Shown piece after piece: positions 1-64,000 of a DNA stretch of 64,000 nt (position 1 is the stretch's first letter; every line of letters starts with the position of its first letter). This stretch comes from a virus: IMG/VR virus record IMGVR_UViG_3300031463_000004, positions 1 to 64,000 of that record; one strand, written 5' to 3'. The notes under the pieces were generated by a model that had not been told where the DNA came from, ran no database searches, and saw only the letters and a program-made list of their open reading frames with translations. The position numbers and the translations under genes are program-made.

Positions 1-1313
1 AGGGGACTTGGATATTCAGGAACATTGTGGATGGCACTCTTAGGTGGCCAGAAGATGCGGATAAGGTGGTTGAGCTTATTCGGGACTTCTACAAGGTCAG
101 GAAGTCTGGAAACTTCAGAGCAGAACGTGATCTACTGAAGTACAAACGGTTCCCAGAACTGTGGGAAGTCGTAAATAACTACTTTGGGAAAGACAATGGA
201 CCAGAACCTAGTATGGATTTACCTGGAGTGGAATACCTAGGAGCATACAAGAATCTGAAATTGTACGAAATCAATGATGCGAGATCAATGGCAGAGATAG
301 CCAAGAGGGGTTCTGGGTGGTGCGTTAAGGATTTGTCTTATGGGAAAGAGTACCTGGAAGATGGACCATTCTTGCTCGTGACTAAGAATGGAAAGAACTA
401 TGTTCTCATCCACGAGGGTTCAGGACAGGCCAAGGACGTTTCTGATGACACAATCACTAACGAGATTGCTGGGGAGATCTTTCCACTCGTGAAATCCCAC
501 TTGAGGAACTACCGTGATGAGATAGCAATATTCCTGAACTATTACCCAGAGGAAGACCAGATAGATATAGTCGCTGAACACCCGCGCGCGTTGAAGTACA
601 TCTCCAAGCCATCCGAGAAGGTGATACGTGCGGCTCTAGAATCAGACCCATACGCCATCCGATACGTAGATAATCCATCTGAGGAACTTCAGCTGTGGAT
701 TGTGAAGCGTGCACCAGAAGCGATAGGCTCAATCAGGAACCCTACATCAAGAGTACAGCTGATTGCCGTAGAAGCAGATGGGGGTCTACTCGTGGCCATA
801 ACACATCCGACAGAAGAGGTACAGTTAGCCGCTGTGAAGGATGACCCATATGCGATCCGCTATGTCGAGAATCCACCAACTCAATTGCAATTGATAGCTG
901 TACGTGGGAATCCATATTCCATCACTGGGATCAAAAACCCGTCCGAGGAAGCGCAATTGGAGGCTGTTAAAGCGGATCCAAGTCTGATCCGAGATATAAA
1001 TAATCCCACAGAGAAAGTACAGTTGGAGGCTGTTAAAGCAGACCCACGTCTAATTCTGAATATACAGAATCCAACAGAGAAAGTACAGTTGGAGGCTGTG
1101 AGACTGGACAAGGACGTTATTAGGTATATCAGAAATCCAACGGATAGGGTCCTGGAGAAAGTCGGCATTACTGGTACAGTACGTAACTCCACGATTGAAA
1201 GAACCACTACTTATGTTACAAGAAAAAGCATGAGCAAGTGGCTCCATGGTAGTCACACAAATGGCTTGGTGGCACCCAGGAGGTTTCTAGACACACATAA
1301 ACGCCCTAATTAG
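1..1313 (+). CDS. Repeat-array paralog A (5' truncated): conserved N-domain with GWCVK motif plus ~9-10 22-aa repeats (DUF4116-like solenoid)
   Basis: Frame open from window edge; repeats of consensus IxNPTExVQLxAVxxDPxxIxY; DNA near-identical to parts of the next two genes. Confidence 0.85.
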   Translation, partial: GTWIFRNIVDGTLRWPEDADKVVELIRDFYKVRKSGNFRAERDLLKYKRFPELWEVVNNYFGKDNGPEPSMDLPGVEYLGAYKNLKLYEINDARSMAEIAKRGSGWCVKDLSYGKEYLEDGPFLLVTKNGKNYVLIHEGSGQAKDVSDDTITNEIAGEIFPLVKSHLRNYRDEIAIFLNYYPEEDQIDIVAEHPRALKYISKPSEKVIRAALESDPYAIRYVDNPSEELQLWIVKRAPEAIGSIRNPTSRVQLIAVEADGGLLVAITHPTEEVQLAAVKDDPYAIRYVENPPTQLQLIAVRGNPYSITGIKNPSEEAQLEAVKADPSLIRDINNPTEKVQLEAVKADPRLILNIQNPTEKVQLEAVRLDKDVIRYIRNPTDRVLEKVGITGTVRNSTIERTTTYVTRKSMSKWLHGSHTNGLVAPRRFLDTHKRPN

Positions 1314-1330
1314 ACACGATTGTGTCTAAT
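1309..1330. repeat. Perfect inverted repeat ATTAGACAC-gatt-GTGTCTAAT overlapping paralog A stop codon
   Basis: 9-bp arms, 4-nt spacer, read directly. Confidence 0.85.
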
Positions 1331-1346
1331 AACACAGGAGACTGAA

Positions 1347-3602
1347 ATGCGGCAGTATCAGCACAATTTATATCGTTGGTTGCATGGACTGGATAGGTTC
1401 CATTTCATAGCTGATATTCAAAAGAACTGGGTCGGAAAATACCGGTATTTTCTAGAATCCAAAAAGGGTGTACCCGAGAAGGAGTCGAAACAGATTGCAG
1501 AGAAGTTTGTCTCTGACTTCATTGACTTTCTACACAATAACGGTCTGAAAGAGTCCCCAGAGGGGACTTGGATATTCAGGAACATTGTGGATGGCACTCT
1601 TAGGTGGCCAGAAGATGCGGATAAGGTGGTTGAGCTTATTCGGGACTTCTACAAGGTCAGGAAGTCTGGAAACTTCAGAGCAGAACGGGACTTGCTAAAA
1701 TATAAACGGTTCCCAGAACTATGGGAAGTTGTAAATGACTACTTTGGACGAGATATTGGACCAGAACCTAGTATGGATTTACCTGGAGTGGAATACCTAG
1801 GAGCATACAAGAATCTGAAATGGTACGAAATCAATGATGCGAGATCAATGGCAGAGATAGCCAAGAGGGGTTCTGGATGGTGCGTAAAGAATGTCTCTTA
1901 TGGGAAAGATTACCTAAAACAGGGACCATTCTTGTTGGTGACGAAGAATGGAAAGAATTATGTGCTCATCCATGAAGGTTCAGGACAAGCAAAGGACGCA
2001 TCCGATGACACAATCACTTATGAAATTGCAAAGGAAATATTCCCACTTGTGGAATCACACATTTACGGAATACTCACTGGAGAACTGGGGGTATTCTTGA
2101 ACTTCTATCCTGAGGAATACCAAATAGATAAAGTATCCAAATACCCGGATGCGATAAAATACATAATTAATCCATCCGAGTCTGTACAGATAGCTGCGGT
2201 ATCTTCTGACGCAGATGCAATCAGATACATCTATTCACCATCTTATGACGTACAGATTCTGGCCGTGAAGAAAAATCCGTACACCATTGCGTATGCCCCG
2301 GACATACCTGAAGAGATGCAACTAGAAGCTGTACGGAAGGATGGTAAACTTATTAGAGACATAGATCACCCGTCTGATAGCGTGATACGTGAGGCACTGA
2401 AATCGGACCCATACGCCATCAACTACATAGACAATCCATCTGAGGAATTCCAGATGTTGGCTGTGAGAGAGGACCCAAAGTCAATACGATTCATTAAGAA
2501 TCCTACGGAAAGAGTACAGATGGTTGCGGTAGAAGAGAAGGGGGATGTAATTGAGTGGATAAAAGATCCGACAGAGAGAGTAAAGTTAGCAGCTGTAAAG
2601 AATAATCCATATGCAATTCGTTACATCGAAACCCCTTCCATCGAAGTCCAATTGACAGCAGTACGGAAGAGTCCTGGCTCCATCTCACAGATCAAGAACG
2701 CAGCAGAGGAAGTGCAGATAGAGGCCGTTAGGAAGAAAGGCACTATCATTGAATATATCGTTGATCCGTCAGAGACGGTGAAGATGGAAGCCGTTACGAA
2801 CGACCCGAACGCAATATCGCTCATCAAAAACCCATCTGTGGAATTAGTATACGCAGCAGTCAGAGCCAATGGTAACTCAATACAACACATCAATAACCCA
2901 CCAGAAGAGTTACAATTAGAAGCCGTGCGGAATACACCGATGAGTATACAGTATATTGACCATCCGTCAGAAAGAGTCCAACTTGAGGCTGTGAGGTTGA
3001 ACCCAGCAGCGTACCTCTGGATAGACAAACCGACAAAACGTGTCACAGAGGAATATTTGAAACACCCAGTATCAGAAGGGTCCATATCCACAATTCTGGC
3101 GCTAGACCCAAAGATAATAAGTAGGGTGCCTAACCCTTCTGAAAAACTACAGAAACAGGTCATAGCGCTAAGTCCCTATTACATATTTTACATAAACAAT
3201 CCGACTGAATCGGTTCAGGTAGAAGCTGTACGAAAGAATCCAAGAGTTATCGACTTTATAGAGGATCCAGTTGAATCTGCACAGTTGGAGGTCGTTAGAA
3301 CAGACCCAACACGGATCCGGTATATAAAGCAGCCAACAGAGAGAGTGCAATTGGAAGCTGTGAGACGGGATAGGCGTTCCATTCAATTCATTCACAATCC
3401 GACGGATAGAGTTCTAGAGGAAGCAAAAAGGGAAGATACGGATGATGGATCAGATGATATTGACCGAGTACACAGCTCCAAGACGGCACGAGCTAATCCA
3501 CATACTATGAGACAAAATCTGGTCTGGTGGCTTTATGGTAATCACACAAACGGACAGACACTATCCAGGAGGTTTCTGGATACCAATAGACGATATAATT
3601 AG
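1347..3602 (+). CDS. Repeat-array paralog B: N-domain plus ~20 22-aa repeats
   Basis: ATG 1347 preceded by CAGGAG; same architecture as paralog A. Confidence 0.9.
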   Translation: MRQYQHNLYRWLHGLDRFHFIADIQKNWVGKYRYFLESKKGVPEKESKQIAEKFVSDFIDFLHNNGLKESPEGTWIFRNIVDGTLRWPEDADKVVELIRDFYKVRKSGNFRAERDLLKYKRFPELWEVVNDYFGRDIGPEPSMDLPGVEYLGAYKNLKWYEINDARSMAEIAKRGSGWCVKNVSYGKDYLKQGPFLLVTKNGKNYVLIHEGSGQAKDASDDTITYEIAKEIFPLVESHIYGILTGELGVFLNFYPEEYQIDKVSKYPDAIKYIINPSESVQIAAVSSDADAIRYIYSPSYDVQILAVKKNPYTIAYAPDIPEEMQLEAVRKDGKLIRDIDHPSDSVIREALKSDPYAINYIDNPSEEFQMLAVREDPKSIRFIKNPTERVQMVAVEEKGDVIEWIKDPTERVKLAAVKNNPYAIRYIETPSIEVQLTAVRKSPGSISQIKNAAEEVQIEAVRKKGTIIEYIVDPSETVKMEAVTNDPNAISLIKNPSVELVYAAVRANGNSIQHINNPPEELQLEAVRNTPMSIQYIDHPSERVQLEAVRLNPAAYLWIDKPTKRVTEEYLKHPVSEGSISTILALDPKIISRVPNPSEKLQKQVIALSPYYIFYINNPTESVQVEAVRKNPRVIDFIEDPVESAQLEVVRTDPTRIRYIKQPTERVQLEAVRRDRRSIQFIHNPTDRVLEEAKREDTDDGSDDIDRVHSSKTARANPHTMRQNLVWWLYGNHTNGQTLSRRFLDTNRRYN

Positions 3603-3619
3603 ACACGATTGTGTCTGAT
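3598..3619. repeat. Second copy of junction palindrome (ATTAGACAC-gatt-GTGTCTGAT)
   Basis: One mismatch to 1309-1330 copy; same position relative to the TAG stop. Confidence 0.8.
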
Positions 3620-3635
3620 ACCATAGGGGGCTAGA

Positions 3636-5471
3636 ATGCACCGGCATCACCACAATATGCTCCACTGGTTATATGGTTTGGATGGGCTCCATTTTACAGC
3701 TGATATTCAGAGAGATTGGGTTGGCAAATATCGGCACTTCTTGGAAGCAGAAAAGGGCGTATCCAGAGAGAAGTCTGGTCCAATTGCAGAGAAGTTTGTC
3801 TCTGACTTCATTGACTTTCTACACAATAACGGTCTGAAAGAGTCCCCAGAGGGGACTTGGATATTCAGGAACATTGTGGATGGCACTCTTAGGTGGCCAG
3901 AAGATGCGGATAAGGTGGTTGAGCTTATTCGGGACTTCTACAAGGTCAGGAAGTCTGGAAACTTCAGAGCAGAACGTGATCTACTGAAGTACAAACGGTT
4001 CCCAGAACTGTGGGAAGTTGTGAACGACTACTTCGGACGAGATAATGGCCCAGAACCTGATATGAATCTACCTGGGGTAAACTATCTGGGAGCGTATAAG
4101 AATCTGAAATTGTACATGGTCAGAAATGCAGACTCCATGGCAAAGATAGCCAATAGGGGTTCTGGGTGGTGCGTAAAGAATGTGAGATACGGGATGATGT
4201 ACCTGAAAGATGGGCCTTTCCTACTCATAACCAAGAATGGAAAGAACTATGTTCTCATCCACGAGGGTTCAGGACAAGCAAAGGACGTTTCTGATGACAC
4301 AATAAATCACGAGATTGCTGGGGAGATCTTTCCACTCGTGAAGTCACATATTTCTGGTGAATTCAGCGAAAAAACAGGTGAACTGGCAGTATTCTTGAAC
4401 TTCTACCCGGAGGAATATCAGATAGATAAGGTATCCGAATACCCGGAGGCGATACAATACCTATCTAACCCATCAGATCCAGTACAAATGGCTGCTGTGT
4501 CTACTGAACCACATGTAATCCTATATATTCCCTCACCGTCTTATGACGTACAGATTCTTGCCGTGGAGAAGGATCCGAATACACTTGCGTATGGTTCGAA
4601 AATATTTGAAGAGATTCAAATAGAAGCTGTACGGAAGGATGGGTCACTCATCAATTACATATCTCATCCATCTGAGAAAGTGATACGGGAGGCGCTGAAA
4701 TCATACCCATACGCCATCAGATACATGCGCAACGCACCTGAGGAACTTCAGCTACTGGCAGTTGGACATAATCCAAAGTCAATACAATTCATTACGCATC
4801 CAACAGAGAGAGTACAGTTGGCTGCTGTGAGAGAGGACGGGGACGAGATCCAATTGATAGATAATCCGACAGAGAGGGTACAATTAGAAGCTGTAAAGAA
4901 TAACCCGTATGCAATTCGTTACATCAAGAATCCATCCCTGGAAGTGCAATTGGCCGCTGTACGGATAGCACCTTACTGCATTTGCCACATCAAGAATCCA
5001 ACAGAGAAAGTGCAGTTGGAGGCTGTAGGACGGGACAAATACGCTATTCGGTATATCAAAAACCCAGTAGAAGCGGCACAGTTGGATGCTGTTAGCACGG
5101 ACCCTGAGCTAATCCGGTACATAGAGAATCCAACAGAGAGAGTTCAGTTGGAAGCTGTGAGACGGGATAGGACCGTTATTCGATATATCAAGAACCCCTC
5201 TGAGACCGTTATTCGATATATCAAGAACCCCTCTGAGGCAGCACAGTTGGAGGATATGAGACGGGATAGGCATGCCATGCAATTCATTCACAATCCGACG
5301 AATAGAGTCCTAGAGGAATCCCTCGGTACTAACACAGCAATGGACTCTAATAAGATACAGTCAAACACATATGCTACGAGAAAAAGTATGATCAGATGGA
5401 TTTATGGTAATCACACAAATGGACGGGGAATACTCAGGGGATTCCCAGACATACGTGGACACCTTAATTAG
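3636..5471 (+). CDS. Repeat-array paralog C: N-domain plus ~13 22-aa repeats
   Basis: Same architecture; ~190 bp identical to paralog B in the N-domain. Confidence 0.9.
   Translation: MHRHHHNMLHWLYGLDGLHFTADIQRDWVGKYRHFLEAEKGVSREKSGPIAEKFVSDFIDFLHNNGLKESPEGTWIFRNIVDGTLRWPEDADKVVELIRDFYKVRKSGNFRAERDLLKYKRFPELWEVVNDYFGRDNGPEPDMNLPGVNYLGAYKNLKLYMVRNADSMAKIANRGSGWCVKNVRYGMMYLKDGPFLLITKNGKNYVLIHEGSGQAKDVSDDTINHEIAGEIFPLVKSHISGEFSEKTGELAVFLNFYPEEYQIDKVSEYPEAIQYLSNPSDPVQMAAVSTEPHVILYIPSPSYDVQILAVEKDPNTLAYGSKIFEEIQIEAVRKDGSLINYISHPSEKVIREALKSYPYAIRYMRNAPEELQLLAVGHNPKSIQFITHPTERVQLAAVREDGDEIQLIDNPTERVQLEAVKNNPYAIRYIKNPSLEVQLAAVRIAPYCICHIKNPTEKVQLEAVGRDKYAIRYIKNPVEAAQLDAVSTDPELIRYIENPTERVQLEAVRRDRTVIRYIKNPSETVIRYIKNPSEAAQLEDMRRDRHAMQFIHNPTNRVLEESLGTNTAMDSNKIQSNTYATRKSMIRWIYGNHTNGRGILRGFPDIRGHLN
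5171..5236 (+). repeat. Perfect 33-bp tandem duplication inside paralog C
   Basis: gaccgttattcgatatatcaagaacccctctga x2 (TVIRYIKNPSE x2). Confidence 0.95.
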
Positions 5472-5579
5472 AGACTATGTACCTTACGTGATACACAACG
5501 CAACACACAATAACCAGCTAAGAGGTCCAACGATACCTGGATTGTACAGGTTGGAGACTGGTTGTGTTATATCGGTTTG

Positions 5580-5912
5580 ATGGGTAGAGAGATACCTAAT
5601 CCTGATATGGAGGAAACGGTGGAAGAAAGCACCAACAATAATATGTTCGAGGTCGTGAAGGCTGTAATTAGAGGATCTAATGATGATGCCTGGAATACGC
5701 AAGCGGTCACAGAGAGGATGAAGAATAAGAGATTTGGGAGTTTTGAGGAAGCATTCCGATACGCGAAAAGAAGCCTTCCGGGAGAAAAAGGGACGATAAC
5801 TATCTGGTTTGAGTCTCAGACAATACACGGGTTCATCACTCAGGAGTTGGCGCAACTGCCTACGGACGCACCAAATACTGATTCAGAAGAGGGCAAGGAA
5901 TGTATGAAATGA
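5580..5912 (+). CDS. Hypothetical protein
   Basis: ORF co-oriented with array and tRNAs; start uncertain (5562/5580/5607). Confidence 0.55.
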   Translation: MGREIPNPDMEETVEESTNNNMFEVVKAVIRGSNDDAWNTQAVTERMKNKRFGSFEEAFRYAKRSLPGEKGTITIWFESQTIHGFITQELAQLPTDAPNTDSEEGKECMK

Positions 5913-5921
5913 GGTCGGTAT

Positions 5922-5998
5922 GCCCTCGTAGCTCAGGTGGATAGAGCATCTGCCTTCTAAGCAGATGGCCGCAGGTTCGAGTCCTGCCGGGGGCACCA
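5922..5998 (+). tRNA. tRNA-Arg(UCU)
   Basis: Acceptor GCCCTCG/CGGGGGC, anticodon arm TCTGC-CTTCTAA-GCAGA, GGTTCGAGTCC, encoded CCA. Confidence 0.96.
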
Positions 5999-6001
5999 GA
6001 A

Positions 6002-6075
6002 GCACTCGTAGCTCAACGGTAGAGCGTCCGACTTATAATCGGATGATGGAGGTTCGACCCCTCCCGGGTGCACCA
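6002..6075 (+). tRNA. tRNA-Ile(UAU)
   Basis: Acceptor GCACTCG/CGGGTGC, anticodon arm TCCGA-CTTATAA-TCGGA, GGTTCGA, encoded CCA. Confidence 0.93.
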
Positions 6076-6076
6076 T

Positions 6077-6163
6077 GCCGAAGTGGCGGAACTGGCAGAC
6101 GCAGCGGACTCAAAATCCGCCGTCCGAAAGGACTTGGGGGTTCGAGCCCCCCCTTCGGCACCA
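6077..6163 (+). tRNA. tRNA-Leu(CAA)
   Basis: Acceptor GCCGAAG/CTTCGGC, GCGGA-CTCAAAA-TCCGC arm, long variable arm, encoded CCA. Confidence 0.96.
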
Positions 6164-6168
6164 TCTAA

Positions 6169-7443
6169 CTAATGCACATCGTGCACCAGAAATCGGAGAA
6201 TGCGAGAGGCTAGCTCTCGGTAATCAACCCGAGCGTCACCAGGCAAGTAGAAGACGTCCTTGACAAACTCAGCAAGGCGATGAGCAAGTTTAGGGATTGT
6301 CCGGGAGAAATCCCAGTCAGTTTCTTCAAGAGTGGCTGACACCATATCAGCCACCATATCGTACAGTTCCATGTCGGAAAGGATTGCATCGAGGACCAGT
6401 TTTGTTGCAGCACGAGTCCCCGGCAATTCCGGGTCCTGGAACCCCTGGCTATAGAGATACCCAGCCTTCCGTGTGGATGATTTCTTCTTAGTGTAGTGTT
6501 CCTTGATAATTGTGGACTTGGCGTATTCTGCCGGTCGTATCTCTACCTCGTAGGCTTGGCCATCCGGCGTCCTAACGAGAGCCACCCCGCCGTCTACACT
6601 CGACCTGAATGAAACTACCCTCCCCACAGAGGAAACCATATCCCTGAGAACCTGGAGAGGCGACGCTGGGCGATGTGCCTTGACTCGTACCATTTTATCC
6701 TCCTTAGTCCGAATGCCTCTGTATTGCCCTATAAACGCGGCAGACTCTACCTCCAACATTGTCTGTTCCGCAATCATCTTATCCCCGTACAAGAGTATCC
6801 CCCAGGTGTCTCCAGTCACTGGGTCTACATCAACTGACACAACTGACACTATATGTGGGTCGCCTGAATACCCTATCTTTCCAGATACCACCCTAAGACT
6901 CTTGTAGTCTCCTAAATAGACTCTAATCTTTCTCAATATTGAGTCTAAGGCATCCCGGTATTCTCTCTCCAGTTCTCGTGACTCTGGGTTCTCCCGAAAT
7001 TTATACTCAGCCCTAAGAAGCCGCAAAGCCCCTTCATACACATCGTGGAGTTCCGTATCACTGAGACCATCGTATTCTATGTAATCAGATACCCAGTTAT
7101 CTACAATGGCGCGTTCATCACCAAGAATTGTACCTGGGAACCCTGCATGTTCTAGTGGCGAAACGAAATCATCTTCATCCAGTACCACGGAATCTGTTGC
7201 GTATGTGTTGAGTTCCCCAATGACAAGCATGGGGGAGCCGCCGTGTGCATCGGTTGCCTGCAACGCAGCGTGATAAGCAACTGAAATGTTGGATGTAATG
7301 TAGACACCTGAGTAGGGTCGAAGTGACGGGTATATAGCGTAGTCTGGATGCCAGGTCCAGATAGAGTTTTCTAGGACGTGTACGAGCCCCCTGGAACGAA
7401 TGCGTGGCCAGAACTTGGTAGTTGTCCCATGATACCAGCGCAC
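6169..7443 (-). CDS. Protein with N-terminal ADP-ribosyltransferase-like (H-Y-class/KptA-like) domain and unknown C-terminal part
   Basis: WYHGT..IRSRGL..GVYIT..A motif pattern; GGAGG before GTG 7443; second strong RBS and in-frame ATG at 6693. Confidence 0.6.
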   Translation of the reverse strand: MRWYHGTTTKFWPRIRSRGLVHVLENSIWTWHPDYAIYPSLRPYSGVYITSNISVAYHAALQATDAHGGSPMLVIGELNTYATDSVVLDEDDFVSPLEHAGFPGTILGDERAIVDNWVSDYIEYDGLSDTELHDVYEGALRLLRAEYKFRENPESRELEREYRDALDSILRKIRVYLGDYKSLRVVSGKIGYSGDPHIVSVVSVDVDPVTGDTWGILLYGDKMIAEQTMLEVESAAFIGQYRGIRTKEDKMVRVKAHRPASPLQVLRDMVSSVGRVVSFRSSVDGGVALVRTPDGQAYEVEIRPAEYAKSTIIKEHYTKKKSSTRKAGYLYSQGFQDPELPGTRAATKLVLDAILSDMELYDMVADMVSATLEETDWDFSRTIPKLAHRLAEFVKDVFYLPGDARVDYRELASRILRFLVHDVH

Positions 7444-7474
7444 ACGAACCTCCACACATCCAAAATACTACACG

Positions 7475-7942
7475 ATGGGAGTAGCAAATAGGAAAGTAAC
7501 GTACTTTGCCATTGTGTTAGTTGTGCCTGGAGGTGATGAAGTGGATAGACTAGAGATACCGTCCCGAATACTCCCGATGTGGCGAAGAAATGCCAGGACG
7601 AGCAGGCAATATCTTGGGGTGAAGCAGAAACACATTGTCGTCGCCACTCTCAGGATAGGGAAAAGTCTGTTCACCAGAGTGAACAGTGCGAAGAAAACGT
7701 GCCCAGTACAGAAAGAATACAGTAATGGAGAGAAGAGTCACCTACACGCAGAGATCCGTGTACTCTCCAGATTCGTTGGAGAGGATTTGAGAGGGCCGAT
7801 GTTGGTGACACGCTGGTCCAGGGAAAAGTCGGGATTCACAATGGCAAAACCGTGTAAGTACTGCACAAAATTCATCCGAGAGAACTTCCCCCACCTAGAG
7901 GTAATCTATACCGATAGGTACGGTAATCTGGTATGGCTCTAA
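7475..7942 (+). CDS. Zinc-dependent cytidine/dCMP-deaminase-fold protein
   Basis: HAE and PCxxC (HLHAE...KPCKYC); true start may be downstream. Confidence 0.75.
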   Translation: MGVANRKVTYFAIVLVVPGGDEVDRLEIPSRILPMWRRNARTSRQYLGVKQKHIVVATLRIGKSLFTRVNSAKKTCPVQKEYSNGEKSHLHAEIRVLSRFVGEDLRGPMLVTRWSREKSGFTMAKPCKYCTKFIRENFPHLEVIYTDRYGNLVWL

Positions 7943-8121
7943 GGCTTCAGTCCCTGGTCGTCCCTGATAGTTTCTTCCTTGGATTGGAGAGGGGTCATGC
8001 GGAGGATACGTCGGAGCTTGGCGATCTCCTCTGTGCTTTTCTGTATTTCCCTTGCCGCAGATTCCAGTCTTTCTACCAGGATTTCATGCTCTGGGACGGC
8101 AACGGTTTGAGACCCTGACAT
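7939..8121 (-). CDS. Small coiled-coil hypothetical protein
   Basis: GGAG RBS, helical heptad pattern. Confidence 0.6.
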   Translation of the reverse strand: MSGSQTVAVPEHEILVERLESAAREIQKSTEEIAKLRRILRMTPLQSKEETIRDDQGLKP

Positions 8122-8130
8122 TGCACACTC

Positions 8131-8739
8131 CTACATCCTCTTTCCAACAGCACTCAGTGCAATATTTACAAACTCTTCTTTTAGTAGAGTTGGCCAACTG
8201 TAGATAGTCCCGTCTATTCTACTCTTATAGTAGATACATACCCGAGCTTTTCTCCCCCAGAGTACCTCGGATCTGATATACCCATACCGGAATACGTCGT
8301 ACCAAACTGTAGGTTCGAACATTACTATAGGGTAATCGTCTGGGAGATTCTTTACGTTGATGACATCAGAGTAGGACAAACCACGTATGACAGATGATAT
8401 GGAGTTACGTACTTCATCCCATATCCTATCTATCAATTCCAGGTCCACTCGAACCCTGATTTCAGGATAATCCGGGTGATACTCCGGGATAGTTGGAGAG
8501 TCGAAGCCATTCGGATATACTCTGATTCCGTGTGGGGTGAGGACACACCGATGTGGGTCCACTCCCGGACCAAAGTGCTTCTCCGGACTCCAATTCGGTG
8601 GCAATCTATAGAATTTGTTTGTTCTTTGTCTTGACGTTAAGAAGTGGAGAGATGCAGTACCGAGAATAGCGAGGAAAAGTGCAGAGAGCAAAGATACAAC
8701 CATAAAATTGATGGTGTTATCGTACACGACTTGGCTCAC
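8131..8739 (-). CDS. Hypothetical membrane-anchored protein
   Basis: Hydrophobic N-terminal segment FMVVSLLSALFLAILG. Confidence 0.6.
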   Translation of the reverse strand: MSQVVYDNTINFMVVSLLSALFLAILGTASLHFLTSRQRTNKFYRLPPNWSPEKHFGPGVDPHRCVLTPHGIRVYPNGFDSPTIPEYHPDYPEIRVRVDLELIDRIWDEVRNSISSVIRGLSYSDVINVKNLPDDYPIVMFEPTVWYDVFRYGYIRSEVLWGRKARVCIYYKSRIDGTIYSWPTLLKEEFVNIALSAVGKRM

Positions 8740-10168
8740 GATTTCCGCGTATCCACTGTCGCTCAGTGTGAGTGGAAGCTTTCCTACTTGCCGTATTTAT
8801 TCTCTCCAGCACAGGACCCCATACCTTCTTCTTCTCATCAGGCACACCTTTGTCCTCATACCGTTCCAGGATTCTCCTCTTCAATAGTCCCGAATAGTAC
8901 TTGTCGGGCCCAATCTCACGTTCTTCTTTTCCAATCCCTCTTGGGGTTGTTGCCCGCACTCCAGTCCAAAGAATCTCTTGCGCTTCGGTTGGATGGAGAA
9001 GGCCTTCTGAGATCTTCTGAACTATCTCGCTGTTCTCCAAGATGTCTTTCCCAGTCACATCAACAGGATTCGTATTCAGATACCTTGCAAACTTTCTTAC
9101 GACGTATTCGAGAACTGTGTATTGTGCGGCACTCAGTGTCTCTATTCTTCTCCCATTGAACACAAGCGGACTGAGCAACCGTGCCAGCCATGTGTCTATT
9201 ACAACTGCATTCGGGTCGCCCAGAAGAGCTCGCGCAAAGTTCTTCGTCTTTGGCCCATTAAGCGCACCAAGGCCATCTCTAAATATCCTCTTAACTGCTG
9301 TTTCAACGGATGGGAGCCTATCCACGTATTCATCCCCAAGAAGATAGGACTCATAGGCTCTAATGAACTTATCAATATTCTCTGACATAGAGACCCTTGG
9401 GCTTGTTGCTGCAAGAAGTGCAACAACAATTTCCCTCTCCTTGTCGTCTGGGAAATACTGTCTTAGCTTTTCTGCAGTTCTACGGTACCATCCGTATCCT
9501 GGTGTACCCCTGGAAAAGACATCGAGTATTGTATCAAACAAGTCTCGAACAGACCCATTATTTATCATCCTAGTGAATTTTCTCAACTTCTTGTCCCGGA
9601 GTAATTGATGTATAGATGTGTAGACCTGCCTGAGAATGGTATCCACTGAACCTTCAAATTCTGGAGCTATATCCCGGATGATGTCTAACGCTTTATCACG
9701 GACGCTGTCCCGCCATTCCTGGAACCCATTGAACTCACGTGTAGACTGAATATAGTCATCAAGTAATTCAGCCTTCAGCGTACCAATCAGATCTACTGGG
9801 TATTGTCTTGCCCGCAGTAGAATGGAACGTCTAGTAGGGGCCTCGCCGACGAACCTCCGCTTTCCCTCATTCGGTCTTGTGTGGGAGTCTCGGCAAAAGC
9901 CCCTATTCTGGGTCCGTGAACGGATGTAATCTTCCGTCACGGAGATAATGTCGTCGTAATCGTAAATGCTAATAGGACCATTATGGTCAAGAAGGGATGC
10001 CGCAAGGACGTGGAGAGCGACATCACCTGTACTCCCCTCCACTCTCGATAACGTCTCCCTGGCGTACTCCAGCACTCTAATGAGCGCCGGTGCGTCTATT
10101 GTACATGCAATAGATGCTACCGCCCTGTGGCGGCTATCCGAACTCTTGCGCTGAAGTTTAATGGCCAT
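8717..10168 (-). CDS. Phage protein with DNA-glycosylase-like (DUF7178/HhH-like) domain
   Basis: WY..ALLAATSP..N..GPKT.NF..ALLGD..VVIDTW motif series; GGAGG before ATG 10168. Confidence 0.6.
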   Translation of the reverse strand: MAIKLQRKSSDSRHRAVASIACTIDAPALIRVLEYARETLSRVEGSTGDVALHVLAASLLDHNGPISIYDYDDIISVTEDYIRSRTQNRGFCRDSHTRPNEGKRRFVGEAPTRRSILLRARQYPVDLIGTLKAELLDDYIQSTREFNGFQEWRDSVRDKALDIIRDIAPEFEGSVDTILRQVYTSIHQLLRDKKLRKFTRMINNGSVRDLFDTILDVFSRGTPGYGWYRRTAEKLRQYFPDDKEREIVVALLAATSPRVSMSENIDKFIRAYESYLLGDEYVDRLPSVETAVKRIFRDGLGALNGPKTKNFARALLGDPNAVVIDTWLARLLSPLVFNGRRIETLSAAQYTVLEYVVRKFARYLNTNPVDVTGKDILENSEIVQKISEGLLHPTEAQEILWTGVRATTPRGIGKEEREIGPDKYYSGLLKRRILERYEDKGVPDEKKKVWGPVLERINTASRKASTHTERQWIRGNREPSRVR

Positions 10169-10685
10169 TGAATGCCTCCAACAGAGAATGAGTTTACCTA
10201 TACCAGGATGCGAAGAGTAAAGAAATACCAACGAGAAATCCGTATCTCATAATGACCCTTGGATCTTATTGTGTGGTACAGGAGAAAGAATCAGGAGAAC
10301 CGCTATCAAGGTTCTCCATATTACTAGCAGGGATTGATATGTGGAACAGCGCTCACTATATTATGCGCAAGGATTGATATCGCGGACGTCTCCAGACGGT
10401 ACGTATTGCGTATCCTTTTGGGCGCCCAAAAGGATCGAGTGGGAGACCCGTCACTCCATCTGCTCCCAGTTAAAATTGGCCCTTTTATGGAGGTTTCAGG
10501 AATATATGGACTGGAATAATAGCCTCTAGGACCGGCTTGAGGATAACCTCCTGCTTCTGCAGCTCCCTGCCACGTTGGTTCTTTCCTCCCAGGTCATGCC
10601 CATCTCCTTGAACACCATGCGAAACACTCCTTTGTGTCCAAAGAAAGTGAGGGCAGTTCACAACCCCGTATCCCGTTACAAACGA

Positions 10686-10751
10686 GCTCATATAAGCGCT
10701 TGTATGATATGAGCGCGCATGTATTTTATGCGCAGCGCACATAAAATGCGC
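10686..10751. repeat. Cluster of imperfect palindromes downstream of the methyltransferase (island edge, possible terminator)
   Basis: GCTCATAT..ATATGAGC and ATTTTATG..CATAAAAT arms. Confidence 0.45.
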
Positions 10752-10764
10752 CTTTCCCTAATTT

Positions 10765-12297
10765 TTACACGCCCATTAATGTTGCTTGTTTCGGCTCTGC
10801 ATACTTTGCCAGACCTTCTGCACGTACAAGATGATCAGGCAATGAAAGCCGTTCCAATGCCCGAGGTTCAACCTTTATCGCTCCGCTGCCGTAGGACTTG
10901 CCAACCTTCCGCAAGTTGGCAATGGTTTCAGGGTGTGAGAGCACTTTCCAAAGGTGCTCAATGAAATCTGCATTCGCAAACTTTGGATAAACGCATAGGA
11001 GGCATGTAAGAGGCACCACGCCTGCATAATTTCTAATGAAGCGTAAGTTTCTTCGCCCAAGGTACGCAAACATAATCGGGGGAATCTTTCGAGTCTCCAT
11101 TCGATACCACGGTTTGCGTTTCTGAATGAGCGATTTCTTGTCAATGCCTCGGTTCTCTCCTTCTATCAAATACGCCTGAACCGTAGGTGGGAGGTCATCG
11201 AAAGACAATCCGTTTACGCATAGTAGGCGAGTCGGTCTGGAAGAAGCTTCGAGCCGTTCGATATCTTCATTCGTGAATTGTTCTCCCTGAATATCTCGCG
11301 TTCGGCCCACTGCCTTGACGAGAAATGAATCTGGTATGCCCAATTCCTTTGCCCGTCTTAACGTCATGAAGAAAAACTCATTATCTCCGGTCACGATGCC
11401 GCGCATGACCGATGCAAAGTCGCCAAGGGTGTAGCGGTCTGGTCTGGCTTGCGAAGGCGGACGAGAGAGTCCAGTCGCTAGGGCTTCTTCGACAGTCCTA
11501 CGGTGGACTTCTATCGTCTCATATTTTGACTGCCTAATGCCTGAAAGCAGAGACACCAGTTCTTCTGAGTTCTCCCGCAAACACTTCACCCAATAGAAGT
11601 CCTTCTCTGGGTATTCGTTCCTGATGCAGAGTACCAATACGTTGGTGTCTATACCAGGAAAGGGCGTTGCATCGGGGCAGAATGTAATTACGACATCTAT
11701 CCGGTACTGGGAGGCAATCCACTGCCACAGTTTCTGCGCAAAGACGCCCTCACAGATATCGGAAGACACAATATAACAGAGTCGTCCTCCTGGTGACAGT
11801 GTTTGGAGCGCACGGATGAGGAAATAGACATGCAGCCCTGCGCGTCCATCGATATTTTTCCCGGTAGCCTTTCGAGCAAAGTCGCGCAGGGATGCCTTCT
11901 GCGACGTTGAAAGACGGTGATGTCGGATGTATGGGGGATTCGCAACGATTGCCGGGAACTTCTCGGATGGAGGGTCAAGAACGAAGTCCCGTATCTCCAC
12001 ATTGTGCAGGTCGGAGTCGGTCAGACCTGATTGGTGAGCTTGCGCAAAGATGGTCGGATCAATATCACGCCCGAAAAGGGTCAAATCAAACTCATGCAAT
12101 TTGGAATAGCGTTTTGCGGCGCGAAAAAACACGCCTTCACCCAGGGCAGGGTCGAGCATTTTTTTCGGGTGTTCACGTAAAGCATAGGCGACCATGAACT
12201 CCGCCACCCAGTCTGGTGTCCAGAACTGCCCTTTATTTCGGAGCGTTTCTCGCTCGCAACCTGACGCCGATAGCGCTTGATATCGTGCTCGCTTCAT
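10765..12297 (-). CDS. N6-adenine DNA methyltransferase (gamma class, type II RM-like)
   Basis: GQFWTP, LDPALGEGVF (motif I), NPPY (motif IV), C-terminal target-recognition region. Confidence 0.92.
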   Translation of the reverse strand: MKRARYQALSASGCERETLRNKGQFWTPDWVAEFMVAYALREHPKKMLDPALGEGVFFRAAKRYSKLHEFDLTLFGRDIDPTIFAQAHQSGLTDSDLHNVEIRDFVLDPPSEKFPAIVANPPYIRHHRLSTSQKASLRDFARKATGKNIDGRAGLHVYFLIRALQTLSPGGRLCYIVSSDICEGVFAQKLWQWIASQYRIDVVITFCPDATPFPGIDTNVLVLCIRNEYPEKDFYWVKCLRENSEELVSLLSGIRQSKYETIEVHRRTVEEALATGLSRPPSQARPDRYTLGDFASVMRGIVTGDNEFFFMTLRRAKELGIPDSFLVKAVGRTRDIQGEQFTNEDIERLEASSRPTRLLCVNGLSFDDLPPTVQAYLIEGENRGIDKKSLIQKRKPWYRMETRKIPPIMFAYLGRRNLRFIRNYAGVVPLTCLLCVYPKFANADFIEHLWKVLSHPETIANLRKVGKSYGSGAIKVEPRALERLSLPDHLVRAEGLAKYAEPKQATLMGV

Positions 12298-12464
12298 AGG
12301 GCCTGCTTGATAGAATCCAGAATGGTCAAAACCTGCTCCGCCAAAGGCATCGAAGCGGCGTCAGTGGAAACGCCGGTTTGCTGCCCCAGCAGAATTTCCA
12401 TGTAGTCGTATCCCATACTTCGTTCTGGAAAGACGAACAGATCCGCGGCGAGTGCGTCACTCAT
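12294..12464 (-). pseudogene. 56-aa ORF, probable deletion-junction chimera (start of the ATPase partner gene fused to end of the gene preceding the MTase)
   Basis: MSDALAADLFV...EQVLTILDSIKQAL; start overlaps upstream ATPase stop and stop overlaps MTase ATG. Confidence 0.5.
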
Positions 12465-13692
12465 CGAGCATCCCTCTCAGCAGCAGGCTCTCGAAGAGGC
12501 TGTCCTCCGTTGCGGTCGTGAGTGCAGCAGCAATCTCGTGATCCTTGAACAGATGGCCTGTGATGGGGAAGGGCTCAACGACTGTCGCCTGCCCGTCGCG
12601 CCGCACGTTGAACAGTCCGACGCCGTCTGGCCGCGAGCACGCACCTTTCAGCACGGCATCGCAGAACAGGGGCGAGTGCGTGGTGACGATGACCTGGCGC
12701 CCTTGCTCCAAAGCCAGGGAGAGCAGGAGTTGCGCGATTAACTCGATCCGGCGGGGATGGATACCGTTCTCTGGTTCTTCGAATGCGAGCAATGATCCGC
12801 CCCACGGGTTCACTACGATTGCACACAATGCCAAGACGCGCAGCGTCCCATCCGACACGATACGAGATGAGTATTCAACGCCAGACTGCCGGACGAGAAT
12901 GTCGAGCGTGCCACGCCGCTCGTCAAGGTCCACGGTGAGATCTTCGACGCTGGGCACGAGCGACTGGAGCGTCCGCACAATCGCCTGGAAATGTTTCGGG
13001 TACTCGGCACGAAGCCGATATAGGAACGGCGCGATATCACCTCCACGCACACCGATGTCATCCACGCCAGATGGCGGTCTCGCCTCACGCATGGTGATGT
13101 GTGGGTCGAGGTAATAGGTATGCCACCCCGACAACTCCAGCCGTGTATATTCAATAGACCGGTACATAGGCATTCCAAGCCGTTGGTCTGATAGGATCGC
13201 ATGGTTCTGCCGGAGAGGTTCATTCCGAGGCTTTCCTGCCTCTCTCTTCCGCCGAACTCGCAGGTTACCCTCGACTTGTTCGATAGCGGCAAGACCATTC
13301 GGGTTTCCATCTCGTCCTAAGTCGGTAAGGTATTCATCAGCCACGGAGAGCACACCGGAGGCCGGGGCGATCTCAACGGCGATACGATAGCGATAGGCAT
13401 CTTTCTTCTGCGTGAGGTCTGCTTCTAGGGAGAACTTCGCGGCCGACGACGAGAGCAACTCACCCTGCCCGGAGGATGGAAAGGAGAACGCCTCGACAGG
13501 GTAACCCCGGATTGGCTCACGGAGGGCGTCCCTAAGCGTGCGCTGGGTGCCGATGCGGGAGAGTGCCTGTATCGCATCGAGAAGGTTGCTCTTTCCGGCA
13601 GCGTTTGGACCGAAGAGCACCGCCATTCTCGGAAACTTCACCTCCACATCCTTCAAGGACTTGAAGCCGCATACTGTGAGACTCTTGAGCAT
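12457..13692 (-). CDS. ABC-type ATPase (AAA_21/AAA_15 family, defence-associated)
   Basis: GPNAAGKS Walker A, SDGT signature, FEEPE Walker B, TTHS H-loop. Confidence 0.9.
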   Translation of the reverse strand: MLKSLTVCGFKSLKDVEVKFPRMAVLFGPNAAGKSNLLDAIQALSRIGTQRTLRDALREPIRGYPVEAFSFPSSGQGELLSSSAAKFSLEADLTQKKDAYRYRIAVEIAPASGVLSVADEYLTDLGRDGNPNGLAAIEQVEGNLRVRRKREAGKPRNEPLRQNHAILSDQRLGMPMYRSIEYTRLELSGWHTYYLDPHITMREARPPSGVDDIGVRGGDIAPFLYRLRAEYPKHFQAIVRTLQSLVPSVEDLTVDLDERRGTLDILVRQSGVEYSSRIVSDGTLRVLALCAIVVNPWGGSLLAFEEPENGIHPRRIELIAQLLLSLALEQGRQVIVTTHSPLFCDAVLKGACSRPDGVGLFNVRRDGQATVVEPFPITGHLFKDHEIAAALTTATEDSLFESLLLRGMLDE

Positions 13693-13701
13693 GACCGTCT
13701 C

Positions 13702-13761
13702 CTACCTTGGCACCGCCAGGAGCATCGGATCGAGAAGTCGCTTCTCCTCGCTGTCCTTGTC
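13702..13761 (-). pseudogene. 3' stump of a deleted gene (DKDSEEKRLLDPMLLAVPR*), resembling a DUF1156 protein C-terminus
   Basis: Start-less reading ending in TAG just before the next RBS; family match from memory, unverified. Confidence 0.45.
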
Positions 13762-14899
13762 AATCGTCTCCGACCAGAGCGAGTTGCGAGACTTGTTCAG
13801 GTTTAGTTTTCTGGAACACTGATTCTACCATCGAGAGTCCACTATCGAGTAGGCGGCGAGTATCCTGGTAGGAGGACGCCAGTTTCGCATCGGTACCCGC
13901 AACTCCTGGAACAAGCAGCAGAACTTCGTCGAGCCCTATACCCTCGTCCAGGAGCAGACTGGGAGAATGCGTGCTGAGGAAGATCTGGCGACCAGTTCGG
14001 CGTTGCAAGCGCTCCAGCATTTGTGGCAGAACGCACACGACCTCGGGGTGCAGGGAGAGCTCAGGCTCTTCTAGCAAGAGAAGTCCCTCCCCTTCTATGA
14101 CGGCCCAGAGAAGCCCAATCAGCCGTAGCGTACCATCGGAGAACTGCTCCTCAGTTTGCCGTGCGTCTTGCTGGCACCAGTGCTTGTACTTACCCCACAA
14201 GTGCGGGGTTCCACATACATCACGACATAGCCCGATTTCTTGCATCTGGGGCACGGCGACCTGGAGAGCCACTTGGATACGCCTCAATCTCGCCTTGAGC
14301 GTTTTCTCAGGGGTCTTGGCGATCTGCTCTAGAAAGTCACCACCAAACGGGTCATTGGCCCGACCGACTGAGCGAGCGGGATCCCGCACGAGCTGGGGCA
14401 CAATGTGCAGATATCGGGTTGAGGCAAAGAAGGTTACGATGTCGCGGAAGTCGCGATTGACATTTACCTGTTCGAGAAACGTTTGTGTCAAGCGGGCAGG
14501 ATCAGCATTGTCATGCTCATCAGGCCGGCAGAAAAGCACCTCGCCCTGCCGCAAGACACGCTCTTTCTTCAGCAGCGGACGGCACTGCGGGTCCTGATTA
14601 AATGCCACCTCATAGACCCATATCCTTCCATCGTTCGCTTCCTGAAGTTCGACAAGAAGCTCGATGTCTGGATGACGTCTAGCGGAGAGACAGCGAATGG
14701 CACGCACGCCGCCGCGACGAGTCACAGCCTCTTGGAAACCGCCTCCAGAAGAGGAGAGATCGCGCAAGAAACGAAACGCATCCAAGAAGTTCGACTTTCC
14801 CGAGGCGTTCGGCCCAACGATGAACATTCGGTCTGGAATCTCGACCTCCACGTTCTGAAAATTTTTCCAGTTTCTGAGTACGAGTTTACGAAATCTCAT
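13760..14899 (-). CDS. ABC-type ATPase (AAA_21 family, defence-associated)
   Basis: GPNASGKS, FSDGTLR, LLLEEPE, STHS. Confidence 0.9.
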   Translation of the reverse strand: MRFRKLVLRNWKNFQNVEVEIPDRMFIVGPNASGKSNFLDAFRFLRDLSSSGGGFQEAVTRRGGVRAIRCLSARRHPDIELLVELQEANDGRIWVYEVAFNQDPQCRPLLKKERVLRQGEVLFCRPDEHDNADPARLTQTFLEQVNVNRDFRDIVTFFASTRYLHIVPQLVRDPARSVGRANDPFGGDFLEQIAKTPEKTLKARLRRIQVALQVAVPQMQEIGLCRDVCGTPHLWGKYKHWCQQDARQTEEQFSDGTLRLIGLLWAVIEGEGLLLLEEPELSLHPEVVCVLPQMLERLQRRTGRQIFLSTHSPSLLLDEGIGLDEVLLLVPGVAGTDAKLASSYQDTRRLLDSGLSMVESVFQKTKPEQVSQLALVGDD

Positions 14900-14985
14900 T
14901 CAGAATCTCCATACAGCAGCGGTTCCTCCAGAACCTGAATCGGCTGCGCCCGAACATCCACCAGTAGAGCACTCGTACTCCATGA
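14896..14985 (-). pseudogene. Probable 3' stump of an upstream host gene (..LLVDVRAQPIQVLEEPLLYGDSE*)
   Basis: Stop overlaps the ATPase ATG (ATGA); tail recalls SNF2/DUF3883 helicase ends, unverified. Confidence 0.3.
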
Positions 14986-15065
14986 CCACCCGCATTGACG
15001 TGGCCTCAGTCTCCTGATTGGGCTTAGGCTGCTGGACCTCGGGCGTTTCTCGCCCTAGATGGATA

Positions 15066-15314
15066 CTACTTGGAGCTAAGACACTTACGATGATAACTGT
15101 TAGCGATGAGGGGCCCAGCGTCTACACCACGTCCGCATATTCTACATCTTCCTGGCATAGCATGAGACACGCTGGAACTACCACACATTGAACAGTATCC
15201 GTGAATATCTAGCCACACGAACTGCCTACAGTCTTCGCACCAATACTGCACTCTAGTATTGAGCTTGGGTGGGATATAGGTGGAAGAATCCGGTCTTTGC
15301 ATACCAGCCTCCAC
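15066..15314 (-). CDS. Small zinc-ribbon protein
   Basis: CEDC, CSMC, CRIC, HxxC. Confidence 0.6.
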   Translation of the reverse strand: MEAGMQRPDSSTYIPPKLNTRVQYWCEDCRQFVWLDIHGYCSMCGSSSVSHAMPGRCRICGRGVDAGPLIANSYHRKCLSSK

Positions 15315-15333
15315 CTATGACTAACACACCACG

Positions 15334-15696
15334 CTACTCGCCCCTTATCCAGGCCACGAGTCCAATACTCCCCTTCTTATTCTTGAAGAAGTGGACTTGT
15401 CGCAGCCTCTCTTTTGCCGCCTTCAGGCTGTCGTAAGTTCCCAGATTTCTCCCCTCTTCCGAATACACCCGCCACTTATTTTTCCCTGGGAGTTTCCGAA
15501 TATATGAACTGAATCTCCTGGATGCCCGGATTCCCTTCTCGTAGTATCCAGAACTCGGAGTATTCTGCTGAGCTGACCCCGAATCGTGTTGATACATTCT
15601 CGGGGAACCAGACTGAGCTGGAGCTCCGCGCTCCGTAATCCAAGAGTCCTCCTCAGGTACCTCAAACCACCGCCTTCGTCTCAACCGTCCCATCAC
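15334..15696 (-). CDS. Small basic phage protein
   Basis: C-terminal KWRVYSEEGRNLGTYDSLKAAKERLRQV module; ends WIRGE. Confidence 0.65.
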   Translation of the reverse strand: MMGRLRRRRWFEVPEEDSWITERGAPAQSGSPRMYQHDSGSAQQNTPSSGYYEKGIRASRRFSSYIRKLPGKNKWRVYSEEGRNLGTYDSLKAAKERLRQVHFFKNKKGSIGLVAWIRGE

Positions 15697-16196
15697 ACGA
15701 CCTCCAGAGGCATCACATCGAAACCAAATAGCGCCATAGACGCAGCCGATTTCTCACTCCATGGCATATCTTCCCTAGTCACAGCCCCATCGTGGAATAC
15801 ATATTTCACACAATCGTACACCCAGGAATCTTCATCCGTGTATGCGATGAGGGCGTATACAGGGATCCCAATAGTGCTAGAGTGCACTAGATTGAGAGAT
15901 TGTATATGTAAATAACCGTCATGCCCACGTTCTACGGTGGCCCTAGAGACAAGTAATCTATCAACAGAATAGTTATGGATTGGGGCATCTCCAGGGATTA
16001 CACCCGATATATATTCTGGGTACACTGGATCGTCAACAAATTCTCCGTTACGGAAATAGATGTAGACCCCAGGGACTAGCATCTCTGGAGTGTCATTCAG
16101 GCACACCCGAATAAATTCCCCAATGGTGCAGAGGAGCTTCTCATGATGCTGTGGGTCCCTAAGGTTCGTCGTAGACCGCATCAGATACAGCCTCAA
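15693..16196 (-). CDS. Hypothetical protein
   Basis: Overlapping operon arrangement. Confidence 0.55.
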   Translation of the reverse strand: MRLYLMRSTTNLRDPQHHEKLLCTIGEFIRVCLNDTPEMLVPGVYIYFRNGEFVDDPVYPEYISGVIPGDAPIHNYSVDRLLVSRATVERGHDGYLHIQSLNLVHSSTIGIPVYALIAYTDEDSWVYDCVKYVFHDGAVTREDMPWSEKSAASMALFGFDVMPLEVV

Positions 16197-16507
16197 CCAG
16201 ATTCACAAGGTCTTTGCGGCGTACCAGATCCTTCCGTAGGAGAAGTCTTACCGTACTCGGGCTAACCTGTTCTACTACACAATCAACACTTACGTTGATC
16301 TCTGCAAGTCTCTCTGGATTAATATGCGCGTGTCTGAACTCCCGAAGTACGACGTATCTGCGCGGGTCAAAAACAATGCTGGAGACACGGATTCTACGTT
16401 TCCGGTTTCGTAATACCGATACACTACGTTTAGGTCTAGAACGCTCTACTCTATGCTTGTCTCTTTCTTTTTCTATCTGCTTCTTCTTCACATATAGAGA
16501 CCGCACG
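16159..16507 (-). CDS. Basic hypothetical protein
   Basis: Operonic ORF; start uncertain (GTG after GAGGAG). Confidence 0.45.
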
Positions 16508-16508
16508 C

Positions 16509-16910
16509 CTATATCTCCTCGACTTCTTCTTCCATTCCAGGCACTTCTAGAACCAAATCGCGGTAATCTTTCCACACTTTGTACAAATGCTTACACAAGT
16601 AACAACTTCTTCCAGGGTTCCTTACTACCGGAGGAGCCCCATTCGAATGTAACACGACACTGGCCCCACGAGAGGCCATCGCAACCTCAAGATTGTACAT
16701 AAAGTAAGGGCAACTACAGTTACATATCACATTCCTACCGTCTTTCTTCAAGCCCACCCACACGAGATAGTTGTCCTCTCCGGACGCAACAAAAACATGC
16801 ACCGGACCTACCTTGGAGACGTCTGTCATACCTTCGTAGGTCACACTCACAGATGCCGCCCTGGCACGGATAGGAGATGGGGTAGCCCTAGCCAGCTCAT
16901 CGAACGTCAT
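16509..16910 (-). CDS. SWIM zinc-finger protein
   Basis: CxCP...CKH. Confidence 0.7.
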   Translation of the reverse strand: MTFDELARATPSPIRARAASVSVTYEGMTDVSKVGPVHVFVASGEDNYLVWVGLKKDGRNVICNCSCPYFMYNLEVAMASRGASVVLHSNGAPPVVRNPGRSCYLCKHLYKVWKDYRDLVLEVPGMEEEVEEI

Positions 16911-16938
16911 CCGGATGAGCCCTCCTCAGATGTTCATT

Positions 16939-17397
16939 CTACTTTTGTTTCTTATTCGGGAGTAAAACCCTCCCGGCTAGAAGTTCGGATATAGCCCAGA
17001 GAATGAGGTCGTTTCTGCTAATGTGTAGGTCAACAGCTTTCTTTTTCAATTCTTCATGCATTTTCGTGGGGACTCGGACTTCCACAGGGACAAAAATTCT
17101 AGCCGCAGACTCTGCTGAAAATGCAGCTTCTGTCGCGGCAGTTAGAAGAGCCCGCGCGGTCTTTTGAACATCCTGAACCTGGAAGCCAGAGAGGAAACTG
17201 GTCAAATAGTCCAGTACGACAGAATCCGGTCTCCCTTTCGTAAGCATCTTCTCGCATACGTGAATCAGGCGGTGACATCTGGTACAGATTCTGCGTATAT
17301 TCTGTGCGTGGTCTTGCCCCCCCTTCGACCTTTTGGTTAAATGGTGTACATCAGAAGTGTTCTCGTCAACCAGTTCCCCACAGAAGTAGCACTTCAA
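16939..17397 (-). CDS. HNH endonuclease with C-terminal ribbon-helix-helix domain
   Basis: CYFC..HH..GG..N..CTRCH..H; C-terminal VEVRVPTKMHEELKKKA..ISRNDLI. Confidence 0.75.
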   Translation of the reverse strand: MKCYFCGELVDENTSDVHHLTKRSKGGQDHAQNIRRICTRCHRLIHVCEKMLTKGRPDSVVLDYLTSFLSGFQVQDVQKTARALLTAATEAAFSAESAARIFVPVEVRVPTKMHEELKKKAVDLHISRNDLILWAISELLAGRVLLPNKKQK

Positions 17398-18308
17398 TTT
17401 TTCAGCCCCTTCGTAAAGCCACTGATGTCTTTCAAAAATGTCTTGAACTTAACCTTCCACGACGACTGAACACCGATAGCGAACTCTCGGAGGTAGGACC
17501 GTAATTTATCGTGACGGTCCCCTGGTACAATAGACGATAGTTGATTCTGAACCTGCACGATCTTCGGGAGGAGATCCTCATAGAGGTCTCGGAGTAACGA
17601 TTCCAGCTCGATGACTACATAGGAAGTGAACCCATCCTCATACGTCAGTACTTTCGACATTTCTGTAGCCTGTTGCCTGGCTCGATCCAATAGACGCAGA
17701 GTACGCTGTTCTTCTTCTATGATACCTGATGGGATTACCAGATTCGGGAGTTTCGGAGGTGACCCGCTATAGTTCGTGTCCCCGGCTTCCTGATGCTCCC
17801 GTACATCTTCCAGATACTGTGCATACTGTAACCGATATCTGGCCATCTCGTTGCGGAAACGTTCGTGGAAAACAGCTTCATGTCCGTACAAGTCTTCCAG
17901 TCTGGCCAGTTTCTCCTGTGCGATACCGAGCAGATGATTGAACACACCAGACATATTCTTGTATAGCTCACACCTGGACTGGAGAGACTCCTGTACGAGA
18001 GACATCCGAACAATTTGTGGGTCTGCTGAGTAACGGCCACTCGGAGTGAGCTTACAGTGGTCCCTGAAATGTGTCTTCAGGGTATCCTTACTCGGAGGGG
18101 TGGAATCCTGGTCTACAACACCTTCTGTGCGCCATTCTTCCCAATGGCTCGAAACGTCTCCGTGTACCTCATCAATCGTATATCCCAGTACGATTCTGAG
18201 ATGCTCGATATACTCCCGAACCTCGCTCTTATAGTTGCAGATGAGACATGAACTGGATGAGACAGAGGTACTGAGAGTGGTCTTTACCTTGATGACTCTG
18301 CTGGCCAT
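17394..18308 (-). CDS. Hypothetical protein with N-terminal zinc-finger-like motif and helical body
   Basis: CLIC...HFRDHC. Confidence 0.6.
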   Translation of the reverse strand: MASRVIKVKTTLSTSVSSSSCLICNYKSEVREYIEHLRIVLGYTIDEVHGDVSSHWEEWRTEGVVDQDSTPPSKDTLKTHFRDHCKLTPSGRYSADPQIVRMSLVQESLQSRCELYKNMSGVFNHLLGIAQEKLARLEDLYGHEAVFHERFRNEMARYRLQYAQYLEDVREHQEAGDTNYSGSPPKLPNLVIPSGIIEEEQRTLRLLDRARQQATEMSKVLTYEDGFTSYVVIELESLLRDLYEDLLPKIVQVQNQLSSIVPGDRHDKLRSYLREFAIGVQSSWKVKFKTFLKDISGFTKGLKN

Positions 18309-18340
18309 ATTCACCTACTTACACACAAAAAGACACGTAC

Positions 18341-18730
18341 TCATACACCCTGTGGGGGTTTCTGACTCAGGGCAGATAAGAACTTGTATACAAGAGTACC
18401 CCTGTCCCCACGGCTCTGTAGTGCCCGAACTGCCGCCAGAATTGTGGACCTTGTCACTGGTGGATCCATCATTCCAGAGGTATCGCTTGGGAGAAAGGAC
18501 AGAGCCATCCTTCGAGAGATCCTGTTCTCAATACTGGAATCTCTCTCTAATAGGTAATCCATGGCTTTTACCATGGCAGACCTAGACATAAGTTTGTCGG
18601 ATTCCGAGCGTGGAACGACTTTAGCACGTGCGTCCACAACCGGTACAGGTTTCTTCAGAGTCACTTTTGCTTTGTGTCGGCCAGCAAATCTGCTGTGGAC
18701 ACGTGCGTACAGAGTATCCGCATCGAACAT
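18341..18730 (-). CDS. Hypothetical protein
   Basis: GGGGG RBS, operonic. Confidence 0.6.
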   Translation of the reverse strand: MFDADTLYARVHSRFAGRHKAKVTLKKPVPVVDARAKVVPRSESDKLMSRSAMVKAMDYLLERDSSIENRISRRMALSFLPSDTSGMMDPPVTRSTILAAVRALQSRGDRGTLVYKFLSALSQKPPQGV

Positions 18731-18787
18731 TTACACCCCCAAAGACGCTACCCTGAGAACATGGACCCAGAATATGTGTCTGGGGTC

Positions 18788-19342
18788 TCAGGGAAGAAGA
18801 GCGCCGAAAGTCTTAGCCAATTCCTTTCCGTACTCCGCACCATACGCCTGAATATAGTACTGCTCAGCATAATCCATGAGAGAAGTTTTCTCTGGGTTCC
18901 TGGCAGCAAGGCGTACAGAGATCTTGGTTGTAGGTTTAATGTCCTGGACAACGTTGGCGGAGAATACGAATCTCTTCGCATTCCCATCCTCACCCTGGAA
19001 CTCAACGATGACGCCTCCGTCCTTGGACATACCGATCCTTTTTCCGGTTCCATACCCGGGGACATTGACGGCACCACGCTCCGCGGCTATAACTTTCTTC
19101 TCGATCTTCGCAGATCTGAGTTCCGGCTCGTAGCCGAGGTCATCCCTACGGACCAGCGTGAATGTACCATCTCCAGATGGTTCCACAGCCCACACCTCCG
19201 TCGCCCCACCATCGGCAGCACGGAGAGCGAGCCCGCAACCACAGAGGAGATATCCAGCAGCCGTAATGTCTTGCACGGACCCGAAGACTTCCGTCTTAGC
19301 CTGTTTCACCCGCATCGCAACTCGTTCAATCACATCCGACAT
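18788..19342 (-). CDS. Hypothetical protein
   Basis: AAGGAG before ATG 19342. Confidence 0.65.
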   Translation of the reverse strand: MSDVIERVAMRVKQAKTEVFGSVQDITAAGYLLCGCGLALRAADGGATEVWAVEPSGDGTFTLVRRDDLGYEPELRSAKIEKKVIAAERGAVNVPGYGTGKRIGMSKDGGVIVEFQGEDGNAKRFVFSANVVQDIKPTTKISVRLAARNPEKTSLMDYAEQYYIQAYGAEYGKELAKTFGALLP

Positions 19343-19604
19343 GTTGGTCTCCTTTCCTATAGGCAGAACCCGATATCCGCCAAGCACATTCTACCATACG
19401 TAAACTTTCCGCCACAAAAGCATTATACTCACGTGCACTCACCGACGCTTTTTTAGTCTTCTTCTTTGTAACATACTCTTCCGCCTTCCTTACAAGGGCT
19501 TGGAGCGCAGTACTAAAAACATATAGCTCCGGATCGAACTCCACGACTGCAAGAACCCGGGAATTCTCAAGCGCCTTTCTGAGTAAGCCGAGTATCTTTT
19601 CCAC
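19326..19604 (-). CDS. Hypothetical protein
   Basis: Operonic ORF. Confidence 0.5.
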   Translation of the reverse strand: MEKILGLLRKALENSRVLAVVEFDPELYVFSTALQALVRKAEEYVTKKKTKKASVSAREYNAFVAESLRMVECAWRISGSAYRKGDQHVGCD

Positions 19605-19606
19605 GC

Positions 19607-19897
19607 CTACTCCGGGATAAGAATGGCCACGGTGCTTGTGAGGTAGTCTCGTACCCCAGCCTGTTTTCTAACACTAAGAACCTTCTTCTTTTCCTTAATC
19701 TCCAGTACTGACTGTTGCGGCGTCATCTTGAGATACCTACGGACCCAAGTGTACATGGTCACCTTTGAGACGCCAAGAACTGCACTTCTCTCATTCCACG
19801 TATTGTAGGCAGAAATAACATCCCGAAGGACGGCATCAATACTCTTGCCGTACCCCTTTTCCACCCTAGAAACCTCGTATGACCGATTAGCTGACAC
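19607..19897 (-). CDS. Small helix-turn-helix protein
   Basis: SAVLGVSKVTMYTWV; GGAGG before GTG. Confidence 0.6.
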   Translation of the reverse strand: MSANRSYEVSRVEKGYGKSIDAVLRDVISAYNTWNERSAVLGVSKVTMYTWVRRYLKMTPQQSVLEIKEKKKVLSVRKQAGVRDYLTSTVAILIPE

Positions 19898-19960
19898 TCG
19901 TACCTCCAGGATGACAAATATGAGGCCGATAGAATACAAATAGTAAAGTGCAATAACCGA

Positions 19961-20788
19961 TTAAATCTTTATCCTCTCTTTCAGCCCACGCAGTTCCGAC
20001 TCAAACCCTAGAGATGAATTCCATAATGCCCTGGGTCCCACACATTGGACACAGTATGACTCCAAATACCTGACGTAGTCTTCCGTATCTGAACCAGGGA
20101 TCTTAATGTAATCCTCAATTCTGACGCTGTCTGAAGTAGAACCGTAAGGGAGAATATGGTACTTCAGGAACCCTCTAGTATATGACACAATCGGCACGTT
20201 CGGATCGGAGTGCCCAAGCGGGCCTACTACAATCTCTGGGGGCAATACAGAGACAGATTCTTCTATGTTTAGACCAAGAGGGAGCCCTACGAATGTAACG
20301 CGGTCGTCAAGGATTTGACTCAGACTCCTCAAAGAGGATACCCAGACAAGAGACCCGTACTCAACAAGGACCCCTGATTCTGTCCGTACAAACCTGTTCA
20401 AGAGAGATAAGCCTTCAATCTTAGACACACATCCTCGCGACTTCAATATACTCGCTTCACCAACCCAGGAGAGTTTGAGATCAACAAATCCATCATCAAT
20501 ACACCGTAACAAAGAATAGAAGAACCAGACGTCTCCACCGAGTCTTTCGCGGAACATTCTGGAGTATTGTGTGTATCTCAGACGGTGTAATTGATCAACT
20601 CCACGTAATCCATACCTACACAGAATATGCGGAATATCTATGTCCTCAATATAGATATATCTGACGTCTGGGTCCCCAGTATACACGAGGAACGTAGTGA
20701 GCCCGAGTTCCCTCAGAAAGTCCTGTACTGTTGCAGAAAATGGGGTATCCCCAACTATGCAAACATCACAAAGAATATTACTGGCCAT
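19961..20788 (-). CDS. Hypothetical protein, possibly degenerate Rossmann/FAD-binding fold
   Basis: N-terminal DVCIVG; glycine motif not intact. Confidence 0.45.
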   Translation of the reverse strand: MASNILCDVCIVGDTPFSATVQDFLRELGLTTFLVYTGDPDVRYIYIEDIDIPHILCRYGLRGVDQLHRLRYTQYSRMFRERLGGDVWFFYSLLRCIDDGFVDLKLSWVGEASILKSRGCVSKIEGLSLLNRFVRTESGVLVEYGSLVWVSSLRSLSQILDDRVTFVGLPLGLNIEESVSVLPPEIVVGPLGHSDPNVPIVSYTRGFLKYHILPYGSTSDSVRIEDYIKIPGSDTEDYVRYLESYCVQCVGPRALWNSSLGFESELRGLKERIKI

Positions 20789-21059
20789 CTTGAGGACCGA
20801 TAAAGTTTACCCAGCCCTTCCCGACAAGCCAACGTGCCATATCCAGGAGATTGGCCTCAGCACAGTCCATTGGTGTACATACATCCAGGGAACACCCGAA
20901 TGCAGACCCATCAGGTCCAGGGGACAAGAAGTTTGGGCATTCCGTTGGGCATTGCACACTCGCTACCTCATAGACGTATTCCTTCAGATCCTTTTCGAGG
21001 CGCGAAACCAGATCTTCTTTGCTACATGGAAGAACCTGAGCCCGTCTAACGATCCTCAC
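20778..21059 (-). CDS. Small Cys-rich hypothetical protein
   Basis: GGAGG-like RBS; CPTECP..C..C..C. Confidence 0.55.
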   Translation of the reverse strand: MRIVRRAQVLPCSKEDLVSRLEKDLKEYVYEVASVQCPTECPNFLSPGPDGSAFGCSLDVCTPMDCAEANLLDMARWLVGKGWVNFIGPQDGQ

Positions 21060-21080
21060 AACTTCCCTCCTGGAAATACA

Positions 21081-22127
21081 CTATTGCAGCCTATCCACAA
21101 CTGCCTTCCGCATCCTCTCAAATAGCTCCTTGTCCCTAAGCAGTACCTCACGGACGGTTTCACGGCCCTGACCTAGCCGTGTCCCATCTGTTAGAGAATA
21201 CCACGTACCAGATTTCTCAACTATCTTGAATTTCTCTGCGTAATCGAGTACCTCACCATGTACCGAGATACCAATGCCGTAGAGTATGTCGAATTCAGAC
21301 TGCTTGAATGGAGGAGCCACTTTGTTCTTGACCACCTTCACTCGGACTCTGTTCCCAACAACTGCCCCATCTTTTGCCTGGATAGACCCAATCTTACGTA
21401 TATCCAGACGCAGAGAAGCGTAGAACTTTAGCGCTCTACCTCCAGTTGTCGTCTCTGGGTTCCCATACATGGGACTCTGGGATATCTTGTCCCTGAGCTG
21501 ATTGATGAAGAGTACAACAGTACTTGTCTTACTCACCACACCAGCGAGTTTCCGCAACGCCTGGGACATCAGACGGGCCTGCAACCCCATATGGGAGTCT
21601 CCCATCTCCCCGTCAATTTCCGCCTTTGGTACCAGTGCAGCCACAGAATCAACAACAATCACATCCACAGCCCCTGACCTAACCAGTGTTTCTGTGATCT
21701 CAAGAGCTTGTTCCCCTGTATCTGGCTGACTAACAAGCAGAGATTCCGTATCAACCCCTATCCTAGCAGCATAATCTGTGTCCAGAGCATGTTCTGCATC
21801 AATGAATGCGCAGACACCACCGAGCTTATTCGCTTCAGAAATGCAGTGCAGTGCAAGCGATGTCTTTCCAGCAGACTCCGGCCCGAATATCTCAATAATC
21901 CTACCTCTTGGGTATCCACCAACCCCAATAGCCCAATCTAACCCAATACTACCGCTTGGGATGACCTCCAGTTTAATCTTTTGGCCTGTATCCCCCAACC
22001 TTGTAATCGCACCTTTCCCAAACTGCCCTTCAATCCTCGAAATCACATCTGAAATTGCTTTCTCACGAGGGTCCTCTGTTCTGTCTGACCCTTTTTGACG
22101 TGTTCCGGTTATAGATACTTTAGACAT
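21081..22127 (-). CDS. recA: Recombinase RecA (bacterial type)
   Basis: [44 protein letters not shown]; AGGAGAAGG before ATG 22127. Confidence 0.97.
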
Positions 22128-25100
22128 TTTTCCTTCTCCTAGTGCGAATGGACTCACTCGTCTCTGTGACACCAGATTTTCCAGCTGCCGAAACAGGAGT
22201 AACAACAGTTCTATTACCCCCCACACTCACACAAATCAAACGTTCCTGAAACAGTGATTGGATCTGATGGTCGTGAGAGATGACGTAGATGTGTGGGATA
22301 TCTCTACCGAGAGATAGGAGGAGTCTACTCACACAGATAGTTCCAGATCGGTCCAAACCGTCGAATATCTCGTCAACGAACAGAACATTACACTGTACCC
22401 CACAGACATCAGAGTACAATTTCCGATATGCAAGAAGGATGGCCAGGTCCATCCGCTTTTCTTGCCCTTTTGAGACGCGGTGGATACCATCGACTATTCC
22501 GGTATCAAACACAACATTGAATGCGAGTTTCTCTTTATACCCACCAGATTTGTCTGGTTCGGCAAGGACTGATTGAATAGTGTATTTCCCATCAGATAGC
22601 GCTGAACAGTATTCATATAAATACCTATTCAGGACATCCTGAACGTGTGCGTAAACATGTAGCCTAACGCCTTTCCCACTCTTGTACCCGAGAGCAGATA
22701 ATAGGTTCTCTATGCCAGCAATTCGTGTCTTCAGTATTTCGACGTGTCGCTCTTGGGAGGTCCTATTAGTCCGTATCCCGTCCAGGTCGAGCTCCGCCTC
22801 TCGTATCTTCTCTGGATAGTTATTTTCCTGGACCACAGGTTCGTCTGGACGAGAGGATTTCGCTTGGTCGTAGATTCTCTGGAGACGCAAGACTTTATCC
22901 GACAATGTAACCACCTCGCGTTCCAGTCGTTCTAGCTCATTCAGCTTATCCTCGTGTTTTCTCAATATGTCCTTAAGCCTTGTGATGGTCTCAACTGCAG
23001 AAGGGATCTCCGAATCTACGCCGTCCATGTCTTCCTTGGCGGCATCTCGTGCAGACGTGTATTCCAAAAGTTTCTTGTTTATGTGATTTTCCGGGATGCG
23101 TTGCTCGCACTCCGGGCATTCTGCATCAGGAGACCGTGATACCCATTTTCCTACCATAGTAGCTAATCTGTTGTATTCTACCCGCTTTTCTGCGCGTACT
23201 TCTTTCAATTCGTATAGAACTCTCTCCCACTCTTCAATGGCTTTCTTGGCGGTGTCGTACTCATCTTTCTCTGCCTCTATTTCTGACCTACACCGATCCC
23301 TCTCCTCCTCCGCAGTCCGAACCCTGGCCTGTTCAGATTGTATCTCGGACAACAGACTCGCTTGTCTCTCCTCGTATTTTGCAAGTTCTGACTCGTAGAT
23401 GGATTTGGCGGTTTCAATCTTACGTTGAAAGTCAACATAGTCCTTCTTGTACTGTTCCACCTTGGCCTGGATGTCAGTCTCCCTGTAAGTAAGGATGCTA
23501 AGCATAGATTCGACTGCGGTCAGCTTCTTAGCTTCTTCTGATAGAACTGAGACGCAGAAATCCTGCCACTGCTTCAGACGAGACATCCCAAGGATTTCAT
23601 CTAAGATACTCCGCTGTTCAGCTTCTTCGAGCTCCAAATAATATCGGAGCTTCCTCCCCTGCTGCCCAAGCAAAACAAGGTGCTGCCACAGATTCTTTGG
23701 GACACGTAAGATTGTGTCCTGCAAATAGGATTCTACGTCCACTGGAGATTGTACGGCACCATCTACCCATACTGTCAGTTTGTGTGGTCTACAGCGTTCA
23801 ATTTGGACGCGCTGCCCGCGTACAGACAGATCCAATCTCACGCGGCAGCTCTTAGCCCCATCACGGATAACGTCATCTGCGAGAACTCTTTTACTCCCAC
23901 CTATGATCTCCCCGGTAAGAGCCCAGTAGATGGCCCTCAATATCCACGATTTCCCGGCTCCATTGGATCTCTCCACACCAGAATCAATCTCCTCAACAGA
24001 GAATTGGTCCTTCTCCGAGTCCACGACGACGCCCTGAATCAGGGTAAGAGGGGAGGCCTCAAGGTCAATGTAGGTGGAAACATGTGGACCAAAGTTCTCC
24101 ATCGAAAGACTGTGGAACTCCAGAGATCCACTCGATACAGAGACGTCAGGGGAATCCGCAACGGCCTGGTCTAACACGCGGAGAGATTCTTCCAGGACCT
24201 CTTTTTTCTCTGTATATTTTCTGAGATACTCCCGTAGGACCGAGACAAGGGAGAAAGACCCAAAGTCTCCATCCAGACTTATTGTGTCAGACTTCTTCTG
24301 TACTGGTTTAACCACCAGACAACTAAAACCACCACCATACGCTCTTCTGGTGAACTCTTCACGAACCCTATCTGGCAACTCGAATGTAGACTTCACCCTT
24401 ACAAAGTTTCCGTCAATTACAGAATCTATGGCTTCTAGTTCGTCTTCCCTTTGTATCACAAAATCATAATATTTAGGAACCCCTGGGACGTCTATCCTCT
24501 CTATTGTGTATTTACCAGAGTTGCTGATATCCAAAATCAATGGCCCTTTGTCTTCCCACGATTCGCCAAAGGACGTGGGAAACATAGCGCCAATAACATA
24601 ACTATTCTCATCCAACTTCTGGTGTTTGTGGTGATGCCCGAACAGCCGAAGATCCATTACTGGAAAATCGGATAGTGGGATCCCCTCAAGCATCTCATAA
24701 TCTTCTGGGCCAACCTTGGCACCCAGTATCGGAGAGTGCGCCACAAGTACGTTCATATACCCGTCGTGTGGTTTCACATGAGATGGAGAGTACCCATACG
24801 GGAGGAAATGGAGGTTGACCCCGGGCACAATACAATTCCCCGGCCTTGAATAGACCCGAATCTTCTCTGAGTCGAATGGTTCAAGCACGCTTCTGCTAGC
24901 GTCCTTTACGGGCTGATCATGATTTCCAGACACAATATAGACTGGAGCATGAAAAGATGCAAGATGGCCGAATACCGTCAAATAGGTCAAGCTGTGGACC
25001 GTAGTCCTATCGTGGAACATATCCCCACCGAATATGACGGCGTCTACTCTTCTTGAGAGTTTTTTCATATTCTCAAGAAGGTTCTCGATCACGGTGAGTA

Positions 25101-25146
25101 CGGAAGGACGTGCATGCAAATCAGAACCTACAAGGAATCTAGGCAT
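22120..25146 (-). CDS. Fused SbcD(Mre11)-SbcC(Rad50) nuclease-ATPase
   Basis: SDLH, GDMFH, GNHD, GHHH; NGAGKS, CPEC hook, SKGQ signature, [12 protein letters not shown]. Confidence 0.9.
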
Positions 25147-25164
25147 CTGTGAGCCCCCGTACGA

Positions 25165-26106
25165 TCACATGTACTGAGAGAAGTGACTCCTGAAGAAACT
25201 CAAACCAATCGGACGTAACACACTCGTCAACGCTTCGGGATTTCTAGACCCATCAAGGAGCTGATACCCTACTTTTCGCAATCTGATGAGATCCATATTT
25301 CTGGCCAAGATTTCCGGGTGTTCTCTGGCCCTGAGTAGCCGGCTCCCAACACGTTTGATGGCCCCAATGCTGTCCACAGATGCCGAGAGAAATTCCTGGG
25401 CATCTCGGTATCTGGAAACCACCTGGAATGCAGACGTCTTGCCTATCCCATCAAGTCCAGGTATTCTATCCGACGGGTCCCCACACAATGCCTTATAGAA
25501 CACTATCCTGTCACAAGGGTACCCGAGGATATCTGACGCTTCATCTGAATTTTTAACGGCAAGTCTCCTTTGAGGTGAGTACAGAATAAACTGGAACTCA
25601 CTAAACATCTGCAACAAATCAGAGTCATCACTCACAACTACACAAGTCCATCCAGGCATTCTCGAAACGTCTGACACAATTGAGTAGATTATGTCATCAC
25701 CTTCTGATGGCCCTGGGTATCCGACCGCCGTTGCGATAGGAGTAGCCATCACAGCCCTTTCCAATATTCTGCACTCTTCCGAAACGGCTTGCCTATCAAT
25801 ATGCGTTTCTTCGTCTTGCTGAGGTATCTTATAGTCTGGGTACAGAGCCACCCTATCTGGGTTCCTTCCCGTATCCCAGCACATAATATACTGGTTCTCC
25901 AGAGGAGCCATGAATCTGAATAACCCAAGAAGGAATCTAAGCGTGCCGTACACACCTGGAGTTTGGACTCCAGATTGAGAGAACCCAATGTGGTTACGAA
26001 AAACAATGTTGTTCCCATCCAATAGAATAATCGCTGGGGACCCAGACACAGAATTGGAGATACTGGACCCATGGATTGAGTCATTGCCCATATTGAGTAG
26101 ACTCAT
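25165..26106 (-). CDS. 5'-3' exonuclease / flap endonuclease (PIN fold, T4 RNase H-like)
   Basis: LLDGNN, YPDYK, EGDD, SDDSDL, GDPSDRIPGLDGIG. Confidence 0.9.
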   Translation of the reverse strand: MSLLNMGNDSIHGSSISNSVSGSPAIILLDGNNIVFRNHIGFSQSGVQTPGVYGTLRFLLGLFRFMAPLENQYIMCWDTGRNPDRVALYPDYKIPQQDEETHIDRQAVSEECRILERAVMATPIATAVGYPGPSEGDDIIYSIVSDVSRMPGWTCVVVSDDSDLLQMFSEFQFILYSPQRRLAVKNSDEASDILGYPCDRIVFYKALCGDPSDRIPGLDGIGKTSAFQVVSRYRDAQEFLSASVDSIGAIKRVGSRLLRAREHPEILARNMDLIRLRKVGYQLLDGSRNPEALTSVLRPIGLSFFRSHFSQYM

Positions 26107-26810
26107 CCGACAACCCCATATCCGTAGCGTATCCGAATCTCACAAGTCCTGTTCCTCAGCTCTGGAGGGGTTAGAACCGTTACGACGGACGACAGCCCAG
26201 AAGAATCCTGCTCTTGCTTAGCCATGTGTACACATACTGTCGAGCTCTGGGTTGCATAATTGTGTGCCAGGGCACCAACCATTCCGGATTCGGTATCTCT
26301 CACTTGGTTAACAAGTAGAATTGTCGTGTCGTAACGGATATGGGGTCTGATCTTCGCCAAGAACTCCTTTACGGGTTTCCATGTGACTCCCCGCACGGAA
26401 TGAGACAGCGAAGTCAAGTCATCCACCACAAGTATAGAGTCTCTCGCTGAATCCAAGAGTTCCAGGACTGGAGATGACGCTTCTAGCAGACTGAGGGTGA
26501 GGATAACTGCATTCTTGCCATGGACCCTGTCGGAGAAGCCTGGGAGAGGATGCTCACCGGCGATTGTGAGTATTATCCCAAGATCTCCACCATTTTCGAG
26601 GTGGGAGATAACAGACGAGGCACACAGTGAGGATTTCCCTGCGCCGGCGTCTCCCTGAATGTAGGAAACCTCGTGCCTGGGCCAGCCACCTCCAAGAATC
26701 TCGTCCAGGTCCACACACCCAGTACTAACAGGAAGTTTCCTATCCTGAAAATGTGACAGGCTCCCGCCACTGCACTGAAGCGGGAGCCAGTCTATCTTCA
26801 CACTCTTCAC
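26103..26810 (-). CDS. Short RecA/RadB-like ATPase
   Basis: STGCVDLDEILGGGWP, GDAGAGKS, LVVDD, VNQVR. Confidence 0.75.
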   Translation of the reverse strand: MKSVKIDWLPLQCSGGSLSHFQDRKLPVSTGCVDLDEILGGGWPRHEVSYIQGDAGAGKSSLCASSVISHLENGGDLGIILTIAGEHPLPGFSDRVHGKNAVILTLSLLEASSPVLELLDSARDSILVVDDLTSLSHSVRGVTWKPVKEFLAKIRPHIRYDTTILLVNQVRDTESGMVGALAHNYATQSSTVCVHMAKQEQDSSGLSSVVTVLTPPELRNRTCEIRIRYGYGVVG

Positions 26811-26814
26811 TCAG

Positions 26815-27087
26815 TCACTCCACATCTCTCATATTCCGTAGAATATATGTGTTCTCTTCCAGCTGCTGCTCAATGGCCGCAGATAAAAGCGAATCGGCTT
26901 CTGCATACAGCTGTTCGTGACTGAGCCTACCAGGCGAGGCTTCAGTGACAGTCACTGATACAAGGCCTCCCACACTGCCGTTCCACGATTCCCCGTACTT
27001 TGACGTCCCTTTGTGCTGTTTTATCTCTTTTGAGATCGTGATAGACGTGAGAATATCCTGGTTCGGGTTTTCATTGAACTTACTCAT
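26815..27087 (-). CDS. Hypothetical protein
   Basis: GAGGAG RBS, operonic. Confidence 0.6.
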   Translation of the reverse strand: MSKFNENPNQDILTSITISKEIKQHKGTSKYGESWNGSVGGLVSVTVTEASPGRLSHEQLYAEADSLLSAAIEQQLEENTYILRNMRDVE

Positions 27088-27100
27088 GACTCTCTCCTCG

Positions 27101-28183
27101 CTACTTCGACCGCGCTAGCCTTCTGCGATTTGCTTCCGCAAGCAGCTCGGCGGCAGTCTTTGGTTTCGAGGACGCCGCAGGCACCTGTTCTGTGGTGGCT
27201 TGTTGAACTGCACTCTGCTGAATTGGAGGCTTTTCGGCTACCTCAGCCTTGGGTGACGGTTCTGCGGACCTCTGACTCGGACTGGAATCGCACTCCTGGA
27301 AGTACGAGCAGTCCAAGCAAGGAGATCCATCCGAATTGTCCTTCAAACCTTTGTTATAGCACCTAGGTATTGCGTCTTTTGTGTCCATTTGCTGCGCCGA
27401 AGCCAATGTGGACACAGAGGGGCTAGGAGAAGTGGCTACCTTCTGGGATTCGGAGGATTGTTTAGTATTCGAGCCGGGAAGAAAGTCCGTGACATCCAGA
27501 CCTTTGAGGTAGTAGGCTAGCTCAGTTTTGGACGTGAGCTTCTCCCAGATGTCAACCACATCCGGGGGACGAAGTACACTCAGAACGTCAACTTTTCGCA
27601 GTTTGGAGAGATCCACCGGAATGGGCGTGTCTTCCCTTTCCGGGGTAACCGAATCCAAGTCAAAGATCTCACGACCACGATACTTCGTTGCTCTTGCTGC
27701 AACACGGATACGGAAATTGTGGGCAGTAGGATCACCCCATTCCCTGTAATTCAGGTACGGGATGAAGCGACTAAACATGTCTTCCCTGAGTCTGAGAATA
27801 GTAGGGCCTACCCACGAATCCGTAGATGGACTGTGGATGAGAGCCAACATGGCATACTTCGTCTTCCCAGTATTCATGTCGGCGAGGAGCCTGGAACCCT
27901 CCGGGTCTAGAGTCTCCGACCTACCGAGGGATTCCTGAATCGCGCAGAGGAGACAGAAATCCTCTCCGATGGTCCTCGCACACGTGCAGACTCCCAGGTC
28001 CCTACCAGGGTAGTTGTGCTCCGCATAGGACTGCCACAGCACGTCCTGGCTCCCAGGAATTTCGAGCAAACGAATCGTATACGTGCCTTCTTTGAACTTG
28101 AAAAAGACCCCAACGCTGCGCTCCTCGTCTAACTGAGACGCACGCCTGAGAATTCTATCCAGCGTTGACCTGTCCAACGGCAT
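27101..28183 (-). CDS. Single-stranded DNA-binding protein, gp32-like, with C-terminal Cys cluster
   Basis: FFKFKEG..IRLL, H..C..C..C core; position in replication module. Confidence 0.65.
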   Translation of the reverse strand: MPLDRSTLDRILRRASQLDEERSVGVFFKFKEGTYTIRLLEIPGSQDVLWQSYAEHNYPGRDLGVCTCARTIGEDFCLLCAIQESLGRSETLDPEGSRLLADMNTGKTKYAMLALIHSPSTDSWVGPTILRLREDMFSRFIPYLNYREWGDPTAHNFRIRVAARATKYRGREIFDLDSVTPEREDTPIPVDLSKLRKVDVLSVLRPPDVVDIWEKLTSKTELAYYLKGLDVTDFLPGSNTKQSSESQKVATSPSPSVSTLASAQQMDTKDAIPRCYNKGLKDNSDGSPCLDCSYFQECDSSPSQRSAEPSPKAEVAEKPPIQQSAVQQATTEQVPAASSKPKTAAELLAEANRRRLARSK

Positions 28184-28201
28184 ATTTCACCTCCAAACGT
28201 G

Positions 28202-28780
28202 TCAGGACTTTGGATGTACCCTCGCAATCACACGCGTCTTACGTTCCTTCGGCTCACTCTGGAGTTCCGACGGCGGAACTGGCGTCTCAATCACCACAGG
28301 AGACGGACCACCAAATTCCCCAGCAGCTCTCATATTTGCGGAGAGAGTCTGTAGGACTCCTTGGAGCAATGCGTACCCCTCCTGGACGGTCTTCGCGTAA
28401 CTGAGTTGTAGAGAGGCCTCCTCAAGTAGGTCACAGCTACTCATGTAGTCTGGGTGAGTCTTGACCTTCTCAGCGAGGGCGTTCTCTGTCCGCTTCCCGT
28501 CCTTAGATTCGTCCCAGTTCTCTCTGATTTGTGTTGATAGTACCATGTATATTTTGTCTCGTTGTGTCTTCAGATACTGTACATTCGCAGTAAGAGTATC
28601 TGCCACTGCGGCCCACTTTGCCCATTTTGAAACCACAGAATACAAGCTCTCACTGACACGTGTCGGGGAGACCTGGAATTCCTTGTCCAGGTCTACCAGT
28701 ACCTCCTCCGTGGTTCCATCGGCCTTTGGGTAACTGAGACTAATCTGAGTCGGGTTTTCAGATAACTTTATACTGACCAT
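28202..28780 (-). CDS. UvsY-like recombination mediator (putative)
   Basis: Helical, KRTENAL..V..HPDY pattern, adjacent to SSB. Confidence 0.5.
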   Translation of the reverse strand: MVSIKLSENPTQISLSYPKADGTTEEVLVDLDKEFQVSPTRVSESLYSVVSKWAKWAAVADTLTANVQYLKTQRDKIYMVLSTQIRENWDESKDGKRTENALAEKVKTHPDYMSSCDLLEEASLQLSYAKTVQEGYALLQGVLQTLSANMRAAGEFGGPSPVVIETPVPPSELQSEPKERKTRVIARVHPKS

Positions 28781-28844
28781 TGTGTCTCCTTTCTCCGAAC
28801 ATCTCCATTCCTTCTAACACACCGGAAGGATCGGACTCTCGTGA

Positions 28845-31511
28845 TTATTCTGTAACGCCATTGATATACTTATCTAAAGCTTCGGTAATGTCTGCCCCTT
28901 CTAATTTGCACATGGCCCAGTTCTCCCCGATGGACACATCAGCCACAAGTGGTACATCCTGTAACCATGGGTAGTCCGAACGGTCTTCCATGAATATTTT
29001 GACCGCAGCGGCGACGTCATACAGCTCCTCCAATGGGCAATCGAGAAGTATGGCGTCATGGATTATGTTCCAAACCACACTCTTCAGACCAGACAAACGT
29101 AGCCAATTCAATACTTTGTGCAAAGCAAAGAGCGTAATATCACTAGCAGGACTCTGTATTGTAAAGTTTACGGCCTGTCTCTCTGCTTCCGATACAACAC
29201 TAGGATCCGGAGAAGCAATCTCTGGAAGATGCCTTGTCCTACCGAATACCGAACGAACGTACTTCTTACGCCGAACGTATTTCTTCACCGATTCAATATA
29301 GGCAGATACCCCACTAAACTTTCTCAGGTACTGCTGAATATATTCCGCGGCTACCTCTCTGCTCACCCCAAGCTGTACAGAGAGACCAACATCTTGGATG
29401 CCGTACACGATTCCAAAGTTTACTCGTTTTGCATGGTCTCTCTGTGCTTTCGTGACACCGATCCGTATGATCACGTTTTTCTCGGGGTCATATTTATACT
29501 TTTCACGCACACTCTTTGGGACCGTATTTGGGGCCTCTAATAACGCCCGCCCTAACTCCTCTACGGTCGATGCACCTGCAGAATGGAGAACCATTTTTGG
29601 TTCAGATACTGGTTCATCAAACTCCGGTACATCGAAGATCTGAGACGCCGTTAGTCTGTGAATATCCCGCCCAGACTCACAACAATATGCGTTCCTCAGC
29701 AATTTATCCCCTGAGAGCTGAGCAAGAATACGCAACTCCATCTGTGATTCGTCAGCTTCAACGAGACACCCATGTGGAGCAAACCTACTAATGAAAAGAG
29801 TTCTCAACTCACTTTTCTTTGGAAAATTCTGAAGAGCTGGGTCGGAAGACGAGAGCCGACCAGTGACAGTCGTGAAGAGCCTGAACCCAGGGTGTAGAAA
29901 ACCATTTGTGTCTGTATAGCTGACAATTTCTTTGAGGTATGTATCGCGTTCCTTAAGGATTCCTCTTAGCTCCAATACCAAACCCGCCAGCTCATTCTTA
30001 CTGGATAAGCCAGAGAGGACCAATTTTGATGTAGACGGCTTCCCAGTCTTTTTGGATATCTTATCCGTCTTCTCACCCATGATGTCATACAGTAAGTATG
30101 ACAATTGTGTACTGGATGCTGGGTTAAATCTTCCAATCTTACTTTGGTGCTCACTGAAATACTGTTCCTCAAACTTTTTCACACAATCGAGACTACGAAT
30201 CTTTTCCTCCACTTCATGTACTTCCGTATCCATCTGCGCTTTCACACGTGATAGCCCACTCGTGTCTATTTTTACCCCAGAAAGCGTCAACTCCAAGAGA
30301 GGGAGACTGGACTTTAGGAGGATATCGTTATATACCCTCCCAGCCGTCTTATTCTGTCTAAACTCTTCTAGGAATGAATCTCTGAGGAGCAGGGATACCA
30401 CACTATCCAGTGCACAATACCAAGACAGCGTATCCCATTTCACGCGAGCGTAACTGATTACGCCGCCAGATTTGGCGTCTTTCAAACCTTGGGCCATCTC
30501 CTTGTCATACCCAGCCATACCAACCCGAGCAGCAAGGATATCTAGCCCATGAGTCCCAACCCTCTCATCGAGAGCATAATGCATCAGAAGAGTGTCATAT
30601 TTGGCATTCTTGACCTTGATTCCATAGAGAACCATTGGGTAGAGGGAATCCACTCCGAATGTATTGTGTCCGCCCTTCGGAACGTCAGATTCGAGAAGTT
30701 CCCGGAACAGCGGAATGACTTCTGATTCCCATTGCTTCACTCCACTCCACACTTCTCCATCTCCGGGCATACCGTACGATATTGGAAATACATAAGCGGA
30801 ATCTCTTTCATACGCCAAAGAACAACACAATATCCTGTTGTGTGTCCACGGATAGACCCCTGAGGTCTCCAGATCGAACTGGAAAGGAATGTTGTCCTTG
30901 GTCACCCTGCGAACGAGATCCCGTACATCCTCGATGTTCCGTAATTTATGTACAACTACAGATTCGGGGCTCTTGAGAGTACCTGCCAAGATATCCAACC
31001 CCGTGGAGATGTCCATTGCGAAATCTGAGGCGAGGGATGGATTGCGGAGAATCGCAGACGGATGGTATGTGACTAGGACTGTTCTGTCCACATCCCCTAT
31101 ACATACCTTCCGGGGCGATCCACGGAGCGACCGTAGAGTCCCGCTGACCCCAAGCAACGCTTTAGCGGCCTCTGACCCAAGAGCCACAATGAGCCGAGGA
31201 TTCGTCTCTATGATCTCCTGGTATAGGTAAGGCTTACACGCCACCAGCTGTTCTGGCGTCGGTCCCACATTATTCGGAGTATGGCACCTCACACAATTCG
31301 TGTAACGAACACGCCCTTGGTCTATCCCTGCCTCACTAACCATGGCGCGAAGGAGTTTTCCGGACCTTCCAACAAAAGGCTTACCAGCAATATCTTCCTC
31401 ATTTCCAGGATCTCTCCCAACGAAGAGAATATCTGGATTGCCACTGCCATCACCCCAAATCCTGACTGTACGCGCAGTCTTGCACAAATTGCACCTGTCA
31501 CACACACCCAT
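28845..31511 (-). CDS. Family A DNA polymerase with N-terminal family-4-like uracil-DNA glycosylase and 3'-5' exonuclease (SPO1-type architecture)
   Basis: CxxCxL, PFVGRSG, YHPS; FDLET; TGRLSS, DESQMELR, KRVNFGIVYG, IHDAI. Confidence 0.93.
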   Translation of the reverse strand: MGVCDRCNLCKTARTVRIWGDGSGNPDILFVGRDPGNEEDIAGKPFVGRSGKLLRAMVSEAGIDQGRVRYTNCVRCHTPNNVGPTPEQLVACKPYLYQEIIETNPRLIVALGSEAAKALLGVSGTLRSLRGSPRKVCIGDVDRTVLVTYHPSAILRNPSLASDFAMDISTGLDILAGTLKSPESVVVHKLRNIEDVRDLVRRVTKDNIPFQFDLETSGVYPWTHNRILCCSLAYERDSAYVFPISYGMPGDGEVWSGVKQWESEVIPLFRELLESDVPKGGHNTFGVDSLYPMVLYGIKVKNAKYDTLLMHYALDERVGTHGLDILAARVGMAGYDKEMAQGLKDAKSGGVISYARVKWDTLSWYCALDSVVSLLLRDSFLEEFRQNKTAGRVYNDILLKSSLPLLELTLSGVKIDTSGLSRVKAQMDTEVHEVEEKIRSLDCVKKFEEQYFSEHQSKIGRFNPASSTQLSYLLYDIMGEKTDKISKKTGKPSTSKLVLSGLSSKNELAGLVLELRGILKERDTYLKEIVSYTDTNGFLHPGFRLFTTVTGRLSSSDPALQNFPKKSELRTLFISRFAPHGCLVEADESQMELRILAQLSGDKLLRNAYCCESGRDIHRLTASQIFDVPEFDEPVSEPKMVLHSAGASTVEELGRALLEAPNTVPKSVREKYKYDPEKNVIIRIGVTKAQRDHAKRVNFGIVYGIQDVGLSVQLGVSREVAAEYIQQYLRKFSGVSAYIESVKKYVRRKKYVRSVFGRTRHLPEIASPDPSVVSEAERQAVNFTIQSPASDITLFALHKVLNWLRLSGLKSVVWNIIHDAILLDCPLEELYDVAAAVKIFMEDRSDYPWLQDVPLVADVSIGENWAMCKLEGADITEALDKYINGVTE

Positions 31512-31532
31512 TTAGCTACCCCCTGAATGGGT

Positions 31533-31588
31533 GGGGGCAGTACCGCGAGCTGGGGTGGGGGGGAATGGCGACTCGCGGTACTGCCCCC
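31533..31588 (-). promoter_or_regulatory. 17-bp perfect stem-loop in the polymerase leader
   Basis: GGGGGCAGTACCGCGAG / CTCGCGGTACTGCCCCC with 22-nt loop; no U-tract. Confidence 0.75.
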
Positions 31589-31616
31589 GGTGGACGGAGG
31601 GTCAGTCCGTTACCTG

Positions 31617-31627
31617 ATTATAACACA
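31617..31627 (-). promoter_or_regulatory. Extended -10 promoter (TGTGTTATAAT) upstream of DNA polymerase
   Basis: Perfect TGnTATAAT, intergenic, correct orientation. Confidence 0.6.
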
Positions 31628-31632
31628 TCCGA

Positions 31633-33246
31633 TCAGTACCCAATCTTCCTCCCACTAACTTTGTGTGCCGCGTACGTAATGAGAAGCCTCTTGGCACGCA
31701 TTTTCCACACATTCGGAGGAATGGGATTTCCTGTTTTAGAAACCTCATTCAAGCAATCCAGGAGGGTTGCATCTCCAGTCAATCCACGTCTTTTCGCTTC
31801 CGATTCTGGCAATTTGGTCTCTGCAAGCAACTTGCGGATACCAGCAGAGTCCAATTTGCTGAGTCGGTGCAGTATCTTACCGACCTGCTCTTCCTCCTCA
31901 GGACTGTACTCCGTTGGCTTTCGCCCGACATACCGTTTCCCGAGCTTTCGGCCCGGAGAAACGACCAAGTCCCCATTGGGGTTGAGGTTGAGAAGTACAC
32001 TTCTGTTCTGGCCAAACAGGCCGACAATCTTATCAAGAGCATCCTGGAGCTGGACCCTCAATTTGGTCCGAAGGATACTCACATCCTTGAAACTTCCCTT
32101 CTTTACACTGGGGATGCCAGCCTCCTCGCTGAGTTCCAGCCGATCCATCTTAGGGGGCCGTGATTTCTCATTCTGGACCTTTCTTTGATGAACTCCAGCC
32201 ACCAGATGATCTTTCTCCGTTTTTTCGGCCAGTTCCTGGACCTTTGTTTTGGGTCTTCTACTCCTCTTGACTGGAGGAGCCGACGGTGCGGGAGGATTTT
32301 CGGATTTTTCTTCTGGCTCCGTTTGATCCTGCTCTTCTTCCACTGGCGCTACTTCCTGTTCTGCGAGCCCTTTCTGTATGGGTTCGGCGGCCCCGGCATC
32401 TGGCTCCAGAAACCCATGCTCTACAAGCCAGCGTTCGGTAACTTCGCTCACATCCGTGAGCTGGATGTCCTCTCCAGACGCCTCGTCAATTAGCTGCTGG
32501 AGCATCTTCTCCAGTTGGAGATCCATCATGAATGTACTCCCAGTAAGCTCCCCATTGTAGCCCAAATCTCTGGCTACCTGCTGCAGGTCAGCTTTCGTGA
32601 ACTCTGACATCGTTTTTCCCTCCGCGGCCAGTCCGGCCAGATATACGAACTCATCCAGGTCAAGACCATCTCCAGCTAGAACAGAAATAACACACTTACG
32701 TAGCGTCGAATCCTGTAGAATAGCAGTCCTGATATCTGGGCATTGTGTGGAGAGCACCCGCAGGAACTCGTTCGCCTTATCCTGGTCATCTATCCTGGCC
32801 AAGATCCTATGTACATAGATGGCGAAGAACTTCCCGACATCATCAAGCATCTCCGGAGAGATGTGAACGATTTTCTCTTGTTTCTTCTGATTTTCGGAGT
32901 CCTGACACTCATGAGGACTCCAATACTTGTGTCTTCTGAAGAAATTGTTGAGATGGTTACGATAGAGGACCGTGAGGAACTTTTCAAACTCCACCCAAGG
33001 CATAGTGGAGTACCTAGGCTTTTCAAGCGCCTCTAGTGCCCTAACTAGAAGATCCTGTTCCAGGTCCTCCTTGATTTCTGCATACATCGGGAACTTCCTG
33101 ATCACGGATGCAACGACAAGGCTGGCCCTTCGCCGAAGGTAGTTGACGAGGATGGCCTGATTCTCCGCCACATCCCGCACCTTCAGCGAACTGATGGGTC
33201 CATTGTATCCGACTTCTACCGCTGTTAGACTGACCCTCTGTAGCAT
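31633..33246 (-). CDS. Protein with N-terminal sigma-70 region-2-like segment and unknown acidic/basic C-terminal part
   Basis: EDLEQDLLVRALEAL..F..FL....RNHLNNFFRR; internal RBS and ATG at 32610. Confidence 0.5.
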   Translation of the reverse strand: MLQRVSLTAVEVGYNGPISSLKVRDVAENQAILVNYLRRRASLVVASVIRKFPMYAEIKEDLEQDLLVRALEALEKPRYSTMPWVEFEKFLTVLYRNHLNNFFRRHKYWSPHECQDSENQKKQEKIVHISPEMLDDVGKFFAIYVHRILARIDDQDKANEFLRVLSTQCPDIRTAILQDSTLRKCVISVLAGDGLDLDEFVYLAGLAAEGKTMSEFTKADLQQVARDLGYNGELTGSTFMMDLQLEKMLQQLIDEASGEDIQLTDVSEVTERWLVEHGFLEPDAGAAEPIQKGLAEQEVAPVEEEQDQTEPEEKSENPPAPSAPPVKRSRRPKTKVQELAEKTEKDHLVAGVHQRKVQNEKSRPPKMDRLELSEEAGIPSVKKGSFKDVSILRTKLRVQLQDALDKIVGLFGQNRSVLLNLNPNGDLVVSPGRKLGKRYVGRKPTEYSPEEEEQVGKILHRLSKLDSAGIRKLLAETKLPESEAKRRGLTGDATLLDCLNEVSKTGNPIPPNVWKMRAKRLLITYAAHKVSGRKIGY

Positions 33247-33300
33247 TTGACCCTCCGTTTCTATACCCAGGCTCACTCCACGAGCCGGGATCTAACGATA

Positions 33301-33329
33301 TGTATAAGGCTTTGGAACACAGAAGTCAA
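33301..33329 (-). promoter_or_regulatory. Sigma70-like promoter TTGACT-N17-TATACA
   Basis: Consensus-like hexamers at 17-nt spacing upstream of the sigma-like gene. Confidence 0.45.
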
Positions 33330-34207
33330 GTACTCCACCCTATATCCCCCAGAAACCGTTCGATATAGCCACGGATAGCGGACCCGTAAGAGCCAGGGTC
33401 ATCTTCAAGCCCCTGGACAGACACGACATCTTTTCCTGCCCTACGCAGTCTGGATTCAAGTTCATCAGCCCCCTTCCGTCCCGCCGCGTCAGGATCCAAA
33501 CACAGCACAAACCTACGGAACCTCCGGATTAGGAAAGAAAATAACACATCTGATACACTAGTACCATGGAGAGCAATGGCAGGTGGACTCCCACATGCCA
33601 TGGCATCAAAGGGACCTTCGACGAGAACAACAAGAGAAGTGCCGGAGTTGATGCAGGCATCCAGCCCGATCCTTGCGATGGCTTCCTCCGGGTATCTGGA
33701 CCTGTCCGGCATCAGAACCTTTGGCGCTCCCCGTCGCCCAAGGAAATCCCTAGCAATGAAGCTGTACACAACTCCACAGTATGTGACCGGGAATAGGATA
33801 CGCCCGGCGTAGACACCTTTAGCACAGAAGTGTAAATCAAAACTTCTGGCATCGTCAGCGGTGAATCCCCTCTGTTTGAGATATTCAAGGGCTTCAGCTT
33901 GTAACGCGAATTCAGACGCGTCCTCTATGCCTTCAGATACCAAAGGAATTGCCTCTGGGGGGAGACCTAAATCATGCCTCTTCTGACGTATCTGTTGGTT
34001 CGTATCCCGTATCGGCAACGAGAATATATCTACATCCCCACGCTCACGAAGTGTGAGGTGGCAACGATGGCAGAACCCAGCACCGGAAGACGTGGAGATA
34101 TATAACTTTTCTCGTCCGCATTGCGGGCAGACGAAAAGGAGTTCTCTCCCTCCAGATACCACCCGAAATCTCCCGTACTTCTGGGCAAGTGCTGTGAAAT
34201 TGACCAT
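33326..34207 (-). CDS. DNA primase (zinc finger plus TOPRIM)
   Basis: CPQC/CHRC, YLKQRG, RILFP, VEGPFDA, LDPDAAG. Confidence 0.88.
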   Translation of the reverse strand: MVNFTALAQKYGRFRVVSGGRELLFVCPQCGREKLYISTSSGAGFCHRCHLTLRERGDVDIFSLPIRDTNQQIRQKRHDLGLPPEAIPLVSEGIEDASEFALQAEALEYLKQRGFTADDARSFDLHFCAKGVYAGRILFPVTYCGVVYSFIARDFLGRRGAPKVLMPDRSRYPEEAIARIGLDACINSGTSLVVLVEGPFDAMACGSPPAIALHGTSVSDVLFSFLIRRFRRFVLCLDPDAAGRKGADELESRLRRAGKDVVSVQGLEDDPGSYGSAIRGYIERFLGDIGWST

Positions 34208-35511
34208 CAGTACTCTACCAGGTTCTGCGTTTCTGGGTCTATCCTAAGTGTGATCTGCTTTCCAGCAACCCCATCCCGGTTCTTAGCCAGATAACAACGG
34301 GTAATCGTTGGGTCGTCCTCATCAATCGTGAGCGTAAGGATGATATCGCTGATGGCCGCCTTAGAGATACTTGCATCAATGTACTTCAGCGTAATCAGGG
34401 TTCTATCCATCCCCTCCCTATTGGTTTGGCTCGCCGTGCATACAGGGACTTCGCATTCTCTGGACCATGCAATAAGACTCTTGTATATCTGTTCAATGTC
34501 TAGATAGTTTCTTTCGGACTTATGTACCGGAGCCAGCTTGTCTGCATAGTCTACTAGAATCAAGCCCGGCTTCCTATGTGTTTTCAGGTATTCTGCATAA
34601 AATGCCTTTAAGTCATCAACTGTTGCAACACCAGGACTAAACTGGGCAAAGTAAACTGTACTGTCTACGGACCCCCTCAATTCTTCGAGTCTCTGCTTGA
34701 GTTCGTCAACATGTTCCGTAACATAGTTTTTCCCCATCTGGAGAACTCTCATAGCGAGACGCATACACAGTTTCCACGACGCCATCTCTACGCTGAGAAA
34801 CAGTGCGTCTTGGTGTTGTTGTGTTGCAGCGTGTGCTAGGCTCAGAAGAAATCTAGTCTTACCTCCACTTGTAGGAGCCACAACAACACACAACTCACCT
34901 GGCCCGAGTCCATCAATGTAGGCATCAAGTGTGGGGAACATGGTCCGTATCGCAGATTCCCTACGCTCCAGTATTTTATCACACCAAGAATTATCCAAGA
35001 AACTCATAATTTCTGTGTTGGACGAATCCGATACACCTACGGCCTCAGACACAAGTTCAGCGAATCTGCTGAGTTCACCAGCCTTGACAAGAGCATCTTT
35101 TTGTCGGAGTGCCAATTCCAGACGTTGTGCCCGAACAAATGTTACTGCACGTTGCCTGTAATATACCAGATCGGTCTCTGGGAGGACAGGAACATTCTGG
35201 AGTGTCTCAAGAGCCATGGAAAGGATCTCAGTAGGATACTCCATGGAATCGTCTTCTGGCCTAAACGTGTCAACCAGCAGAGACTGGAGGGTATCAACAG
35301 TCGGAGACGCTCCATACTGTCGGATGTAAGTAAGTATTGTCTCCACAATCTTTTCCACGATTGGATCTGGGAAGTAGTTCGGTCTGACAATACCAGCATT
35401 GAAACCTTGGTCCTGTAAGAGAAGACCAAGTACAATCAGCTGGTCTTGGGATTCTGGTGCTGTAATATCGTGAATGACAAGACCATGTGTATCATTCGTC
35501 GGCATCCCCAC
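34207..35511 (-). CDS. Replicative DnaB-like helicase
   Basis: APTSGGKT, SVEM, LVDYAD, TASQTNR, KNRDG. Confidence 0.9.
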   Translation of the reverse strand: MGMPTNDTHGLVIHDITAPESQDQLIVLGLLLQDQGFNAGIVRPNYFPDPIVEKIVETILTYIRQYGASPTVDTLQSLLVDTFRPEDDSMEYPTEILSMALETLQNVPVLPETDLVYYRQRAVTFVRAQRLELALRQKDALVKAGELSRFAELVSEAVGVSDSSNTEIMSFLDNSWCDKILERRESAIRTMFPTLDAYIDGLGPGELCVVVAPTSGGKTRFLLSLAHAATQQHQDALFLSVEMASWKLCMRLAMRVLQMGKNYVTEHVDELKQRLEELRGSVDSTVYFAQFSPGVATVDDLKAFYAEYLKTHRKPGLILVDYADKLAPVHKSERNYLDIEQIYKSLIAWSRECEVPVCTASQTNREGMDRTLITLKYIDASISKAAISDIILTLTIDEDDPTITRCYLAKNRDGVAGKQITLRIDPETQNLVEY

Positions 35512-36229
35512 ACCCCACGAACTTGACCTTCCGCATGTCCTCTCCGACTAGATATAGCCAAGTAGCACTGGCAAGTCTGCTCTCAATCCTTCCACCTAAG
35601 ATAGACCCTAGAGTCTCTTTTGTATGATTCGTAGTGATGAGAATGTTCTCATGATAGTTCAGGAGTTGGCGGAAATAATCCCGGAATGTGTCGCTTGTTC
35701 TCTCAGAGCCGAGGTCATCGAACACAACTGGGACATTTCTATCTGGACCAATATCCAACCCATCAAACTCTGATGCATCCACGAAAACAGGATTGACCCC
35801 AACATAAGGCTTCATGAGACCGCGTGTATCCTCTCCCTTACTGTGCATAACAGCCAATTCGTGGAATCCTGTTGCAGATACAATGATACACTTTCTGAGG
35901 CTGCGTCGGATGCGGTACCAAACCGATAGTGCAAGCCTACTTTTTCCACGACCTGGTAACGCAGATAAGATTATAATCCCACACGGGGATTCCGCCCAGG
36001 ACATGATTGTAACAATGGCTTCTTCGTTACCTGGCAGGATTCTGTACGTATCGAAAAGATAGGGTCTATCTCCCCGTACCCCAAATTGAGTCGCCCATAC
36101 CCATGCCTCCGTCACAAGTGGGCACACTTTTTTGATATCTGTGCCAACTAGAGTGTGGTACTCGCCATCACAGATGAGGCTCTTTGGGGACCCCTTAGGA
36201 AGATACGGACAATCCATACACAACTCCAA
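35492..36229 (-). CDS. DnaC/IstB-like helicase loader ATPase
   Basis: PGRGKS, FDDLGSE, ITTN, RIESRL. Confidence 0.82.
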   Translation of the reverse strand: MELCMDCPYLPKGSPKSLICDGEYHTLVGTDIKKVCPLVTEAWVWATQFGVRGDRPYLFDTYRILPGNEEAIVTIMSWAESPCGIIILSALPGRGKSRLALSVWYRIRRSLRKCIIVSATGFHELAVMHSKGEDTRGLMKPYVGVNPVFVDASEFDGLDIGPDRNVPVVFDDLGSERTSDTFRDYFRQLLNYHENILITTNHTKETLGSILGGRIESRLASATWLYLVGEDMRKVKFVGCGDADE

Positions 36230-36264
36230 TGTACTGACTCTAAGCCCATCAGAATATTACTTGG

Positions 36265-37950
36265 TCAATCTTCAGGGAACTTCAGTCCAGGGTACTTTGC
36301 CTTAGCAAGAGCTTTTAGTCTCTCATACTCTCCTGGTGGGAGTTGCTTACCTATAACATGAGTCTGTTCAACCATGGGGATCGCAAACGTACTATTCTTT
36401 GGACCTGGTGTCAGAAGACGTCGTTTATGCGCCTCCATGGCACTTTTGATTTTCGCATAATTGTCACAGAAGAACTGGGCAGACACAACTTTGTGTGCCC
36501 AGAAGTCGTCACATGGGTACCAGTCCAACACTGAGAGTACTGTATCCAATGTGTCACCATAAGATTTTCGGGACTCCAAGAGCTCGTCGATTAGGAAAGT
36601 CCAATCACGTTGATGTTTTTCACATTCTGTTGCTAATTCTGGGAGTATTGAGGTGATGCGCTCAACAAGGCGCTTTGTTACGGAGATAGCGTCTTCTGTT
36701 GGAGGTACTTGTCTGCGCAACAATGTTGGCACCATATCCAGGAACGCCTCCCATGGATGATACCTACGAATTAGTTTAAATTCGTCCATGGACAGGTAAT
36801 CCATGAACATATCTCGTAACACGTCACCGGGTATCCCTCTCTGGATGAGAGATTTAACAGAACCAGCAATACGTCCCCTACGTTGGGGGAATGATGAGAA
36901 TGCCCCCCATCTTTCCGTATGGGCTGTAATGATTGCATCTACTACGGATTTGATAGGACCACTGGAGCGATTCTTCTTGTACCCAGGTGGAGGTGGGAAA
37001 TACGCGGGGGCTTTTGTTCTTTTCTTTCCCTCGCCAGTTGTTTTGGTCTCGCCGATTTGGTTCTGGATTGTGTCTGGGATGCGCACGCTTTTGCGTGCGC
37101 CGGCATGAGACTCGCTGTAGCGAGTCTCTATGACTCCGTTAGTGTGATCGAATACACTCTGTTTCTCTGTATCAGTATAACTACCAGTATGACTTAGATC
37201 TCCAGATCTAGATATATTATTATTTATACTATTATCGCGCACGCGCGCGCACGCGCGCGAGAGAGACACACCTAACACACTGGAAACAAACGACTTTTTC
37301 AACGTTACGCAAACTCTCTTCTCAGATTCCACACAACTACTTTCTGCCGCTTCCACAGCACTCATCTTGTTGTGTTGTTTATGTCCATGTTCTGTTGCAA
37401 TCTGTTCTCTAACTCCAGTATTTGATGGGCTCCTATCCTGTGTTCTGGCTTCTCCTACAATGCAGTCCTGAGTATCTGGCGTCTCAGAACAACTGTTACA
37501 AATGACAGGAACAGCATTGTTTTTCATGGCACCACACCTCTTTTCTCGAACCGTGTTGCTTTGTTCCATATGGCTGTTCTTCATGCAGTACATATACCGT
37601 TTTGCTGTTTCTGCATTGTATTCGTTAGTAGTTGGACGAACGTGTGCGGACCCGTGTCTTCTCTTCCTGTTACCATTCTGTGTGCTGTACGACACGGTTA
37701 TCCAACCACCTGAGAAATCACACGTTAGTCCATCTATGCCATTTAAACCACGTAGGAGGCCAATAGCGAGGTTTTCTTTCACGGCAAGTATATCGGCCCA
37801 ACCCCTGACTGTTCTCGATACGTAGGCCACTTCACCGTGGCCACGCGGGCGGTATTTTTGGATGGCCTCCTCCAATAGGTGGGCGGCACCATAACCTTCC
37901 GCTCCCCATCTGTTTAGTGCGACTGTCTTCGCTGTACTCAGTGTCGGCAT
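36265..37950 (-). CDS. Putative replication initiator
   Basis: Directly upstream of loader-helicase-primase; low-complexity linker containing AT-rich and CG-alternating tracts. Confidence 0.55.
   Translation of the reverse strand: MPTLSTAKTVALNRWGAEGYGAAHLLEEAIQKYRPRGHGEVAYVSRTVRGWADILAVKENLAIGLLRGLNGIDGLTCDFSGGWITVSYSTQNGNRKRRHGSAHVRPTTNEYNAETAKRYMYCMKNSHMEQSNTVREKRCGAMKNNAVPVICNSCSETPDTQDCIVGEARTQDRSPSNTGVREQIATEHGHKQHNKMSAVEAAESSCVESEKRVCVTLKKSFVSSVLGVSLSRACARVRDNSINNNISRSGDLSHTGSYTDTEKQSVFDHTNGVIETRYSESHAGARKSVRIPDTIQNQIGETKTTGEGKKRTKAPAYFPPPPGYKKNRSSGPIKSVVDAIITAHTERWGAFSSFPQRRGRIAGSVKSLIQRGIPGDVLRDMFMDYLSMDEFKLIRRYHPWEAFLDMVPTLLRRQVPPTEDAISVTKRLVERITSILPELATECEKHQRDWTFLIDELLESRKSYGDTLDTVLSVLDWYPCDDFWAHKVVSAQFFCDNYAKIKSAMEAHKRRLLTPGPKNSTFAIPMVEQTHVIGKQLPPGEYERLKALAKAKYPGLKFPED
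37212..37259. repeat. 24-bp AT-rich tract abutting a 24-bp alternating purine-pyrimidine (CG/CA) tract
   Basis: atatattattatttatactattat + cgcgcacgcgcgcgcacgcgcgcg. Confidence 0.85.
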
Positions 37951-37958
37951 TCAGTACC

Positions 37959-39464
37959 TCACAATTCGCCAGAATCAATCCACGTCAGGTTGTATCCTTC
38001 CGATTCATACACCGAGATACGTTCTAGGGTGTGACTGGACATGTAGAGGTCTTGGGCATCAAAGAAATCGAAGACGTCAACGTGCCCTTTACCATCTGTG
38101 TTCCTCATCCCCCGCCCTAATCTCTGAATCGTTCCGCTATGGTCACGTCCACCACCTGCGAGTATAAGGGTTCTTACGGACGGCAAGTCAACTCCTTTTT
38201 CGAGAATACGTGTGGCAATGAGAACATTTGTGTCCCCACGTCTGAACTTTTCCAGTTCAGATTTTCTGGTTTCAGACATAACGTCTCCATGTAAATACAC
38301 AACTGTTTTGTTCTCTCGAACTCTGGCGCGAATGAGTGTTTCTAATATCTTTCCATGATTGGATTTCGATTGGACGAGAATGAGTACTTTGTCTCTGGAC
38401 TCTGCAATCTTTGTTATTGCAGTATTTCTTCTCATGTTTTCGTGGATATTTCTTTTTACAGAATCAGAATACTTACACACGATGGAGTTTGAATTGGGAG
38501 GTGGAGTCCACCCATCGTATACAACAATGTGTATCCTCGGCTCGGCAAGAATGCCCTTGTTTACGAGTTCAATTGCAGGGATGTCTACAATGACTTCCCC
38601 GCATATTTCTATCAATTTCAGTGTATTTGTGTCTCCTCTGTGGTACGGAGTCGCACTGAGACCGTACCGGTAGTGAGCTTTCCTAAATGCTTGGATGACT
38701 CCGTAGAAACCATCGGATGTAGCCAAATGACACTCATCCGCAAACACAACGGACACTTGAGAAAGCCACTCCGATATGGGGGAATTTCGGAGTGACCATA
38801 TCTTGGTAAGGACCTGCCCTTTTGTGTCCCCCTTTTCACTTCGCTTTTCTTCTAGGGACTGTACGGTCGCAACACAGATGCGGCCAGAACCCACATCTGT
38901 AGCCCCACCACCAAAACACCACACATCCTCGTCGAGCAATCTGGACAGTTCTTCTCTGGCCTGGTAGAGCAAATCCAGGGAATCTACCAGAAAAACGGCC
39001 CTGTGTTCTTTGAGTACCTGGAGGATGATAGCGGCAACGGTAGTTTTCCCACCGCCTGTTGGCACCCGGATTGTCCCTCTGTGCTTCTGCAGCGCCGTCT
39101 TTGCGGCTTCCCACTGGAATGCGTAGGGTCCAGTTTCGCTTATATCTCTACCAGACAATCCTGGTGGGTGTCTGGGCACAGGGTCAAATTGTGGAACCCC
39201 AGAAATCGTTACTTGGTACCCTAAGAGACCACATTCCGATACAACTCTATCCAACAGACCAGTCGGGAATACACCGTTTGTGTGTACCGGACGCCTGTAG
39301 CCATCCCACTCCCCAGAAATATATGCGCGAGAAAACTCCGCACCATCAACACGTGTACATATTGTGTTCCGCAGATGCGTGATGAGGTGTATTTGACCCC
39401 CGTCCTGTGCCCGAAGACAGGACGTTGATGCCCCGTACCTTATCTCGACACGGCGACAACCCAC
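37959..39464 (-). CDS. Superfamily 2 helicase (UvsW-like)
   Basis: PTGGGKT, DECH, LSATP, QRLGRGMR. Confidence 0.9.
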   Translation of the reverse strand: MGCRRVEIRYGASTSCLRAQDGGQIHLITHLRNTICTRVDGAEFSRAYISGEWDGYRRPVHTNGVFPTGLLDRVVSECGLLGYQVTISGVPQFDPVPRHPPGLSGRDISETGPYAFQWEAAKTALQKHRGTIRVPTGGGKTTVAAIILQVLKEHRAVFLVDSLDLLYQAREELSRLLDEDVWCFGGGATDVGSGRICVATVQSLEEKRSEKGDTKGQVLTKIWSLRNSPISEWLSQVSVVFADECHLATSDGFYGVIQAFRKAHYRYGLSATPYHRGDTNTLKLIEICGEVIVDIPAIELVNKGILAEPRIHIVVYDGWTPPPNSNSIVCKYSDSVKRNIHENMRRNTAITKIAESRDKVLILVQSKSNHGKILETLIRARVRENKTVVYLHGDVMSETRKSELEKFRRGDTNVLIATRILEKGVDLPSVRTLILAGGGRDHSGTIQRLGRGMRNTDGKGHVDVFDFFDAQDLYMSSHTLERISVYESEGYNLTWIDSGEL

Positions 39465-39501
39465 GACAACTCCCCTGTGCTATAACACAGTGCTCGTGGT
39501 T

Positions 39502-42500
39502 CTAGGTCTGAGGTTGTGTAACAGTCACGTCAAATGGAATAGTTTTGGGCTGGCTTGGTTGTGCAAACACACCAACAAACCAGTTTCTGACTGGACCTGT
39601 CCCTGGAGCTATTGTTGCTGGGTGGAACTGAATCCGTTTCACGCCACCTCCAGCACTATCATCTTTCAAATCGTAATCATCTGGGGTATCAGGTAAGCTG
39701 TCTCGTCTCAAATAGATATATAGTGGGTCCCCGTTTACAGGTGTTACCTTAACGGTGACGAGATTGTTGCCACGGCTCTTGAACCAGAAATAGAACCATG
39801 TCCCAGCAGGAGACGCATTCATTGCGAGGTACCGTGGGAGAGTTGTGTTTTTCTTTATGTAAACAAACGGTATCGGTTCTGATGTGAAATCCTGACCCAC
39901 CAGATTCGCCCCAGATACTGTTGGTGTCAGATACGGCGGAGACAACATCTGCCACTCAGATACCTGACTACTCGGGTCGTATTCTGGGTCGAGTACATAG
40001 TACCCGTCAGGAACGTTCGGTATTGTATAATTCCCGTTGGTATCGGTTGTACCTACCGCAATTGGGGTGTCAGACCCATTGAACCTGTCGTACAATTCCA
40101 CGTTTATACCGGATACACCAATAGGGTATGTAGGTCTCCCGGAGTAGTAGAAGATTATGTAAGCGGAATCAATCTGTGCGGTTACTGGAGTCCCTATCCC
40201 ATCGACTCTAGAAGCAATAACTCCTATGCCATATTCCTTGGTACGAATGTCATCTGATGTCAAGGACCCTAGCCCAATCAGATCCGTTGGGCCTCCATAG
40301 GTGACCCATTCCCAACCGGAAGCACTCCAAGTATGACCAGGGTATTGAACTGGGTCATGTATAACCCCATTTTTGATGTGTCTCAAATTGGTTGTTACAC
40401 CACCTGGAACATCCGCAAGTACTCTCAGGTGCAGTTCTACACCAGTGATTTGGGTGCCTGGAGGTATGTCCGTTCCTACAGGCCACTTTAGTGCCAACAG
40501 ATTAGACTTAGGAGCCGGACCTGTTAGAGTCACGCTGGCTCCAAGACCGTCAGTCACTGCGACGTTATACCGGTATGACCATGGGACATATCCATAGCTA
40601 CTATTATTGTTATAGATAGTGAATTTATCAATACCATTGAATGTGATCGTTCCGGAAATTGTGTGGGATTGAGGTGGTTGGGTTGTCATATACTTGGTGT
40701 CGGTCTTTGTCACAACAGCGCCAACGGAATCGTGCGCAGTCATCGTAACGGTAAATGTCCCAGACGTAGTGTATGTATGTGTGATCTGATACCCAGTTAC
40801 TGTAGGAGATGTGTCTCCAAAGTCCCATGTGAATGTGTATGGAGGTGTACCACCAGACCCAGAAGCAGAGAATGTGACATCCACTGGTACAGTAGAACTG
40901 CTATGAATGTCTTCTGTGAACCATGCCTGTAATGGTGCTGTACCTCCGATATACTTTGTATCGGTCTTTGTGATTGATCCTCCAGCCGCATCCGTTGCTG
41001 TCATAGTAACCGTGAAAGCCCCACTTGCAGTATATGTATGAGAGGTTATAGACCCAGTTTGTGTCGGTGTAGTGTCCCCAAAATCCCACATGAAGTTGTA
41101 TGGGGGAGTGCCTCCCTCTGCGTATCCTGAGACCGTCACGGTCACTGGGTATGTTGGGCTACTGTGGATGTCTTCATAGAACCATGCTGTCATCGTACCA
41201 CTTGACCCAACTGTAAATGTCCACGTCGCTGGTGTGGATTCCTGTCCAGCATTATCCTTTGCTTTGACGTAGAACGTATATGTTCCGTACGGGAGGTTTG
41301 TGTACGTCTTCTGAGTGTCGTGGTTCCACGGGCCATAGTTCGACTCAGTTGGAAATAGATAGTAGGCATACAGAATATCTGCGTCTGGTGTTCTATCGTC
41401 GTGTCCGACCCATTTCAGGGTGGCGTCTCCTGTAGACCCCGGTGGTTGGCCACTTGCGGTCACTGTGATCACTGTCGGGGCAGAGAATACAATGGTGTTT
41501 GCAGTATCCGTAACCTTCAACCTGCAATTGTATGTCCCAGGAGTTGTGTACACATGGGACGTATTTTGATTTGGGGAGTCTGGTGTTCCGTCCCCAAATG
41601 ACCAGAGATAGGAATATGGTGGGGTCCCTCCACTCACATAGCCGGACGCTCCTACGGTGAGAGGAGCTGGTCCCGTTGTTGGTAGAACAGAAGTATTCAC
41701 GAGAAGACCGCCGCCACCACCAGACGATGTGACTGTTATGTTCAAGGTATTGGATTGCACGGAGAGAGGAGGCGAACTAGAGTCCGATACAGATAGCCGT
41801 ACTTGAAACGTCCCGATTGCTGTGTATTGATGTACTGGGTTCTGGTCTGAACTGTGGTTTGTGTCTCCTAGATCCCAGTCGTACGTGTATGGTGGGTTCC
41901 CACCACTCACCGTGCTTGTGAAGTGAACAGTGAGTGGGGATGGACCAGTCGTAACGTCCGATTGAATCGTTGCGTAGAACTGACCAGCTTGAGATACCGT
42001 AATCTGATGGGTCTTTACACTGGTCATTGACGTATACACGTCTCGTACCTGAAGAGAGGCCGTGTATGTACCAGGAGATATATATACGTGCGAGCAGTTC
42101 GGTGACGTGTTCCCTTGCGACCCATCCCCGAATTGCCATAGGTATTCGTAATGCCCACTACCCGTAACGGATACTGTCTGAAAGTTTACGCCTAGTGGCG
42201 CAGGCCCAGTGTCAGGACTTACACTGATCTCAAAGTCGAGATTTCCCTGGTTTACAATTACAGTCGTGTATTCTGGGGTCGCTATGCTAACGTTGCCAAC
42301 AGAATCAATCGCGGCCTCTCTAATCTCATAAGTTCCAGGATTTGTGTATATGTGGTAGCCAGTGACAGTACCATCAGTCACATACGTTACACTTGTCCCA
42401 TCACCAAAATCTATGATTTCCGTGTAAGGTGGTGTCCCGAATGCACAATTTGTGCTGTAGGATACGGAGAGTGGAGCGTACCCCGTTAGTGGACTTCCGG

Positions 42501-43314
42501 CGAACAGTATGCTAAATGTTCCAGGATTTTGTTTCGTTACTGTTATTCTGATGCTCTGTTCCCCTGTCCGTCCTGTAGAGTCCGTGACAGTCATCTTTGC
42601 TGCGTATATTCCAATAGATGAATACGTATGTGTGGGTATCGGTGTCCCATTCACCGGAGCACTGCCATCCCCAGGGTCGAATGAATACGTATATGGCGGT
42701 GTCCCGGATTGAACTGTGGTTGTAAACGAAACATTTAGTGGGACTGCACCAGATACAACAGACGATGTGAATGTGAAATCAATAGCGTGGACGGTATACC
42801 ACACCGTCATAGTGACTTGATCAATGTAGGCTGTTGCATTGGGTGGTCTTGATGCATCAGCAGATATCTGGATGGCAACGCCTGACGAAGGAGATAATAG
42901 TTGGCTCGGAGTAAGTACCAACCCCCACAAATCTGTAGACCCACCATGACCTCGTATCTGGTTGGTCTCAGGCCAAAACCCTACGTCTGCTCTATTAGCA
43001 GAAGTTTTTATTTGGTTGTTTATAACCAAATATACAGAATTATCTCGGATCAGCCCACCCTGTGACTCTTTGCACAGTATGTCTATCTGTACTCCACTTA
43101 TCTCTGCGTTTGATGGTATCGGATCCCCAACAGGACCTAGGCACATCAGATAGTTAGATATTGGACTCGATTGTGGGTTGCTATTCACAAAACATGTGGC
43201 GTATTGTCCGTTTGCAGTTTTTGCATTGTCGGGGTTCGCCCACGGCTGATACCCAGATGTTGTGTTGTTGGTTATCGTGCTGAATGTATATGTTTTGTAC
43301 GACGTTACTGGCAT
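39502..43314 (-). CDS. Large PKD-repeat virion fibre/adhesin
   Basis: About seven PKD modules (GGxPPYxYxWxFGDG), Y_Y_Y-like module, duplicated jelly-roll-like domain, C-terminal beta domain. Confidence 0.8.
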   Translation of the reverse strand: MPVTSYKTYTFSTITNNTTSGYQPWANPDNAKTANGQYATCFVNSNPQSSPISNYLMCLGPVGDPIPSNAEISGVQIDILCKESQGGLIRDNSVYLVINNQIKTSANRADVGFWPETNQIRGHGGSTDLWGLVLTPSQLLSPSSGVAIQISADASRPPNATAYIDQVTMTVWYTVHAIDFTFTSSVVSGAVPLNVSFTTTVQSGTPPYTYSFDPGDGSAPVNGTPIPTHTYSSIGIYAAKMTVTDSTGRTGEQSIRITVTKQNPGTFSILFAGSPLTGYAPLSVSYSTNCAFGTPPYTEIIDFGDGTSVTYVTDGTVTGYHIYTNPGTYEIREAAIDSVGNVSIATPEYTTVIVNQGNLDFEISVSPDTGPAPLGVNFQTVSVTGSGHYEYLWQFGDGSQGNTSPNCSHVYISPGTYTASLQVRDVYTSMTSVKTHQITVSQAGQFYATIQSDVTTGPSPLTVHFTSTVSGGNPPYTYDWDLGDTNHSSDQNPVHQYTAIGTFQVRLSVSDSSSPPLSVQSNTLNITVTSSGGGGGLLVNTSVLPTTGPAPLTVGASGYVSGGTPPYSYLWSFGDGTPDSPNQNTSHVYTTPGTYNCRLKVTDTANTIVFSAPTVITVTASGQPPGSTGDATLKWVGHDDRTPDADILYAYYLFPTESNYGPWNHDTQKTYTNLPYGTYTFYVKAKDNAGQESTPATWTFTVGSSGTMTAWFYEDIHSSPTYPVTVTVSGYAEGGTPPYNFMWDFGDTTPTQTGSITSHTYTASGAFTVTMTATDAAGGSITKTDTKYIGGTAPLQAWFTEDIHSSSTVPVDVTFSASGSGGTPPYTFTWDFGDTSPTVTGYQITHTYTTSGTFTVTMTAHDSVGAVVTKTDTKYMTTQPPQSHTISGTITFNGIDKFTIYNNNSSYGYVPWSYRYNVAVTDGLGASVTLTGPAPKSNLLALKWPVGTDIPPGTQITGVELHLRVLADVPGGVTTNLRHIKNGVIHDPVQYPGHTWSASGWEWVTYGGPTDLIGLGSLTSDDIRTKEYGIGVIASRVDGIGTPVTAQIDSAYIIFYYSGRPTYPIGVSGINVELYDRFNGSDTPIAVGTTDTNGNYTIPNVPDGYYVLDPEYDPSSQVSEWQMLSPPYLTPTVSGANLVGQDFTSEPIPFVYIKKNTTLPRYLAMNASPAGTWFYFWFKSRGNNLVTVKVTPVNGDPLYIYLRRDSLPDTPDDYDLKDDSAGGGVKRIQFHPATIAPGTGPVRNWFVGVFAQPSQPKTIPFDVTVTQPQT

Positions 43315-43330
43315 TTTGGCCTCACAAGAA

Positions 43331-45346
43331 TCATGGGGTTCCTGAACAATCTATTGCCTGTAGTGTCATCCCGATCTGAGTAGACCCTCTTGCTCCTATG
43401 GAGTCTTCCACAGAACATATGATTTGGAATGCCCCTCCCCCAGCGTATTGCGGTGGCTCAAAGAACACAGATATGCTTGTGTCTGTGACCTGTGACACTA
43501 CTGTCTTATTGACTGTATATCCAGTGTTTACAACCACTGTCACAGTGATAGTTAGTGGGGGTACCCCACCGTGTATAGTAACGTCACACGTGTACAGAGC
43601 GAGATGCTCAAGACAATCTCTATCGAAACTATCAATATTGACCAGCAAGGTACTCCCACCACCGCCGCCTCCTCCCCCACCTCCAGTTCCGCCTGGTCCT
43701 TCTGTGATTGTCACAGTTGGTGGTTCGTCGGACACAAGTTCTGGGTTTACACAGGTTCTTGGATCTGGCTGTGCTGGAAGTAGAACATCAGCAGGGATAT
43801 TGTATGCTGGAATATAGGGTAATGGTTCTCCACACCGATGTGAGAGAAACCATCTGATCTTGTCTCCAGGTAGCCCAAAGAATAGAACCCGATATGGGCC
43901 TACCCACGTACCCAGAAACCTGTCCTTTCCACCGTAGTCGCGGACTTCTAGCTCCATCAGTGTGTCGTAACTCACTCCACTGATGTAGAAGCGTATACCT
44001 CTTGCATCCGTTGCTGTGGGGAATCCGAAACTTACCGTCCTCGCATCTACCCATTTAAGTTTGTCTGTGTCATCTGTCCATGACTGTATTTTCTGGGATC
44101 TAGTGTCTGTCCCAGAGCTCTCATTCGGGAATTTCTCATCTGGAGGTTGTCCTGTTGAGAACGGGTTCTTAGCAAGTATGTGATTATTTCTACCTGATGT
44201 GTACGTTCCAGACTTTATTCTCAGATAGGTTCCGTTTACGTCTCCACCACTACTACCATCTGGGTCTGTGAGACCGAATCCAAGTTTGTCCGGGTACGCA
44301 GCACTCTTGAATCCACAGATTTCTGGATTACCAGACCCTAGGACGCGGAGAACCAGGCCACCGTCAGACCCGTCCTTTGTCAAATAGTTCAGCGTTGTGC
44401 CAGTTTTCCCTCTGGCTGCGACATTTAAAACGAATACTGTTGGGTCATCTTTAAGAGGGAATCCCCATATGTAAAGGTTTCTCTTGAGTGCCCCATCCAC
44501 AAACCACTGATCCGAGAAAATCGGAGCCATCTCCAGGAAGGGTAAGAGTGTATTGTGACGCCCTGAGATAACAAAAATAGGATTCTCTATCAGAGGTCCC
44601 TGAGCATTCTCGCTCAGATACTCTTTTTCTCTGTTGGCTATTGGATATTCCATCAATTGCTCGCGGCTATATGTCGGGCAATCAATGAACATCAGATTCT
44701 TTGTGGTTAGATTCTGCCCACATCCAATTTCTTGATTCAGTGTTGTAGAGGCTTGCGCCCCTACAGAGTCAGTCACAGTAAGCGTGACAACATAAGGCCC
44801 AAGACCCTGGTAAGTGTGAACTGGGTTGGCCTCGTCTGAAGTTTGACCGTCCCCGAAATCCCATAGATATGTATAGGGTGGTGTGCCTCCTGTGACTACC
44901 GATGTGAATGTCACTTCTATAGGAGGAACATTTCCCTCACACGACCATGTCGCAGAAGCATCAACAGCCAACCCCAGGCAAAGAATGGTCTGGGCAAATG
45001 CTGTATCTGTATCCGGATTCCAATTTACCGTGTAGTCTCCAATATTTACGTACCGTAGAAGGATAGTAGTGTACCCAGAATCGGTGCTACCGCCGGTTGT
45101 TTTTCCGGTTACAGTAACTGAGATGCTCCATTCGTCACTAGACGAATTCGGAAGAGAAGCACTCGTGTATGTGTGGTATACAGTTTGGCTTCCACCAGGA
45201 TGATATTCTGTTGGAGTCCCATCGTCAAAATATACAGTCGCACCAAGGTTTGTATATGTACCCCCAACGGAGATGCTGAGAGCAATCTGATAGGGTACGG
45301 AGGGTATCCACTCTGTATCTAGAGATAGACTAACTGGTATGGACAT
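43331..45346 (-). CDS. PKD-containing virion protein
   Basis: GGTPPYTYLWDFGDG; domain shared with 49109-52900; poly-Gly linker. Confidence 0.75.
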   Translation of the reverse strand: MSIPVSLSLDTEWIPSVPYQIALSISVGGTYTNLGATVYFDDGTPTEYHPGGSQTVYHTYTSASLPNSSSDEWSISVTVTGKTTGGSTDSGYTTILLRYVNIGDYTVNWNPDTDTAFAQTILCLGLAVDASATWSCEGNVPPIEVTFTSVVTGGTPPYTYLWDFGDGQTSDEANPVHTYQGLGPYVVTLTVTDSVGAQASTTLNQEIGCGQNLTTKNLMFIDCPTYSREQLMEYPIANREKEYLSENAQGPLIENPIFVISGRHNTLLPFLEMAPIFSDQWFVDGALKRNLYIWGFPLKDDPTVFVLNVAARGKTGTTLNYLTKDGSDGGLVLRVLGSGNPEICGFKSAAYPDKLGFGLTDPDGSSGGDVNGTYLRIKSGTYTSGRNNHILAKNPFSTGQPPDEKFPNESSGTDTRSQKIQSWTDDTDKLKWVDARTVSFGFPTATDARGIRFYISGVSYDTLMELEVRDYGGKDRFLGTWVGPYRVLFFGLPGDKIRWFLSHRCGEPLPYIPAYNIPADVLLPAQPDPRTCVNPELVSDEPPTVTITEGPGGTGGGGGGGGGGSTLLVNIDSFDRDCLEHLALYTCDVTIHGGVPPLTITVTVVVNTGYTVNKTVVSQVTDTSISVFFEPPQYAGGGAFQIICSVEDSIGARGSTQIGMTLQAIDCSGTP

Positions 45347-45364
45347 AGATATCTCCAGTCTGTG

Positions 45365-46735
45365 TTACGTTATCACAAGGGGCACATTCGTAATTGTATC
45401 GAATTGTACTGAAATACCAGGAGGTGTACTGAACGTTATCCCTGGGTCTTCAAACGGATTACAATTCTCGGCAGATATCTCAAGATCATCATTGAGCTGA
45501 TAAAGGATTGCTCCTACATATTGTGATGGAGGAATCGTCGTTAGCTGTACTACACCGATTCCTTCGGTTCTGTACCGGCCAAAAATTCCGGCTACCTGTC
45601 CTTGGGGGTTTCCATAGGGGCTTAGCATGGATCGCTTCAATCTACGCACCTTGAGAACAGACCCGCTGCTCTTATCCAGTTTAATGATAGTAAGTTTGTC
45701 ATTATTATTCCCACTTATAGCTGAAACAAATATATCTCCATTACTGTTAGAACCGATACCAATCTCCGGATTAGCCACAATCGTGGAATTTGTACCATCA
45801 TAAAGACACTTATACCAAGCTAAAGTACCATCTGCATTCAGTTTCACTACGATAGGAAAGTATCCATAAGTATAACTGCTATATATAGAGATAAATACAA
45901 GTTCTGAATTAGCTGTAACGTGTGTCGCCGGGTCTCCGAAATAATTGTTACTCGGTGCGTTTAAGTTCTTCGGGTATATCCCATTCGTTCTGACGAGTGT
46001 GGCAGATTTTGTATCTATCCGTAGGAGTATTGGTCGACTAGAACCAAGTAGAACGTTCCTAATGTCACCAGTCCCAAATATTATTGGGGTACTCGAAATG
46101 TATTGAGTGCTTCCGGCATACGGAGCTGGTAAGCTGCTCAGCCCTTTCCAGATTCTGATCCAAGTATCTGGATTGGATGGGTCCATATGGAAAGCATTTG
46201 TTGTTTTGACGAAGCCGATTGCCGTCGAACCACCACTGGACCTAGAAGATAGTAGGTAGCATAGAAATCTGTGCCCGCTATCTAACGTACGATAAGACCC
46301 ATGCTCCCCGGAGGAACTAGTATCAGAGTGAGCTGTATATACTCTTTTCTGTGTAATGATGTTCAGTGTGGTTGGGCTCAGTTCTGCGAATACACACCCC
46401 GTCTGGTGATTACCGTCAACGAATCCTATGTGAGTCTCGACTCTTCCAGTGCTCTCATTGTAGAACAAATGAGTCCCTTGGGACAGGATGTATAACAAGG
46501 CAGCTTGATCACTGTTATCTGCTTCAACATACCGTGCCGCTTTTACCGTGGCTGTGGCCTTATCAATCAGTAAGAATAGTGGTCTCTCCCTAACGTTGCT
46601 CGCTGTTACCTGATAGTGGTTGCTGAGAGCGACTATCACATCTCCTGATGGTAGTTCTTCTGCACACATATGGTCATGATAATCGTCGAAATTCGGGCTA
46701 TCTGTTCGGTAAACTCTAACTGACCGAGTAATCAC
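45365..46735 (-). CDS. Beta-rich (propeller-like) virion protein
   Basis: VVKLNADGTLAW / IIKLDKSSGSV repeats; position in tail module. Confidence 0.55.
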   Translation of the reverse strand: MITRSVRVYRTDSPNFDDYHDHMCAEELPSGDVIVALSNHYQVTASNVRERPLFLLIDKATATVKAARYVEADNSDQAALLYILSQGTHLFYNESTGRVETHIGFVDGNHQTGCVFAELSPTTLNIITQKRVYTAHSDTSSSGEHGSYRTLDSGHRFLCYLLSSRSSGGSTAIGFVKTTNAFHMDPSNPDTWIRIWKGLSSLPAPYAGSTQYISSTPIIFGTGDIRNVLLGSSRPILLRIDTKSATLVRTNGIYPKNLNAPSNNYFGDPATHVTANSELVFISIYSSYTYGYFPIVVKLNADGTLAWYKCLYDGTNSTIVANPEIGIGSNSNGDIFVSAISGNNNDKLTIIKLDKSSGSVLKVRRLKRSMLSPYGNPQGQVAGIFGRYRTEGIGVVQLTTIPPSQYVGAILYQLNDDLEISAENCNPFEDPGITFSTPPGISVQFDTITNVPLVIT

Positions 46736-46736
46736 G

Positions 46737-49097
46737 TTAAGAACCTCCAGGGTATGTTACATCAGGTGGTGTTACATCTAAGACTGAGCCAAATGCCTCG
46801 ATCACCCGTACCACAGGTACGAAATCCTTATCTCCATTCCTAATATAGGAGATAAGGTCCATCAAGTCTTGAGGGTATCCCTTATCGGACTTGGATAGTA
46901 CAATCACGCCGGGGGTAAGACCACCATATACGGAGTACATTGTGTCTGTCTCTGCAAGACCGAATACGCCACGGCATAGAACCTCGCCGCTCGTTCCTAC
47001 TGGGATGTCCCGTGGGTACACCACTCCAAGTACTTGAACCTGGTCCAGGTCATCTACGGGTAGAGCATCGTTCTGAGCGATAGCGTTATATGCCTTCCCA
47101 TCCGAGTGCTTGATATACACAATATCGCCACGGACTAAGGATTCTCCTGCCGTTACTGTCACTGTAATCGTTCCGCCAGTGTGGACTATACTCGTTTCTT
47201 GGTTTTCTGAACTCATATTCTGTGAAATGTTTGTCTGTCTGAGATCTTTGAATGTGTTCAATTTGTACGCCCCTGACGAATCAACAACGAATGAGAATAC
47301 AGGGAGTTCCCTTCCTATGTCTACTCCCTCAGAACTGGTAATGATACCGTAGTAACTGCTAGACGCGCCAGATACCTGGACTGACCGTACGAAACTGTAG
47401 AAATTCTTTGTCTCTGCGTAGAACCCTACCCAATCCCCGCCTCCGGTTCCAAGCCCTGGTCGCACTTCATGCCTGGAAGAGGAACTTACTTGAATTACTT
47501 CTGTTGCTAAAATACCACCATCCGTATACCCGGTGACAGCCAGGGTAGCCGAAGCCCCAGTAGAACTTGAATCGTTTGTTACCCAGATTTGGATATGTGC
47601 TGGAGTTGTCGGCTGTTTGGTAGGGTATATCTTACCAAGAGAGGCTAAGCCCGAGATGGTATTCACCGGGACAAGGATGTTTGGTTTCTGCCTCGTGTAC
47701 CCACTCCGGTCTAAATAGAATATCTTCTCCCCAGGGAAATGTGCCTGGAAATCGAGGGTAGCGATTGAGCATGGCAAAGTTTGGAATGCCCTTGTACCTA
47801 TAGCAACCATCTCTTTCTCTAGAGGCTGGTGTATCACTACACGGTTTGGTGTGGTTGTCTCATCCAAGTTCGGTTCGCAGTTATTAACCCAACCATATGT
47901 CACTGTGAATGTGATGTTCGCAGGGATACCACGTGCGTCTCCAACAGATAGATACCGTTTGTATGGAACAATTTTTGCAAATGTTGTGTAATTCTTTCCA
48001 TTCGACCCTATGATGGCCAATATCTTATAGGGGAAGTGCGTCAGACCACGGAAAGGGCCACCTGCGCTATCTGAGCCTCTCGTCAGAAAGAAACTATTCG
48101 GGAGACCTGTATAAGACCCGTCAACATCCGTCACCATCTTGACGTCGGTCTCTGTGTAAATATCCCCAAATCTCGTTTCTGAAGAAGACCAGGATGCCCC
48201 TACATTGTATGTTCTTCTTACAACGAATCTGGATGGGAATGATTCAAGTACCGCGTCCTTTACTTTCGTATCGGTTCTTAGTTGGACATCTATCAGACTA
48301 TGCTCGGGCCGTACTGTCTGATACGGCCATCCTAATGATGGGAGTGTGTGTAAATATGATCCCAGAACATAAATAGAGTCCTCTTTTAGACCTCCATTTA
48401 TAGGATATAGAAGACCGATAGGTACACACCGGTTCGACAGAATTGCATCTTTCAGAAAGCCTGGGATAGACGCATTGCTTCCTGTCTCTAAGAGCGTGGT
48501 GTGGTCTCTCATTGTGACCACAGCCACGGCTGCACCTTCAATGGCCTCCGACTGCACAATAGTCCCAGATACTGTGATAGTCGGTGATGCTGACTGTTCC
48601 TTGTACACAATCAAAACGACATTCGGTTCGGATAGAGACCCAAGTAGAAGAGAGTTCCCTAGTGTGTCCTTAAAAATTGGATAACCTGGGCTCGTAGCTG
48701 AAACAGGAACGACAAGGGGGAGTTCCCCAGAATCCTTCTTGACGACTACCCCGGACTCGTTCGGGAAATACGCACTGGTGGGCAGCTCCGTATCTGAATC
48801 CGGGACGGAATCCTGCAATACTCTTATTCTGAGATATTCTGTCTTCCTGTATGTAATTGCCCCGATTGTTTCATCCTTTATCGCTTTCGTGTAGGCAACT
48901 CCAGAAGTGAGAATGAATGTATTGCTATCATTGTAACGCAGGAGGAGATTCTGTCTCGCGTTCACAATTCCAGGAGATGTGATACCGGAATGAAGTTGTT
49001 GGAGTGAAGTTTCCCACGCCCGTTTCTCTGTGTAGAGAACATTCGGCGTGACTATCTGCCCGCCCTTTAGCCATCGCGTCCCGTGAAAGTCAGGCAT
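46737..49097 (-). CDS. Tail/baseplate structural protein, paralog of the next gene
   Basis: Shared motifs GTRW, GNSLLLG, THFP, QPLExEMV, PGLG..DW. Confidence 0.7.
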   Translation of the reverse strand: MPDFHGTRWLKGGQIVTPNVLYTEKRAWETSLQQLHSGITSPGIVNARQNLLLRYNDSNTFILTSGVAYTKAIKDETIGAITYRKTEYLRIRVLQDSVPDSDTELPTSAYFPNESGVVVKKDSGELPLVVPVSATSPGYPIFKDTLGNSLLLGSLSEPNVVLIVYKEQSASPTITVSGTIVQSEAIEGAAVAVVTMRDHTTLLETGSNASIPGFLKDAILSNRCVPIGLLYPINGGLKEDSIYVLGSYLHTLPSLGWPYQTVRPEHSLIDVQLRTDTKVKDAVLESFPSRFVVRRTYNVGASWSSSETRFGDIYTETDVKMVTDVDGSYTGLPNSFFLTRGSDSAGGPFRGLTHFPYKILAIIGSNGKNYTTFAKIVPYKRYLSVGDARGIPANITFTVTYGWVNNCEPNLDETTTPNRVVIHQPLEKEMVAIGTRAFQTLPCSIATLDFQAHFPGEKIFYLDRSGYTRQKPNILVPVNTISGLASLGKIYPTKQPTTPAHIQIWVTNDSSSTGASATLAVTGYTDGGILATEVIQVSSSSRHEVRPGLGTGGGDWVGFYAETKNFYSFVRSVQVSGASSSYYGIITSSEGVDIGRELPVFSFVVDSSGAYKLNTFKDLRQTNISQNMSSENQETSIVHTGGTITVTVTAGESLVRGDIVYIKHSDGKAYNAIAQNDALPVDDLDQVQVLGVVYPRDIPVGTSGEVLCRGVFGLAETDTMYSVYGGLTPGVIVLSKSDKGYPQDLMDLISYIRNGDKDFVPVVRVIEAFGSVLDVTPPDVTYPGGS

Positions 49098-49108
49098 TGC
49101 TATCTCAC

Positions 49109-52100
49109 CTATTCATATTTCGTACAGATTCTGGGAAGCCGCTGTACTTCGAGTACCTTACACTCTCTAGGAGACGTGGCAGCAGGGGCCAAGCCCGGAT
49201 CGGAATCCCCGGCACTCGGGTTGTATATCCAGGGTTCCGAGCATCTTGGAGTGAGATAGAACCGTAGTTTGTCCCCCTCCACAGAGAAAAAGTTGACTCG
49301 ATTCCATCCTAGAGCGAAGAACTTTATCCTAGACGTAGGCGTTGTCCCGTCTGCATGAGCTCTCTTCCCAATAGATAGCTCCAGAATAGTATACCGATCA
49401 AATCCGCTAACGTAACAGCGGAAAGAGTCCCCAGCTGTGGATTCTCGAAAACCGAATTGTATTGTCTTTTCGTCAACGAATCTGAACATGTCATGCTCGT
49501 TTGTTCCGTAGTATTCCCACGCATCCGTATCGGTGATATAGACACCTGGGTCTGGGTCCCCACTCCCCCAAGACTCTTTCGGAGGTTCGTATTGTGAATA
49601 CGGGTTCTTACAGAGAGCTCCTGCGTCTAGGAGACTTGCTCCTGCTCCAGTCTTTAGACTCATCTTCGGGTCATCACCAATGAGTTGTCCTGTCTTATCC
49701 GGGTATCCATAGTTCCTGAACCCGGATATTTCGCCGTGACAGTCAGGGAGGACTCTGAGTATAAAAGAACCGTGATTGTTCACCCTGTCTAGATACCAGT
49801 TGTAGTCAGTTGTAGCTGTCTCGCGCCGTTTGATTGCCACGGAGATAACAGCGGAATCCGATGTGAACCCTTGTACCCAGACAAACATGCGGTTATAACC
49901 TGTTCCTTCTGGGCTATCGTCATCATGGAATATAGGAGCTGCTCCAGCAACTGGTACAATAAGTGGGCTCCTACACATTGTGATGAACTTAGGCAGCTCC
50001 ACAAGGCATCCTTCAGTTTGATTCGATTTGTACTGTCGGTAATAATCCTCAACATAAATTTCACTCGCGTATTTTTTCGAAAAGATGGGGCCGTCAAATA
50101 GAATCTTGCTTGATGTGATAGCGTACCCACAACGAACTGTCGGTTTGTACCGGAGGAGTTCTGGCGAAATGGACGTTTCTGCCGACTTGAATGTTTCAGA
50201 ATCAAAAGATAGAGCAGAATTTCCGTACCCAGCAGACGCACGTATCATTGTGCCTAACATATACGGAGTTGAGGACTGCAGCAGTACTTGAGACCCACCT
50301 TGTGCTGTTGCTGCAATAACCCCTCCGAACTTTGAGTTGATTTGTGTTGCGAGTTCGGTAGCCGTCACCCAATCTGTGTTGTACACGAACAACGTACCAG
50401 AAACAGAGAATGCATCCCCATCCGATGGTGTACCCGGGGAGCCCAATTCAGTTTGTCCCACATTCAAAACGGCATTCGATGCGTATACGAGTATCGCCAG
50501 TTTCTCCGTATTCGGGTCTCCAATCTGATATACCCGAATAGGAGTGGACTTCTTTGTACTCTTGATAGTTACAACCGACCCATCAGACGTAGCGGTTACG
50601 ACCCCGGCTATTTTCGAATCTGCTGTTCCATTGATTACAGTAGTGAGGTTCTGTGCAGTTATAGCCGGGTCAGCATCCCAAGTGAATACACTACCTATTG
50701 GTGCACTACCTGGCTGAACATTGGAATAGTAGTCATATCCATTTATGTTCAAATGTACATAGGCTTCTGGGCAATCCGACACAATCTGGACAGTTAGTGT
50801 CTCTGCCCCGGAACCGGAGTATTGGAAAGGGTATTGAGTGGAAAAGTTTCCAGGCTCGCTACTCGATAGATAGAGTACACCCGGCCTAAAATCCCAGTTG
50901 TTGTTGACGACGACTCCTCTGAGAGTCACCCACCCAGATTGCCCAGCCTGAATATCCGTATCCGCTATCCCAGCCACATTTGGCTTATAAGCATCATTCT
51001 CGGCTACGGCCCTGTAGAGATACCCTACTCCACTATCCTGTGGTGGGTCGTGCCCGGCCTCTCCAGGTTTGATATACACAATCTGTCCTTGCTTGATGTA
51101 TTCTCCGGCGGGGAGATAGGCTTTTACTGCACCGTCCAATATTGTGACTTGTTTGCATGATGACAGAAAAGACAGCATGCTCTGGTAGATATGCGTGTCC
51201 CTCAGATCCACAAATGTCCACTCCAGAGCATCTCCTGCGGCATCTATTGTTACCTTGCAGTTTGGTAAGTCGTGTAATAGGTCAATTCCCTCGTTGCTCA
51301 GGACGAACACTGTAGCATCTTTGTTGGACGCGGATAGGCTTAATTTATCCAGGTCGGTTATCTCAAGGCCTGTTACGGACCCGAATATACTTGTTGAGGA
51401 TTCGTAGTACCCAGTCCAGTCTTCTCCGTTGTTTCCTAGCCCAGGTTTTGTCTCTGTTACAGATGTTGCTTTTACAGTTATGTTTTCTGATATTGGAGCC
51501 CCGGATCCATCAGTACCATATACCGTGAATTGGAGTCCTTGTGTTCCCGGTTTTGTGCCTGTTACACAACATGTAATCCGAGTGGGTCTAGTTGGCTGAC
51601 TTGACGGCATCACCACATCGCCGTCACTGATGCGACGGATATCTCTAGCCTGGAACAGGATCCTCGGCTTTACATCCACCTCACCTAGCTTATTGATGAA
51701 GAATGTATATTCGGCTGGGTATTGTGCGTTCTCTGACGGAATCTTGGTATCCGCCGTAAGAACCGTAATAGGGTTCGATTCCACAAGGACCATCTCGTTC
51801 TCAAGAGGCTGAGCGACGGTCACGGAATCCGGGTTTGTACTCTTGTTCAGGTATGGTTCTGCTACATTGTAATACGCGTAAACAATTTCCAGGCTGCCAC
51901 CATCAGGTATTGGAGATGTCTCGTTTCCAACAGGGTCCAGTGCGATGTATTTCTTTCCTGCGACAATATCTGCGTTACCCAGCATATCCACGCCGTCAGA
52001 TCTTGTTGCACTCACAATGAGCTTCGGGAAGTGTGTTGTCTTCACAAAGAATGTTCCGGGTATCCCGGTATACTTCCCAGATAAGTCGTCCCTATAAACG

Positions 52101-52888
52101 TCTGCCGAGACAAATGTCTCACTATAGACGTCTCCGTAAGTATTCCCAACCGCCGATGATCTCCTTTCCACATAGGCATTCGGGTATGTATCCAGGAGTA
52201 GGTTGTAGTCTGTTATCTTCTTTCTTGCGTACTCGTCACGGCCTGAGAACACTGGCCTGTTATACGGATAGACAGACTGAGTCAAGTCGACGACTGCATC
52301 CGATACACTCACTGAGGATTTCGGTGTGACAACCCCAATGAGAACAGCCCTGTCTGAGTGTTTCCAGAAGAATTGTGGGACACTGGAAATAGTTGCTGTC
52401 GCCGGGGACACAAAAACCTTGAATGATTGTATGTATTCTGTGGCCTCAACCGTATCATCCGCAGTTACGGCTGGACGTGACGTCTCTGGCCAATAGATGA
52501 GCCAGATCAGATTCGGGCCTGTTGGGTCTCCGAGAAGTAACGAGTTTCCTGTATCTGGGTCAATAAAATGTGGATCCGATGCCAGATCAGGGTTCTCTGG
52601 AGTTTGGAGCCAGAATGAGAATCCAGTTGGTCCCCCCTGTGGGCTTATGATCTCAATTGGTTCCATGGACTTCGGGAAGCACTTACCGTCTGTGATATAG
52701 AGTTCCAGTGCGTCTGCGCCGTTCCTTGGGAGTATTAGGAGACTATTCTCAGGGTCTACGATCCCATAATCCGCTATATTACTGAATCTCTCGGTCAGAC
52801 TAGACTTCCAGGCGAGGGATTCCCTCGACAGGTCTGACCCGTGAACTGCCATTCCATCAACCCAGCGTGTACCTCTCAGCTCTGACAT
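49109..52888 (-). CDS. Large tail/baseplate structural protein
   Basis: Paralog of previous gene with C-terminal extension; position. Confidence 0.7.
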   Translation of the reverse strand: MSELRGTRWVDGMAVHGSDLSRESLAWKSSLTERFSNIADYGIVDPENSLLILPRNGADALELYITDGKCFPKSMEPIEIISPQGGPTGFSFWLQTPENPDLASDPHFIDPDTGNSLLLGDPTGPNLIWLIYWPETSRPAVTADDTVEATEYIQSFKVFVSPATATISSVPQFFWKHSDRAVLIGVVTPKSSVSVSDAVVDLTQSVYPYNRPVFSGRDEYARKKITDYNLLLDTYPNAYVERRSSAVGNTYGDVYSETFVSADVYRDDLSGKYTGIPGTFFVKTTHFPKLIVSATRSDGVDMLGNADIVAGKKYIALDPVGNETSPIPDGGSLEIVYAYYNVAEPYLNKSTNPDSVTVAQPLENEMVLVESNPITVLTADTKIPSENAQYPAEYTFFINKLGEVDVKPRILFQARDIRRISDGDVVMPSSQPTRPTRITCCVTGTKPGTQGLQFTVYGTDGSGAPISENITVKATSVTETKPGLGNNGEDWTGYYESSTSIFGSVTGLEITDLDKLSLSASNKDATVFVLSNEGIDLLHDLPNCKVTIDAAGDALEWTFVDLRDTHIYQSMLSFLSSCKQVTILDGAVKAYLPAGEYIKQGQIVYIKPGEAGHDPPQDSGVGYLYRAVAENDAYKPNVAGIADTDIQAGQSGWVTLRGVVVNNNWDFRPGVLYLSSSEPGNFSTQYPFQYSGSGAETLTVQIVSDCPEAYVHLNINGYDYYSNVQPGSAPIGSVFTWDADPAITAQNLTTVINGTADSKIAGVVTATSDGSVVTIKSTKKSTPIRVYQIGDPNTEKLAILVYASNAVLNVGQTELGSPGTPSDGDAFSVSGTLFVYNTDWVTATELATQINSKFGGVIAATAQGGSQVLLQSSTPYMLGTMIRASAGYGNSALSFDSETFKSAETSISPELLRYKPTVRCGYAITSSKILFDGPIFSKKYASEIYVEDYYRQYKSNQTEGCLVELPKFITMCRSPLIVPVAGAAPIFHDDDSPEGTGYNRMFVWVQGFTSDSAVISVAIKRRETATTDYNWYLDRVNNHGSFILRVLPDCHGEISGFRNYGYPDKTGQLIGDDPKMSLKTGAGASLLDAGALCKNPYSQYEPPKESWGSGDPDPGVYITDTDAWEYYGTNEHDMFRFVDEKTIQFGFRESTAGDSFRCYVSGFDRYTILELSIGKRAHADGTTPTSRIKFFALGWNRVNFFSVEGDKLRFYLTPRCSEPWIYNPSAGDSDPGLAPAATSPRECKVLEVQRLPRICTKYE

Positions 52889-52903
52889 TCCTGACTCCAA
52901 TCA

Positions 52904-55828
52904 TTAGCTACCAGACCCAGGATTCAACACATTCCTGAAGTGTCTGGTGTGGAAAGTATGTACTCCTATCCTGGAGAGAACATAATCTTCACGTCGTCTT
53001 GTTCCAGTGGCTACTATCTTTATCTTGGCATATCTGTACACTGTACCAGGGAAGAGTCCGAAAACGTCCAACGTCCCTGATACGGTACTTCTGAACCTGA
53101 CAATTCGTATGTTCTTCCTTACTGATTCTGGGATGGAGGAGATATCAACAGTAATCTTGGTCCAACTTGCACCTGGCTTTGCAAAAGCGAACTTATAACC
53201 AAGATCCGAAGCGGTTGTGTTCAATGGGACGATCGAGGACAAGTCAATGTAACACGTACCAGAGGTACCTGATCCCTTCGCGTAGAACGTGATGGAAGTA
53301 CCAGGGTTGAACGATCTCGGGAACCTCTTCTCCACTCCGATTGTTGTGGACGCGGAGCCCCCAGAGATGCGCATACACCCAACATTAAGCTCCCCTGCCG
53401 GTTGGTCATTCAGGTATGATATTGTGTACGTTCCAGAGGCCCCGTAACTCAGCCCCCAAGGAATGTATGTAGACGTTTTGGATGGGTCACACATCGGGTC
53501 TATGGATGCCGGGCGAAGTAAGTAGGGATATGGTGATTCAGTCCAGCTCGTCCATCCAGAATTCAGGCTGTCAGATTGACTGATGTATACCTTTCTCTCT
53601 GTAGGCCCAAACTGGCTGTCGAATAGATCTAGGTACACCCCAGCATTTATAGGGACTGGCAGACCAATACTAGCTGGATACATCATATCTAGTGGGGTGG
53701 AGAGTTCTAATGTGGGGGTAGCGATTGTATCTGGTATGTAGACGTACTCCCCCCTGTAATGTTTCTCCAATGTCCCCGGCTCAAACGTAACGATATCCCC
53801 AATGTATGGAACTGCTGTGACTTGTGTGATAGTGACAGTATCACGACCGCACGAAATTATGTCCCCTACACTGAAGACGCCAGATTCCACATACCAAGAC
53901 GTTGCTCCGCAATCCGAATCAACGAGTAGATGTGAGCATTTATCCCGTGCCCACACACCATCCACATTTTTCATCATTGTGGCTGTGTAGGATAGGTCAG
54001 TCGCAGACATTACTTGTAGGTCAGATGCGTAAAGGACAGAATACTGTGGTCGTTTTTCGATGTGTGCCACAGCGGGGTATTGCACAGACCTAGCCCTATC
54101 TGTTGCTTCTTGGGCCTCCATATCTGGGCGTCTCTTTGCTGTGATTGTGTATTCTGTACTTGACCCAGGCTGATTAGAGCCTATAACCACTACATCTGGA
54201 TCAATGAAAGTTGTGGAGATAGGCGTTCCAGAAACGGAGACAGATAGGATACTCTGGCACGGAACTGGAAGTCTGAAATACCACGCGCCGGCCACCTTGG
54301 TTATGTCTCCAGCAAGATCTTGTTCAGCCTCTGTCCCATGCATGACTATGCTATACGTGTACGAATCCAGCTCCCAGTACTCGTTGACACGTATATACGT
54401 CTCCTGTTGGCCGAATGGGAGGGAGTCATTATATAACGTCACAGTTCCATACGAACTCTGTACTTGGTCCGACTTATCCTGGGCCAAGAAGAGTGACCCA
54501 TAATCTGAGACTGCACCAGTTGCAACTGTAGTTACCGTAATTGTATCGCCTGGACTAACACTCCACATACGGGTTGGAAGTATTCGGATCGGGCACAGAT
54601 CAGGATACGGGCCAGACTTATACACACACTTCCTGGAGTACGTGTCAGGATTCTTGGAAGTCCCAATGATAAGAACCCTCCCATAATTACCTACATATGC
54701 TGCTGTCAGATTGTGAACCGGAGAAATTGTTCTATTCCAGGCTGATACGAAGTTTGCTACTGTTGTTGCGAGATTGGCTGTATATTGCCAGTACTGGCTC
54801 GTATTACTTGTAGAACTCGCTATAATCTCCGTATCATTCACTGTCTCCGTTGTCGGTGTTTCTGGCCACGCCAATGAATCCTGGACGTAATTGGCTACAA
54901 CAATAGAATCTCCGTCTGTGAATTGGGTCGAGAGAAGATCAATCTCAAATATTGGCGCGGCTCCAGGGTATGTCTCTCCGGTAGAGGTCACAGTGATGGT
55001 CTTACCAACTACTGATATACTCGCATTGGAAATGACATTCCTAAACGTATCAGATATGACGGTATAAGAAACTGGAGTATTTGCTGCCGCCCCGGATACT
55101 CCTATTGTCGCCGAAAGATTAATGGCCTCTCGGTAATCCGTCCCACCAAGATACCACCCATCTGGATTCTCTAGGAGAGGGAGAGACCCGAACCACGCCT
55201 TCAGATAGTCCAGAATGGCCTTTCTGGTTGTGTGATTCGCGTAGAGAGCTTGGAGAGCGCCACGGGTTATGGCTCTTGCTGACTCAATTGTCTCCCAGTC
55301 TACTTGTGGCGTTCGAGTCAGCGGCAGGTAGTCCCTAAGAATCTCTTGGAGTCGTACCTTATTCTGTGACAGCCATGGGTGTAGCAGAACATCTATCTCC
55401 CCGATGGAACTAAGAACGACGGCATAGAACCCCCACAATAAGATGGCCCAATTCGCAGTAAGAAAATCAAGTCTTACTGTTGCTACGATTTCGTGCAGGC
55501 TATTGTACCCAACTGCCGTGAGTTTTATCATACCAGGACTGCATCTAGGCAGGTAGAACTCATACGTTCCAGACACTGGGGTAACTGTTGCTATTCTGTT
55601 TGTCCTGTCTACTGGTGAACCATACCACTCTCCAAGGTACACATCAATCAAAGTGATATCTGTGGAGCAAGCACCGGTTATCTGAGTTGGTCTGGTTATT
55701 GGGGGGAATGTGTACTTATCTTTATAGTAGAAATTACCATCGTGGACGGCAGCAGTGAGTGTCCCCCACAATGGGAGTATGGGGACCCCAGATATGGATT
55801 TTGGTGGATACATCTCCAAATACGACAT
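52904..55828 (-). CDS. Baseplate wedge-associated structural protein
   Basis: Follows baseplate J; beta-rich. Confidence 0.6.
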   Translation of the reverse strand: MSYLEMYPPKSISGVPILPLWGTLTAAVHDGNFYYKDKYTFPPITRPTQITGACSTDITLIDVYLGEWYGSPVDRTNRIATVTPVSGTYEFYLPRCSPGMIKLTAVGYNSLHEIVATVRLDFLTANWAILLWGFYAVVLSSIGEIDVLLHPWLSQNKVRLQEILRDYLPLTRTPQVDWETIESARAITRGALQALYANHTTRKAILDYLKAWFGSLPLLENPDGWYLGGTDYREAINLSATIGVSGAAANTPVSYTVISDTFRNVISNASISVVGKTITVTSTGETYPGAAPIFEIDLLSTQFTDGDSIVVANYVQDSLAWPETPTTETVNDTEIIASSTSNTSQYWQYTANLATTVANFVSAWNRTISPVHNLTAAYVGNYGRVLIIGTSKNPDTYSRKCVYKSGPYPDLCPIRILPTRMWSVSPGDTITVTTVATGAVSDYGSLFLAQDKSDQVQSSYGTVTLYNDSLPFGQQETYIRVNEYWELDSYTYSIVMHGTEAEQDLAGDITKVAGAWYFRLPVPCQSILSVSVSGTPISTTFIDPDVVVIGSNQPGSSTEYTITAKRRPDMEAQEATDRARSVQYPAVAHIEKRPQYSVLYASDLQVMSATDLSYTATMMKNVDGVWARDKCSHLLVDSDCGATSWYVESGVFSVGDIISCGRDTVTITQVTAVPYIGDIVTFEPGTLEKHYRGEYVYIPDTIATPTLELSTPLDMMYPASIGLPVPINAGVYLDLFDSQFGPTERKVYISQSDSLNSGWTSWTESPYPYLLRPASIDPMCDPSKTSTYIPWGLSYGASGTYTISYLNDQPAGELNVGCMRISGGSASTTIGVEKRFPRSFNPGTSITFYAKGSGTSGTCYIDLSSIVPLNTTASDLGYKFAFAKPGASWTKITVDISSIPESVRKNIRIVRFRSTVSGTLDVFGLFPGTVYRYAKIKIVATGTRRREDYVLSRIGVHTFHTRHFRNVLNPGSGS

Positions 55829-55831
55829 TCA

Positions 55832-57241
55832 CTAGCTCCAAACAATGGTGCTTGTATCAATGTATGTATATTCGTTCCGGCCCACAGATATGCTCTCTAC
55901 GACGTCTGGTGATGGGCCATCCGAGAATCTCGTGAAAACGAGTGTCGAAATCCCACTTACATTGTTGAGGAGGTCCAATCGGATATCCGATGGTGATAGG
56001 AGAGTCACACCATCTCCGAATTTGTACGTATTCAGAACAGTTGACAGTCTGGATGTTATATCCGTCCGTAATTGTTGGATTGAGTATCCAGTTAGGGCTG
56101 TAACTGAGATGGACACGTATACGTATTTTCTCTTCCCGGAGAATACTACAGTGTCCACTCCGGCGATTTTATTCTCGTCCTTCAGGAAATATTCCTGAAG
56201 TGCAGAGACACTACTGTCGTATGTGTATACCACGGTGAGTGGTGTGGCATTCGTAATGGTGGACCCAACTGGTATGGTCAGAATATCAGATGCGTATATG
56301 GACCCAGAGAGGTTGGAGGTATCCGCTGTGAGCGCATAGTCTGTACCACTTGTATAACGTGCTCCAGTACTCGTATTGTAGACCCCAACTAGGGCTACCA
56401 CTGGCTGCTTCAGGAAAACATGAGGAGCCCCAGTAGCCATATACGTGAACGAGTCTGATGCTTGTACTGGGATGCCCCCAGTCACATAGATATCTCTAGG
56501 GACTGCACTTGGAACGCGGAGTATCTCTGGATCAGACCCAGAGAATACCGCAACATCAACTATCTCGGGTCTCTCTTTCCGTACCTCTCTGGATGTTCCA
56601 GCTTCGCTAGACCTATCAGTCCCAGACAGTACTTCCACCAATACGGATGCGAACTCTGTATTCGTCTGTATATCCCTTCCTCCAGATATTGCGGATGCGT
56701 TGTATACACTATCAATCCCACTGATGTTGTTCCCAAGAGACTTTATCTTCCCTACTCCAACATTATATGAGGCCCCTGGTTTCGTCGCTATGACACTAGA
56801 TTCGATACTCCACCTGTTTCTTGATGGGTCGTAATACGATGGAGCAAGAGACTTGTACATTGTCACGGGGGACTCTGTCACATAGGCGAGTTGGGTATTC
56901 GGAACTCCAACGACAGTTCCAGCCGGGATTAAGATATCAGCGTTTGGTGGTGATGTCCTTTCGAACCGAACCACTCCACGAGCATAAGCCCCTAAACCTC
57001 TTTCTACACCGAATGTAGCCCCGAACTCATCCAGATCCGCTGGATCGAGCTCTGCCGCATTCCCCAATGACCTGAGCTTCGATGCGTATGCAATCAGTGA
57101 TTCCAGGAAGGCCAATTGGGTAGCCTGCGGAGTGACCGCCAAGTCCAGAATCGGGCCACTAGAGGCGTCAGCCACAGCATCAAGATTGGTGATGGCCTGG
57201 ACCATCTGCCGTGTGATTTCCTCTTCACTCCTACTTCTCAT
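55832..57241 (-). CDS. Baseplate J-like wedge protein
   Basis: LDEFGATFGVER..ARGVVRF..IPAGT..G.SYNV..SGGRD. Confidence 0.9.
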   Translation of the reverse strand: MRSRSEEEITRQMVQAITNLDAVADASSGPILDLAVTPQATQLAFLESLIAYASKLRSLGNAAELDPADLDEFGATFGVERGLGAYARGVVRFERTSPPNADILIPAGTVVGVPNTQLAYVTESPVTMYKSLAPSYYDPSRNRWSIESSVIATKPGASYNVGVGKIKSLGNNISGIDSVYNASAISGGRDIQTNTEFASVLVEVLSGTDRSSEAGTSREVRKERPEIVDVAVFSGSDPEILRVPSAVPRDIYVTGGIPVQASDSFTYMATGAPHVFLKQPVVALVGVYNTSTGARYTSGTDYALTADTSNLSGSIYASDILTIPVGSTITNATPLTVVYTYDSSVSALQEYFLKDENKIAGVDTVVFSGKRKYVYVSISVTALTGYSIQQLRTDITSRLSTVLNTYKFGDGVTLLSPSDIRLDLLNNVSGISTLVFTRFSDGPSPDVVESISVGRNEYTYIDTSTIVWS

Positions 57242-57248
57242 ATCAGCC

Positions 57249-57668
57249 TCACGCCTTCAACGTAACAGGACGTCGAAGAATACACAATTTCACAGGCTTA
57301 GGTCCTTTTCCATTCCGGATGGTCAAGACAAAAGCATAATCAGTCCTTGAAGAGCCCCTAACTCGCTCTGCCGACACTCCATATACCGCATACAGAGTTT
57401 CCTCCGGGCTCAGATAGGGCTGCTTGGCCTGGAGGGCCTGGTATTTCTCTAGAGCAGACACAACTCTGAACACAATCTCAGCGGGTATGGACTCACCAAT
57501 TTCACCAATCATATCCGAGAGTCCTGCACCATACCCGTTCTTCTTCCTCCCCACAAGAAGACATTCAATGATGTCCTGACGGAGCTTCTGTTCCCCAGTG
57601 ACCATAACAGGGGCACCCGATTCGTCGAAACTAATATCTCCTGCCGTCACTTTGAACGTCTTCACCAT
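57249..57668 (-). CDS. Baseplate wedge/sheath initiator (gp25/GPW-like)
   Basis: GDISF..V.G..KL.Q..YGAGL; size and position. Confidence 0.7.
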   Translation of the reverse strand: MVKTFKVTAGDISFDESGAPVMVTGEQKLRQDIIECLLVGRKKNGYGAGLSDMIGEIGESIPAEIVFRVVSALEKYQALQAKQPYLSPEETLYAVYGVSAERVRGSSRTDYAFVLTIRNGKGPKPVKLCILRRPVTLKA

Positions 57669-57719
57669 ACTCCTCCGCCATCAACAGTCTGCCTACACAT
57701 AGATCCCCGAAGTATAGTC

Positions 57720-59591
57720 TCAAGCATCTTTATCTATCTGGATATTCTGTGGTGAGGCTATTGTCTTCGAAGACTTGTCACACAATGTAGAAGTAGGTAC
57801 AACTCTGGAGATGTGGATGTGATTCTTGTGGTAGGCGTCTGTCCCATATGAAGGCCCCTTACATTCTCTGGACCCTAGACTGATGGCCGTACTTTGTAAC
57901 GTTTTCACCGGGTATGAGTCGCCCAGACTCGTGATAGATGTACCATTGATCGCAGCAATGTCCACGGCTCCACCCTTATAGTGCCAGCTCGTCCTAGCGT
58001 GGACACCTTCAGTGGTAGATGATATTGTCAGTGTTCTTATTGGAAGTACCTTCGAAACCTGCTGCACCAATAGCTCAAACCACTGCTTAAACTGAGGATG
58101 TACAGGATTATTGGCCCCTGGGTGGAACAACAAGTGTACAGTCGTCCCTGGGGCCACTTGGACATCCTCTAGATACTCCCAGCCACATGCAGATCGGTCT
58201 GTCACCCTTGATGCTGTTCTGCTGTCCGTGCTCGTATATGGGTGAACAGGGGACGCCCCAAACATAGTGAGACTGTTTACCCAGGTGTCTAATCTACCCT
58301 TTGTGTCTGTTGTGTCCATGTGCTCCGCTTCCAATTCTCTGAGCTCATATCGAATCGATTTGACCTTGTAATCCAATACGCGCCACGACTCGAACTGCCT
58401 TGCATGGTCCTTCTGCAGATCCTCCAGCAGCCTTGTCAATTCTGTTTCTTCGTCTTTGGTCTTTGGAACCTTTGACAAGATACTGCTCAACTGATTCAAC
58501 TCCTCGTCAATCTCACGGAATTCACGTTCATACTTCGCTAGTTGCAGATTCAGTACCCTCTTTCTCCAGAGGATACTTTCCTCTTTATCCTCATACAGGA
58601 TGGACTGTTTCGTTATCCCATCCTGGAGTACACCAAGATTCAGAGAACCCATTTCAGACAGTGTGGATTCCGCAGTCTTAGAGATCGGAGCAGTATCTGT
58701 ACCATTTCCAGTAGGAACAGATACTGGTGTCCCAGGAAGCTCCAACGGCCCACCCGGGTATTGTGTGTCTGTGATTCCAGTATAGTTCAGACTATTTAAC
58801 GCATCCAGTACATTCGTACCGGAAGCTACACTCCTCACTACCGAAGCTCCAGACGCGAGGACGAGGGCTCCATCCGTCCCAGCTGTGCTCGTTGGTATCA
58901 TTGAAGATACCTTTGAGGCGGCGGAGAACACATCTGCCGCACTCTTATTCTGTGCCACGAGTCCAAGGACATAATAGGTCTGTGTCAGGCTATTGGCCGT
59001 ATATACAGCCTGTTGGAATTGTGTGTACGCACTCGGTAACGGGATAACACCTGAGACCCCCGGTAAGGAGGATAGCTTTGGAAGCCCCAGGTTTTTTGCG
59101 ACCTCGGAGTTTATCCTAGAGAAGAGATAATTATCCACGATACCAAGGTCACTCAGAACCTGAGACACCCCGAGTGCCGAATAAATCTGCGAGAAAGATA
59201 ATGCTTCTTGAACTTGCTGAATTATAGAGTTCTGTATATTCTGTAGCGCCTCAACGTTCTTCGCGATGCAATCGAGCGCATCCGTTACTGTGGATAGTTT
59301 GTCGCTGACCTTCTCCACATCCACGAACCCATCCATCCCAGCATACCGCATGAGATTCGTGAGTGCAGTTAGTTTTGTCAGGTCCCCCAGATTCTTGATA
59401 TTGAGAAGGCTCTTTACAAGAGCCATATTTGCAGGGTTCGCCAGCCATAGCACCACTCTGAGTACTCTCAAACTCTTCCAGTCTTTCGCCTTTCCTATCT
59501 GGACCTGAGGTAGTTTTGATGTGACTTCCCGGATGTTCGGGAGTCCATCCAAGAGTCTCGGTACTATATCTGTTCCTGTCTTACATGCCAT
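57720..59591 (-). CDS. Virion protein with coiled coil and C-terminal M15-like zinc peptidase
   Basis: SWHYKGGAVDI (H-x6-D) and HIH. Confidence 0.65.
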   Translation of the reverse strand: MACKTGTDIVPRLLDGLPNIREVTSKLPQVQIGKAKDWKSLRVLRVVLWLANPANMALVKSLLNIKNLGDLTKLTALTNLMRYAGMDGFVDVEKVSDKLSTVTDALDCIAKNVEALQNIQNSIIQQVQEALSFSQIYSALGVSQVLSDLGIVDNYLFSRINSEVAKNLGLPKLSSLPGVSGVIPLPSAYTQFQQAVYTANSLTQTYYVLGLVAQNKSAADVFSAASKVSSMIPTSTAGTDGALVLASGASVVRSVASGTNVLDALNSLNYTGITDTQYPGGPLELPGTPVSVPTGNGTDTAPISKTAESTLSEMGSLNLGVLQDGITKQSILYEDKEESILWRKRVLNLQLAKYEREFREIDEELNQLSSILSKVPKTKDEETELTRLLEDLQKDHARQFESWRVLDYKVKSIRYELRELEAEHMDTTDTKGRLDTWVNSLTMFGASPVHPYTSTDSRTASRVTDRSACGWEYLEDVQVAPGTTVHLLFHPGANNPVHPQFKQWFELLVQQVSKVLPIRTLTISSTTEGVHARTSWHYKGGAVDIAAINGTSITSLGDSYPVKTLQSTAISLGSRECKGPSYGTDAYHKNHIHISRVVPTSTLCDKSSKTIASPQNIQIDKDA

Positions 59592-59592
59592 C

Positions 59593-60960
59593 TTACGTCG
59601 CCTTCGTTTTCGTCGTCAAAACACCTTCGGGTGCCGGGCCTGACACTGGGCCTGATACTCCGTCTCCTTCCTTTACTCCAGTATGGGTGTGGGACATGAA
59701 TACAGGAATGAAGGTTTCGAGGAGCAATCGTAGTGTGGCTGTGTCATCACCAAGACGTACATCGGGGGCAGAAACAATAGAAGTCCCGATGGATTCTAAT
59801 CTAGATGTCTTGTCCCCGGACACAACGCTTTCTAGGGCAGATGAAACCCGCACGTCTTTATCCGCCCCGATGGATATCGTTCGGGCGGATATATCCATTT
59901 CCTTCTCTGCGATGACATAGGCTTCTGAACCAGCTGTCAGAAAGACGCGCTTACCAGACCCAACTACAGTGTCTTCCTTTGCCTGTGTGGAGATGGACCC
60001 GGCAGAAGATACGGAGACATTCTGTGCACCTACAACAACATCCCCAGTCTCCAACATGATTTGGAGATTCCCTCCAAGTAACTTCATGAGTACCCCCACT
60101 GTAGCTGTTGGAGGAATCATGAGAACAAGATTTCCCTCATCGTCCATACGTGTGTCCACAAAGAATGAGTTCTGTTCATTGTGTACACGCATACGGAATC
60201 TTAGGTTTCCTGATGTATCTGGGTCTTGTTCTTCAGAACCGGAATCATCTACCACGTGTCCAGCTCGAACATCCATTAGTCTTGGACCGCTAGAGGGGAG
60301 ATCTTCAGATAGACTGGAAGCAGGGTCGCAGGCAACGCTCAGTTCAAAAGCCCGTAACTCCGTACCTCCCTTTGAGATAGGTTTACCGTCGGTCGTGCAT
60401 ACAACTTCTGACTTTCCGATCTTTCTTTTTACAGTTCCTAATTTCGCGTATGTGAGGTCAGAAGCCTGGGGGGATTCCAACGAGATATGCCCGGCTTCAG
60501 CATGCAATTCATGGCTGTCTCTATTGAGCTCAAGGAAGACTGTACCAGCGTGGGAAAGATATCTCCCCATGTTGGTTTCCCAGTGCCCAGCCCTGCCGAT
60601 TGACATTGTGTCGTTCTCTCCCCCAACGAGGGAACGATAGAGAGAGATACCTTCTTTGTAGTTCTGAATGTTCGGCTGCGACGCATTGTCATAGAAGGCT
60701 ATTATCTCGATTAGACCCTGTGGTCTGTAGGATACTAGTACAGGGGTACCTGGTGTTGGGATATGCCGAACCCAATTGGTTCCTTGGACCACTCCAGGAT
60801 TGAGTGTAGCCGTTCTGACACCTCCCAGGTCACTCAGCGTAATCTTGCATTGGTACGTATCCAGGTCTACGGATTCTACAACGCCTACTAGTAATCTGGT
60901 CCCGTACCCTACAGTACTCGAACCCAGTGTTGGCTGTTCTTGGAGATTATATTTCCTCAT
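59593..60960 (-). CDS. Baseplate central spike (gpV/gp5-like)
   Basis: N-terminal OB-like region, beta-helix-like repeats, C-terminal HTH(TG) metal-binding apex motif. Confidence 0.8.
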   Translation of the reverse strand: MRKYNLQEQPTLGSSTVGYGTRLLVGVVESVDLDTYQCKITLSDLGGVRTATLNPGVVQGTNWVRHIPTPGTPVLVSYRPQGLIEIIAFYDNASQPNIQNYKEGISLYRSLVGGENDTMSIGRAGHWETNMGRYLSHAGTVFLELNRDSHELHAEAGHISLESPQASDLTYAKLGTVKRKIGKSEVVCTTDGKPISKGGTELRAFELSVACDPASSLSEDLPSSGPRLMDVRAGHVVDDSGSEEQDPDTSGNLRFRMRVHNEQNSFFVDTRMDDEGNLVLMIPPTATVGVLMKLLGGNLQIMLETGDVVVGAQNVSVSSAGSISTQAKEDTVVGSGKRVFLTAGSEAYVIAEKEMDISARTISIGADKDVRVSSALESVVSGDKTSRLESIGTSIVSAPDVRLGDDTATLRLLLETFIPVFMSHTHTGVKEGDGVSGPVSGPAPEGVLTTKTKAT

Positions 60961-60966
60961 TCTAGC

Positions 60967-63060
60967 CTACCTATACGGTGTAATCTTGATACCAGGACTC
61001 GGAGAGAAATCGTTCGCCGGTGGCGAAGGAGGCCCGGATTTGGACGGAGCCGGAGATGGTGAAGCTTGCTCAGGATGCCCGTCCGAAATATCCTGTTGAG
61101 ATGGTTCTGGGGTTGTCTCAGAGGTGTTATCGACTTCCTGAGATACCGCATCCAATTCATCCGACTCGGTCAATTTACCATACTGTAGTGGCTTCGTCGC
61201 CTCAGATGACCCTATGAGCCGGAACTTGAATCCACCATCCTTTGTTGCTGTTATCATTCTGATATAGTTTAGGTCTACTGACATCGTTGCTTCAGACATA
61301 TATCCGATGTTTGTCTCAACGGATACGATATTCCCTAAGAGTGCCTTATAAGTGACAATATAAGGTCTGTTTGGAAGTACGGCAGGGTCAAGAATTGCCA
61401 TGGACACAGATGCAGATCGGATATCTGATACAGCTCTTGCTGCCATCAGTTTCACGAAGTAAGTTAGGGCCTCCTCCGACCTGAGGAGAGGATTTGAGAC
61501 CTGGAGTACCCGGATACCGAAACGTGGTAGCATATTCGACAGAATTCCATGCGCCTTTCTTATGATCTGTTCTACCTCGGCTGACCCGGGCACTCTCACA
61601 TTGGTGAGACTACCATTCGCGACTATCCATGTGTATGCCAAGTCGTCAGATTCTGTTACGGTTACAGAGGTACCGCCAGCATCGTGGACTAGAGATGTTC
61701 TGCCGTAGTCTCCAAGGTCATACGGGGTCATATCGAAAAATGGGAACTCCGCTACAACATCTCCAGATGGGGTTTCCAGTACTTGGTAATATAGATAGTC
61801 AGCGACGTATTTCTTTATGATATCCAGTCTCGTCTCGAACTCAGATTGCCACGCCCCGACATCTGCAATGGATTTTTCAACGATTCTGTTGTAGTTTTCA
61901 ATGGCCTGGTCTGGGAGGAGTATATGTAAATGCCCCCTGTCTGGGGCGTAGTCACCAGAAAACCCGCCAACAGAAGAAGTAACTTCTCCTTCTGGACCGA
62001 ACCCTGATGACTCTCCTATCCTCACCACGTCCGCGTATGTTAGTTCTGGGTGTATTGCGTCTTGCCAGGCTTGCAATTTGTTCTTATCAAATATCTGGAT
62101 ACCACCATTCCCACTCCCGAGTGTAAACCTGCCAATACCGCGTACGGACGCGGCTCCACCAGTAATTGGAGATGGTCCGTACTTATTCAATTCCGGGCTG
62201 TTCCCTATAACTAAGATGCCGAGCAATTGTGGGAGTGAAAGGTCTGTGAACATGCTGGTCAGACCTTCTGTAAGGAGTATGTCCCCCATTGCGAATTCTG
62301 TATTGTCCAGTACGTCCTCATAGATGCTGATATTCGTAGTGACCCTTGCTAACCTTAAGAGTCTTGTCGCAGCCCCTTCACAATTCAGTGTGATTACAGA
62401 GATACCTGTTGATATGTCATCAGACAGAGATACCATGCGCACATACCCGGTGAAGGCCCTGTACCAAACAGGTTCGGCGCTCGTGTCAGTTATATTGTAC
62501 CGATACGGATGGCGATAGAATATGGTAATCGGGTCCCCAGCACTAAAGACTGGCATACCGAGTGCCAGATCGAATCTAGTGTCTTGCCAATCTGAAGAGT
62601 CAGGATTCTCTGGGAATATGTGGAACAATTCTGGTACCATAACAACTCTTGACTTCCCTATCGCAGAGTTCACAGCATCTTGGCAGATATCCCGCATGGT
62701 CTTCCCATTCGGGCTCTTTGCGACTTGTATTTTGAGCTTATTCTGTAGGATATCTCTTTTCAGGGCTTCTGAATACAATTGGGCATCTGGAGAATCTGGC
62801 TGTACAATACCCTTTAAATCACGTTTTTTGATTGTGAAAACATTGTTCACGTTCTTTATCACAATGGTACTTGAGTTCCCACCATTCTGTAATGGTGCCA
62901 ATCTGGTGCTGACATTGCTCACCCACTTCGTGATGTCCCGTCCGCACACGTAGACACGGACGTCGTTCTCCACGCAGAATACAGAATGCTGCGCACCAGA
63001 TACGTTTCCAGGCCCTGGTATGTACTCCTGATCCGTACTGAGATCCAGAAATCCTGGCAT
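60967..63060 (-). CDS. Baseplate hub-like protein
   Basis: DITKWV, YRAFTGYV, RFGIR; position upstream of spike. Confidence 0.65.
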   Translation of the reverse strand: MPGFLDLSTDQEYIPGPGNVSGAQHSVFCVENDVRVYVCGRDITKWVSNVSTRLAPLQNGGNSSTIVIKNVNNVFTIKKRDLKGIVQPDSPDAQLYSEALKRDILQNKLKIQVAKSPNGKTMRDICQDAVNSAIGKSRVVMVPELFHIFPENPDSSDWQDTRFDLALGMPVFSAGDPITIFYRHPYRYNITDTSAEPVWYRAFTGYVRMVSLSDDISTGISVITLNCEGAATRLLRLARVTTNISIYEDVLDNTEFAMGDILLTEGLTSMFTDLSLPQLLGILVIGNSPELNKYGPSPITGGAASVRGIGRFTLGSGNGGIQIFDKNKLQAWQDAIHPELTYADVVRIGESSGFGPEGEVTSSVGGFSGDYAPDRGHLHILLPDQAIENYNRIVEKSIADVGAWQSEFETRLDIIKKYVADYLYYQVLETPSGDVVAEFPFFDMTPYDLGDYGRTSLVHDAGGTSVTVTESDDLAYTWIVANGSLTNVRVPGSAEVEQIIRKAHGILSNMLPRFGIRVLQVSNPLLRSEEALTYFVKLMAARAVSDIRSASVSMAILDPAVLPNRPYIVTYKALLGNIVSVETNIGYMSEATMSVDLNYIRMITATKDGGFKFRLIGSSEATKPLQYGKLTESDELDAVSQEVDNTSETTPEPSQQDISDGHPEQASPSPAPSKSGPPSPPANDFSPSPGIKITPYR

Positions 63061-63070
63061 TGGTCTACCC

Positions 63071-63763
63071 TTATAGTACCGTGCCTACTTGAGTGGCTAA
63101 TTCACTCAATGCACTAAGAGGGGGTACCATCTTCAACACGACAACGTCTATTGTGTATTCCACATTGAATGGATTTCTTGCCTCCTCTGCAAGGGATAAT
63201 TGATTGAGGAATTTCACTTGCATCTTTACATCTGGGAACAGAATTGTGTGGTAGTCTAGAGTGACAATGTTGGGTTTGCCCGACGTCGTGAACGCTGGGG
63301 TTGCCGTCAGCTCACAGAATCTGTAGAAGACTTGCCGCTTCTGTACAGATGTTATGGATTGAAGTCTCACTGGGCCGGACGTCTTCTGCTTCTGCTCCGC
63401 GAAGAAAGATAGGGGATAGAGACCACCTGTCTGCATTGTGATACTCAGAGTCGGGAGGTCTAGCGAGGACCCATCAGGTGCTTGCCAGTCATAGATGACT
63501 GTCCCGCCAAATGCGTTCGTCCGTGACCTACGGAATGGGATATTCCAACGCACGGAAGCCGGGTTGATAATCTGAACAATCCGATCCTGCCCAGTTTCGT
63601 CCCACTCTGTGCAAGACCACACAAACGAGCTGGAAGACCCGGATTTAGCTCTATCCCCACCAGGGGAAACGGCGTGGTCAGCGGAGAAATCTACGGCTTG
63701 TGCGGCCTCAGAGTCTGAGAGGACCGTTATAGGAGAGTTTGGAGGAATTGGGTCTTCTGGCAT
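63071..63763 (-). CDS. Tail tube initiator-like protein
   Basis: INPASV..RTNAFGG..EEARNPFNVEY pattern; position. Confidence 0.5.
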   Translation of the reverse strand: MPEDPIPPNSPITVLSDSEAAQAVDFSADHAVSPGGDRAKSGSSSSFVWSCTEWDETGQDRIVQIINPASVRWNIPFRRSRTNAFGGTVIYDWQAPDGSSLDLPTLSITMQTGGLYPLSFFAEQKQKTSGPVRLQSITSVQKRQVFYRFCELTATPAFTTSGKPNIVTLDYHTILFPDVKMQVKFLNQLSLAEEARNPFNVEYTIDVVVLKMVPPLSALSELATQVGTVL

Positions 63764-63772
63764 TTCTCAGTC

Positions 63773-64000
63773 CTATTGTGTTACGAGGGAAGGAGATCCA
63801 GTTGGTGTTGGCGGAAATACGTTATTCGTACTCGCCGTCTGGTTTCCAACATCTGTTACATAGATAGTAATCTGTTTTCCAGTAACAGGGTCATATATCT
63901 TCGTGGCTACTTTACCCTTCGTGTCTTTACTACTCGTCTCTGAGAGTTTCTGCAGTATGTAGGACATCCTCTTCTCGTCGTTTCCTACCATATCTCCATA
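63773..64000 (-). CDS. C-terminal end of an upstream tail gene (possibly tape measure), truncated by window
   Basis: Frame open to window edge; position before tube initiator. Confidence 0.4.
   Translation of the reverse strand, partial: YGDMVGNDEKRMSYILQKLSETSSKDTKGKVATKIYDPVTGKQITIYVTDVGNQTASTNNVFPPTPTGSPSLVTQ

Follow-up and report, generated by a model that had tools for sequence, protein, structure and literature searches.

Two HEC-01A-type ATPases lacking their partners in a captured, probably decaying Hma fragment upstream of an orphan methylase gene in a large phage genome

Introduction

HEC-01 is formed by an ABC ATPase and a TOPRIM protein, and is embedded in Hma systems (10.1101/2024.01.29.577857; PADLOC-DB v2). 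In the only published test, the HEC-01 representative did not protect in the assay employed (10.1101/2024.01.29.577857). The core genes of Hma are HmaA (SNF2 helicase), HmaB (DUF1156 methylase) and HmaC (DUF499 ATPase), with slots for cassettes. PARIS, in turn, consists of AriA and the DUF4435 TOPRIM nuclease AriB: AriA sequesters AriB, an AriA mutated in ATP binding allows AriB to be loaded but not released, and AriA is also required for AriB activation (PMC11464382).

The locus described here belongs to a 78.5-kb IMG/VR record (IMGVR_UViG_3300031463_000004; estimated completeness 49%), with a phage context that includes a DNA polymerase, SbcCD and a Hoc-like protein. The stretch analyzed, positions 1 to 64,000 of the record, is called the window. 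An earlier note, made from the sequence alone, had read the locus as a captured bacterial defence island from which the harmful components had been removed while the protective ones were spared, and had proposed that its ATPases act as decoys for host effectors.

Results and Discussion

Organization and Composition of the Block

The features of the island and its border are the following:

10765..12297, minus strand: orphan gamma-class N6-adenine DNA methylase, 510 aa (N6_Mtase 4.9e-14; Eco57I 1.8e-13; PADLOC MTase_II PDLC03267 2.9e-55)
12294..12464, minus strand: orf56, 56 codons, between the ATPase1 stop and the methylase start (junction alignment with L041 and L042)
12457..13692, minus strand: ATPase1, 411 aa, ABC ATPase of a second HEC-01A subfamily, partner absent (AAA_21 1.2e-32; HEC-01A PDLC04184 2.5e-54)
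13693..13759, minus strand: spacer of 67 bp with the HmaB tail (HmaB C-terminus match)
13760..14899, minus strand: ATPase2, 379 aa, ABC ATPase of the HEC-01A family, partner absent (AAA_21 8.6e-36; PADLOC HEC-01A PDLC04180 2.6e-151)
14900..15061, minus strand: remnant of the HmaA (SNF2 helicase) 3′ end, about 160 bp in two pieces (blastn and tblastn to HmaA C-termini)
15066..15314, minus strand: phage gene for an 82-aa protein rich in CxxC motifs, bounding the island

Every item listed in the earlier note was present in the sequence and correctly placed. The GC content was 58.7% for ATPase1, 55.3% for ATPase2 and 57.8% for the HmaA remnant, versus 48.6% for the window, while the methylase gene, with 50.6% GC and a GC3 of 52%, had a near-phage composition. 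The block that is foreign by composition extends over about 12300-15061 (2.8 kb; GC 55–59% versus 48%), so that the GC-richer block formerly placed at 10750-15060 was confirmed in this part but not in the methylase. The different compositions of methylase and ATPases suggest separate origins, and the methylase may not be part of the capture.

The methylase and both ATPases lie in one operon. The stop of the 82-aa phage gene lies 5 nt from the start of the HmaA homology, a TGTGTTA motif is found upstream of the start of this gene, and neither a sigma-70-like promoter nor a terminator was detected on the minus strand within the island; the 82-aa gene is the likely source of transcription into it. 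The ORFs flanking the island had no Pfam match, and an Rfam scan of 10000-15500 gave zero matches.

A sharp GC step together with bacterial affinities is what would be expected if phage and bacterial reads had been joined into a chimera during assembly. However, identical ATPase2, ATPase1, orf56 and methylase proteins were found on contigs of as much as 131 kb in assemblies from JGI/IMG, Logan and ENA, orf56 spans the junction between ATPase1 and methylase, and the GC-to-AT drift of ATPase2 (see below) fits residence in a phage. The chimera, which the earlier note had itself named as a danger to its reading, can hardly be entertained.

Scars of HmaA and HmaB

Counting within the last 200 residues of HmaA, one piece of the HmaA remnant (15061-14960) corresponds to residues 51-84 and the other, in another frame (14970-14902), to residues 177-199, with about 92 codons, most of the NOV_C domain, deleted between them. 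In tblastn with HmaA C-termini, the HmaA pieces were matched with E values of 1e-11 and 0.003. In blastn, positions 15052-14972 of the window aligned to 4899-4979 of the bacterial locus L021 (75%, E 2e-10), and L015 and L017 were alignable through to window position 14962. The HmaA of L017 matches the PADLOC HmaA model (5.9e-173) and has NOV_C at residues 1030-1116. The remnant holds the ribosome-binding site of ATPase2 and a 31-aa remnant ORF (14900-14995); the tail previously noticed at 14896 is real and represents its end.

In the 67-bp spacer, the 54 bp from 13758 to 13705 are the last 18 codons of HmaB, with the stop at 13704-13702 and, after it, the AGGAG ribosome-binding site of ATPase1. 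This tail is identical in 16 of 18 residues to the HmaB C-terminus of L043, L002 matches it too, and in blastn the region aligned to 316-375 of L041 (82%, E 4e-11). It accounts for the start-less 19-codon tail that had been reported at 13702-13761. An origin of this tail from the C-terminus of ATPase2's own partner, since both contain KRL, was also considered and was ruled out by the 16/18 HmaB match. The HmaB deletion junction is at most 2 nt from the stop codon of ATPase2, and none of the four separate deletion junctions of the block touches an ATPase ORF or its ribosome-binding site. As judged from these alignments, the homology of the scars to HmaA and HmaB is established.

Missing Partners and Bacterial Relatives

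The absence of an intact nuclease, already remarked in the earlier note, was corroborated, as no HEC-01B or DUF4276 match was found in the 78.5-kb record. The best E value in a tblastn of seven partner proteins against the window was 0.07, and neither partner type gave anything at E ≤0.01. The profiles PDLC04194 and PF14103 had no match in the record either, but PF14103 was equally blank in the control genomes, so its negative carries little weight. The partner positions hold only the 67-bp gap and the 56-codon ORF. With a record estimated to be only 49% complete, a partner could conceivably be encoded elsewhere in the phage.

In the bacterial relatives of both ATPases the partner has roughly 200 aa. 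A full-length HEC-01B-type partner was present in 17 of the 22 ATPase2-family loci with enough downstream sequence, including the four closest ones (73–75% identity; 4/4), where it overlaps the ATPase stop; a DUF4276 partner was present in the ATPase1-type loci (3/3). The gene order is HmaA, ATPase2 type, HEC-01B, HmaB in L017, and HmaB tail, ATPase1 type, DUF4276 partner, HmaC in L043. Both match the ancestral order that had been anticipated (helicase, ATPase, TOPRIM-like partner, DUF1156 methylase, ATPase, partner). The capture of a piece of a bacterial defence locus is supported by the HmaA and HmaB scars and by the HEC-01A character of the ATPases, and the proposed loss of partners agrees with their absence and with junctions that map to the stumps. 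The contention that harmful components were removed and protective ones spared is not supported, as the Hma methylase, the helicase and HmaC are also gone.

It should be considered whether the arrangement was inherited ready-made from a host Hma locus already decayed to ATPase2, fusion scar and ATPase1, with no deletion in or for the phage. A partner-less parallel exists in L002, a gammaproteobacterial chromosome with a C-terminal fragment of HmaA, an ATPase2-like gene, a 166-aa ORF in which the first 28 partner residues are fused to the HmaB tail, and another HEC-01A ATPase. Other bacterial loci are also damaged: HmaA is missing from L016 and L033, where the start of HmaB is also truncated; the partners are truncated in L011 and L019, and in L013 and L023 the ATPase carries a frameshift. 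On the other hand, the breakpoints of L002 differ from those of the phage, which makes it a parallel case and not the donor, and the GC-to-AT bias places much of the change in an AT-richer (phage) background. Bacterial loci already lacking the partners would, according to the earlier note, have spoken against it; L002 is such a locus. The closest inspected relatives (73–77% identity) all have the partner. A ready-made origin is rather unlikely.

The 56-aa ORF at 12294-12464 overlaps its neighbours as had been described, by 8 nt with the ATPase1 stop and by 4 nt with the methylase start. In the junction alignment with L041 and L042, its start is the orthologous start codon of the DUF4276/TOPRIM partner, a position forced by the conserved ATPase1 C-terminus, which ends in LLDE. 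A search of 1.84 billion representatives returned only orf56 itself and one 2135-aa protein without an aligned stretch, treated as noise; a further ("longer") word search returned nothing, and shuffle tests against the N-termini of three partner proteins were not significant (p 0.08–0.5). Rather than a conserved protein, orf56 probably represents a stump of the partner joined to other sequence, a reading based only on the common start codon and a short DLFV motif, with homology to the partner unproven.

Constraint on the ATPases

Family alignments confirmed that both ATPases retain Walker A, signature, Walker B and H-loop in intact form, as the earlier note had held. ATPase2 is 73–77% identical to thousands of bacterial proteins; ATPase1 reaches 89% identity with bacterial proteins, which have a fixed length of 411 aa, has P0122-P0124 as nearest relatives (84–89%), and had no relative in a Chloroflexota sample of 401 genomes.

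Despite the intact motifs, ATPase2 shows 9 changes at columns at least 98% conserved (median 1), a number matched by only 0.8% of the members, and a cluster of non-conservative changes in a formerly invariant patch (residues 219-247). In ATPase1 there are 17 deviations at columns at least 90% conserved (median 7). The N/S of ATPase2 on the phage branch was 0.73, versus 0.24–0.44, a value that is still below the neutral expectation and means that some constraint acted on this branch. The substitutions on it were 53 from GC to AT and 14 from AT to GC, a bias indicating that much of the change arose in the AT-richer (phage) background. A sister of ATPase2, P0243, is 92% identical, both copies remaining full length across 8% protein divergence. 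It has 25 of the 29 ATPase2 deviations in common and 11 extra ones, among them E278K in Walker B, by which the catalytic glutamate is lost. Between phage ATPase2 and P0243, 16 of 30 differences (53%) fall in conserved columns, while in 725 bacterial pairs the median was 14% and none was at 53%. These comparisons, made on sequences, demonstrate relaxed constraint on both ATPases, which the earlier note had named among the findings that would count against its reading.

The intactness of the ORFs was also considered as a proof of selection and discarded, since the simulated probability of no stop after 40–60 neutral substitutions in ATPase2 was 0.11–0.22, not significant alone. This probability is lower with both ATPase genes taken together.

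The proposal that the orphan ATPases were selected as anti-defence decoys, holding a host HEC-01B-type nuclease or soaking up its trigger, with the methylase acting against restriction, deserves attention because every deletion spares both ATPase ORFs and their ribosome-binding sites, the ATP-binding motifs are intact, the N/S is below neutral, and PARIS offers a precedent in the sequestration of AriB by AriA (PMC11464382). Complex prediction gave weak support: the phage ATPase2 dimer with the partner of the closest bacterial locus scored 0.54, versus 0.00 for the best control (n = 3). Among solved complexes, 58 of 80 come up to that mark, and so do 2 of 110 mismatched pairs; those that do so with a score of at most 0.60, however, are only 7 of the 80 solved complexes and both passing mismatches. 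The runs agreed in at least 88% of contacts, with a partner pLDDT of at least 85; this prediction shows a likeness of the ATPase2-partner pair, not binding by this copy.

However, constraint is relaxed in both ATPases, including the mutated 219-247 patch, and the sister P0243 lacks the catalytic glutamate and has 10 other changes at conserved positions. The same partner-less, HmaB-deleted architecture occurs in the bacterial chromosome L002, where a decoy role makes no sense. Close relatives are absent from other phages in the searches of IMG/VR (scans with ATPase2, ATPase1, the methylase, two phage genes from its flanks and an exact DNA word of the methylase gene: no relatives, in a search that may leave near ones out) and INPHARED (megablast with the island: no match; no close relatives of the three proteins), and tblastn of ATPase1 and methylase against plasmid and phage collections gave only relatives of at most 35% identity. 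Moreover, the lack of defence by HEC-01 in its only published test leaves no known activity to counter, and the need of AriA for AriB activation makes the toxin-antitoxin analogy loose. The decoy role is therefore unlikely. A more specific version, in which the ATPases would be effector sinks that dock a host DUF4276/TOPRIM nuclease without release and neutralize the HEC-01-type cassettes of the host Hma island, the 219-247 patch and the Walker B change of the sister being adaptive so as to hold but never fire, seems quite improbable.

The Methylase

The methylase scored well above the Pfam gathering thresholds (PF02384, 52.8 bits versus 20.4; PF07669, 51.4 bits versus 25.3), and it has the intact NPPY motif reported before, at residue 120, with motif I around residues 48-58. 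Copies on other contigs of up to 108.7 kb are 98.6–99.6% identical, the protein being nearly invariant across three contigs; twins of it are P0245 and P0246. In phage and plasmid collections, only distant relatives of at most 28% identity were found. As to a type II restriction-modification pair, the neighbouring ORFs had no Pfam or PADLOC nuclease match; of the restriction enzyme that had been supposed beside this compositionally phage-like methylase there is no trace. No homology to methylase or orf56 was found beside ATPase2 relatives in 36 loci, so a single collinear donor including this methylase was not found.

That the two ATPases and the methylase constitute a working phage-borne defence or exclusion system, MADS-like or Hma-like, could be thought from their common operon and from weak PADLOC matches to mad2 (5.3e-15) and mad3 (9.8e-29). 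Nevertheless, the NCBIfam scores are far under the cut-offs (NF047739, MADS3, 129 and 71 bits versus 420; NF047738, MAD2, 22.6 versus 720), there is neither effector nor nuclease, the 36 loci lack methylase and orf56, and composition points to separate origins. Such a system is very improbable.

A Captured, Probably Decaying Hma Fragment

The explanation we favour, and consider reasonably probable, is a captured Hma fragment decaying in the phage, with the methylase as likely useful cargo. A fragment of an Hma locus would have landed, by illegitimate recombination, in a large phage genome, downstream of the small phage gene and upstream of the orphan methylase. It keeps two embedded-cassette ATPases of HEC-01A type, normally located in the HmaA/HmaB and HmaB/HmaC slots; neither of their DUF4276/TOPRIM-like effector partners remains in it, and of the three Hma core genes there are only scars. 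The deletions may partly predate the capture. Without an effector, the ATPases could not work as a HEC-01 system, and after the capture they would have drifted under relaxed constraint towards the AT-richer phage composition. The methylase, presumably the gene most likely kept by selection, would shield the phage DNA from restriction; transcription would run on to it through the ATPases and orf56, and so, probably, would coupled translation, orf56 being a putative by-product ORF. As the ATPases seem to drift with no clearly selected job, decay beside a useful methylase is the most likely reading. Counting against decay are the four junctions that spare the ATPase ORFs, the N/S below neutral, the stop-free ORFs and the persistence of the derived ATPase2 at 8% divergence.

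The scars permit a gene-by-gene reconstruction of the donor, which makes this a clean, datable case in which part of the defence island of a host was acquired by a phage and everything but two sensor ATPases was then lost. The phage also provides a second context for the recombination scars by which Hma cassette slots are marked. Should the ATPases merely be decaying, this is an ordinary moron-like capture with the orphan methylase as the useful part; in any event, it is a concrete and cheap case for the question of whether orphan sensor ATPases serve as anti-defence sinks.

Comparison with Known Systems

The block resembles HEC-01 in that both ATPases best match HEC-01A models, their bacterial relatives lie in Hma loci with a HEC-01B/DUF4276 partner, and HmaA and HmaB scars flank them. 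It differs from HEC-01 in that the HEC-01A-type ATPases have neither an adjacent HEC-01B partner nor intact Hma surroundings with core genes, the genome is of a phage and not bacterial, and ATPases of two subfamilies, both under relaxed constraint, are joined head to tail by deletion. Concerning Hma, the remnants are the 3′ ends of HmaA and HmaB, and, as in the phage, the ATPase1 cassette of L043 and a 108-aa ORF behind it are preceded by copies of the HmaB tail; unlike Hma, the block has no HmaC and preserves no more than about 160 bp of HmaA and 54 bp of HmaB.

With PARIS, the block shares the broad class of its ABC ATPases (AAA_21/AAA_15) and, as general logic, an ATPase scaffold with a TOPRIM effector. 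However, the AriA models matched the phage ATPases at 1e-31 to 1e-35, far below the HEC-01A models, the ATPase subfamily is another one, and the partner in relatives is DUF4276 and not DUF4435. Neither an AriA-AriB pair nor any TOPRIM protein or other effector was found in the phage record, and this block is a fragment, while PARIS is often intact in phages and satellites. Finally, as in phage orphan DNA methylases, the methylase is a stand-alone gamma-class N6-adenine enzyme with intact motifs and no cognate endonuclease nearby; unlike them, it is linked translationally to a remnant of bacterial origin.

Gene organization of the block

The IMG/VR virus record is 78.5 kb long, with an estimated completeness of 49%, and its first 64 kb, covered by the window, contain phage genes for a DNA polymerase, a fused SbcCD and a Hoc-like protein. 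The island sits within a series of minus-strand genes and comprises, with its borders, the following elements.

Features of the island and its borders
15322–15328, minus: TGTGTTA motif 5′ of the CxxC-rich gene (82 aa), a few bases ahead of its ribosome-binding site
15066–15314, minus: CxxC-rich small phage gene, 82 aa, island boundary
14900–15061, minus: non-coding stretch of 160 bp between the CxxC-rich gene and ATPase2
13760–14899, minus: ATPase2, 379 aa
Between ATPase2 and ATPase1, minus: gap of 67 bp
12457–13692, minus: ATPase1, 411 aa
12294–12464, minus: orf56, with an 8-nt overlap at the ATPase1 stop and a 4-nt overlap at the methylase start
10765–12297, minus: methylase, 510 aa
10232–10764, 3′ of the methylase: non-coding spacer of ~530 bp without a convincing ORF

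The GC content was 55–59% in both ATPase genes and in the 160-bp non-coding stretch (GC3 60–67%), versus 48.6% in the whole window; that of the methylase (50.6%, GC3 52%) was near the phage genes. On the coding strand within the block, neither a sigma-70-like promoter nor a terminator was found, and an Rfam search of the block gave zero matches. The TGTGTTA motif may be a promoter element driving transcription into the island. Directly past the methylase stop there is AT-rich palindromic DNA made of the words GCGCAT and ATGCGC (10696–10745), with a 9-bp hairpin inside it (10696–10716), and a second terminator-like hairpin (10294–10317) lies ahead of the next gene. Downstream of the island, a 504-aa protein (8717–10231, minus) contains a DUF7178 domain (2.7e-12) and matches phrog_3842, of unknown function; a word scan of IMG/VR found no relatives of it.

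A chimeric assembly, raised by the earlier note as an objection to its own reading, is unlikely, because JGI, Logan and ENA assemblies contain identical copies of all four proteins (ATPase2, ATPase1, orf56 and methylase), in contigs of up to 131 kb.

Families of the encoded proteins

Both ATPases are ABC ATPases of the AAA_21/AAA_15 type with intact ATP-binding core motifs. Their best PADLOC model was HEC-01A (2.6e-151 for ATPase2 and 2.5e-54 for ATPase1), with the scores of the AriA, mad3 and OLD models far below it. HEC-01 has been described as an ABC ATPase plus a TOPRIM-like protein embedded in Hma (helicase–methylase–ATPase) systems, and conferred no protection in the published assay (bioRxiv 10.1101/2024.01.29.577857). 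The two families are highly conserved and widespread among bacteria: ATPase2 is 70–77% identical to proteins from several phyla, and ATPase1 up to 89% identical to bacterial proteins of constant length (411). Among the ATPase2 homologues, those of L013 (a Desulfobacterales MAG) and L023 (a metagenome contig), with 68% identity, are frameshifted near residue 230 and occupy two frames, and that of the locus L012 is split into three ORFs.

The methylase displays N6_Mtase and Eco57I domains, motif I and NPPY. Its relatives in phage and plasmid collections reached only ≤28% identity, and twins with 98.6–99.6% identity were found on other contigs of up to 108.7 kb; the 90% cluster of ATPase1 contained no further member.

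Absent partners and scars of deletion

Thirty-six loci with ATPase2 relatives were compared, 22 of them with enough downstream sequence to judge the presence of a partner. A full-length protein of ~200 aa occurred directly 3′ of the ATPase in 17 of those 22; by PADLOC it is HEC-01B, with weak matches to DUF4276. The partner was present in all four of the closest checkable loci (L014, L016, L017 and L033; 73–75% identity), its start overlapping the ATPase stop. Concerning ATPase1, a DUF4276-type partner was found at the same position in 3/3 loci (L041 = L043 at 62%, L042 at 56% and L038 at 40–46%). No trace of partner genes of either type was found in the phage record. The earlier note was right in what it had seen in the sequence, i.e., ATPases, methylase and stumps with no intact nuclease, and both genes and scars could be located.

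Upstream of ATPase2, DNA homology to L015, L017 and L021 extends beyond the gene start into 14900–14962, with a second block at 14972–15052. The two blocks correspond to residues 177–199 and 51–84 of the last 200 of the SNF2 helicase HmaA, in different frames; ~92 codons between them are absent, including most of the NOV_C domain. The CxxC-rich phage gene at 15066 ends 5 nt before the homology begins.

Between the ATPases, 13758–13705 encodes 18 residues, 16 of which match the C-terminus of HmaB (DUF1156 methylase) in L043; this tail also matches L002, a locus in a gammaproteobacterial chromosome. Its junction with ATPase2 is ≤2 nt from the ATPase2 stop codon. In L043, a copy of the HmaB tail is fused to the head of HmaC (DUF499 ATPase) immediately 5′ of the ATPase1-type cassette, and another, degraded copy lies inside a 108-aa ORF after it. 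Since L043 has the same tail before its cassette, the tail ahead of phage ATPase1 may be the normal left flank of an ATPase1 cassette. The slot between HmaB end and HmaC start in L043 (G238 contig C513, 1–6764) contains a nucleotidyltransferase/HEPN-like pair besides the ATPase1-type cassette with its DUF4276 partner. The fusion 5′ of the cassette is a chimeric ORF of 118 aa (HmaC head plus HmaB tail), and the same junction recurs, shifted in frame, in the 108-aa ORF on the 3′ side; such repeats resemble recombination scars left by the insertion of cassettes.

The start of orf56 is the same ATG as the partner start in L041 and L042, a coincidence forced by the conserved end of ATPase1 (LLDE plus stop). 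The first residues of orf56 and partner have the short motif DLFV in common, their overall similarity was not significant, and no orf56 homologues were found. The most plausible view is that orf56 is a by-product, an ORF bridging the end of ATPase1 and the beginning of the methylase gene.

Reconstruction of the donor locus

In L017 the order is HmaA, ATPase2 type, HEC-01B and HmaB; in L043 the end of HmaB is followed by embedded cassettes, among them the ATPase1 type plus its partner, and then by HmaC. Four or more losses would lead from an L017/L043-like locus to the phage block, namely those of most of HmaA, a segment within the HmaA tail, the ATPase2 partner with nearly all of HmaB, and the ATPase1 partner with everything downstream. 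These orders fit largely with the ancestral locus predicted by the earlier note. None of the 36 ATPase2-relative loci joins the phage methylase to these ATPases. This, together with the different composition and the occurrence of methylase twins elsewhere, in contrast to the lone ATPase1, weakly suggests a methylase gene resident in the phage.

Selection or drift on the ATPases

Judging from substitution patterns, constraint on the phage ATPases is relaxed, though their core motifs are intact. Of 153 columns with ≥98% conservation, ATPase2 deviates in 9 (family median 1; 0.8% of members deviate as much), and of 89 columns conserved at 90–98% it deviates in 20, with non-conservative changes clustered at residues 219–247. 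Quartet analysis with L014, L016 and L017 gave an N/S of 27/37 = 0.73 for the phage branch, versus 0.24–0.44 for the other branches; the phage branch also had 53 GC-to-AT versus 14 AT-to-GC changes, an excess that points to drift within an AT-richer phage. ATPase1 was less affected, with 17 deviations (family median 7, maximum 17).

A full-length sister of ATPase2, P0243 (92% identity, on a 28-kb Logan contig), has 25 of the 29 deviations in common and 11 of its own: lysine replaces the invariant glutamate of Walker B (E278K), and 10 changes affect other conserved positions. Conserved columns take 16 of the 30 differences between both proteins; in 725 bacterial pairs the median was 14% and none reached 53%, the neutral expectation being ~64%. 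That the frames are open does not argue strongly for selection: in simulations with the observed mutation spectrum ATPase2 stayed stop-free after 40–60 neutral substitutions in 11–22% of runs.

Possible retention as decoys

The earlier note had proposed a selective disarming, with the orphan ATPases kept as decoys. A sink mechanism is conceivable, and retention would agree with the sparing of both ORFs and their ribosome-binding sites by every deletion and with an N/S below neutral. A complex prediction for the phage ATPase2 dimer plus the L016 partner adds weak support, with a score of 0.54 (best control, 0.00), ≥88% contact agreement between runs and partner pLDDT ≥85. Of 80 solved complexes, 58 reached the mark for such predictions, as did 2 of 110 mismatches; at scores ≤0.60 the passing cases were only 7 of the 80 and both mismatches. 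The predicted complex shows likeness of the pair rather than binding by this phage copy.

However, a phage-specific strategy is disfavored by L002 (G001 chromosome, 7366–11875), which has the same layout with other breakpoints: a 212-aa C-terminal fragment of HmaA, an ATPase2-like gene (65%), a 166-aa ORF in which the first 28 partner residues are fused to the last ~60 of HmaB, a HEC-01A ATPase (PDLC04182, 4.8e-182) and an unassigned 227-aa ORF. Other bacterial loci also have truncated partners or a broken ATPase, and close relatives were found in no phage of IMG/VR or INPHARED. With the relaxed constraint added to this parallel layout and to the lack of phage relatives, the functional proposal is not supported, and it seems quite improbable that the ATPases are kept as decoys. 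The best account is that of a captured fragment of an Hma system, with effector-less ATPases that are drifting, beside an orphan methylase that is likely the useful gene.
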